Part shown: positions 1 through 4,453 of the stretch, piece after piece | How the letters are laid out: each line of letters starts with the position of its first letter | Numbering within the stretch: the stretch's first letter is position 1 | Origin: a virus | Taxonomy: Duplodnaviria; Heunggongvirae; Uroviricota; Caudoviricetes | IMG/VR virus record: IMGVR_UViG_2547132270_000012 | Length of the DNA: 4,453 nt | Reading direction: 5' to 3' (one strand) | Program-made: the position numbers and the translations under genes | Notes under the pieces: generated by a model | The model's database searches: none | What the model saw: the letters and a program-made list of their open reading frames with translations, nothing else | Told to the model about the DNA's origin: nothing

Positions 1-303
1 AAAGTTAGCCACAACGTCATTAAGGGACCAACCTTTCGCGGTTGTTCCTTCCTGCCCACGAATGACTCTCAACACATCACCGCTTACCGATACCAGGTGA
101 CAAATCTCAAATGCAGACTCTTTATTATCGGTAAGCGTAATTTTTGCATAGACGCGTTGCTCGTTCGATTTATTTTCAAAATCGGCAGAAAGCAATTTTG
201 CAAATTTAGCCCCTGTACCGGGCATTACCGGAATATCGGTCTGGATCGTGGTGATATCACCAGCCAGTGCTGAAACAACGTTATTGCCGAATCCAAGAAT
301 CAT
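1..303 (-). CDS. tail-fibre protein, N-terminal part (partial; gene continues beyond window start)
   Basis: ATG at 303-301 overlaps the TGA (302-300) of the upstream gene as ATGA. Hand translation of the minus strand gives 101 sense codons to the window edge (MILGFGNNVVSALAGDITTIQTDIPVMPGTGAKFAKLLSADFENKSNEQRVYAKITLTDNKESAFEICHLVSVSGDVLRVIRGQEGTTAKGWSLNDVVANF...). Not in the ORF track because it is truncated by the edge. Product is inferred from its position after J-like and gp48-like genes (Mu gp47-gp48-S order); no recognisable motif was checked. Confidence 0.55.
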   Translation of the reverse strand, partial: MILGFGNNVVSALAGDITTIQTDIPVMPGTGAKFAKLLSADFENKSNEQRVYAKITLTDNKESAFEICHLVSVSGDVLRVIRGQEGTTAKGWSLNDVVANF

Positions 304-926
304 TTTTGAATCACCGTTGTTGCATAGGAATAAATAAAAGGGAGTTTTACATATTTCTGGTCAATGGCATCTTTCAGAAAATAGCCTATACCATCGCCAT
401 ACTCTGGTATCTGAATAGAAAAAACACTGTCCGATACAGTCACACTCACATCAAAAGTATGCTGTAACGGCGGGTCTATTCCGTTTTTTCCATGAATAAA
501 CCGCGCCACACGGCGCTTTAACCAGTCAATGCAGAAATGCGAACCGTCAGCCTTATAAAAATTCCACGTTAATATTCGTTTAAAATAATCATCAGGAACA
601 TACGATGCCTGCCCCGGAACGTAATTCCGCATTGCTGCATACGGGATCGTATTGTATTCAATGGTATCGTATGCGCCGCGTGCAATAGCCTCCTCGGAAA
701 CCTGTAGTAAAGGCCTTTCAACGCCATAAATACCAAGCGCAATCCAGTCCAGCAACTGTCCGGTTATTGACTCCGATGTCCAGCATGGCAACGCCAGTTT
801 ATTGAGTGAATCGAGATATTCCTGAGCGATTTCATTGTATGCATCAAAGAACGCAACAATATTCGGATCATCTCTGTACTGTACAAATGGATAAGCAGGA
901 AGAATTTTCTCAGTCAGATATTGCAT
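300..926 (-). CDS. phage baseplate wedge/tail protein, Mu gp48-like (DUF2612-type)
   Basis: Track ORF 300-1034 trimmed to the ATG at 926 (MQYLTEKILPAYPFVQYRDDPNIV...), which has an AGG about 9 nt upstream. The 36 codons upstream of it lie inside the J-like gene in another frame and are R/W/H-rich and not protein-like. Stop is TGA at 302-300; 208 aa. Size and position between a J-like gene and a fibre gene match the Mu gp48 family; the family assignment is from memory, not a search. Confidence 0.65.
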   Translation of the reverse strand: MQYLTEKILPAYPFVQYRDDPNIVAFFDAYNEIAQEYLDSLNKLALPCWTSESITGQLLDWIALGIYGVERPLLQVSEEAIARGAYDTIEYNTIPYAAMRNYVPGQASYVPDDYFKRILTWNFYKADGSHFCIDWLKRRVARFIHGKNGIDPPLQHTFDVSVTVSDSVFSIQIPEYGDGIGYFLKDAIDQKYVKLPFIYSYATTVIQK

Positions 927-2136
927 ACTTGTTGACCTGAACCTGTGATGCCACCGTCGAAAAATAAGAATAGGTATCGCCATAAACCAGACTCGTATCT
1001 TTCGTAGGCGAGACAATATGGCCGTTAATACCAATGCTCACACTAATTGTTGAGATCAACGTCGCATCAACCAGCAGCCTGACAGAACTGGTAAAAATAT
1101 CCTGGATACGCAGAAGATTTATCGGGTGTCCGACTTCAATTGAATTGATGTAATCAGCAACGTTTTGCTGCACAGCCATAGCAATACCCGCCGGATCAAC
1201 ATAATCATCAGACACCGTGTTCCAGGTGATTAGCACCATGACATTTTGTGATGACGGGATAACGAAAGGCACCTGATAAACGTCCGGCGAAACGGTTATT
1301 GAAACCGTGCGTTTTTCCACTGCCGCACCGGACGGATTGCTAACATCGTTGGTCAGTTTCGAAATATCCGGTACAGATTTGTAAATCGCATAAGCCACAT
1401 CATACGGATCACCGCCACCAACAACCGCAACCCATTTCCCCAGCGACGACTGCCGGAAAGAAATCAGGTTTTCGCGCACACCGCTTACTGATTTGAGCAT
1501 CGCTTTAAAGCAATCCGGTGTTCCCTGCACACCAAACATGCCGGACTCCATGACTTCGGCGCGGTATGATGCCCACGTCTGCGCCTCCTGACCGGGCATA
1601 CCTGCGGTAAGGTTCGTGCATTTTACAGGCTGATCTTTGGGTACCGATGTAATGACCTGCGTTACGGTTCCTTCCGGTACAGCCCATGAGCCTGACGTTG
1701 TGGCCACACAGTAGACTGGCTCAGTCTGCCCGCTTTCCGGTACCACCGTATCGCGGGAAACTGCATACTGGTAGTTGCCGTCACCGACAACAAATCCTTT
1801 AGGGATACCAAACCCCGGCAACGCCTCAAACACCACGTATACCGCCGTATTTGTACTTAATCCCTTCTGTGCTCCATAAATGTTTCCGAGTTGCATCAGT
1901 AACGGAATATTCGCGCCGTATGGGCTTACGGAGTTAATAAGATCAACCCGCGCCTGGTCTATTAATGCCAGCGCCCCGACTGCCGTGCTGGCAAGGTCTG
2001 TAATAAGTCCCGCCGGAAGGTTGGCTGTATATCCAGGTACTTTTTCGGCAACTCTGGTGATAAGATTCGCGAGCAAATCATTGGGTGGCGTAGGCTGCGC
2101 ACCCGCACTGGTCATAGTAATTGGTATTTCTGACAT
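910..2136 (-). CDS. baseplate J-like protein (Mu gp47 / P2 gpJ family)
   Basis: Long minus-strand frame (track 910-2178, which begins at a TTG). The first ATG, at 2136 (MSEIPITMTSAG...), is preferred; ATG 2115 is also possible. Stop is TGA at 912-910; 408 aa from 2136. The protein has the Gly/Val/Thr-rich block typical of Baseplate_J proteins (...LGNIYGAQKGLSTNTAVYVVFEALPGFGIPKGFVVGDGNYQYAV...VYCVATTSGSWAVPEGTVTQVITSVP...). Overlaps the next gene by 17 nt. Confidence 0.75.
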   Translation of the reverse strand: MSEIPITMTSAGAQPTPPNDLLANLITRVAEKVPGYTANLPAGLITDLASTAVGALALIDQARVDLINSVSPYGANIPLLMQLGNIYGAQKGLSTNTAVYVVFEALPGFGIPKGFVVGDGNYQYAVSRDTVVPESGQTEPVYCVATTSGSWAVPEGTVTQVITSVPKDQPVKCTNLTAGMPGQEAQTWASYRAEVMESGMFGVQGTPDCFKAMLKSVSGVRENLISFRQSSLGKWVAVVGGGDPYDVAYAIYKSVPDISKLTNDVSNPSGAAVEKRTVSITVSPDVYQVPFVIPSSQNVMVLITWNTVSDDYVDPAGIAMAVQQNVADYINSIEVGHPINLLRIQDIFTSSVRLLVDATLISTISVSIGINGHIVSPTKDTSLVYGDTYSYFSTVASQVQVNKYAISD

Positions 2137-2163
2137 ATTTAAAACCCATATAGGAGATTTTCG

Positions 2164-2766
2164 ATGGACAGCATTCAACTGGAAAATATAAGGAAAGAAA
2201 AGCCAGACAACATTTTCATAATTTTAGGAATTATTCTTATTAACCTTTTCCTATTATCATTTCTCTACATTCCCGAAAAATATGATCGTGTAATAACATT
2301 CACCTTCGCACTTTCAATCATATTATTAATTTATCTTGATTCCAGATTGTTAACAAAATCTGGGTATGAACCAACTATTTCAAGAGCATGGGTGATACTG
2401 TTCGGCGCATTCTTTTTTGTTTTCTGGGTATGGAAACGCTACACATGGTTCGGAGATAAAACAAGGATTCTTTTCTGGGTATTATTGTTATCGACAGGCG
2501 TATCTTTTTATTATTCATATAATACAGAGAACAATAAAATGCTTGGTGAAACAGCCTGTGAATTATCAACTCAAATCATGAGCGAACAATACAACCGCCC
2601 CGATATAAAGTGTTCAAGGGTCGTTGAAATTAAGGAAATTGATAATAATTTCTATAAGGCCAGAGCCATATTTAACAACGGCACAACACAAAGCATTACT
2701 ATAGATGTTAGAAAAGAAAATGGACAAGAGATGGTGTATGTAAGCCTAAATCCTTTAGGTAATTGA
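2164..2766 (+). CDS. hypothetical polytopic membrane protein (4 predicted TM helices plus ~80-aa C-terminal globular domain); candidate superinfection-exclusion factor
   Basis: ATG at 2164 preceded by a strong SD, AGGAG (2153-2157), with a 6-nt spacer. 200 aa with four hydrophobic stretches (about residues 17-36, 43-58, 75-90, 102-119) and a polar C-terminal domain (...CELSTQIMSEQYNRPDIKCSRVVEIKEIDNNFYKARAIFNNGTTQSITIDVRKENGQEMVYVSL...). GC is about 33% by hand count over ten 60-nt lines, against about 55% in the adjacent J-like gene. Function is an inference. Confidence 0.75.
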   Translation: MDSIQLENIRKEKPDNIFIILGIILINLFLLSFLYIPEKYDRVITFTFALSIILLIYLDSRLLTKSGYEPTISRAWVILFGAFFFVFWVWKRYTWFGDKTRILFWVLLLSTGVSFYYSYNTENNKMLGETACELSTQIMSEQYNRPDIKCSRVVEIKEIDNNFYKARAIFNNGTTQSITIDVRKENGQEMVYVSLNPLGN

Positions 2767-2785
2767 TCCCCACCCCTTTACAATC

Positions 2786-2811
2786 GCGCCCAATAAAGTA
2801 TGATTGGGCGC
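2786..2811 (+). promoter_or_regulatory. perfect 9-bp stem hairpin (GCGCCCAAT / ATTGGGCGC, 8-nt loop) 20 nt after the membrane-gene stop
   Basis: Arms at 2786-2794 and 2803-2811 are exact reverse complements. No U-tract follows on either strand, so it is not a classic intrinsic terminator; it could be an RNA stability or processing element or a protein-binding palindrome. Confidence 0.4.
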
Positions 2812-2846
2812 ATGAGGCGTCGAAACCTCTTACAAGCGGTACACAA

Positions 2847-2872
2847 CCAACCCCGTTAGTGTTGGATTTTTT
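2847..2872 (+). terminator. weak intrinsic-terminator candidate (5-bp stem CCAAC/GTTGG, 9-nt loop, then A-TTTTTT)
   Basis: Stem at 2847-2851 / 2861-2865 followed by a T6 run at 2867-2872, about 80 nt downstream of the membrane-gene stop. The stem is short, so any termination is probably partial. Confidence 0.3.
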
Positions 2873-2886
2873 ATGCCTGCTATTTA

Positions 2887-2909
2887 GTGATGGCACGATG
2901 TGCGATCAC
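2887..2909. promoter_or_regulatory. 23-bp near-palindrome (GTGATGGCAC-GAT-GTGCGATCAC), candidate operator
   Basis: 10-bp arms match in inverted orientation at 9 of 10 positions with a 3-bp spacer. It lies 13 bp upstream of the structured RNA element and about 130 bp upstream of the antirepressor-like gene. No convincing sigma70 -35/-10 pair could be assigned by eye. Confidence 0.3.
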
Positions 2910-2921
2910 ATCCCCGATCAA

Positions 2922-3002
2922 TGTCGGGAGGGCGACGAATACAACACCCGAAAGGGGAATAAGTCCGCGGTACTTGTAGCCGTTTCGAACCTCCCGACAC
3001 CA
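2922..3002 (+). ncRNA. tRNA-acceptor-like structured RNA element, candidate C4-like antisense/cis-regulatory RNA controlling the downstream antirepressor gene
   Basis: Perfect 10-bp inverted repeat TGTCGGGAGG (2922-2931) / CCTCCCGACA (2990-2999) enclosing 58 nt, followed directly by ACCA, giving an acceptor-stem-plus-NCCA look. It contains an internal CCC-GAAA-GGG tetraloop hairpin (2947-2956). Segment 2973-2989 is reverse-complementary at 14 of 17 positions to 3015-3031, next to the SD of the following gene. There is no canonical D or T arm, so it is not a tRNA. Strand and exact ends are inferred. Confidence 0.45.
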
Positions 3003-3014
3003 CTTTGGTTCTTC

Positions 3015-3034
3015 TTCGAAAAAGATACAAGAGG
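3015..3034 (+). promoter_or_regulatory. predicted target/anti-SD pairing site overlapping the ribosome-binding site of the AntA-like gene
   Basis: TTCGAAAAAGATACAAG (3015-3031) pairs with 2973-2989 as 7 bp + 1 bp + 6 bp. The SD AGAGG is at 3030-3034 and the ATG at 3040. Confidence 0.4.
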
Positions 3035-3039
3035 TTACT

Positions 3040-3609
3040 ATGACCATCCAACTGATTCCCGTTTTCAGCGGAACTATCTCAAACGAAACTATCCTTCTAT
3101 GCAATGCACGTGATTTACACGATTTTCTTGAAGTAGGAAAAGTGTTTGCAGCCTGGATTAACGCTCGCATTGAAGAGTATGGATTCGAAGAAAATAAGGA
3201 TTTTGTAGTTTTTTCCAATTCTGGAAAAAATAGCGTAGGTCGTCGCCGCAAGGACTACCACCTAACCCTGGACACCGCCAAAGAGCTGGCGATGGTTGAG
3301 CGCAACGAAAAAGGCCGCCAGATCCGCCGATACTTTATCGAGTGCGAGAAAAAGCTGCGCGATGCAACTCCAGACCGCAACAAAATCATCCACGGTTCTC
3401 CTCGAACTGTTGTCATCCGGTTGGACGACACCGGAAATGTCATTTATACCGAAACCGTACCGACTGATGCCGTAGTCTGCACACCTGAAAGTTATAAACA
3501 GTGGATGGAAAAATGCGGCTGGCTGGTCATTCGCCAGGAAGAACTACGACATATCACGCTGGACAGACTTTTTGCCGGATATGCTCAAACCGGAACCTGC
3601 GTCCGGTAA
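3040..3609 (+). CDS. AntA/AntB-family phage antirepressor-like protein (N-terminal AntA domain plus uncharacterised ~75-aa C-terminal region)
   Basis: ATG at 3040 with SD AGAGG and a 5-nt spacer; stop TAA at 3607-3609; 189 aa. The N-terminal ~110 aa carry the motif pattern I recall for AntA-type antirepressors (LIPVFSG...NARDLHDFLEVGK.F..WI..RIEEYGF.EN.DF.......DYHLTLDTAKELAMVERNEKGRQIRRYFIECEKKL). The domain call is from memory, not a search. Confidence 0.75.
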   Translation: MTIQLIPVFSGTISNETILLCNARDLHDFLEVGKVFAAWINARIEEYGFEENKDFVVFSNSGKNSVGRRRKDYHLTLDTAKELAMVERNEKGRQIRRYFIECEKKLRDATPDRNKIIHGSPRTVVIRLDDTGNVIYTETVPTDAVVCTPESYKQWMEKCGWLVIRQEELRHITLDRLFAGYAQTGTCVR

Positions 3610-3932
3610 CTGGTTCCGTTAAAAAACACAACATCGATGTTATAGGTGGGGTTCTCTGCCCCATCTACCTTTGAAATGGCCAATGATGCAAAATACCCGG
3701 CAAACTGTTGCTGAACCATGTTCACATAGTAGTCTGGGTAAATCTGCTGCACGATGCACTGCTGCGCAGGAATACCGTAATTCGCGTAAAACGGCGACTC
3801 CCCCAACCCCAGCTTTAACGTCTGAATGAGCGTCGTCAGCCAGCCGTAGGAGAAATCACCGTTGGCGTCAGATTCTACTGCAACCCATTTTTTGTTGCCG
3901 TTCGCGTCGGTGACGCGGCCCCATGTTCTCAT
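3585..3932 (-). CDS. hypothetical protein (115 aa), third gene of the small minus-strand cluster
   Basis: ATG at 3932 with SD GAAAGG and a 7-nt spacer; stop TGA at 3587-3585. GC is about 50% and the sequence is non-repetitive. Its 3' end overlaps the 3' end of the convergent antirepressor-like gene by 25 bp. Function unknown; a weak gp25/GPW-like G-x7-YG motif was noted but not accepted. Confidence 0.6.
   Translation of the reverse strand: MRTWGRVTDANGNKKWVAVESDANGDFSYGWLTTLIQTLKLGLGESPFYANYGIPAQQCIVQQIYPDYYVNMVQQQFAGYFASLAISKVDGAENPTYNIDVVFFNGTSYRTQVPV
3591..3618. other. hairpin (CGGAACC / GGTTCCG, 14-nt loop) at the convergent 3'-end overlap of the antirepressor-like and 115-aa genes
   Basis: 7-bp inverted repeat spanning the TAA stop of the plus-strand gene. 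It is followed on the plus strand by an A-rich tract (TTAAAAAACAC) rather than U-rich, so it is not a canonical terminator in either direction. Confidence 0.3.
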
Positions 3933-3935
3933 ACG

Positions 3936-4100
3936 TCAACCTTTCAAGTAAATTAGGGTGCCGGTAACCAGAGCGGTGCAAATGATCCACGCTACTGGAG
4001 TCAGAATATGCCGAATACCCCGACATACTGCGATTATTCTCGCAGCCTTATCAGCTCCTTTTGGGGTTGTCTCAGCCTTAAAAATCAGTTCGCTATCCAT
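3936..4100 (-). CDS. small hypothetical membrane protein (54 aa; below the ORF-track length cutoff)
   Basis: Hand translation gives ATG at 4100-4098 and TGA at 3938-3936 (MDSELIFKAETTPKGADKAARIIAVCRGIRHILTPVAWIICTALVTGTLIYLKG). SD AAAGG sits 6-7 nt upstream. The ATG overlaps the end of the preceding ORF, and the stop lies 3 nt before the ATG of the 115-aa gene. One C-terminal hydrophobic helix. Coding status rests on the compact arrangement. Confidence 0.4.
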   Translation of the reverse strand: MDSELIFKAETTPKGADKAARIIAVCRGIRHILTPVAWIICTALVTGTLIYLKG

Positions 4101-4287
4101 TTAGAACCTTTATGATCTCTGCGATCCCCGGAAGAGATTTGGCAACTGCAAACCCTCCGATAACTATAAGAACTGCATAAAACATTCTTCTCAGAACCGG
4201 ACTTCTTTCGAGCAATTTTAGAGCTTCCACAATCCAGTCTCCTCCGCTAAAATTAATCACGGAAGACCTCCAAACATACGTAATCAT
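4093..4287 (-). CDS. small hypothetical membrane protein (64 aa from ATG 4287, or 55 aa from GTG 4260)
   Basis: Track ORF; stop TAG at 4095-4093. The ATG at 4287 has a poorly spaced SD, whereas the in-frame GTG at 4260-4258 is preceded by GGAGG with a 6-nt spacer, so the shorter form may be the real one. Hydrophobic C-terminal half (MFYAVLIVIGGFAVAKSLPGIAEII). Confidence 0.4.
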   Translation of the reverse strand: MITYVWRSSVINFSGGDWIVEALKLLERSPVLRRMFYAVLIVIGGFAVAKSLPGIAEIIKVLNG

Positions 4288-4315
4288 CCCTTGCCTTATT
4301 CAAGGTCAGAAACAG

Positions 4316-4347
4316 AAAGCCCCGACTGTTTGCCCAGTCGGGGCTTT
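4316..4347. terminator. strong intrinsic (rho-independent) terminator, probably bidirectional
   Basis: 13-bp perfect stem AAAGCCCCGACTG / CAGTCGGGGCTTT (GC-rich 10-bp core) with a 6-nt loop TTTGCC. U-rich tracts follow on both strands (plus CGCTTTAT; minus TTTCTGTTTCTG). Confidence 0.7.
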
Positions 4348-4433
4348 CGCTTTATGGATGTAATTTAAAGTGAGCCGGTATTAACCCGGATTTGGTTGCT
4401 TCGACGTGATCGTGCTGCCGCCGCTTTGAACGC

Positions 4434-4452
4434 CAGCCACATCGTGGCTGGG
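4434..4452. other. perfect 8-bp stem palindrome (CCAGCCAC-ATC-GTGGCTGG) at the window edge
   Basis: Exact inverted repeat with a 3-nt loop. Context is cut by the window end; all three minus-strand frames are open from the edge for 20-30 codons, so it may lie inside the 3' end of a gene. Confidence 0.3.
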
Positions 4453-4453
4453 G

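Follow-up and report, generated by a model that had tools for sequence, protein, structure and literature searches.

A conserved accessory-gene slot within the baseplate gene run of a lambdoid prophage family, occupied by a membrane-protein gene and a putative antirepressor module with an sRNA-Xcc1-family RNA

The window, by which we mean the whole stretch of DNA analysed (4,453 nucleotides, a 4.4-kb contig), carries three plus-strand features within 2137-3609, namely a membrane-protein gene, a structured RNA and a putative antirepressor gene (ant), flanked by the minus-strand J gene and a minus-strand gene for a protein of 115 aa. This layout, proposed in an initial annotation, is upheld by the open reading frames and by matches in Rfam and Pfam, as is the close approach of the cassette to J, the 200-aa open reading frame starting 27 bp from the J start codon (the complement of 2134-2136). 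The features are the following.

910-2136, minus strand: baseplate J/gp47-like gene, 408 aa, which bounds the slot on the left (Pfam Baseplate_J, 8e-8; PHROG 6, baseplate wedge subunit, 5e-38)
2137-2163, plus strand: gap of 27 bp from the J start to the cargo gene, containing the cargo Shine-Dalgarno sequence AGGAG (2152-2156)
2164-2766, plus strand: low-GC cargo gene, 200 aa, four predicted transmembrane helices, GC 33.5%
2777-2811, plus strand: candidate ant promoter with inverted repeat, the best promoter match of the region (10/12)
2814-2836, plus strand: upstream target copy a1b1, covarying with the RNA
2847-2872, plus strand: terminator-like leader hairpin and T6, between a1b1 and the RNA
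2923-3006, plus strand: sRNA-Xcc1-family RNA (Rfam RF02221, 78.1 bits)
3015-3034, plus strand: downstream target copy a2b2, over the ant translation start region, covarying with the RNA
3040-3609, plus strand: putative antirepressor, 189 aa, AntA domain at the N terminus (Pfam AntA, 3.9e-27)
3585-3932, minus strand: gp25/W/Mu-gp46-like sheath-initiator candidate, 115 aa, the right anchor of the slot
3936-4348, minus strand: second, smaller variable slot, between a baseplate V-like gene and the 115-aa gene

The earlier description of the interval as one low-GC cassette of 1.45 kb holds in part. There is a drop in GC content at about 2137-2164 and the membrane-protein gene is indeed poor in GC (33.5%), but the leader (49.5%) and ant (47.5%) resemble the flanking J (49.8%) and 115-aa (50.9%) genes. 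The interval 2137-3584 is thus composed of two units differing in composition, not of a single low-GC cassette: unit 1 (2137-2766) contains the membrane-protein gene, and unit 2 (2776-3609) ant with its promoter and leader, the last 25 nt of ant being antisense to the 3' end of the 115-aa gene (3585-3609).

Comparison with relatives indicates that 2137-3584 fills a conserved accessory-gene slot, which extends from the stop codon of the 115-aa gene to the start codon of J and belongs to a lambdoid, Q-dependent, contractile-tailed prophage family of the Enterobacteriaceae (Rac-SA53-like). The slot is occupied in all 65 of 65 close relatives, which represent four genera, by 587-3135 bp of varied content, and no empty slot was found among them. 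The empty state is confined to four distant relatives (L011 from Kluyvera, L068, L069 and L070; J 34-47% identical), in which the gap between the 115-aa gene and J amounts to 0-10 bp; a scan of genome contigs with J returned a single distant locus. These observations bear out the proposal that inserted accessory DNA, a moron, splits the run of baseplate genes, and the comparison with related prophages suggested at the time both recovered the uninterrupted arrangement, in the four distant relatives, and mapped sharp limits of the insertion. Across the 51 distinct versions of the slot the left edge is found no more than ~6 nt from the J ATG, and the right edge coincides, at 3585, with the stop codon of the 115-aa gene, so that the boundaries first given for the window prove accurate; the different classes of cargo have only the first ~6 nt next to J in common.

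Within these limits the diversity is considerable, the 65 close relatives yielding 51 distinct sequences and about 24 families of open reading frames, among them Ant, signal-peptide proteins, LprI-like proteins, YafO toxin pairs, an HSDR_N protein and a ProQ/FinO protein. Most of the cargo has a GC content of 31-37%, compared with 47-50% for ant and the backbone, and about half of the occupants consist of variable cargo together with a semi-resident antirepressor module, most of the other cargo being directed to the cell envelope. The second slot likewise varies in size among relatives, from 2 bp (in L010) to 1528 bp; in the window it contains overlapping small transmembrane open reading frames of 54 aa (3936-4100) and 64 aa (4093-4287), upstream of which lies a strong intrinsic terminator with a 14-bp stem (4348-4315).

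The right anchor of the main slot also bears on the initial impression that the canonical upstream baseplate genes are missing. The 115-aa protein looks like a candidate sheath initiator of the gp25/W/Mu-gp46 type and its gene precedes J on the same strand, so that the supposedly absent genes appear to be present after all; its 724 homologues are all unannotated, and a phmmer search against the PDB gave no match.

Unit 1 can be regarded as a low-GC moron encoding a rare protein with four transmembrane helices. In the 200-aa product these predicted helices are followed by a C-terminal domain, probably periplasmic, made up of a helix and a four-stranded sheet with two invariant cysteines; the AF2 model has a pLDDT of 66 overall and of about 85 in this domain. 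Homologues form only 7 clusters among 5.8 billion proteins, every copy examined being located in the same slot, and no DNA match to the gene was found in 5426 complete E. coli genomes. The protein belongs to PHROG 12486, a family without assigned function. It has no match in Pfam, NCBIfam or PADLOC and no significant fold match in the PDB by Foldseek (best E 0.07), and these same searches disclosed no similarity to characterised exclusion proteins (SieA-, Imm- or Cor-like). From its context we would tentatively assign it an envelope function in the lysogen, for example in superinfection exclusion. No promoter for this gene in the 27-bp gap passed the promoter scan. A weak extended -10 candidate for the cargo gene, TGaCATATT, is seen at 2131-2139.

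The presence of a plus-strand cassette immediately in front of J raises the question of how J is transcribed, and it had been suggested that J requires its own promoter within the cassette. The relatives speak against this. In the HSDR_N cargo class (22 loci) a terminator hairpin of -17.4 kcal/mol (z -4.85) on the J strand ends ~13 nt short of the J ATG, and the LprI-like class (4 loci) has a weaker hairpin upstream of J (-11.3 kcal/mol); the terminator scan missed the hairpins next to J (tested for L052 and L023), apparently by absorbing the flanking A and T runs into the stem, and they were hence folded separately. In 26 relatives such a hairpin stands between cargo and J ATG, leaving no space for a promoter. 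In the complete relative Rac-SA53, from which Q and the late region were read, the organisation is lambdoid, with Q followed by the lysis, terminase, head, tail and fibre genes, all on one strand. In the window itself the signal for a promoter directed toward J does not exceed chance (5 sites found, 4.8 expected), and no minus-strand terminator was found within the cassette.

A blocked late transcription, with a dedicated minus-strand promoter in the cassette driving J, the gp48-like gene and the fibre genes, could draw on a promoter-like site at 2727-2698 (9/12) within the membrane-protein gene, as well as on the 27-bp gap and the lost overlap between the 115-aa gene and J, which would preclude translational coupling. 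That site, however, falls within chance expectation and resides in cargo that differs among relatives, so it could provide no general solution, and this arrangement, which would not fit the hairpins in front of J or the presence of Q in Rac-SA53, seems to us very unlikely. We consider instead that J probably has no need of a promoter of its own, and that J, the gp48-like gene and the fibre genes would be transcribed by Q-antiterminated late RNA polymerase crossing the cassette on the opposite strand. Such read-through is suggested by the terminator directly upstream of J in relatives, by Q and the single-strand late region of Rac-SA53, by the lack in the window of a minus-strand terminator or an above-chance promoter, and by purifying selection on the flanking genes. 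Cargo splitting a baseplate operon is ordinary in temperate phages, and the conserved slot, combined with antiterminated read-through, would explain the split in this case.

Selection also argues against the proposal of a rearranged or defective prophage, with the cassette as debris. The window is, to be sure, a short draft contig, IS elements occur in the region in some relatives, and in seven loci ant is 5'-truncated and the leader absent. Yet the gene order is identical in the 65 relatives of four genera (Escherichia, Citrobacter, Salmonella and a further lineage), all open reading frames of the window are intact, and deposited phage genomes have the same layout. Since dN/dS is only 0.02-0.08 for J, the 208-aa gene and the 115-aa gene (0.04-0.06 for J against relatives), purifying selection on J and its neighbours is strong, and we regard a defective prophage as scarcely credible.

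Unit 2 is of a different nature. The ant product carries an AntA domain (PF08346; 95.1 bits against a gathering threshold of 27) at residues 22-89 and matches PHROG 377 and 5817 (anti-repressor Ant), on which grounds we describe it as a putative antirepressor; with the antB region of Stx phages the segment 2814-3360 shares 79% identity. The candidate ant promoter consists of TTTACA (2777-2782), a 16-nt spacer and TATGAT (2799-2804), and is kept in most ant-bearing relatives, homology to which starts at about 2776. It is overlapped by a perfect 9-bp inverted repeat, GCGCCCAAT (2786-2794) and ATTGGGCGC (2803-2811), which in 14 loci occurs once per locus and at the promoter position only, and which from its sequence and placement is a possible operator. 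LexA control of ant was considered and rejected, direct reading of 2767-3039 revealing no CTGT-N8-ACAG box. The same interval contains no further conserved open reading frame, and the module no gene for a protein repressor. Within the leader a hairpin formed by CCAAC (2847-2851) and GTTGG (2861-2865) is followed by T6 (2867-2872); it is near-invariant across alleles, those of Stx phages included, and the 7-bp version of L023 is called a terminator by the scan, the window's own version being weak (-6.3 kcal/mol, no better than shuffles). No plus-strand terminator was found after either unit. Unit 2 would accordingly read, in order, as promoter, leader (a1b1 and the terminator-like hairpin), sRNA-Xcc1 RNA, a2b2 over the Shine-Dalgarno sequence and AntA gene, that is, as a self-contained anti-immunity module without a protein repressor.

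The central element of this module is the RNA, which matches model positions 1-87 of RF02221 (gathering 53, E 1e-13) and is found, with scores of 57-78 bits in relatives, upstream of ant in 12/12 ant-bearing relatives tested. Its predicted fold (-32.4 kcal/mol, z -3.7) has a closing stem (2923-2931 with 2990-2998), a hairpin 2 (2934-2965) and a hairpin 3, the stem of which (2966-2970 with 2980-2982) carries the b' loop TACTTGTAG at 2971-2979; the a' junction TTTCGAA lies at 2983-2989 and a 3' tail A-CCA at 2999-3002. Two potential partners flank it. Upstream, a1 (TCGAAA, 2820-2825) forms the loop of a 5' hairpin (GAGG 2814-2817, CCTC 2826-2829) and is followed by b1 (TACAAG, 2831-2836); downstream, a2 (TTCGAAA, 3015-3021) is followed by b2 (TACAAG, 3026-3031), which overlaps the ant Shine-Dalgarno sequence GAGG (3031-3034). 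In the window allele the b pairing amounts to 6 bp, and its duplex energies are not significant in themselves, being equalled by 6.6% and 16% of shuffled targets, so that the case for pairing rests on comparison among alleles. Loop and target were compared by permutations of energy and run length, column pair counts being unsuitable because MAFFT gaps fall inside the variable loop.

For b2 against the loop, over 15 specificities, the mean is -10.6 kcal/mol for cognate and -4.7 for non-cognate combinations (p<5e-5), and the contiguous runs measure 6-10 bp; for b1 the corresponding means are -9.5 and -3.2 kcal/mol (permutation p<5e-5). The a2 segment is complementary to a' in 109/109 units and in 0 non-cognate comparisons, there being 5 variants of a', and a1 shifts along with a' in variant alleles. 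An independent, diverse set of 57 RNAs, which would form bipartite helices, gives -17.1 kcal/mol for cognate against -10.4 for non-cognate pairs (p about 2e-4). Covariation, three-way between the RNA and its flanking sites and extending over more than 160 units from diverse phages, thus shows a' and b' to be complementary to both target copies. The b segment has at least 15 specificities, the remainder of the RNA being nearly invariant. A family-wide pseudoknot, in which the window's loop CUUGUA would pair with the RNA's own AAUACAAC, was rejected, since the loop varies and AAUACAAC is invariant. The 24B_1 RNA of phage phi24B was likewise dismissed as the same element, being a different RNA at a different locus (between lom and vb_24B_43).

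We would thus expect the a' junction and the b' loop of hairpin 3 to pair with a2b2 and so to block ribosome binding on ant, and they could equally pair with a1b1. By analogy with the c4 RNAs of P1/P7, the CI RNA of P4 and the CA RNA of N15, excision of the RNA from the leader is probable, the closing stem followed by N-CCA resembling an RNase P substrate; once released, the RNA would act in trans. Immunity specificity would reside in the hypervariable b segment, such that a resident prophage silences only ant genes of its own specificity. A copy of the RNA in L059, which has no downstream open reading frame, lies beside the ProQ/FinO gene and differs in specificity from that locus's own ant, hints at action in trans.

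As far as sequence goes, action in cis and action in trans are indistinguishable, and the RNA might be a purely cis-acting leader in which a'b' toggles between a1b1 and a2b2, with neither a trans RNA nor immunity specificity. The three partners do reside on one transcript within 220 nt, their complementarity is explicable without any trans target, and the whole-leader minimum free energy fold of the window, a low-probability structure which we left out of the evidence, has long-range pairings involving the Shine-Dalgarno sequence. A leader of this kind would give no reason, however, for at least 15 b specificities against a near-invariant remainder, nor for the RNA copy of L059, and the tRNA-like closing stem with its N-CC(A/C) tail matches processed C4 RNAs; we hold it to be rather unlikely.

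Published accounts of sRNA-Xcc1 introduce two further readings. The RNA has been catalogued since 2012 as a virulence-linked trans-acting sRNA of Xanthomonas, and accounts from Xanthomonas, Xylella and APSE phages either treat it in this way or leave its role open. If it acted on host mRNAs, its place upstream of ant would be incidental, and the three-way covariation with flanking sites would be left unexplained by host targets; this we judge most improbable. In Xanthomonas integron cassettes sRNA-Xcc1 lies upstream of the toxin gene symE (bioRxiv 10.1101/2025.06.18.660453), and in APSE phages upstream of an ORF6N protein. The former position, the YafO toxin systems which occupy the same slot in other relatives, and an Ant without known repressor target would all suit a type I toxin-antitoxin or abortive-infection-like module, with 'Ant' toxic and the RNA its antitoxin. 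The proteins encoded downstream of sRNA-Xcc1, however, have N-terminal domains of phage-antirepressor type (AntA, KilA-N, ORF6N, Bro-N or pRha), PADLOC returned no match, and the nearest systems of the same RNA logic, P1 and N15, control antirepressors, so that we think a toxin-antitoxin module decidedly unlikely. The account as a whole, that is, an occupied slot of two units with an RNA-controlled ant and Q-antiterminated read-through to J, appears to us likely to be correct.

The RNA module invites comparison with the C4 family (P1/P7 immI c4-icd-ant, P4 CI, N15 CA; RF01695, c4-a1b1, isrK, clan CL00128). In both, the leader of an operon encodes an RNA of ~85 nt, built of a closing stem and a pair of internal hairpins with a tail of CaCC/NCCA type, that controls (here, would control) the same operon, and the gene concerned is of antirepressor type. 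The N15 CA and P4 CI RNAs match Rfam C4 at 75-79 bits and are preceded by a1b1 and the isrK terminator. Allelic specificities of the C4 family differ through compensatory changes, as between P1 and P7 or P4 and phiR73. Unlike these RNAs, the one described here is an sRNA-Xcc1, of the same Rfam family as the published examples from Xanthomonas, Xylella and APSE, which Rfam places in no clan; its closing stem has 9 bp as against 17 bp in C4, its a' segment lies in the multiloop junction and its b' segment in the loop of hairpin 3, and no icd-like open reading frame intervenes between RNA and ant as in P1/P7 immI. Covariance models of the C4 clan (C4, c4-2, c4-a1b1) gave no match to the window at E<=1. 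What the two have in common is the a1b1/a'b'/a2b2 logic, which C4-type immunity RNAs would thus share with a different RNA family.

We think it somewhat more probable than its converse that the whole sRNA-Xcc1 family constitutes a second class of leader-encoded immunity RNAs of C4 type, distinct in structure from the first. An RNA without accepted mechanism bears the full signature of the c4, CI and CA RNAs in a different fold, and in Stx phages, in the LT-II toxin prophage family and in many other phages it stands ahead of antirepressor genes whose N-terminal domains are of five types; the papers found to mention sRNA-Xcc1 do not describe it as complementary to the site where translation of the gene behind it starts. 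If this is true, sRNA-Xcc1 would be a programmable bipartite antisense RNA, with a nearly constant a' junction and a hypervariable b' loop, which silences the antirepressor or toxin gene directly downstream, the upstream target copy serving as decoy or attenuator, and which sets dozens of heteroimmunity specificities in temperate phages of many bacteria. Confirmation would give a function to hundreds of annotated "sRNA-Xcc1" loci, would provide a code, readable from sequence, for cross-induction and cross-silencing between prophages, and would make RNA control of Stx and LT-II prophage induction directly testable by means of compensatory mutations.

Nor is an antirepressor module in the structural region as unusual as first supposed, the sieA-immI region of P22, in which late genes 16 and 9 enclose sieA, mnt, arc, ant and sar, being a textbook precedent. 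There, as here, a membrane-protein gene and an RNA-regulated antirepressor module are found within the late structural region, directly upstream of a tail gene that antiterminated late transcription must reach. P22 differs in employing the protein repressors Mnt and Arc and the cis-antisense sar from the opposite strand, whereas here there is no repressor open reading frame and the RNA is sense-strand, in the leader; moreover, P22 ant is co-directional with the late genes and the present module convergent with them, and the membrane protein has no detectable similarity to P22 SieA. Neither P22-type Mnt/Arc genes nor a sar over the ant ribosome-binding site were found, the sole sar match (24 bits, gathering 43) lying outside the cassette and corresponding to the terminator hairpin at 4290-4351.

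More generally, the slot resembles the morons and hot spots of late operons (lambda lom and bor; P2 old, tin and Z/fun; P2- and P4-like defence hot spots) in its fixed position between conserved structural genes, in a content which varies among close relatives and is mostly low in GC, and in cargo comprising envelope proteins, toxin-antitoxin pairs and a restriction-like protein. Unlike them, it sits inside the baseplate gene run itself, between the gp25-like gene and J.

The window spans the whole of contig AEJY01000214.1 (4453 bp), which belongs to a draft assembly of E. coli, and its features are arranged from left to right as follows.

Leftmost in the window, minus strand: 3' end of a fibre-like gene
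Between the fibre-like gene and J, minus strand: 208-aa gene (PHROG 8212)
910-2136, minus strand: Baseplate_J gene (J)
2164-2766, plus strand: gene for a 200-aa TM protein (TM gene)
From the TM gene to ant, plus strand: intergenic region of 273 nt holding the sRNA-Xcc1 match (2923-3006)
3040-3609, plus strand: AntA-domain gene, a putative antirepressor gene (ant)
3585-3932, minus strand: 115-aa gene
Past the 115-aa gene, minus strand: two overlapping small TM ORFs of 54 and 64 aa
4348-4315, minus strand: strong terminator hairpin with a 14-bp stem
Right end of the window, minus strand: baseplate V-like gene, end only

The description and coordinates of these features in the initial annotation proved correct, the ORFs, Rfam match and domains all being found at those places; the sRNA-Xcc1 match scores 78.1 bits against a gathering score of 53. 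The low GC content that it ascribed to the cassette as a whole is a property of the TM gene (33.5%), but not of the leader (49.5%) or ant (47.5%), which resemble J (49.8%) and the 115-aa gene (50.9%).

The suspicion that the cassette is a moron was confirmed by comparison of 69 related loci, with J and the 115-aa protein as anchors; the loci were taken from phage records, from IMG/VR and from contigs with TM-protein homologues. The gap between the 115-aa gene and J is 0-10 bp in four distant relatives (one Kluyvera chromosome and three viral contigs; J 34-47% identical), and the two genes are held apart by 587-3135 bp in all 65 closer relatives (J 55-100% identical, all but one at least 83%; Escherichia, Citrobacter, Salmonella and others). 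The closer relatives carry 51 distinct slot sequences with about 24 ORF families, which besides Ant include several signal-peptide or lipoprotein-like proteins, an LprI-like protein, two kinds of YafO toxin pairs, a 391-aa HSDR_N protein and a ProQ/FinO protein, within edges set at most ~6 nt from the J ATG on the left and at the stop codon of the 115-aa gene on the right. Since the flanking genes are contiguous in distant relatives and separated by varied cargo in close ones, the interval is, as judged by sequence comparison, a moron-type cargo slot whose ancestral state was empty. The cassette as such is a familiar kind of feature, and the slot is new only as another example. The TM protein falls into only seven clusters in 5.8 billion proteins, its gene has no DNA match among 5426 complete E. 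coli genomes, and all the copies examined sit in this same slot.

In 22 loci (L024, L052 and 20 others) the slot is without ant and holds the gene of the 391-aa type I restriction HSDR_N-domain protein on the tail-gene strand, with a strong bidirectional terminator after it; this gene may serve in defence. Another relative, L002 (PP818812.1, 'Actinobacillus phage vB_Apl-pPE4'), is 94.5% identical over shared parts to the E. coli prophage region of the window and has the same gene order, with an ant that is 5'-truncated and without promoter, leader or RNA; its stated host, Actinobacillus, looks doubtful.

One consequence envisaged at the outset was that the moron had split the baseplate operon, so that J would need a promoter of its own, or else that the prophage was rearranged or defective. 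The upstream baseplate genes thought to be missing are present on the same strand, the 237-aa gene past the 115-aa gene being annotated as baseplate V-like, and a defective prophage is at odds with dN/dS values of 0.02-0.08 for J, the 208-aa gene and the 115-aa gene, in lineages that all have a filled slot. In relatives with tail-strand cargo, the J ATG has a terminator hairpin within a few bases of it (HSDR_N, 22 loci; LprI-like, 4 loci), that of the HSDR_N class being AAAAAACCCGCGAAAGCGGGTTTTTT (-17.4 kcal/mol, z -4.85), and a promoter there therefore has no room. Within the cassette of the window no minus-strand terminator was found, and a promoter scan of the window gave no signal above chance towards J. 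Rac-SA53, a complete relative, is a Rac-type lambdoid phage with a Q antiterminator; after Q, a single strand carries the genes for lysis, terminase, head, tail and fibres. Polymerase modified by Q is terminator-resistant. From these J-adjacent terminators in relatives, the Q gene of Rac-SA53 and the established behaviour of Q-modified polymerase, we infer that terminator-resistant late transcription reads through the cassette and so reaches J. The worries about a split operon and a defective prophage fall away. Nor is an antirepressor module among tail genes unusual: in the P22 record the interval from late gene 16 to late gene 9 contains sieA, whose product is a membrane exclusion protein, together with mnt, arc, ant and the sar RNA, so that a membrane-protein gene and an antirepressor module likewise lie inside the late region. 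The phage family with this slot has toxin morons as well, which in Rac-SA53 (L160, record 20466-24628) lie past Q and the lysis genes and bear the annotations pertussis-like toxin subunits and heat-labile enterotoxin IIa.

The baseplate V-like gene and the 115-aa gene are themselves separated by another, smaller variable slot (window 3933-4365; 2-1528 bp in relatives). The terminator at 4348-4315 directly follows the V-like gene, and the overlapping 64-aa and 54-aa ORFs after it encode one hydrophobic helix each; a Rfam 'sar' match at 4290-4351 was rejected as a P22-type sar RNA, being below threshold (24 bits; gathering score 43) and corresponding to the terminator hairpin. In Salmonella this slot is occupied by a pRha/ORF11CD3 gene.

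Homology among the ant-bearing relatives starts at about 2776, directly past the TM gene stop codon, and takes in a candidate consensus promoter (TTTACA, 16 nt, TATGAT), across whose -10 box lies a perfect 9-bp inverted repeat, GCGCCCAAT-N8-ATTGGGCGC (2786-2811). In 14 loci the repeat is found as a single copy and at no other position; a degenerate repeat or another promoter altogether is seen in some alleles. The sRNA-Xcc1 RNA was directly upstream of ant in 12/12 ant-bearing relatives tested, and the 65 close relatives comprise 31 with RNA and ant, 7 with a 5'-truncated ant without leader and 27 with no ant. Stx phages have 79% identity to window 2814-3360 but in the early-left region: in TL-2011c and phiSTEC801 (L071 and L072; locus 2700-3870) the leader-RNA-ant unit lies between ea genes and a methylase, preceded by an ORF of ~95 aa that the phiSTEC801 record calls antirepressor. 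Because the same unit is found there and not among tail genes, it is, on this comparison, evidently mobile between phage backbones. The genes downstream of the RNA units encode ~190-aa proteins with N-terminal AntA, KilA-N, ORF6N, Bro-N or pRha domains.

In an alignment of 19 distinct leaders the sole hypervariable part of the RNA is the loop of its third hairpin (CUUGUA in the window, CCUCACUGA in the related locus L004), and every variant of this loop has its complement at two sites that are just as variable, one immediately 5' of the ant Shine-Dalgarno (SD) and running into it (window 3026-3031, TACAAG; SD 3031-3034), the other just past a conserved 5' hairpin (window 2831-2836). Searching viral contigs with the RNA core yielded 109 units with 15 distinct loops, in which the loop pairs with its cognate SD site at a mean of -10.6 kcal/mol (non-cognate -4.7) and with its cognate upstream site at -9.5 (non-cognate -3.2), with permutation p <5e-5 in both cases and contiguous cognate runs of 6-10 bp. 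The second pairing segment is the junction TTTCGAA (2983-2989), which occurs in five variants (TTTCGAA, TTTCGAG, TTTTGAG, TTCTGAA, TTTCTAC); its complement is just upstream of the SD-proximal site in 109/109 units, with 0 non-cognate matches, and each variant's complement is also found in the 5'-hairpin loop. Another scan, independent of the first and using a different variant of the core, reached diverse, mostly non-enteric phage contigs and gave 57 distinct RNAs, whose predicted duplexes with the translation start region are bipartite (b helix, internal loop, a helix) and have mean energies of -17.1 kcal/mol for cognate and -10.4 for non-cognate pairs (p about 2e-4). At the level of sequence and predicted pairing, these comparisons show two RNA segments covarying three-way with two target copies, one of them over the SD. 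In the window allele the b pairing is only 6 bp and not significant on its own, and the leader terminator hairpin is weak.

In the window allele the loop (2973-2978) has a further complement within the RNA itself, the invariant AAUACAAC (2936-2942), with which it pairs in the MFE fold, so that this allele could be partly self-masking; the pairing was rejected as a family feature. The N-CC(A/C) tail past the closing stem (window 2999-3010 and relatives' equivalents) regularly forms the 5' side of a small hairpin such as CCAC-UCCGAUA-GUGG or GCCC-AUAA-GGGC, which varies in sequence by allele with the pairing kept.

In the mechanism that we propose, the RNA would be cut out by RNase P and then act in trans, pairing of its segments a' and b' with a2b2, the copy over the SD, would repress ant translation, the b segment would set immunity specificities, and the upstream copy a1b1 with the leader terminator would provide attenuation or a decoy. 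In the related locus L059 (slot ~635-1430) a ProQ/FinO-domain gene lies directly upstream of an sRNA-Xcc1 copy (loop UAUCUUUUGGG) that has no downstream ORF and a specificity unlike that of the ant in this locus; after it comes a second, diverged copy (57.5 bits), whose loop GUCUAUGCG matches the SD region of that ant, CGCAUAGGA. The ORF-less copy, with its foreign specificity, hints at action in trans.

The c4 RNA of P1/P7 contains a' and b', with a1b1 upstream and a2b2 over the ribosome binding site, and the window unit has the matching architecture. The N15 CA and P4 CI RNAs, both members of Rfam C4, are built of a closing stem, two hairpins and a CaCC tail, with c4-a1b1 and isrK with a terminator upstream; this overall layout is shared by the window RNA, with A-CCA after its closing stem, and between a1b1 and the RNA its leader has a terminator-like hairpin and a T6 run. 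Since this C4-like layout is not matched by the C4 model in a Rfam search, and sRNA-Xcc1 is placed in no Rfam clan, we file the RNA as C4-like in its putative working only, and membership of the C4 family is not claimed. The papers found on sRNA-Xcc1 treat it as a trans-acting, virulence-linked sRNA, or note just its position upstream of symE or an ORF6N gene, and none of them gives an account of complementarity to the downstream start site. As far as sequence can tell, the RNA-antirepressor unit is a new form of C4-type RNA immunity on a different RNA family, and the C4-type logic appears to be general for the sRNA-Xcc1 family.

Follow-up and report, generated by a model that had tools for sequence, protein, structure and literature searches.

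The window analyzed here, 4,453 bp in length, is the entire contig AEJY01000214.1 of an E. coli draft assembly. Its minus strand carries tail genes, encoding a 208-aa protein (phrog_8212), baseplate J, a 115-aa protein (p115), and two small membrane ORFs. This tail operon is interrupted by a plus-strand group composed of a gene for a 200-aa membrane protein, an sRNA-Xcc1-family RNA, and an AntA gene (Table 1). The true start of the baseplate J gene was placed at 2136, and not at the TTG farther upstream where the mechanical ORF begins, by alignment with relatives and by the public gene call; just 27 bp therefore lie between the divergent starts of J and the 200-aa gene. The orientation away from the tail genes that the original prediction had described was confirmed.

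The predicted 200-aa ORF with a strong Shine-Dalgarno sequence was also located, and the GGAG core of the latter was kept among orthologues in the alignment. The chance of 200 stop-free codons at such base composition was calculated to be about 2e-7, and dN/dS was 0.15 to 0.27 (five orthologues, 56 to 79% identity), so that the gene is real and under purifying selection. All orthologues considered, identities ranged from 56 to 99%. The GC content of the ORF was 33.5% (GC3, 33%), with 49.3% for the entire baseplate J gene and 47.5% for ant. Of the contrast originally given as about 33% against 55%, the first figure held, but the second was true only of the J-proximal stretch from 1400 to 2100, where the GC fraction was 0.52 to 0.565.

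Table 1. Features of the 200-aa gene, its product, and the flanking genes (positions in the window)
Feature	Position	Strand	Basis or remark
Baseplate J-like gene, 408 aa, MSEIPIT...	910..2136	-	Pfam Baseplate_J, phrog_6; left slot border
Candidate extended -10, TGaCATATT	2131..2139	+	Putative; overlaps J start codon of the other strand
Shine-Dalgarno AGGAG of the 200-aa gene	2152..2156	+	7 nt before ATG; direct sequence reading
200-aa membrane-protein CDS	2164..2766	+	ATG start, stop codon 2764-2766; ORF list, orthologues, phrog_12486
TM1, aa 17-35	2212..2268	+	Kyte-Doolittle up to 2.75; helix 17-35 in AlphaFold model
TM2, aa 44-60, ending in family-wide Asp59	2293..2343	+	Hydropathy, AlphaFold model
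Hydrophobic segment 3, aa 76-90, then invariant Arg92	2389..2433	+	Probably a cytoplasmic-side re-entrant hairpin
TM4, aa 102-118, running into long C-domain helix	2467..2517	+	Helix 99-141 in model
C-terminal extracytoplasmic domain (predicted), aa 119-200	2518..2763	+	One helix on four-stranded antiparallel sheet in model, cystatin/NTF2-like
Cys132 codon	2557-2559	+	
Cys150 codon	2611-2613	+	
Promoter-like TTTACA-16-TATGAT	2777..2804	+	Just past stop codon; sigma-70-like, good
Perfect palindrome GCGCCCAAT-N8-ATTGGGCGC	2786..2811	+	Overlaps the TTTACA-16-TATGAT promoter
sRNA-Xcc1-family small RNA	2923..3006	+	Upstream of ant; Rfam RF02221, 78.1 bits vs gathering score 53
AntA-family antirepressor gene	3040..3609	+	Pfam AntA, E 3.9e-27; phrog_377
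115-aa tail-module gene (p115)	3585..3932	-	phrog_7986; right slot border; conserved

The closest public relative of the window was Escherichia phage Rac-SA53, with 95.6% identity over 72% of the window length. Rac-SA53 is an intact Rac-type lambdoid prophage at ttcA that bears the LT-IIa enterotoxin, hok/mok, and a pertussis-like toxin. Its slot, from J to the sRNA, holds rac62 and rac61, which encode two unrelated signal-peptide proteins. At the corresponding position, E. coli W carries a gene for a 179-aa exported protein together with a truncated ant, while strain 214-4 carries a 386-aa nuclease (phrog_4225), the annotation of which is type I restriction endonuclease. In a metagenomic relative (L005), the slot holds an orthologue of the 200-aa gene with a YafO toxin pair behind it and no ant, and in Salmonella Aberdeen the orthologue is preceded by an additional 158-aa membrane-anchored ORF. 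Most of the slot cargo had a GC content of 31 to 37%.

The borders of the slot were well conserved, with p115 being 97 to 99% identical among relatives with different cargo. When the window was compared with three relative loci, J, p208, and p115 showed 92 to 99% identity; at the same loci the 200-aa protein was 68 to 78% and Ant 55 to 59% identical. The Salmonella allele of the 200-aa protein was mosaic, with 30% identity in TM1-2, 93% in TM3-4, and 89% in the C-domain. The gene directly followed the J start in all five orthologue contexts examined. Among 5,426 complete E. coli genomes, the J flank was found in 87 and the 200-aa gene in none (megablast and sensitive blastn). A cargo hotspot of Rac-type lambdoid prophages, bordered by the p115 gene and baseplate J, is therefore newly delimited. 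The 200-aa gene, missing at the same position in close relatives and unlike the surrounding genes in composition, is a functional accessory gene (moron) that was acquired horizontally and occupies this slot in a Rac-type E. coli prophage. Acquisition of a moron beside the host-recognition genes had been predicted, and it is confirmed by the foreign composition and by nearly identical flanks (92 to 99%) that carry other cargo in relatives. Literature searches returned no study of this protein family or of this cargo slot.

Upstream of the 200-aa gene, the sole sigma-70-like candidate was the extended -10 element, which is weak. Since this element sits in the fixed flank (the Rac-SA53 version in the alignment being TGACATAAT), it could serve any inserted cargo. 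No terminator was detected for the 200-aa gene, nor between that gene and the ant promoter. The promoter-like sequence and palindrome at 2777 to 2811 are probably the promoter/operator of the sRNA-ant unit. This region was conserved only at loci having the 200-aa gene, from which it follows that the gene and the ant control region travel together; the Rac-SA53 promoter differs, and homology between the two cargo types restarts at about 2812.

The sRNA and ant accompanied the 200-aa gene at five of six loci (the window, L003, L004, L006, and L013, but not L005), and sRNA-Xcc1 was also detected in L001, L003, L004, L006, and L013. Rac-SA53 and Stx phages carry the sRNA and ant without the 200-aa gene. 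The suggestion that the protein forms one cassette with the RNA and ant was therefore correct as far as the five loci and the ant promoter/operator that travels with the gene are concerned, but L005 and Rac-SA53 each have one without the other. Membrane protein and antirepressor are modules that can be separated from each other.

Four hydrophobic segments precede a polar 82-aa C-terminal part. The last of them, TM4, was not flagged by a scan with a 19-residue window at a threshold of 1.4; over its 17 residues, the mean hydrophobicity calculated by hand from Kyte-Doolittle values was about 1.6. Segment 3 is short in the family, with a mean length of 10.8 residues in 37 relatives, and has a central Pro, replaced here by Gly81. 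The loops on either side of it are strongly positive (K+R of 3.05 and 3.49), and TM1 is followed by a short, acidic loop. In shorter relatives, the C-domain, at times in tandem copies, was found right behind lipoprotein signal peptides (with LTGC, ITGC, or LGGC lipoboxes) or signal anchors. Together with the cytoplasmic-type N-terminal fusions of other relatives, the charge of these loops, the shortness of segment 3, and the C-domains behind signal peptides or anchors point to a fairly probable topology of N-in, TM1, TM2, a cytoplasmic-side re-entrant hairpin, TM4, and a periplasmic C-domain. The four-helix description with a polar C-domain of about 80 aa was thus accurate as to four hydrophobic segments, but these probably correspond to three spans and a re-entrant segment. 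There are strong grounds to regard the product as an inner-membrane protein with a cytoplasmic N-terminus, in which the family-invariant Asp59 and Arg92 lie on the re-entrant hairpin.

A structural model of the 200-aa protein was obtained with AlphaFold from a 37-sequence alignment (pLDDT 90.3, pTM 0.74), which was used in place of a mediocre model from eight close sequences (pLDDT 67). It comprises helices at 17 to 35 and 38 to 65, a broken helix at 74 to 80 and 85 to 96, a long helix at 99 to 141, and four antiparallel strands. In the fold comparison of the C-domain, the scores were 7.8 for tarocystatin, 7.7 for multicystatin, 7.2 for latexin, 6.3 for VirB8, 6.2 for DotI, and 6.0 for TraE. 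There are likewise strong grounds to regard the C-domain as a periplasmic, cystatin/NTF2(VirB8)-like domain that is continuous with the third span and usually contains a Cys132-Cys150 pair. The structural check that had been suggested for this domain gave a cystatin/NTF2-like fold by modeling, but Foldseek against PDB gave no match at E<=1e-3, and matches in BFVD were to uncharacterized phage proteins only. Compared with the cystatin-type protease inhibitors, the modeled domain shares the cystatin fold at 5 to 15% sequence identity, and direct reading of aa 119 to 200 found no QxVxG hairpin, N-terminal Gly, or PW motif. The periplasmic domains of VirB8, DotI, and TraE and the cystatin superfold in general had only 3 to 15% identity to the C-domain, which differs from them in having only four strands and one helix and in lacking a type IV secretion context. 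The idea that Cys150 serves only to form a disulfide was weakened by 25 relatives that keep this residue without a partner cysteine in the domain.

The core of the protein matched no Pfam, NCBIfam, or PADLOC model and no PDB sequence, and phrog_12486 was its sole match (E 5.9e-20). Two further leads did not hold up. A GtrC-like match (phrog_4829, E 3.8e-4) covered the TM region only and gave an hhalign probability of 0.2% against P22 GtrC, and a Pfam LptF_LptG match (E 0.018) was uninformative, involving transmembrane segments only. An exhaustive profile search recovered 114 representative clusters at E<=1e-3, 9 of them at E<=1e-10; a word-indexed profile search yielded few further relatives. 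The statement that the protein has no obvious relative therefore stands for named families but not for this unnamed one. Its members share the pattern LD..L.K.G...PS..W....P.Y.W.R, then a span, in the membrane part and AC..VT.I..E.....C..V...E...FY.A.A.L.NG...ITIE...IYV in the C-domain, both of which are present in the 200-aa protein. Across an alignment of 149 sequences, Arg92 was retained in 116/116 relatives, Asp59 in 111/112, Cys150 in 144/145, and Cys132 in 107/145. Some loci matched the membrane module only, indicating that the protein consists of two parts that can occur apart. An N-terminal GYF_2 domain was present in 6 of 37 relatives, with a zinc ribbon or DnaJ domain in others. A faint lead came from three lipoprotein relatives, in which DUF7929 was detected below threshold (13 to 19 bits vs a 27-bit cutoff).

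The close subfamily (>=56% identity) amounted to 7 clusters among 5.8 billion proteins and, where context could be examined, was confined to Rac-type prophages of Escherichia, Citrobacter, and Salmonella. Close relatives of the gene numbered one in IMG/VR and zero in 185,579 species-representative genomes. Relatives with about 35% identity were carried by about 107 IncFIB plasmids of E. coli, Salmonella, and Citrobacter, which were ∼50 to 190 kb in size and mostly non-mobilizable. One of these encodes NrdAB, ThyA, DHFR, DnaE, SbcCD, and ligase, a gene content that we take to be that of an SSU5/pHCM2-type phage-plasmid. Other members were found in Dickeya and Erwinia jumbo phages (AD1/Ea_2910A), in islands with ParE/DUF932/excisionase/transposase genes or Lamassu/integrase genes, and in the chromosomes of Pseudomonas, Ralstonia, and MAGs, one of which (L018) adjoins guaA. 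In the plasmids and jumbo phages, the gene lies away from tail genes and no ant is nearby. The plasmid homologue had no near match in the phage collection, scans of viral contigs with P0011 and P0014 gave no match, and no plasmid copy of P0011 was found. The unnamed family comprising phrog_12486 and its relatives is thus widespread on mobile elements.

With respect to function, action as a superinfection exclusion factor at DNA entry is the reading tentatively preferred, at somewhat less than an even chance. It is suggested by the position of the gene, which resembles that of P22 sieA and P1 sim, by the defense-type cargo of the slot, and by the commonness of the family on competing mobile elements. 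Judging from position only, the prophage would express the gene without depending on late transcription, and the product would work at the envelope as an exclusion factor. The periplasmic domain may bind a component that the tail of the incoming phage releases (tape-measure/transglycosylase or tail-tip proteins) or, alternatively, a host factor of the inner membrane that DNA requires for its passage, such that DNA entry would fail after adsorption, as with P22 SieA, P1 Sim, HK97 gp15, and T4 Imm. Against this reading, comparisons with phrog, PADLOC, and hhalign gave no homology to known exclusion or abortive-infection proteins. Among close orthologues, the periplasmic domain was largely conserved (54 to 89% identity), and the TM1-2 half was the most variable part (30 to 66%), a pattern that a simple arms race acting on the periplasmic interface would not predict. 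Moreover, since some relatives are chromosomal and lie beside housekeeping genes, as does L018 beside guaA, the family may have a general envelope role. The single weak promoter candidate, with no terminator found, and the placement of the plasmid and jumbo-phage relatives away from tail genes also count against exclusion.

A role in lysogenic conversion, in which the envelope protein confers a benefit unrelated to phages, appears somewhat unlikely. The benefit might consist of envelope homeostasis or of bacteriocin or host-factor resistance, or the cystatin-like domain might inhibit or bind an enzyme of the periplasm; morons near tail or lysis genes have precedents in lom and bor of lambda. 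Chromosomal relatives with cytoplasmic GYF_2, zinc-ribbon, or DnaJ domains, at least one of them in a housekeeping neighborhood, would fit such a role, as would the occurrence of the C-domain as a free lipoprotein, sometimes in tandem, and the conservation of the periplasmic domain among orthologues. The predicted fold likewise resembles protease inhibitors (cystatins, latexin, and fetuin-B), although without QxVxG and at the low identity to cystatins given above. However, subfamilies are overrepresented on phages, phage-plasmid-like plasmids, and islands, and the slot also hosts a nuclease and a toxin-antitoxin pair, both of which are defense-type cargo.

It is improbable that the protein is an abortive-infection effector, either RexB-like or pore forming, that depolarizes or kills the cell upon phage infection. 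A multi-span membrane protein from a prophage, with the invariant charged residues Asp59 and Arg92 at the membrane interface and a toxin-antitoxin pair as its neighbor in L005, is of the expected kind, but neither the window nor any orthologous locus encodes a RexA-like sensor partner, RexB homology and a PADLOC match were both absent, and the conserved structured periplasmic domain and free-lipoprotein forms suit binding rather than pore formation. Still more improbable is a membrane sensor or regulator of the sRNA-antirepressor switch that would, for example, couple an envelope signal to prophage induction. Its attraction lies in the presence of sRNA-Xcc1 and ant alongside the gene at five of six loci and in the ant promoter and palindromic operator-like site that travel with the gene, with no terminator found between. 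Yet neither the sRNA nor ant accompanies the orthologue in L005, Rac-SA53 and Stx phages carry both without the 200-aa gene, the plasmid and jumbo-phage relatives have no nearby ant, and the short cytoplasmic N-terminal tail contains no signaling domain recognizable by Pfam. A virion-assembly or lysis role in the lytic cycle of the phage itself is hardly credible, because the gene, although embedded among tail genes, is of foreign composition, lies on the strand opposite to their operon, and is missing from Rac-SA53 and from the 87 E. coli genomes with the same tail genes.

The known class to which the 200-aa protein belongs is that of prophage accessory envelope proteins, within which its family is uncharacterized and its architecture distinctive. 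If the exclusion reading is true, the protein would be an exclusion protein unrelated to SieA, SimC, and RexB as compared here, its predicted folded periplasmic domain would be suited to binding and structural studies, and a first function would be given to a family of more than 100 clusters that is without a database model. A broader and rather unlikely proposal is that it represents the founding member of a new, widespread class of envelope-level exclusion factors on temperate phages, phage-plasmids, jumbo phages, and integrative elements. Here, a membrane module of two spans and a re-entrant Asp/Arg hairpin would present the cystatin/VirB8-like periplasmic domain, which would intercept the machinery by which incoming elements deliver their DNA; the chromosomal GYF_2/zinc-ribbon and free-lipoprotein versions would then be cellular relatives. 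Should no phage phenotype be found, the gene would be an ordinary moron of unspecified benefit. The cargo hotspot does not depend on the function of the gene, and the phage type concerned includes the LT-IIa toxin phage Rac-SA53. Because AT-rich envelope proteins, a nuclease, and a toxin-antitoxin pair gather there, the hotspot should be useful for finding new prophage-borne conflict genes.

The 200-aa protein matched none of the families in the PADLOC-DB defense models. It resembles lambda RexB in being a four-segment, prophage-expressed membrane protein, but RexB is without a periplasmic domain, the hhalign probability of homology was 0.1%, and a RexA-like partner was found in neither the window nor the orthologous loci. 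The superimmunity protein Sim of P1 acts in the periplasm and stops DNA entry after adsorption. SimC is a signal-peptide protein rather than a multi-span one, whereas the 200-aa protein has no signal peptide, its polar N-terminus being followed by multi-span segments; the hhalign probability for this pair was also 0.1%. As in P1, the 200-aa gene lies beside an RNA-controlled ant cassette and tail genes: simCBA is directly beside c4-icd-ant and adjoins tail, transglycosylase, and baseplate genes (P1 record). The P1 genes are, however, divergent from c4-ant, whereas the 200-aa gene has the same orientation as the sRNA and ant.

SieA of P22 is a 162- to 164-aa inner-membrane protein with three predicted spans that blocks DNA injection (PMC10883804). 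Homology to the 200-aa protein was not detected (hhalign probability, 0.2%), and the FxRYPxEAxxFNK motif of SieA is absent from it. SieA also lacks the structured periplasmic C-terminal domain predicted here, and its function has been demonstrated. The sieA gene lies on the strand opposite to the late genes, between the ejection gene 16 and mnt-arc-sar-ant-gene 9 (P22 record). Two precedents named in the original prediction, P22 sieA and P1 sim, were thus verified, each beside an ant cassette, from the records of both phages and from the SieA paper (PMC10883804). Like P22 SieA, the 200-aa protein is a small, prophage-encoded inner-membrane protein with three to four predicted spans whose gene runs opposite to the late genes, within the virion-gene region and beside a small-RNA-controlled ant cassette.

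The 200-aa membrane-protein gene showed internal mosaicism. Over TM1 and TM2, the Salmonella Aberdeen allele (locus L004, 8001-8606) was only 30% identical to its counterpart at window 2164-2766, whereas identity rose to 89 to 93% over TM3-4 and the C-terminal domain, a split implying recombination within the gene. Within that domain, Cys150 (codon 2611-2613) was essentially invariant, being retained in 144/145 relatives. In 25 relatives, lipoprotein forms among them, it was the sole cysteine of the domain, so forming an intramolecular disulfide cannot be all that this residue does; it may act as a reactive thiol or form a bond between molecules.

The slot occupied by this gene, between the baseplate-J gene and the 115-aa tail-module gene, carried a nuclease or a YafO toxin with a partner in other loci (see the table). 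The phage-plasmid-like plasmid L032 encoded both the YafO/202-aa pair and a protein distantly related to the 200-aa one. In its tail region, the record PP818812.1 ("Actinobacillus phage vB_Apl-pPE4"; L002) was 94.5% identical to the E. coli Rac-type prophage, and its cargo was of the same rac62 type; judged by these sequence matches, the stated Actinobacillus host looks doubtful.

Coordinates of features in the window and of alternative cargo in related loci
Feature	Location	Strand	Remarks
Promoter-like TTTACA-16-TATGAT with overlapping perfect palindrome GCGCCCAAT-N8-ATTGGGCGC	window 2777-2811		
Small hairpin CCAAC/GTTGG, then T6	window 2847-2872		between ant promoter and sRNA
sRNA-Xcc1-family RNA	window 2923-3006		34 nt 5' of ant
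54-aa ORF	window 3936-4100	-	one hydrophobic segment; overlaps 64-aa ORF
64-aa ORF	window 4093-4287	-	one hydrophobic segment
GC-rich hairpin	window ~4316-4345		strong
386-aa nuclease (phrog_4225)	L012 5078-6238		E. coli 214-4; same slot as 200-aa gene
YafO toxin and ~194-aa partner	L005 5222-6180		metagenomic relative; same slot
YafO and 202-aa pair	L032 34782-35810		phage-plasmid-like plasmid

A second variable slot may lie near 3936-4345, since the Salmonella Aberdeen locus and a further relative (L006) have a Rha/ORF11CD3 gene near the corresponding position. The 54-aa and 64-aa ORFs found there in the window gave no family match, and the hairpin beyond them matched the P22 sar RNA below threshold (24 bits versus 43).

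The antirepressor gene ant (+) and the 115-aa tail-module gene (-) converge, with their 3' ends overlapping by 25 bp (3585-3609), and late tail-operon transcripts would be antisense to the entire plus-strand cassette. Locus comparison found the putative ant promoter and the palindrome to be kept solely where the 200-aa gene is present; the related phage Rac-SA53 has a different promoter, and its recombination joint with the window fell at ~2812. The palindrome looks like an operator of the sRNA-ant transcript. Downstream, the small hairpin and T6 run showed no variation across five loci and may represent a leader attenuator or mark where a short RNA ends; its 9-nt loop caused the terminator scan to overlook it. 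The 3' part of the sRNA (2973-2989) was 82% complementary to a stretch (3015-3031) overlapping the ant Shine-Dalgarno sequence, AAGAGG (3029-3034), and this predicted pairing suggests that translation of ant may be under c4-like control.

Follow-up and report, generated by a model that had tools for sequence, protein, structure and literature searches.

A structured RNA of the sRNA-Xcc1 family as a probable C4-type antisense regulator of a phage antirepressor gene

Introduction

Antirepressors decide prophage silence. In the immI region of phages P1 and P7, the antisense RNA C4 (Rfam RF01695, with c4-a1b1 as RF03163) is framed by target sequences in the order promoter, a1, b1, terminator-like hairpin, ~80-nt RNA, a2, b2 at the ribosome-binding site (RBS) and a gene of the antirepressor pathway, so that annotated phage P1 reads a1, b1, c4, a2, b2, icd. 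The IsrK/STnc1160-orf45-anrP arrangement of Gifsy-1 (RF01394) similarly has a short RNA made of a1/b1 and a terminator on the 5′ side, followed by a C4-type RNA and a gene of the antirepressor pathway. There, the read-through mRNA is inactive, and the short IsrK acts in trans to activate translation (PMC4825925). Processed RNAs of ~80 nt with target sites on both sides are also represented by the CI RNA (seqB) of P4, flanked by seqA and seqC, and by the CB RNA of N15 (PMC3632133, PMC4825925), although P4 CI stops the transcription of replication genes prematurely and does not block an antirepressor RBS. The sar RNA of P22 immI is likewise antisense and controls the translation of ant, but its transcript comes from the opposite strand and spans the ant RBS.

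The sRNA-Xcc1 family (RF02221) was first found in an integron of Xanthomonas campestris, where Northern blot and end mapping revealed a discrete RNA of ~88 nt (PMC2996969). The portions of the sRNA-Xcc1 literature open to searching describe it either as a trans-acting or virulence sRNA under HrpG/HrpX control or as an element of unexplained role 5′ of symE/ORF6N genes (bioRxiv 10.1101/2025.06.18.660453; 10.1101/2020.03.17.996009; PMC12189769), and no link between the RNA and a C4-type control of its neighbouring gene was found in those portions.

Here, we analyse a stretch of 4,453 nt from a virus of the Caudoviricetes (IMG/VR record IMGVR_UViG_2547132270_000012), hereafter the window, in which a structured RNA of ~80 nt sits shortly 5′ of a phage antirepressor gene. 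In contrast to sar, this RNA is on the same strand as the gene, upstream of it and partly complementary. Unlike the immI region of phage P1, the cassette sits in a Rac-SA53-like phage among genes for tail and baseplate.

A full-length member of the sRNA-Xcc1 family

The window RNA is a full-length, above-threshold member of RF02221. The match covers positions 2923-3006 of the + strand and the whole model (1-87 of 87) with 78.1 bits and E = 9.7e-14 in a search of the whole window (E = 6.2e-15 when only 286 nt were searched), against a gathering threshold of 53 bits, and our own covariance model R1 gives 97 bits on the same RNA. Conversely, the hit to the Rfam C4 model that the first-pass annotation had named as a check did not materialise: RF01695 (gathering threshold 45 bits) gave no match even at E≤10, either in the whole window or in the 286 nt from 2760 to 3045, and yet the same model does detect phage P1 (68.8 bits) and a Shiga-toxin (Stx) phage copy (74.3 bits). 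Neither the isrK (RF01394) nor the c4-a1b1 (RF03163) model matched at E≤10 in the window or the 286-nt search, and for this lack of matches to the C4, IsrK and c4-a1b1 models the RNA is not filed under RF01695. In the opposite direction, R1 scored just 8.2 bits on phage P1 C4 (E = 0.11), which corresponds to a compatible topology with no detectable sequence-plus-structure homology. Matches of the sar model in the window were all sub-threshold and fell on a terminator hairpin at 4290-4351.

Structure of the RNA and covariation of its helices

A perfect inverted repeat of 10 nt (2922-2931 TGTCGGGAGG / 2990-2999 CCTCCCGACA; 100% complementary, 58-nt spacer) closes the RNA, just as the first-pass annotation had described. 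Its statement that ACCA directly follows the stem depends on where the stem is taken to end. The 10-bp stem closes at A2999 and is followed by CCAC, whereas the Rfam helix P1, with the 9 bp 2923-2931/2990-2998, leaves A2999 as a discriminator-like base and CCA at 3000-3002, that is, an A-CCA tail at 2999-3002. Helix P2 pairs 2934-2936 and 2938 with 2960 and 2963-2965, and carries an internal loop, AUACAACA (2939-2946), and the apical CCC-GAAA-GGG hairpin (2947-2956), which had been correctly recognised from the start. Helix P3 follows at 2967-2971/2979-2983. The CCGCGG palindrome noticed earlier at 2965-2970 is present but does not count as a separate feature, its letters being divided between the 3′ end of P2 and the 5′ strand of P3. 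Two segments deserve special attention: CUUGUA (2973-2978), the specificity loop contained in the 7-nt loop of P3 and named here b′, and UUUCGAA (2983-2989), or a′, in the single-stranded junction J3/1 that leads from P3 to the 3′ strand of P1. Upstream of the RNA, the precursor leader contains another hairpin, GTGATGGCAC-GAT-GTGCGATCAC (2887-2909), whose arms are different in Rac-SA53 and Stx phages and yet largely complementary.

The three helices, the AAUACAA loop, a CCC-GNRA-GGG hairpin and an aCC tail are those of RF02221. Phage P1 C4 has the same topology, with a closing stem, a tetraloop hairpin, a specificity-loop hairpin, a single-stranded J3/1 and a purine + CC tail, and both RNAs have a U immediately before the first G. 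On the other hand, the closing stem is 9 bp in the window RNA and ~17 bp in phage P1 C4, and the extended P2 with its conserved AAUACAA internal loop is absent from C4.

Folding of the isolated RNA is more stable than that of shuffled sequences (z = −3.16; none of 200 shuffles equally good), but its minimum free energy (MFE) fold differs from the family structure. In this fold, UACAA at 2940-2944 pairs with UUGUA at 2974-2978, the conserved AUACAA loop thus becoming an alternative partner of b′. Such single-sequence MFE folds are misleading here and were counted neither for nor against any mechanism.

The closing stems fell out of register when 69 RNAs were treated with MAFFT and RNAalifold, which missed P1, and a CM-guided alignment with the hand-annotated model R1 was used in their place. 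Across 98 distinct homologues, pairing was kept in 97.2% of the helix cells, compared with 73.0% in shuffles (0/500 as good) and at most 57.8% in slid controls; these values are to be read with an alignment (A5) fitted to the model, and with homologues gathered through a P2-loop-anchored motif, which samples the motif-bearing part of the family only. Two-sided changes occurred in 19 of the 21 pairs of the three helices, including all five pairs of P3 and all nine of P1, the stem whose lack of covariation the first-pass annotation had named beforehand as a point against its own reading. Since G·U pairs are frequent, the + strand is the RNA strand.

Two target sites in the ant leader

The regulated gene (3040-3609, + strand) encodes a protein of 189 aa with an AntA/AntB antirepressor N-terminal domain (Pfam PF08346, E = 3.9e-27), and its counterpart in Rac-SA53 is annotated as ‘ant: antirepressor protein’. 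Its leader contains two sites, a2 (TTCGAAA, 3015-3021) and b2 (TACAAG, 3026-3031), as targets of a′ and b′, respectively. Together they make up the inverted repeat between 2973-2989 and 3015-3031 reported in the first-pass annotation, of 17 nt and 82% complementarity, and our analysis reproduced its 14 matches out of 17 in a 6+1+7 arrangement. The two duplexes are short in this phage, with 6 and 7 bp. The last two or three bases of b2 are already the first bases of the Shine-Dalgarno sequence AAGAGG (3029-3034). The proposed pairing of a′/b′ with a2/b2 is not formed in the MFE structure of 2900-3060, where a2 lies within the loop of a weak hairpin.

Whether such short complementarities matter can be judged from 66 phage loci whose P3 loops differ from one another. 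There, b′ found a longest complement of 6.42 nt in the own leader and 4.13 nt in foreign leaders, that of a′ 6.20 and 4.33 nt, and the duplex energy was −18.3 and −13.6 kcal/mol, respectively; none of 10,000 permutations reached any of the three own-leader values. The loop of P3 is different in nearly every phage while its complementarity to the own leader is kept, and 8 different P3-loop sequences occur among 12 scaffolds that hardly differ in their 5′ parts. Covariation of a′ with a2 is equally visible in individual phages, as UUUCGAG/CUCGAAA in TL-2011c, UUCUGAA/UUCAGAA in Stx2_EH1965 and GUUCUUAC/GUAAGAAC in Smp131. In TL-2011c, b′ reads CUUUUGG. The position of b2 is also kept: of 63 loci examined, 56 have its end 6-13 nt 5′ of the start codon (8 nt here). 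Considering the Rfam match (E = 9.7e-14) together with the covariation of the helices and that of loop and leader, these features are beyond chance. A different complementarity of 8 nt, between the a1-b1 spacer (see below) and the Shine-Dalgarno sequence, was discarded, as chance alone would give ~0.6 of them.

The genes found downstream of the RNA are of the antirepressor class. Among 69 of them, Bro-N (16), P22_AR_C (10), ORF6N (9) and KilA-N (8) were the most frequent domains, accompanied by Rha (7), AntA (6) and P22_AR_N (5), and in unrelated phages the RNA lies 30-50 nt 5′ of genes of this class. Close relatives of the cassette occur in Shiga-toxin phages, sometimes with two cassettes per phage.

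The same two segments are used by phage P1, where b2 (GUUAGUGA) is complementary to the P3 loop of C4 and a2 (UUGACAG) to its J3/1 (CUGUCAA), so that b′ is the P3 loop and a′ the J3/1 junction in both RNAs. A tail hairpin that presents a2 is shared by phage P1, the C4-family copy of an Stx phage and many loci of the Xcc1 type; in that copy (Stx2_EH1965), a2 occupies the loop of the tail hairpin and b2 is 10 nt before the ATG. Unlike in phage P1, b2 of the window would block the ant RBS directly, with neither an icd-like leader ORF nor translational coupling.

An upstream copy of the target sites

A further parallel with immI, which escaped the first-pass annotation, is a second copy of both target sites upstream of the RNA. 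Site a1 (TCGAAAC, 2820-2826) is complementary to GUUUCGA at 2982-2988 (a′), and b1 (TACAAG, 2831-2836) to the CUUGUA loop of b′, the latter site forming with its downstream counterpart the direct-repeat pair TACAAGCGGT and TACAAGAGGT. The predicted duplex of the upstream b1 copy with the antisense region reaches −18.4 kcal/mol. These sites also co-vary with the RNA: over 65 loci, the match to a′ was 6.40 nt for the own a1 and 4.80 nt for foreign ones, and the match to b′ 6.45 and 4.77 nt for b1, with 0/10,000 permutations as good in either case.

Transcription of the cassette may start from a candidate promoter-like site, TTTACA-16 nt-TATGAT (2777-2804, + strand), with 10 out of 12 consensus matches. 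It is the sole site of this kind in 2700-3100, where 0.6 are expected in shuffles, and it predicts a transcript start at ~2811, just 5′ of a1; between the terminator-like hairpin and G2923, no second promoter met the criteria of the scan. Phage P1 has P1c4/P51b in the equivalent position 5′ of a1. Moreover, a perfect inverted repeat of 9 bp, GCGCCCAAT-N8-ATTGGGCGC (2786-2811), overlaps the −10 hexamer and is a candidate repressor operator by analogy with Oc4 of phage P1, the C1 operator that overlaps P2c4.

Between a1/b1 and the RNA there is a terminator-like hairpin (2847-2872), in which CCAAC-N9-GTTGG precedes an A and TTTTTT. With 5 bp it is weak, and its 9-nt loop explains why a terminator scan missed it. 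Nevertheless, runs of at least five T at −90 to −25 were found in 47 of 65 homologous loci, and a hairpin combined with a T-run in 33 of the 65. The terminator of IsrK takes the position of this hairpin in locus L004 and in phage P1, and in Stx2_EH1965 the isrK model spans exactly a1b1 and the terminator beside the C4 match. Differences with IsrK are that a1/b1 of the window are not predicted within the two IsrK hairpins and that the window terminator is weak.

A probable C4-type mechanism on an sRNA-Xcc1 scaffold

Taken together, the ~80-nt RNA probably regulates the antirepressor gene as an antisense RNA of the C4/CI type that uses the sRNA-Xcc1 scaffold, a conclusion that we hold with good though not full confidence, and a P1 C4-style antisense immunity switch is the most likely form of it. 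The C4-like, possibly divergent regulator put forward in the first-pass annotation thus gains support from the place of both segments in the P3 loop and J3/1, as in annotated phage P1, from the covariation with the leader and with the upstream copy, and from that of the closing stem. Regulators of the C4 type are a known kind; what the literature open to searching had not proposed is to read the sRNA-Xcc1 scaffold in this way.

The cassette would be ordered as in immI: promoter, a1-b1, a leaky terminator, the structured RNA, a2-b2 with the Shine-Dalgarno sequence, and ant. Transcripts reading past the terminator would carry the three-helix RNA, whose 5′ end would probably be produced by an RNase P cut at G2923, by analogy with phage P1 C4. 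Compatible with RNase P are the U at −1 (shared by 50 of 80 distinct RNAs), the G at +1, the G-C-rich closing stem and the purine + CC found 3′ of the stem; this tail is the Rfam consensus, and in our own set RCC was imposed by the parser and is not independent. The fold would leave the P3 loop (b′) and the J3/1 junction (a′) unpaired, and by pairing of b′ to b2 across the start of the Shine-Dalgarno sequence, and of a′ to a2, the RNA would block ribosome binding. Such an RNA would repress, rather than activate, translation of ant and keep the antirepressor off in the lysogen. In turn, a1/b1 may compete for a′ and b′, either on a short terminated transcript or inside the precursor, as an anti-antisense input like that of IsrK in Gifsy-1. 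We infer action in trans, for which, as for a specificity in immunity, there is indirect support because loops differ on near-identical scaffolds and stand-alone copies of the RNA exist.

Alternative readings

The RNA could instead be a purely cis-acting leader that is never released, a translational attenuator in which a′/b′ would sit on a2/b2 to close the RBS or on a1/b1 to open it. All three partners do lie within 220 nt on one predicted transcript, the isrK-orf45 mRNA of Gifsy-1 alternates between intramolecular structures (PMC4825925), and covariation is equally compatible with pairing in cis and in trans. Even so, we regard this model as improbable. Once P1 is formed, pairing of a′/b′ with a2/b2 would be a pseudoknot, absent from the MFE fold; some members stand alone before a terminator (7027-7109 in locus L076), and the group of L032 has a promoter-like site between RNA and target. 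Stand-alone copies and intervening promoter-like sites therefore imply action in trans, the mode of phage P1 C4 (PMC8546580). Hypervariable specificity loops on identical scaffolds suggest, in addition, selection on cross-reactivity between phages.

A control of transcription like that of P4 CI, where pairing of the RNA with a1/b1 and a2/b2 on the nascent transcript would cause termination at the hairpin after b1, or through Rho once translation is blocked, is another unlikely candidate; occlusion of the RBS would then be secondary. P4 shows the same order in seqA-CI-seqC, IsrK and C4 have been called structural homologues of P4 seqA/CI (PMC3632133, PMC4825925), and in the window, as in many homologues, b1 has a hairpin with a T-run behind it. 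However, the terminator of the window is weak, and b2 overlaps the Shine-Dalgarno sequence and keeps its distance of 6-13 nt to the start codon in most loci (56 of 63), a placement required for a translational block but not for control by termination. Both outcomes, RBS block and P4-like termination, are not mutually exclusive.

There is little room for a third reading, a general trans-acting sRNA on host mRNAs with a merely incidental complementarity to its neighbour, even if the Xanthomonas and Xylella literature treats sRNA-Xcc1 in this manner (PMC2996969) and many host and plant targets have been predicted (PMC12189769). The two-site complementarity to the own locus co-varies both upstream and downstream in 65-66 loci (0/10,000 permutations), which incidental matches could not produce, and the RNA keeps its place 5′ of antirepressor-class genes in unrelated phages. 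Such covariation argues against host targeting as the primary role, while additional host targets are possible. Finally, a tRNA, tRNA remnant or attachment-site relic, as an acceptor-like stem followed by ACCA might suggest, is refuted by the RF02221 match, the helix covariation and ARAGORN, which, as the first-pass annotation had anticipated, finds no tRNA or tmRNA gene (0) in the window, the interior of the RNA being two hairpins and not a cloverleaf.

Implications for the sRNA-Xcc1 family

Current discussion of the sRNA-Xcc1 copies in integrons, Xylella and APSE presents them as trans-acting sRNAs, either of virulence or vesicle-borne. We consider it somewhat more probable than the opposite that the whole sRNA-Xcc1 family, these copies included, forms a second structural lineage among the immunity RNAs of the C4/CI type. 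Its members would share a conserved RNase P-type scaffold and two rapidly evolving specificity segments, each copy being matched to its flanking decoy (a1/b1) and target (a2/b2) sites, would gate a neighbouring antirepressor-class or toxin-like gene, and would sort co-resident prophages, the Stx phages for example, into heteroimmunity groups. Given that Shiga-toxin phages carry close relatives of the cassette, the RNA probably contributes to the control of induction and to immunity between phages.

With this interpretation, sRNA-Xcc1, so far annotated by pipelines with no mechanism attached, gains a testable function with target sites defined to the single base, and the published predictions of host and plant targets merit revisiting. 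Moreover, the covarying pairs of loop and target amount to a natural table of orthogonal specificities, from which a programmable translational repressor could possibly be developed.

Assignment of the RNA and its structure

Among all the Rfam 15 models, the sole strong match in the window was RF02221 (sRNA-Xcc1) at 2923-3006 (+), with 78.1 bits (threshold 53), E = 9.7e-14 and all 87 model positions covered. No match was found for C4 (RF01695), c4-a1b1 (RF03163) or isrK (RF01394), neither in the window nor at E<=10 in a search limited to 2760-3045, so the C4 model that the first-pass annotation had proposed as a check found nothing. By these curated tests, the RNA (2923-3002, +) is therefore a member of sRNA-Xcc1 and stands outside the C4 family. 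ARAGORN, the tRNA negative control, returned 0 tRNA. The elements read by eye were recovered: repeat searches returned the perfect 10-bp inverted repeat (2922-2931/2990-2999), the complementarity at 14 of 17 positions (2973-2989/3015-3031) and the CCGCGG palindrome (2965-2970), and CCC-GAAA-GGG lies at 2947-2956. The ACCA said to follow the stem directly does so for a 9-bp stem (2923-2931/2990-2998), but not for the 10-bp one, where the next bases are CCAC.

Our own covariance model, R1 (13 hand-checked sequences, 21 base pairs), gave 100 matches in 100 sources: the window, nine annotated phage regions and IMG/VR loci picked by the motif ATACAANACCCNNNNGGGGAA. As loci were collected through this conserved P2 motif, its conservation in the set is by construction. 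In the alignment of the matches, fitted to the model itself, standard pairs occupy 97.2% of the cells (73.0% in shuffles), two-sided changes occur in 19 of the 21 pairs and the covariation score is 0.584 (0.152 in shuffles); 0 of 500 shuffles attained any of these measures, and pairing fell to 24-58% when the 3' partner was shifted by 1-3 columns. Covariation was found at 5/5 pairs of P3 and at all nine pairs of the P1 stem, the closing stem for which a lack of covariation had been named as evidence against the proposed regulator. Moreover, G.U pairs are frequent, which identifies the + strand as the RNA strand.

Complementarity to the downstream leader

When the RNAs were read beside their own downstream leaders, the P3 loop (b') was found to vary between phages and, in each of them, to complement bases abutting or overlapping the Shine-Dalgarno of the next gene (loop/target CUUGUA/TACAAG-AGG in the window, GAUUUUCCUUGU/ACAAGGAAAA in phage VPBES and CCUUAGAGU/ACUCUAAGG in the Mannheimia phage). 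In a similar way, the single-stranded junction from P3 to the 3' strand of the P1 stem (J3/1, a') complements another site, located a few bases 5' of the loop target (UUUCGAA/TTCGAAA in the window, UUUCGAG/CTCGAAA in TL-2011c, UUCUGAA/TTCAGAA in EH1965 and GUUCUUAC/GTAAGAAC in Smp131). The 6+1+7 match noticed at first reading thus resolves into two arms, the P3 loop and this junction. In 56 of 63 loci, 6-13 nt separate the end of the loop target from the start codon (8 nt in the window). For 66 instances with distinct P3 loops, the longest Watson-Crick complement reached 6.42 nt in own against 4.13 nt in foreign leaders for b', and 6.20 against 4.33 nt for a', with RNAduplex energies of -18.3 against -13.6 kcal/mol; for each of the three, the observed mean was attained by 0 of 10,000 permutations.

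The b' loop UUGUA of the window (2974-2978) also complements the family-conserved P2 internal loop UACAA (2940-2944), a complementarity restricted to phages with b' = CUUGUA. The pairing is used in the MFE fold, and could represent a self-sequestration of the specificity loop.

Comparison with phage P1

This kind of system is well known from C4 of phages P1/P7, CI of P4 and IsrK/C4 of lambdoid prophages (PMC5320573, PMC3632133, PMC2864571). The annotated order in phage P1 is P1c4/P51b, a1, b1, c4 (77 nt), a2, b2 and icd-ant. From the Rfam C4 alignment read with the sequence, b2 GUUAGUGA complements the C4 P3 loop UCACUAAC and a2 UUGACAG the J3/1 junction CUGUCAA. In structural terms, the co-varying segments described here thus sit where a' and b' have been defined by experiment in C4. 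The sRNA-Xcc1 consensus shares the C4 topology of closing stem, tetraloop hairpin, U-rich-loop hairpin, J3/1 and aCC tail. Sequence-level homology to phage P1 C4 is not detectable, and R1 scores 8.2 bits on it. Unlike C4, the window RNA has a P1 stem of 9 bp (~17 bp in C4) and an extended P2 with a conserved AAUACAA internal loop, and the proposed block would fall directly on the ant RBS, without an icd-like leader ORF.

A C4/CI-type immunity RNA is the best-supported reading, in which a' and b' would pair with the leader sites a2 and b2 and occlude the ant RBS. The C4-like antisense regulator of the adjacent antirepressor gene suggested by the first-pass annotation finds its support in the loop/junction-leader covariation of the 66 instances and in the positional match with phage P1.

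Upstream copies and proposed action in trans

Copies of both targets precede the RNA: a1 (TCGAAAC, 2820-2826) and b1 (TACAAG, 2831-2836), found by repeat search as complements of a' and b'. The sole promoter-like site of the region, TTTACA-16-TATGAT (2777-2804), lies upstream of them, and a weak hairpin with a T-run after it (2847-2872) lies downstream. In 65 loci, the 250 nt upstream of the RNA were a better match for own than for foreign RNAs (6.45 against 4.77 nt for b', 6.40 against 4.80 nt for a'; 0/10,000 permutations), usually with a1 at -70 to -130, b1 10-14 nt past it, and a T-run at -90..-25 in 47 of the 65. The isrK model spans a1/b1 plus terminator in phage P1 and in a Stx phage. 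The a1/b1 element is probably freed as a short RNA by termination and could then titrate the repressor, as shown for IsrK in Gifsy-1 (PMC4825925).

Other elements were observed in this region. The a1-b1 spacer AACCTCTT (2824-2831) perfectly complements the ant Shine-Dalgarno region AAGAGGTT (3029-3036), with ~0.6 such 8-mers expected there by chance. A perfect 9-bp inverted repeat, GCGCCCAAT-N8-ATTGGGCGC (2786-2811), overlaps the -10 hexamer and is a candidate operator for a repressor, by analogy with phage P1, in which the C1 operator lies over P2c4. Past the terminator-like hairpin but still upstream of the RNA, a hairpin GTGATGGCAC-GAT-GTGCGATCAC (2887-2909) has different yet largely complementary arms in Rac-SA53 and Stx phages, G.U pairs included, and may serve in processing or stability, or as an operator.

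We infer RNase P processing, action in trans, the direction of regulation and the role of a1/b1. RNase P-type features (U at -1 in 50 of 80 RNAs, G at +1, a purine plus CC past the stem), together with the Xanthomonas copy, mapped as an 88-nt RNA (PMC2996969), suggest a processed, discrete species. A cis-only switch is possible, and so is a P4-like termination mechanism; action in trans is favoured by near-identical scaffolds with divergent specificity loops, and by copies standing alone or split from their target by a promoter-like site. In one subgroup of loci (L032 1546-1620, L034 2516-2590, L035, L046, L049, L063, L064, L085, L090), a promoter-like TTGAC-N17-TATTCT bordered by CTAGCC/GGCTAG palindromes lies 3' of the RNA and before the loop target CCGCAT, which is followed after 7-8 nt by the ATG of a 66-85 aa ORF; this places the target on a separate transcript. 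In locus L076, a copy at 7027-7109 is directly followed by a terminator-like hairpin, without a downstream ORF; a second copy, 160 nt further downstream, precedes an antirepressor-type gene. From this arrangement, the first may be a stand-alone trans-acting copy.

Genomic context and distribution

The downstream ORF (3040-3609, 189 aa) carries an AntA/AntB domain (PF08346, E = 3.9e-27), in agreement with the antirepressor first assigned. Over the RNA and the start of ant, the window shows 100% identity with Escherichia phage Rac-SA53, whose annotation names the gene 'ant', and positions 1-2142 match the baseplate and tail genes of this phage at ~96%. The segment 2143-2812 differs from Rac-SA53; its 200-aa hydrophobic ORF (2164-2766) had no Pfam match, and this ORF and the promoter region had none in the phage collection. 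As both flanks match at ~96%, the segment looks like swapped cargo (moron) adjoining the immunity cassette. Further downstream, a strong 13-bp hairpin, AAAGCCCCGACTG-loop-CAGTCGGGGCTTT (4312-4347), is flanked by T/A-rich sequence on both strands and resembles a bidirectional terminator; it gave only sub-threshold matches to the sar, ohsC, rimP and SSRC10 models.

Both in Stx1/Stx2 phages and in 267 of the 5,426 complete E. coli genomes, related copies (79-92% identity) precede antirepressor genes. Remoter ones were found in phages of Aggregatibacter, Vibrio, Mannheimia, Acinetobacter, Stenotrophomonas and Moraxella; there, the distance to the following gene, which bears the annotation Ant, KilA-N, anti-repressor or hypothetical, is always 30-50 nt. 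The downstream products belong to antirepressor-type domain families (n=69 proteins: Bro-N 16, P22_AR_C 10, ORF6N 9, KilA-N 8, Phage_pRha 7, AntA 6, P22_AR_N 5). Some Stx phages hold two sRNA-Xcc1 copies, and Stx2_EH1965 has c4-a1b1/isrK/C4 in tandem with one. Serial cassettes of either composition, two sRNA-Xcc1-type or IsrK/C4-type plus sRNA-Xcc1-type, were seen in Stx-phage loci L002 (2571-2660 and 3110-3195), L003 (970-1058 and 1509-1594) and L004 (756-951 and 1509-1592), every cassette preceding its own Ant-like gene, with different specificity loops.

The RNA family of the window element was already in Rfam. In the literature, sRNA-Xcc1 has been described as an HrpG/HrpX-regulated or vesicle-borne trans-acting sRNA (PMC2996969, PMC12189769) and, in APSE, as an element that precedes an ORF6N gene (10.1101/2020.03.17.996009). 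A link to C4-type control was not found in the searchable literature, and the entire Rfam sRNA-Xcc1 family probably needs re-interpretation.

Follow-up and report, generated by a model that had tools for sequence, protein, structure and literature searches.

Results

Genomic context of the ant gene

The window, i.e., the whole stretch of 4,453 nucleotides analysed here, carries on its plus strand an open reading frame (ORF) at positions 3040–3609 that starts with ATG and encodes a protein of 189 aa, referred to as Ant, with the translation quoted in the original prediction. In a Rac-SA53-like prophage of Escherichia albertii, the gene occupies a moron position flanked by baseplate genes. Its Shine-Dalgarno (SD) sequence, AAGAGG, lies at 3029–3034, and a low-GC gene for a 200-aa membrane protein adjoins it on the same strand (2164–2766); in the ORF list both genes run opposite to the direction of the baseplate genes. 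The 3' end of ant overlaps by 25 nt (3585–3609) a convergent gene on the minus strand (3585–3932), as seen in the ORF list and in the alignments, where DNA identity is about 100% from 3577, and the final seven Ant codons (QTGTCVR) are retained in many alleles. The exact Ant protein is present on three contigs, while the ant allele of the window was absent from 5,426 complete E. coli genomes and 50,697 phage records. A 116-aa ORF on the plus strand (2763–3113), which overlaps the RNA leader of ant, was judged to be mechanical, since the conservation of this region, including its compensatory changes, is that of an RNA.

The protein had been suggested to be an effector of the neighbouring cassette, and Ant and the 200-aa membrane protein might work jointly as products of a single accessory cassette, such as a pair for superinfection exclusion or defence, as their genes adjoin on the same strand and are inserted together against the baseplate-gene direction. 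However, relatives that keep ant and its RNA leader have other genes in the neighbouring slot, namely rac61 and rac62 in Rac-SA53 and an LprI-family gene in other E. coli relatives. The DNA common to relatives begins only at about 2814–2827, 3' of the membrane-protein gene; homology to Stx phages begins at 2814, and in these phages the unit of RNA and AntA gene adjoins int/xis. In addition, a promoter-like site and the RNA leader accompany ant into unrelated phages, the PADLOC defence models matched neither Ant nor the neighbouring membrane protein, and no link between Ant and the neighbouring cassette was found. The effector role is therefore not supported, and a joint accessory cassette appears extremely improbable.

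Domain architecture of Ant

The N-terminal module of Ant (codons 1–107, 3040–3360) contains an AntA domain with the winged-helix fold of the KilA-N/APSES type. The AntA-type N-terminus that had been predicted from the sequence was borne out by a Pfam search, which returned PF08346 with an E-value of 3.9e-27 and 95.1 bits against a cut-off of 27, covering residues 22–89 (3103–3306) and profile positions 2–68 of 68. The PHROG anti-repressor families 377 and 5817 also matched residues 1–117 (E about 5e-52). Within the module, codons 28–70 are variable and of low GC, followed by an ultra-conserved core at codons 71–107 (3250–3360).

The C-terminal module (C-module; codons 108–182, 3361–3585) is hypervariable and is replaced at 3367–3576 with respect to Rac-SA53. 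The last ~75 aa had been described as resembling nothing that could be named, a statement that is fair for curated libraries, since they gave no Pfam match at E ≤ 0.1, no meaningful NCBIfam match and no PDB sequence match, but homologues do exist and the tail matches PHROGs 14211, 25059, 340 and 2379. No tblastn match for the tail was obtained among the 50,697 phage records, and the 82-aa tail used alone as a query returned nothing from a word-indexed search or from tblastn; homologues surfaced only through exhaustive HMMER and full-length searches. The exhaustive HMMER search with the module yielded only 18 matches among 1.84 billion representatives, including stand-alone modules of 66–115 aa that lack any DNA-binding domain and fusions to ORF6N, to Rha, and to Ash plus AntA. 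Close alleles are found in a protein of E. marmotae (P0003) and in three further proteins (P0002, P0004, P0005). To judge from these matches, the C-module of ~70 aa is a recurrent mobile module of an unnamed, fast-evolving family. Structurally, it comprises a beta-hairpin and three helices, with the Gly of its GW motif invariant, and the AF2 prediction of the C-terminal region reached pLDDT values of 83–94 in the core.

The module also occurs in AnrP (STM2616) of the Salmonella prophage Gifsy-1, which combines it with an N-terminal ORF6N domain (PF10543, E 4.4e-20), whereas the Ant N-terminus is AntA and not ORF6N. Alignment of the module profile (A4) with AnrP by hhalign gave a probability of 96.1% and an E-value of 2.8e-9 over AnrP residues 133–185, and BLASTP gave 30% identity over 46 aa (E 0.004); Ant thus carries the G-W-x-V motif and the beta-hairpin-helix module of the AnrP type. 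It is plausible, by analogy, that the tail sets target specificity, as originally proposed. This idea is consistent with the hypervariability of the module and with its presence in the Gifsy-1 inducer AnrP.

Several other candidates were discarded. Long multi-stretch HMMER matches (P0124, P0128 and similar) are repeat proteins with 'VVKLDSSGNV'-like strands rather than homologues, and the PDB entry 8fje 'E8' (E 1.3e-5) was rejected because it consists of four weak matches, of ~5–7 bits each, to an internal sequence repeat. A remote homology between the C-module and P22_AR_C was dismissed on an hhalign probability of 0.1%. The AntA gene near int in TL-2011c was likewise judged not to be the phi24B ant gene of Fogg et al.; its tail matches only Stx and E. 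coli phages and not P22, and is therefore a third tail type.

Mosaic structure of the ant gene

The GC contents estimated by hand at about 40% and then 55% were close to the computed values of 38.5% for positions 3040–3239 and 52.4% for positions 3240–3609, and the best single change point was located at 3233 (permutation p about 0.01). This step corresponds to codon ~65, inside the AntA domain and not at the junction between AntA and the C-terminal module, and it is directly followed by the almost invariant block of codons 71–107, with a GC3 of 0.75. The step at 3233 is thus the border between the variable N-terminal stretch and the ultra-conserved core, and is not the main breakpoint, which lies at 3362–3367.

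Comparison with Rac-SA53 defined mosaic boundaries at 3366/3367 and 3576/3577, DNA identity being about 100% over 2827–3366, 23–67% over 3367–3576 and again about 100% from 3577. At the protein level the two Ant sequences show two differences in residues 1–107, beyond which identity collapses. Segment identities within the family amount to 83%, 58%, 96% and 30%, and individual relatives combine the variable regions differently: P0003 shares 63% identity with Ant in residues 28–70 and 100% in the tail, P0009 86% and 19%, respectively. On the aligned alleles, ant is shown to be a mosaic gene, whose N-terminal and C-terminal alleles reassort among relatives, with the replaced C-module flanked by the ultra-conserved core (codons 71–107) and by the downstream overlapping gene. 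The proposal of a recombinant gene is hence upheld by the identity switches against Rac-SA53 and by the reassortment of alleles, but the GC step on which it had been based does not mark the main breakpoint.

Alternatively, the GC step and the divergent tail might reflect local codon or amino-acid constraints and divergence in place, with no recombination. The GC step does coincide with the passage from the variable to the ultra-conserved stretch and could reflect selection on the conserved block. This explanation is nevertheless highly improbable, as the identity to Rac-SA53 changes abruptly, over a few bases, at either end of 3367–3576 and the alleles of the N-terminal variable region and of the C-module occur in different combinations across genomes.

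The RNA leader upstream of ant

The region upstream of ant contains a series of elements that make up a promoter-RNA cassette, to which the original prediction had made no reference. A candidate sigma-70-like promoter, TTTACA-16-TATGAT (2777–2804, plus strand), was detected by a consensus scan with 10 of 12 positions matching, the start of transcription being predicted at about 2811. Related loci also contain the TATGAT hexamer and, downstream of it, GCGCATGAGGCGTCGAAACCTC, and the sequence suggests that the promoter would be active. A perfect 9-nt inverted repeat, GCGCCCAAT/ATTGGGCGC (2786–2811; repeat I4), flanks the -10 hexamer and is a candidate operator; an inverted repeat around the -10 region is also visible in locus L018. 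No LexA box (CTGT-N8-ACAG, up to two mismatches) was found between 2555 and 3267, and the total number of such motifs in the window is no higher than chance. With no box near the promoter, membership in the class of LexA-controlled antirepressors (Gifsy GfoA/GfhA and N15 AntC type) was ruled out.

Downstream of the promoter, two short words, a1 (TCGAAA, 2820–2825) and b1 (TACAAG, 2831–2836), are same-sense copies on the plus strand (2820–2836) of target words located next to the ant SD. The a1/b1 and a2/b2 pairs form direct repeats (D1, D5) at an equal spacing of 195–196 nt, and the inverted repeats I7, I10 and I13 also involve the a1/b1 region. Between a1 and b1, the sequence AACCTCTT (2824–2831) is an anti-SD complementary to AAGAGGTT at 3029–3036. 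A terminator-like hairpin, CCAAC...GTTGG followed by TTTTTT (2847–2872, plus strand), was recognised by sequence reading and folding, and its position is conserved in related loci; it was missed by the terminator-scan tool because its loop measures 9 nt. Its features suggest that it may terminate transcription, and it would then end an IsrK-like leader RNA of ~60 nt carrying a1 and b1. Between this hairpin and the sRNA, folding revealed a further conserved hairpin, GTGATGGCAC...GTGCGATCAC (2887–2909, plus strand), whose stem varies with compensating changes in locus L012 (GGCGCC/GGCGCGG).

The main element of the leader is a c4-like antisense RNA of 84 nt (2923–3006, plus strand), assigned on the covariance model to the Rfam family sRNA-Xcc1 (RF02221), with 78.1 bits where the gathering threshold is 53, an E-value of 1e-13 and a match over model positions 1–87 of 87. 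Its fold (z = -3.1) shows a tRNA-acceptor-like closing stem of 9 bp (2923–2931/2990–2998) followed by a 3' ACCA (2999–3002), a loop b' (CUUGUA, 2973–2978) and a junction a' (UUUCGAA, 2983–2989); in the minimum free energy fold the b' loop pairs with the RNA's own conserved AAUACAAC. The RNA is 100% identical in Rac-SA53 and precedes ant in most related loci, whatever the tail of Ant. Its two words are complementary to a2 (TTCGAAA, 3015–3021) and b2 (TACAAG, 3026–3031), which lie in the stretch 3015–3034 on the plus strand and overlap the ant SD at 3029–3034. The arms 2973–2989 and 3015–3031 are 82% complementary over 17 nt (repeat I1), and the individual duplexes in the window allele are short, 6 bp for b'-b2 and 7 bp for a'-a2. 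The 33 nt between the end of the RNA (3006) and the ant ATG (3040) contain no ORF.

In the region 2760–3120, the Rfam models for C4 (RF01695), isrK and c4-a1b1 (RF03163) gave no match even at E ≤ 10, a threshold at which only sRNA-Xcc1 and a chance match to snoZ185 were recovered. The link of the window RNA to those families rests therefore on layout and covariation.

Covariation of the RNA, its target and the upstream copy

Across relatives, the loop b' and the junction a' of the RNA change in step with the targets next to the SD and with their copies upstream; for loop, target and upstream copy this covariation spans ~23–31 sequence classes and several RNA subtypes. In 23 classes, the Watson-Crick run between the loop and the SD leader had a mean of 7.04 nt for cognate pairs versus 4.20 nt for non-cognate ones, and none of 5000 permutations reached the observed cognate mean. 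A word of at least 6 nt that occurs in the leader, is antisense in the RNA and is repeated upstream was found in 29 of 31 classes, versus 12% of mixed-locus combinations; these counts are not independent events, because the loci are related. In other loci, too, changes of the variable target word are mirrored in its upstream copy.

These data bear on the possibility that the upstream RNA is an independent trans-acting sRNA, or a processing or stability element, whose complementarity to the ant leader is incidental. The assignment to sRNA-Xcc1, described as integron-borne and trans-acting (PMC2996969), speaks for such a role, as do the short duplexes of the window allele and the failure of the C4 and c4-a1b1 models to match it. 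Against it stand the covariation of loop, SD target and upstream copy over 23–31 classes and several RNA subtypes, the occurrence of C4 and isrK in the equivalent slots of other AntA loci and of Gifsy-1, and a site order identical to that of the annotated P1 sites. An independent sRNA is thus improbable, and translation of ant is probably gated, by analogy, by the P1-c4-like antisense RNA located just upstream.

Discussion

Comparison with known systems

A close parallel is the immI region of P1/P7 (c4-icd-ant1/ant2), whose record annotates promoters, a1, b1, c4, a2, b2, icd and ant, with the function 'repression of icd ant translation'. The window has the same order of promoter, a1, b1, RNA, a2, b2 and SD. 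As in P1 c4, the b' hairpin loop of the window RNA comes before a', which is placed in the 3' junction; b2 adjoins the SD, and ACCA/CCA follows the closing stem. The c4 RNA is released from its precursor by RNase P. The window thus shares with immI an RNA of ~80 nt whose a' and b' are complementary to the ribosome-binding-site words a2 and b2, and duplicate a1/b1 words upstream on the same transcript, but not membership in the Rfam C4 or c4-a1b1 families, an icd leader ORF or an Ant of the KilAC/ANT type. Indeed, P1 Ant1 contains KilAC/ANT (PF03374) with neither AntA nor the C-module, whereas Ant of the window lacks PF03374. The P1 target is icd, a leader gene with ant coupled to it, and the window has no such ORF. 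A C1 operator is annotated at the P1 promoter, where the window offers only the candidate inverted repeat at 2786–2811.

A second parallel is the isrK-C4-anrP locus of Gifsy-1, which comprises, like the window, a short leader RNA that carries a1/b1 and a terminator, followed by an RNA of the c4 type, SD-abutting targets and the gene, in this case for an antirepressor-like product of ~187 aa whose C-module belongs to the same family as that of Ant (hhalign 96%). The order is isrK (overlapping the Rfam c4-a1b1 match), C4 (orf45/STnc1160) and anrP; the words TTGGCGT and (A)TCACCG lie upstream of the RNA, recur as antisense inside it and abut the anrP SD. The Gifsy-1 RNAs match the Rfam isrK, c4-a1b1 and C4 models, whereas the window RNA matches only sRNA-Xcc1 and its leader matches no model. 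The two loci also differ in that the published Gifsy-1 model includes a 45-codon leader ORF while the window has only 33 nt from the RNA to the ATG, and in that the Gifsy-1 locus lies downstream of Q and the window cassette between baseplate genes. The long Gifsy-1 mRNA is made but stays untranslated (280 vs 4 Miller units), and its translation is activated 139-fold when short IsrK is provided in trans (Hershko-Shalev et al. 2016, PMC4825925). Overexpression of AnrP induces Gifsy-1 and raises the mRNA of the antQ operon (PMC4825925). Both isrK and C4 also occupy the equivalent slots in other AntA loci, which are matched by the Rfam models for isrK, C4 and c4-a1b1.

Among closer relatives, the Ant of Rac-SA53 (KU052037) lies in the same slot of the same phage type and has the same two-module architecture, behind an RNA leader identical to that of the window (100% over 2917–3066), but its C-module is a different allele, about 19–20% identical. 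The two-module architecture is found as well in 'antA/AntB antirepressor family' proteins of ~185 aa in Enterobacteriaceae. Proteins of E. coli and Shigella prophages that join AntA to P22_AR_C (P0117: PF08346 and PF10548) have an AntA N-module like that of the window; P22_AR_C is named after the proven P22 antirepressor, and Ant of the window lacks PF10548. Translation of P22 ant is restrained by an antisense RNA (review PMC12197685), but P22 sar is a cis-encoded antisense transcript and the window RNA a c4-type structured RNA; the sole sar-like match in the window is sub-threshold and lies elsewhere (4290–4351, 24 bits vs 43). Knock-out of the P22-type Ant of phi24B lowered induction-dependent late expression only to ~27–31% of the wild type.

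The sRNA-Xcc1 of Xanthomonas campestris, whose full covariance model is matched by the window RNA, is described, with reference to Chen et al. 2011, as integron-borne, trans-acting and under HrpG/HrpX control. The literature search returned no report tying sRNA-Xcc1 to the control of ant, and it is absent from a 2025 review of phage sRNAs. The sRNA-Xcc1-type RNA of the window resembles a c4-type cis-linked gate, unlike the Xanthomonas description. Taken as a whole, the Ant cassette is a variation on known systems and not a new kind of system.

Function of Ant and proposed mechanism

By analogy, Ant would have antirepressor activity, although the name may be a misnomer, because its N-module has a DNA-binding-type fold and the authors of the AnrP study favoured transcriptional activation (PMC4825925). 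Ant might accordingly be a sequence-specific DNA-binding regulator in the manner of KilA-N, Bro, Rha and ORF6N proteins, which switches phage promoters directly, the C-module being a dimerisation or effector domain and its variability stemming from drift or co-evolution with a partner. Such a role would fit the interchangeability of the C-module among AntA, ORF6N and Rha N-domains, all putative DNA binders. We regard it as rather unlikely: the RNA gate before ant is of the kind that guards the P1 antirepressor and Gifsy-1 AnrP, expression of AnrP induces the whole prophage, which is an antirepressor phenotype, and the existence of stand-alone C-modules with no DNA-binding domain suggests an activity intrinsic to the module.

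We favour, with moderate confidence, the interpretation of the ORF at 3040–3609 as the cargo of a self-contained 'RNA-gated antirepressor' cassette of the immI kind, with the sign of the regulation taken from P1 and Gifsy-1. The structured RNA would pair with a2/b2 and block ribosome binding, as P1 c4 and Gifsy-1 IsrK/C4 do, acting either in cis within the read-through transcript or, once processed, in trans, so that no Ant would be made in a stable lysogen. The short leader RNA carrying a1/b1 and ending at the terminator would sequester the antisense RNA or melt the structure, thus turning translation on. Once made, Ant would antagonise a prophage repressor and promote induction, most likely recognising its partner through the hypervariable C-module, and the variable RNA loop would give each cassette its own, non-cross-reacting control specificity. 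The short duplexes of the window allele, the alternative pairing of b' within the RNA and the incomplete loss of late expression in the phi24B knock-out count against this interpretation.

It is possible, though not probable, that the cassette holds two independent, fast-diversifying specificity determinants, exchanged by recombination at conserved flanks, which together make up a combinatorial 'second immunity'. If so, the C-module would choose the repressor to be attacked, the b' loop and the b1/b2 words would choose the cassette to be silenced, and this second immunity system would be dispersed among the prophages of enterobacteria. It would follow that the entire sRNA-Xcc1 family, with its members on Xanthomonas/Xylella islands and on integron cassettes, consists of c4-type gates that control translation of the adjoining downstream gene in cis, rather than of independent virulence sRNAs that act in trans; Gifsy-1 'orf45' would then be the C4 RNA and IsrK its decoy.

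Biological significance

The locus joins items that databases keep separate, namely the AntA family and the unnamed C-module shared with the experimentally active AnrP of Gifsy-1, together with the Rfam families sRNA-Xcc1, C4 and IsrK, which fill equivalent slots before such genes. For annotation, sRNA-Xcc1 matches should be taken for ant leaders when they fall in prophages of enterobacteria, and the C-module merits a family of its own. The natural variants of loop and target represent ready compensatory 'mutants' for tests of c4-type control, and the natural C-module alleles on a constant N-terminus provide a series for probing the target range of antirepressors. Through antirepressors a prophage can induce itself or its neighbours even when DNA is undamaged, with consequences for how toxin and virulence genes spread.

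Results

The window corresponds to contig AEJY01000214.1, which belongs to an Escherichia albertii assembly. The ant gene (3040..3609, plus strand) starts with an ATG 5 nt past an AAGAGG Shine-Dalgarno (SD) sequence and encodes Ant, a protein of 189 residues whose predicted translation was exactly reproduced. The AntA domain originally recognised from the sequence alone was recovered by profile search as Pfam PF08346 at residues 22-89 (E 3.9e-27; score 95 bits, cut-off 27), and PHROG anti-repressor families matched residues 1-117 (E ~5e-52). The last ~75 residues, described as unlike anything nameable, returned no match in curated Pfam, NCBIfam or PDB sequences.

Ant was compared with its counterpart in Rac-SA53, the closest phage to the window (95.6% identity across 72% of its length). 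The two proteins showed 2 differences in residues 1-107 (the AntA module) and then diverged, agreeing again only in the last seven residues, whose codons overlap a convergent gene (3585..3932, minus strand). DNA identity was ~100% over 2827-3366, 23-67% over 3367-3576 and ~100% from 3577. The segment 3363-3570 was absent in 5,426 complete E. coli genomes and 50,697 phage records, and coverage of the window in any complete E. coli genome reached 81% at most. A 42-member alignment of full-length Ant relatives returned mean pairwise identities of 83% for residues 1-27, 58% for 28-70, 96% for 71-107 and 30% for 108-182 (the C-module), and the variable segments 28-70 and 108-182 were combined differently among relatives. 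Recombination at the C-module therefore probably used the ultra-conserved core on one side and the overlapping downstream gene on the other as its flanks. The sharp identity switches at 3366/3367 and 3576/3577 and the reassorting segments bear out the proposal of a recombinant gene. The reported rise in GC content was also found (38.5% over 3040-3239, 52.4% over 3240-3609; best change point 3233, permutation p ~0.01), but the step does not coincide with the domain junction: it falls within the AntA domain, where the GC3-rich, nearly invariant block of codons 71-107 begins. The AntA match, the unmatched tail and the GC step thus confirmed the features noted in the original prediction as real and correctly located. 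Ant is a mosaic protein whose family is common in prophages.

The ant gene and a series of baseplate and tail genes occupy opposite strands; for the latter, Pfam and PHROG profile searches of the window returned Baseplate_J (910..2178, minus strand) and PHROG 8212 and 7986. Paired with ant, a gene at 2164..2766 (plus strand; 33.5% GC) occupies a moron slot between baseplate genes and encodes a 200-aa multi-pass membrane protein that matched PHROG 12486, a family of unknown function, and gave a weak GtrC-like hit (E 4e-4). In relatives the slot adjoining ant holds unrelated genes (rac61 and rac62 in Rac-SA53, an LprI-family gene in some E. coli), so the suggestion that Ant is an effector of the neighbouring cassette is unsupported; PADLOC defence models matched neither Ant nor the membrane protein. 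A sub-threshold sar RNA match (24 bits against 43) at 4290-4351 (plus strand) corresponds to a G+C-rich hairpin (AAAGCCCCGACTG...CAGTCGGGGCTTT) after a small ORF (4093..4287, minus strand) and probably represents no more than a bidirectional terminator.

The tail of Ant could be aligned throughout a ~185-aa family, with an invariant Gly within a G-W-x-V motif. Among 1.84 billion representatives, an exhaustive HMMER search recovered just 18 matches to the C-module at E<=0.001. After repeat-protein artefacts had been set aside, the module was found C-terminal to AntA, to ORF6N (P0123, like the following a homologous protein from the searches), to Rha (P0126, P0127, P0131) and to Ash plus AntA (P0006); P0129 (171 aa) carries it at the N-terminus (residues 15-84), followed by an apparent second, degenerate copy, while P0121, P0130 and P0134 are stand-alone modules of 66-115 aa. 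STM2616 of Salmonella Gifsy-1, which is AnrP judging from the gene order Q, isrK, anrP, isrJ, is a 187-aa protein with an ORF6N N-domain, unlike the AntA of Ant, and its C-terminus aligned with the C-module profile (hhalign probability 96.1%, E 2.8e-9). Overexpression of AnrP increases antQ-operon mRNA and induces Gifsy-1 (PMC4825925), and this result, an activity not assigned to one domain, is the only experimental handle on the C-module. Ant, once made, would antagonise a repressor, with the C-module as its recognition surface; the main rival reading is that Ant is a DNA-binding regulator rather than a repressor binder.

The leader of ant (2777-3039, plus strand), absent from the original prediction, reads as a complete c4/IsrK-like cassette. 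An 84-nt sRNA-Xcc1 RNA was located by Rfam at 2923..3006 (plus strand; 78.1 bits against a cut-off of 53), with a 9-bp closing stem, two inner hairpins and a 3' ACCA. The same strand carries a promoter-like site (2777-2804), the upstream word copies a1 (2820-2825) and b1 (2831-2836), the antisense segments b' (2973-2978) and a' (2983-2989) within the RNA, and their targets a2 (3015-3021) and b2 (3026-3031, at the ant SD); an anti-SD occurs at 2824-2831. Stx-phage homology covers 2814-3360, comprising leader, RNA and AntA module and excluding the tail. Of the 80 IMG/VR AntA loci fetched, 44 had a BLAST-detectable RNA copy; in these the RNA 3' end lies ~35-40 nt ahead of the ant ATG whatever the tail, and up to ~85 nt in weaker, partial matches.

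The second hairpin loop of the RNA is hypervariable and in each locus complementary to 6-10 nt that adjoin or overlap the ant SD, as for CCTCACTGA with TCAGTGAGG and TCTTTTTGC with GCAAAAAGA. In 23 classes the Watson-Crick run between loop and SD leader averaged 7.04 nt for cognate against 4.20 nt for non-cognate pairs, the cognate mean being attained in 0 of 5000 permutations. The RNA 3' junction pairs with a leader word ~10 nt further upstream, a second site that also covaries (GAA/TTC to GAG/CTC in the type of phage TL-2011c). Both target words recur in the same sense 5' of the RNA, directly before a terminator-like hairpin and T-run. Words shared by all three places (leader, antisense in the RNA, upstream copy) were present in 29 of the 31 classes, whereas mixed-locus combinations yielded them in 12%.

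A perfect 9-nt inverted repeat (GCGCCCAAT ... ATTGGGCGC, 2786-2811) brackets the -10 hexamer of the promoter-like site and may serve as operator for a protein repressor, as Oc4 does in P1; no LexA box was found near the promoter, none occurring between 2555 and 3267. The b' loop CUUGUA (2973-2978) is also complementary to the family-conserved internal loop AAUACAAC (2938-2945) of the same RNA, and the minimum-energy fold pairs the two, so that b' may be self-sequestered in this allele.

Discussion

The P1 record, which notes 'repression of icd ant translation', annotates promoters, a1, b1, c4 (an antisense RNA), a2, b2, icd and ant. As in the window, the P1 b' (TCACTAAC) sits in a hairpin loop, a' (CTGTCAA) follows on its 3' side, and b2 stands against the SD; P1 Ant, by contrast, is of the KilAC type. 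In Gifsy-1 the order is isrK (overlapping Rfam c4-a1b1), C4, anrP, and the words TTGGCGT and (A)TCACCG recur at three positions, 5' of the RNA, antisense inside it and against the anrP SD. The long Gifsy-1 transcript is made yet untranslated, and the short IsrK activates translation 139-fold in trans (PMC4825925). At other AntA loci isrK plus C4 fill the two equivalent slots, whereas the window RNA matches sRNA-Xcc1 only, and Rfam models gave no match in its leader upstream of the RNA; unlike the known systems compared, the window has no leader ORF between RNA and ant. We found no paper treating sRNA-Xcc1 as an ant regulator.

In Gifsy-1 (34076-34329, minus strand) both reported 'orf45' start codons (ATGGTGGGGCGTATGG) fall within the closing-stem 5' strand of the Rfam C4 match, and the b2-like word ATCACCG adjoins the anrP SD. 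Together with the IsrK/c4-a1b1 overlap, these sequence features suggest that orf45/STnc1160 is the c4 homologue, with IsrK as its decoy, an interpretation absent from the 2016 Gifsy-1 paper (PMC4825925).

Stx phages carry two tandem cassettes beside xis/int (TL-2011c 2571-3865): a first sRNA-Xcc1 copy (2571-2660), an AntA-only ORF of 94 aa (2702-2986) and a second copy (3110-3195), after which comes a 209-aa AntA protein with a third tail type matching only Stx and E. coli phages. Phages of Vibrio, Moraxella, Bordetella and Ralstonia were matched as well when 2767-3620 served as query in a distant-mode DNA search; these matches presumably reflect the conserved RNA element and hint at a wide host range for this cassette type.

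The analysis establishes the anatomy of the locus, where its mosaic boundaries lie, the C-module family with its AnrP link and the three-way covariation; beyond this, we infer that the RNA would mask the ant ribosome-binding site and that the short a1/b1 leader would lift this block. On its sequence, the ant cassette appears to be a variant of the known RNA-gated antirepressor cassette and not a new kind of system; its points of note are the unnamed C-module, the link of this module to AnrP and the proposal to reassign RNAs of the sRNA-Xcc1 type to putative c4-like gates of ant.

Follow-up and report, generated by a model that had tools for sequence, protein, structure and literature searches.

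Several described systems resemble parts of the locus analysed here. P2 gpW, T4 gp25 and TssE (PF04965, GPW_gp25) are baseplate wedge subunits and initiators of sheath polymerisation; P2 gpW is 115 aa long and is encoded in the order V-W-J, and the order in Mu is gp45-gp46-gp47. Classical morons in the sense of Juhala and Hendrix, a class also mentioned in PMC4104026, such as HK97 gp15 and lambda bor and lom, have their own promoter upstream and a terminator downstream, and HK97 gp15 and T4 Imm and Sp act in superinfection exclusion at the inner membrane. The sar RNA of phage P22 (RF00262) is transcribed from a promoter inside the 5' end of the antirepressor gene ant, base-pairs with the ribosome-binding site of ant and terminates at a hairpin between arc and ant. 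The hokW-sokW locus of prophage Sp5 aids phage-mediated lysis (PMC8621323). Accessory membrane proteins of phage lysis include the Mu releasin gp25, which has an N-terminal transmembrane domain (PMC9239132), and the small proteins LydC and LydD of P1 (PMC9025707).

The window, which is the whole 4,453-nucleotide stretch of phage DNA that was analysed, is 95.6% identical to phage Rac-SA53 and comes from a Rac-SA53-like prophage with lambdoid regulation and a contractile tail. It contains the following features, numbered from its first letter.

3040-3609, plus strand: ant, an AntA/AntB-type antirepressor gene (Pfam AntA, E = 3.9e-27)
3585-3932, minus strand: the 115-aa ORF, with GAAAGG-N7-ATG, beginning 3 nt past the ORF B stop
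3936-4100, minus strand: ORF B, 54 aa, with AAAGG-N6-ATG, a conserved core, a transmembrane helix and a 2-residue tail
4093-4260, minus strand: ORF A, 55 aa, with a GTG start, a predicted N-terminal cytoplasmic segment and one transmembrane helix
4226-4253, plus strand: putative sigma-70-like promoter match TCCACA-16-TAAAAT, opposite ORF A
4260-4358, plus strand: hypothetical cis-antisense RNA of ~100 nt, predicted from the promoter match and a potentially bidirectional hairpin
4289-4311, minus strand: leader TTCTGACCTTGAATAAGGCAAGG, 23 nt, nearly invariant, with a small stem CCTTG-N7-CAAGG
4315-4348, minus strand: intrinsic-terminator hairpin with a 14-bp stem, a 6-nt loop and a U-rich tail to ~4305
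4381-4453, minus strand: 3' end of the baseplate spike/hub gene, a bppV homologue, with its TAA at 4383-4381

The three minus-strand ORFs, their ribosome-binding sites, their junctions and the upstream hairpin are all present as described in the initial annotation. Rac-SA53 is a complete phage with a Q antiterminator and one late operon that runs from lysis through head to tail genes. Its gene order is V, a small ORF, the 115-aa gene, ant on the opposite strand, J and the tail fibres, and the tail-fibre genes continue where the window ends. The minus-strand order in the window is V, the peptide cassette, the W-like 115-aa gene, the opposite-strand ant insertion, J and the next tail gene, which equals that of the complete phage and speaks against the earlier suggestion that the cluster is the remnant of a structural operon. 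The spike gene ends in ...SGGSTITSKQPNPG followed by the stop, and matches Rac-SA53 bppV and proteins labelled 'phage baseplate protein' by PGAP. The ant gene is a separate insertion whose 3' end overlaps that of the convergent 115-aa ORF by 25 nt; the slot that it occupies, from the W-like gene to J, is variable in content among related genomes and also hosts restriction endonuclease and lysozyme inhibitor genes in relatives. An origin of ant from the same slot in Stx phages was considered and rejected, as its relatives sit near xis/int. The reading preferred here, with a probability of roughly 55%, is that the locus combines a baseplate gene at the W position with an unrelated, portable, late-expressed peptide cassette.

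ORF A can be read on the minus strand from 4287 or 4260 to 4093, giving 64 aa from ATG 4287 or 55 aa from GTG 4260. On comparative grounds the start is GTG 4260: this codon is preceded by GGAGG-N6, members of the ORF A family begin at the equivalent position, and the in-frame upstream ATG is not conserved, being ATA in the close relatives L003-L005. The start of ORF B overlaps the end of ORF A by 8 nt (ATGGATAG), and ORF B is predicted to be translationally coupled to ORF A through this overlap. Each short ORF encodes a single hydrophobic helix, as first proposed, at residues 29-47 of ORF A and 32-50 of ORF B (Kyte-Doolittle means of 1.9 and 2.0), followed by ~8 residues in ORF A and only 2 in ORF B. 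Both products are predicted to sit in the inner membrane, held by a transmembrane anchor at the C terminus, with a short basic segment at the N terminus lying in the cytoplasm. The N-terminal segment of ORF A contains an invariant EALK..E..VLRRMFY, and the conserved core of ORF B, AETTPxGADxAAxIIAxCRGIRHxLTP, lies ahead of its transmembrane helix.

Judged by their substitution patterns, ORFs A and B are under purifying selection. Between the window and locus L008, ORF B differs at 30 of 126 nt, of which 28 changes are synonymous and 2 non-synonymous (pN 0.022, pS 0.82; pN/pS 0.03). ORF A compared with locus L032 gives pN 0.22 and pS 0.71, or 0.07 and 0.67 over its N-terminal 81 nt, and its pN/pS ranges from 0.1 to 0.3. 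In distant comparisons, with at least ~30 differences, the called frame has the lowest pN and the highest pS of all six frames; near-identical pairs (2-5 differences) carry no information on selection. The proposal that both short ORFs are true genes whose products are single-helix membrane peptides is borne out, and the loss of frame in relatives that would have spoken against it is not seen, the synonymous excess falling in the called frames. The ORF A family comprises 20 clusters from E. coli and Salmonella and the ORF B family 25 clusters; length is preserved in both, and length and frame are kept at 55-70% amino-acid identity from E. coli to Salmonella. A similar hairpin precedes ORF B in the tail-fibre region of a Salmonella prophage as well. 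Neither ORF has a match in Pfam, PHROGs, NCBIfam or PADLOC or among known type I toxin families, and no holin family of Pfam or PHROGs matches them. They also lack the alternative mark of a holin or antiholin, a charged cytoplasmic C-terminal tail in a lysis-cassette gene; as hydrophobic membrane peptides of fewer than ~60 aa they have the form of type I toxins. No functional studies of the small ORFs in endolysin-Rz gaps, of their protein accessions or of Rac-SA53 were found in the literature.

The 115-aa gene is a conserved core tail/baseplate gene that is separate from the peptide cassette. Its product has 724 homologues, lacks a hydrophobic helix and belongs to PHROG 7986, which is annotated only as hypothetical. 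The gene is placed between the spike gene V and baseplate gene J, the position of gpW in P2, and its product has the same length as gpW, within the range (about 110-145 aa) that goes with a GPW_gp25 member in the V-J interval. In 17 of 23 distant relatives it abuts or overlaps V/spike with no small ORFs between. At the level of sequence the two families differ: PF04965 has no match in the window protein or in 42 family members at E up to 10, profile comparison of the 115-aa family with P2 gpW and Mu gp46 by hhalign is not significant (probability ~0.1%), and a PDB profile search with the family returned nothing. The predicted alpha/beta fold retrieves IraD, 2ia7, TssE, XM1 gp15 and T4 gp25 with modest scores (Z <= 6.2, Foldseek E >= 0.01), and an 'L..L..GE.P....YG' stretch of the family aligns with the gp25 motif region of P2 gpW in an alignment that is itself non-significant. 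Synteny, size and the weak fold match together make it quite probable that the protein is a wedge or sheath-initiator subunit beside J. The structural homology that the initial annotation had envisaged for this protein is upheld only by synteny and weak fold resemblance and fails as detectable sequence homology; the Pfam profile search that it had proposed for all three proteins gave no match for ORFs A and B and no GPW_gp25 match for the 115-aa protein.

The hairpin, the leader, ORF A and ORF B form one copy of a portable mosaic cassette inserted between V and the W-like gene, with the leader marking its 5' boundary. The 3' arm of the hairpin plus the leader is found in 1122 of 5426 complete E. 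coli genomes (~20%) and in at least 120 viral contigs, and the cassette occurs in prophages of E. coli that include O157:H7 and ST131; lysogens that carry it include ETEC1748 (NZ_CP122719, 2700021-2700887) and O157:H7 strain 7636 (NZ_CP038421, about 2117900-2118300). Among 131 instances in the loci examined, 109 lie at endolysin/Rz and 21 between V and the W-like gene, so that the cassette most often resides in lambdoid prophage lysis cassettes, between endolysin and Rz. Peptide genes are swapped in mosaic fashion behind the constant terminator and leader: in otherwise near-identical prophages the slot contains types A,B; C; A'; A,B,C',C; or B',C',C, with as many as four peptide genes stacked in a row after one leader. 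The same leader also precedes types D, E and F and hybrids. The sister types C, D, F and E fall in PHROGs 6632, 1115, 4493 and 4906, respectively, whereas types A and B of the window are absent from PHROGs, Pfam and NCBIfam. High mosaicism and the stacking of up to four peptides are commoner in conflict genes, i.e. those for exclusion or defence, than in lysis regulators.

Like a moron, the cassette is extra DNA between genes that are adjacent in related phages, and its GC content is slightly lower than that of its flanks (0.42-0.49 versus 0.49-0.53). It differs from the classical moron in that its terminator is upstream, no promoter was found for it and the next gene follows 3 nt past ORF B. 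The cassette always has the same orientation as the late genes and is tightly coupled to them. The cytoplasmic endolysin and canonical holins of the window's phage contrast with the SAR endolysins and pinholins of the cassette's lambdoid hosts, which leaves no obvious single partner in lysis.

The terminator reported ahead of the ORFs is recovered by both a terminator scan and folding. The scan finds 14 pairs at 4348-4315, 9 of them G-C, followed by a U-rich tail, and folding gives a z-score of -4.8. Among 17 variants pairing holds in 95.8% of cells, and 4 stem pairs have undergone double changes that compensate each other. The U.G wobbles of the hairpin occur on the ORF strand, and they favour selection on the sense strand, to which the hairpin appears to be subject; in an antisense RNA they turn into A.C mismatches. 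Upstream of the hairpin, a conserved A-tract would supply a U-tail for an antisense transcript, which makes the hairpin potentially bidirectional; the genes on its two sides run in the same direction. A promoter scan of the minus strand found no sense promoter between the hairpin and the ORFs, nor an own promoter of the kind that drives a type I toxin mRNA; the candidates TTGAAT-N19-TATGTT and TTCTGA-N17-GATGAT were rejected for spacing out of range or lack of conservation. In types C and D the distance from hairpin to start codon is only ~30 nt. Since a terminator lies directly upstream and there is neither room nor a match for a sense promoter, expression of ORFs A and B probably needs Q-antiterminated late transcription.

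On the opposite strand, a putative promoter places its -10 hexamer over codons 3-4 of ORF A. Such a match is present in 19 of 19 sequence groups, with the -10 sitting 4-6 nt into the first ORF, and these groups amount to about two independent observations because one -10 solution serves types A and C and a second serves types D and F. The matches (TGGACA-18-TATACT, TAGTCA-18-TATACT, TCCACA/TTCACA-16-TAAAAT and TGcTAAAAT) score 8-10 of 12 against a background per nt of 4.6e-4 for scores of at least 9 and 5.6e-5 for scores of at least 10, and were noticed post hoc. The N-terminal codons of the first ORF that underlie the -10 could be conserved for protein reasons. The predicted RNA (fold z = -5.0) would cover the start codon and Shine-Dalgarno sequence of ORF A and the leader, and would end at the hairpin. 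The Rfam sar model scores 24 bits over 4290-4351 on the plus strand, below its gathering threshold of 43; ohsC, the other Rfam hit on the hairpin, is also sub-threshold, neither model matches in 11 related loci at E <= 1, and no known type I antitoxin RNA in Rfam matches above threshold. The promoter-like element at a conserved register suggests a putative sar-like antisense RNA.

The layout of the cassette, with upstream gene, hairpin, leader and Shine-Dalgarno sequence, and target ORF, is that of P22 sar/ant. As in that system the strand opposite the target ORF bears a promoter-like element a short way into the ORF, the predicted RNA consists of a 5' stem-loop plus a terminator, and the terminator stem is ~80% identical to the sar consensus. 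The differences are that the cassette targets are small membrane peptides whereas the sar target is an antirepressor, that the cassette hairpin is seemingly selected on the sense strand, and that the cassette RNA is only predicted. Among the prophage sRNAs that bind Hfq in E. coli O157 Sakai (Tree et al., 2014; PMC4104026), considered as counterparts of this RNA, none lies in an endolysin-Rz gap. Direct location puts EcOnc11 and EcOnc33 downstream of Rz and at the PR'-proximal moron site; by analogy only, from matching offsets, EcOnc10 and EcOnc12 are assigned to the position downstream of Rz, and EcOnc51 is apparently upstream of the Sp12 holin by its table coordinates. In Sakai prophages Sp10, Sp11 and Sp12 the endolysin-Rz gap contains an unrelated Ant and an E-type peptide without the leader, so this sRNA set has no bearing on the antisense RNA.

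Under the preferred reading, the intrinsic terminator would block the peptide mRNA until Q-modified RNA polymerase reads through it, and the peptides are rather likely to be made only late after induction, alongside the lysis and tail genes. A constitutive antisense promoter within the opening codons of the first ORF would yield an RNA of 75-100 nt, complementary to the leader, the Shine-Dalgarno sequence and the start codon, and this RNA would stop at the same hairpin and silence leaky translation in the lysogen. Silencing of this kind, by analogy with P22 sar/ant and type I loci, is a tentative proposal, with chances somewhat below even. The target of the peptides might be the cytoplasmic membrane late in the cycle, as it closes, where a depolarisation, for instance, would tune or assist holin/endolysin lysis. 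That they are late accessory peptides, active at the membrane in a lysis or toxin-like role and comparable to HokW in prophage Sp5, is a guess put forward with slightly less confidence than the silencing. The hokW-sokW locus shares with the cassette a small hydrophobic inner-membrane peptide, residence in a prophage, a plausible part to play during lysis and, in the putative case of the cassette, a cis-antisense RNA over the translation-initiation region. It differs in that the cassette peptides have no mRNA promoter of their own and no Hok homology, and in that the cassette comprises several unrelated tandem peptide genes embedded in a late operon.

Mu releasin and P1 LydC/LydD resemble the cassette peptides in being membrane-tethered, in having a short domain in the cytoplasm while hardly extending into the periplasm, and in late expression, which for the cassette is the probable mode; most cassette copies lie only a few genes from an endolysin. 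By comparison, the cassette peptides are much shorter, they match neither DUF2730 nor another family, and the window copy is in a phage with a non-SAR endolysin. Relative to releasin they are anchored C-terminally, in reversed orientation. A releasin-like role specific to SAR endolysins was rejected as a general explanation, since the Rac-SA53 endolysin is cytoplasmic.

Other explanations can be weighed against the same data. The suggestion that all three ORFs are one functional module, e.g. a holin-like or toxin/immunity trio, draws on their tight co-oriented packing with an 8-nt overlap and a 3-nt gap, but comparative data already contradict it and leave it very improbable. The small ORFs are absent next to the 115-aa gene in 17 of 23 distant relatives, an outcome that the initial annotation had itself named as telling against a unit; a different peptide sits beside that gene in Rac-SA53, and ORF A and B homologues occur apart from it in lysis cassettes and in the Salmonella tail-fibre region, the small ORFs travelling with the hairpin and leader mainly into lysis cassettes. 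The 115-aa protein also lacks a hydrophobic helix. The absence of the small ORFs, together with the gpW position and the weak fold match, was judged enough to reject the trio as a conserved unit. The options of a membrane-acting module or toxin-like peptides remain live for ORFs A and B. Just as improbable is that the two short ORFs are chance, untranslated frames in an intergenic regulatory spacer: PGAP calls no gene in the slot in 6 of 6 E. coli genomes and ORFs A and B have no Pfam, NCBIfam or PHROGs family, but the synonymous excess is strong in exactly the called frames, length and frame persist at 55-70% identity in E. coli and Salmonella, and the Shine-Dalgarno sequences are good.

Two further explanations accept the peptides as real and place their action outside the late programme. 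They could be lysogenic-conversion or superinfection-exclusion morons of the inner membrane, expressed by the resident prophage and blocking the entry of incoming phage DNA or modulating a host membrane protein. Small single-helix membrane peptides, an insertion that separates genes adjacent in relatives, hypervariable, mosaic and stackable content typical of conflict genes, and a neighbouring slot with accessory genes (restriction endonuclease, lysozyme inhibitor) all fit this idea. It is nevertheless unlikely: no sense promoter was detected and types C and D have too little space for one, the conserved, sense-selected terminator lies upstream rather than downstream and would block expression in the lysogen, PADLOC gave no match, and the cassette always points the same way as the late genes to which it is tightly coupled. 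Less likely still is that the cassette works, independently of the phage late programme, as a genuine type I toxin-antitoxin module for addiction or abortive infection, its long-lived toxin mRNA and short-lived antisense RNA serving to stabilise the prophage or to kill infected cells. Hydrophobic peptides of < 60 aa, the conserved, structured leader, the promoter-like element at a fixed register on the opposite strand with a potentially bidirectional terminator, and the weak resemblance to sar and ohsC are as such a module would have them; type I modules are common in prophages, and Hok genes lie nearby in locus L033 and Rac-SA53. Yet there is no toxin mRNA promoter, the terminator would halt upstream transcripts, up to four different peptide genes follow a single leader, translation of the ORFs appears coupled to that of the essential late genes that follow them (Rz or the 115-aa gene), and no known type I toxin or antitoxin family matches.

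The cassette, which resides in lysis or tail operons of prophages in about one in five sequenced E. coli, consists of genes that current annotation overlooks: in all 6 genomes PGAP leaves the slot blank, and no family library includes types A and B. A possible but doubtful generalisation is that it represents a widespread and hitherto undescribed class of mobile late-operon cassettes, present in ~20% of complete E. coli genomes, that encode interchangeable small membrane toxins acting as accessory lysis triggers and are gated by a terminator that needs antitermination and by a sar-like cis-antisense RNA with its promoter in the opening codons of the peptide gene. Such a doubly gated cassette would be a hybrid of a type I toxin-antitoxin locus and a lysis-cassette gene. 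If the antisense RNA exists, it would define a new family of phage-encoded regulatory RNAs and offer a case in which a promoter constrains how its own target gene encodes its N terminus. The 115-aa family, for its part, would add a sequence-divergent branch, unrecognised by Pfam, to the gp25/W sheath-initiator superfamily. If the peptides modulate lysis timing or membrane integrity, phage release would be affected, and in Stx prophages toxin release could be affected as well.

The minus strand at 3585-4453 carries the following features.

Features of 3585-4453 of the window
4383-4381, minus: stop codon of the baseplate spike gene V (a bppV homologue), whose 3' end is present as its last 24 codons
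4348-4315, minus: 14-bp, G+C-rich hairpin, then a U-rich tail
4311-4289, minus: 23-nt leader
4260, minus: GTG start of ORF A, with GGAGG-N6 in front
4100, minus: ATG start of ORF B, which overlaps the end of ORF A by 8 nt
3932, minus: ATG start of the 115-aa ORF, 3 nt past the ORF B stop
Convergent: the antirepressor gene ant, sharing 25 nt with the end of the 115-aa ORF

An ATG at 4287 is in frame with ORF A and is not conserved. The initial annotation described the three ORFs, their junctions and the hairpin, and every detail checked is correct.

Substitution patterns indicate that ORFs A and B are real genes. Between the window and comparison locus L008, 30 of 126 nt of ORF B are changed, 28 synonymously and 2 non-synonymously (pN 0.022, pS 0.82). 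ORF A was compared with L032, which has another genomic context, giving pN 0.22 and pS 0.71, and 0.07 and 0.67 for the N-terminal 27 codons. Of all six frames, the called one shows the lowest pN and the highest pS in these distant comparisons; pairs that are nearly identical (2-5 differences) are uninformative either way. From E. coli and Salmonella, database searches return 20 clusters of A and 25 of B, down to ~55-60% identity, with length kept and motifs invariant. Both peptides begin with a polar segment of 25-30 residues that is basic beside a single hydrophobic helix, which is followed by next to nothing in B and by a short amphipathic tail in A; the positive-inside rule would place the N-terminus in the cytoplasm. 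Neither peptide matches any family library searched, and PGAP has an annotated gene in this slot in 0 of 6 genomes.

The 115-aa ORF is one of the core genes of the baseplate. Its protein falls in PHROG 7986 (function not annotated; E = 3e-64) and has 724 homologues in Enterobacterales and beyond; Pfam domains are absent from all of them. In phage records, a spike or 'puncturing' protein on one side and baseplate J on the other always flank the gene. In 17 of 23 loci sampled from other species, a V-like ORF of 155-263 aa ends at most 16 nt from the homologue's start codon or overlaps it, and therefore no small ORF intervenes. The layout is that of V-W-J in P2, whose gpW is also exactly 115 aa; the counterpart order in Mu is gp45-gp46-gp47. 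By Foldseek, a T4 baseplate chain is the top PDB hit and proteins annotated as GpW/Gp25 rank high in BFVD, with non-significant scores in both, and sequence methods find no connection of the family to PF04965. The protein therefore sits at the gpW/gp25 position, and synteny, size and structural ranking make a function like that of gpW/gp25 probable; given the failed sequence link, family membership is not claimed. The gene is ordinary in role, and its family is unnamed in every profile library. The trio had been proposed to form a small membrane-acting module or the remnant of a structural operon; the small genes hold up as genes for membrane peptides, and the single module is replaced by a baseplate gene and a separate peptide cassette.

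Rac-SA53, a complete phage relative, is 95.6% identical to the window, and there the region is part of the tail operon: tape-measure gene, hub genes, bppV, a 45-aa ORF, the 115-aa ORF, ant and others on the opposite strand, baseplate J, a 208-aa protein and tail fibres. Comparison with it puts the start of J at ATG 2136 (408 aa) and that of the next gene at ATG 926 (208 aa); the mechanical starts of minus-strand ORFs 910-2178 and 300-1034 are probably too long, and PHROG 8212 spans only residues 37-244 of the 244-aa ORF. The region is present in 93 of 5426 complete E. coli genomes and is more than 80% covered in only 28. Across it, 'Actinobacillus phage vB_Apl-pPE4' (L002, PP818812.1) is 94-98% identical to E. 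coli prophage in DNA and protein, and its stated host looks doubtful. Genomes labelled DH5alpha (4.83 Mb) and KO11FL have a Rac-SA53-like prophage with a three-peptide slot (L008, NZ_CP026085.1); the DH5alpha one exceeds the size expected of a K-12 derivative.

The junction of the 115-aa (W-like) gene and J (~2180-3610; L003-L008) forms another variable slot. Differing Ant variants occur there in related prophages, as do a type I restriction endonuclease in L006 and an LprI-family lysozyme inhibitor in L005 and L007; a deletion in L003 takes out J itself. In the window, 2164-2766 (plus) encodes a 200-aa multi-helix membrane protein (PHROG 12486, function not annotated; weak GtrC-like match). 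The stretch is very AT-rich (GC 0.31-0.37), is read from the strand opposite to that of the tail genes, and resembles foreign DNA put in between the two genes. Directly in front of the ant start codon at 3040 there is an Rfam sRNA-Xcc1 match (RF02221; 2923-3006, plus; 78 bits, gathering score 53, E = 1e-13), perhaps a 5' leader or an sRNA element belonging to the ant insertion.

The junction of V and the W-like gene was compared in near-identical prophages.

Peptide content of the slot between V and the W-like gene
Window, L003, L004: A, B
Rac-SA53, pPE4, L007, also Yersinia similis L009: C (45 aa, ...GQIRWW)
L006: divergent A'
L005: A, B, C', C
L008: B with a long N-terminus, C', C

An identical hairpin and leader stand at the slot start in all but L008, with a slightly degenerate leader copy in L006. 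The hairpin 3' arm and leader together were detected in 1122 of 5426 E. coli genomes, and at least 120 viral contigs also have them. Among 131 instances at the loci examined, 109 are flanked in lambdoid prophages by an endolysin upstream, Rz downstream or both, and 21 lie between V and the W-like gene. The endolysin-Rz gap is therefore the home of the cassette, and the window holds a transplanted copy. In the lysis cassettes of O157:H7, ST131, phage PhiR12_1 and Salmonella phage SPN3UB the leader is followed by peptide D (60 aa), E (43 aa), F (50 aa) or C, and hybrids (e.g. protein P0140) are found too. An A homologue lies behind the same leader between lysozyme and Rz, and a B homologue in Salmonella behind a similar hairpin past tail-fibre genes.

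In prophages Sp10, Sp11 and Sp12 of O157:H7 Sakai (L164, L166, L168), the endolysin-Rz gap holds an unrelated 189-aa antirepressor and a 48-aa type-E-like membrane peptide, with neither hairpin nor leader, which makes the gap a general hot spot and shows that E-type peptides can exist leaderless. A C-terminal '...IRWW' recurs in otherwise unlike peptides (types C, F and hybrids; L001, L039, L149, P0140), the downstream gene starting directly past it, and may mark where the cassette recombines at its 3' end, or serve as a coupling signal.

Alignment of 17 variants marks the hairpin as a genuine RNA element of the ORF strand: pairing holds in 95.8% of cells, four stem pairs show compensatory double changes, and the wobbles are U.G on that strand. 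The U-tract past it completes the form of an intrinsic terminator. No sense promoter was found between hairpin and ORF, which in types C and D are only ~30 nt apart, and the peptide genes are always co-oriented with, and tightly coupled to, flanking late genes. Together these features suggest that the peptides would be made only from the Q-antiterminated late transcript. Rac-SA53 has a lambdoid-like layout, with a Q antiterminator and then a single long late operon of toxin morons, holins, endolysin, terminase, head genes and tail genes. In L032-type and type-F cassettes a longer junction variant, GAGAAATTATGGGTAGGGAGGTnnTTTCCCTGTG, lies ~20-55 nt past the leader; as read from the sequence, its AGGGA can pair with TCCCT in a predicted small hairpin that would sequester the first ORF's Shine-Dalgarno sequence.

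An antisense RNA over the start of the first ORF is possible. A sigma-70-like match occurs on the opposite strand in 19 of 19 sequence groups, its -10 hexamer beginning 4-6 nt inside the first ORF, a pattern noticed post hoc that comprises only about two independent -10 solutions.

Antisense promoter matches by type of first peptide
F: TGGACA-18-TATACT
D: TAGTCA-18-TATACT
A: TCCACA-16-TAAAAT
A': TTCACA-16-TAAAAT
C: TGcTAAAAT

L008, with its different leader, has TCCAAA-17-TAGAAT (8 of 12) ~8 nt inside the first ORF, and the Salmonella copy L033 has no promoter match at this register. The background rate in 2.67 Mb of comparison sequence is 4.6e-4 per nt at ≥9/12 and 5.6e-5 at ≥10/12. The transcript would cover the start codon, Shine-Dalgarno sequence and invariant leader and would end at the hairpin, where a conserved A-tract upstream would give the U-tail. 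This architecture is that of P22 sar/ant, and type I toxin-antitoxin loci share its logic; a sar hit in the region is sub-threshold (24 bits; gathering score 43). The hairpin wobble pattern favours the sense strand, not the antisense RNA. The Hfq-CRAC list for Sakai covers no cassette-bearing slot (PMC4104026).

For A and B, the predicted tight silencing and late expression, together with the membrane anchor and a home in lysis cassettes, suggest a putative late, membrane-active role. The closest tested precedent is HokW of Sp5, a small, antisense-controlled toxin of the inner membrane that assists phage-mediated lysis (PMC8621323), and Mu releasin-type accessory membrane proteins extend the small membrane players of lysis systems beyond holin, endolysin and spanin (PMC9239132). 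Because the endolysin of Rac-SA53 is cytoplasmic, the peptides are unlikely to act specifically with SAR endolysins. Exclusion or defence stays a serious rival because of the mosaic diversity of the cassette. Expression from the Q-antiterminated late transcript alone would argue against expression in the lysogen and hence against exclusion. Rac-SA53 is without an annotated spanin, and its heat-labile enterotoxin IIa genes (L167, KU052037.1, 22191-24628) lie directly past the endolysin, where lambdoid phages have the peptide cassette.

ORFs A and B are part of a cassette that is widespread, has been neither annotated nor characterised, and is unusual in its regulatory layout; it is worth modest experimental follow-up.
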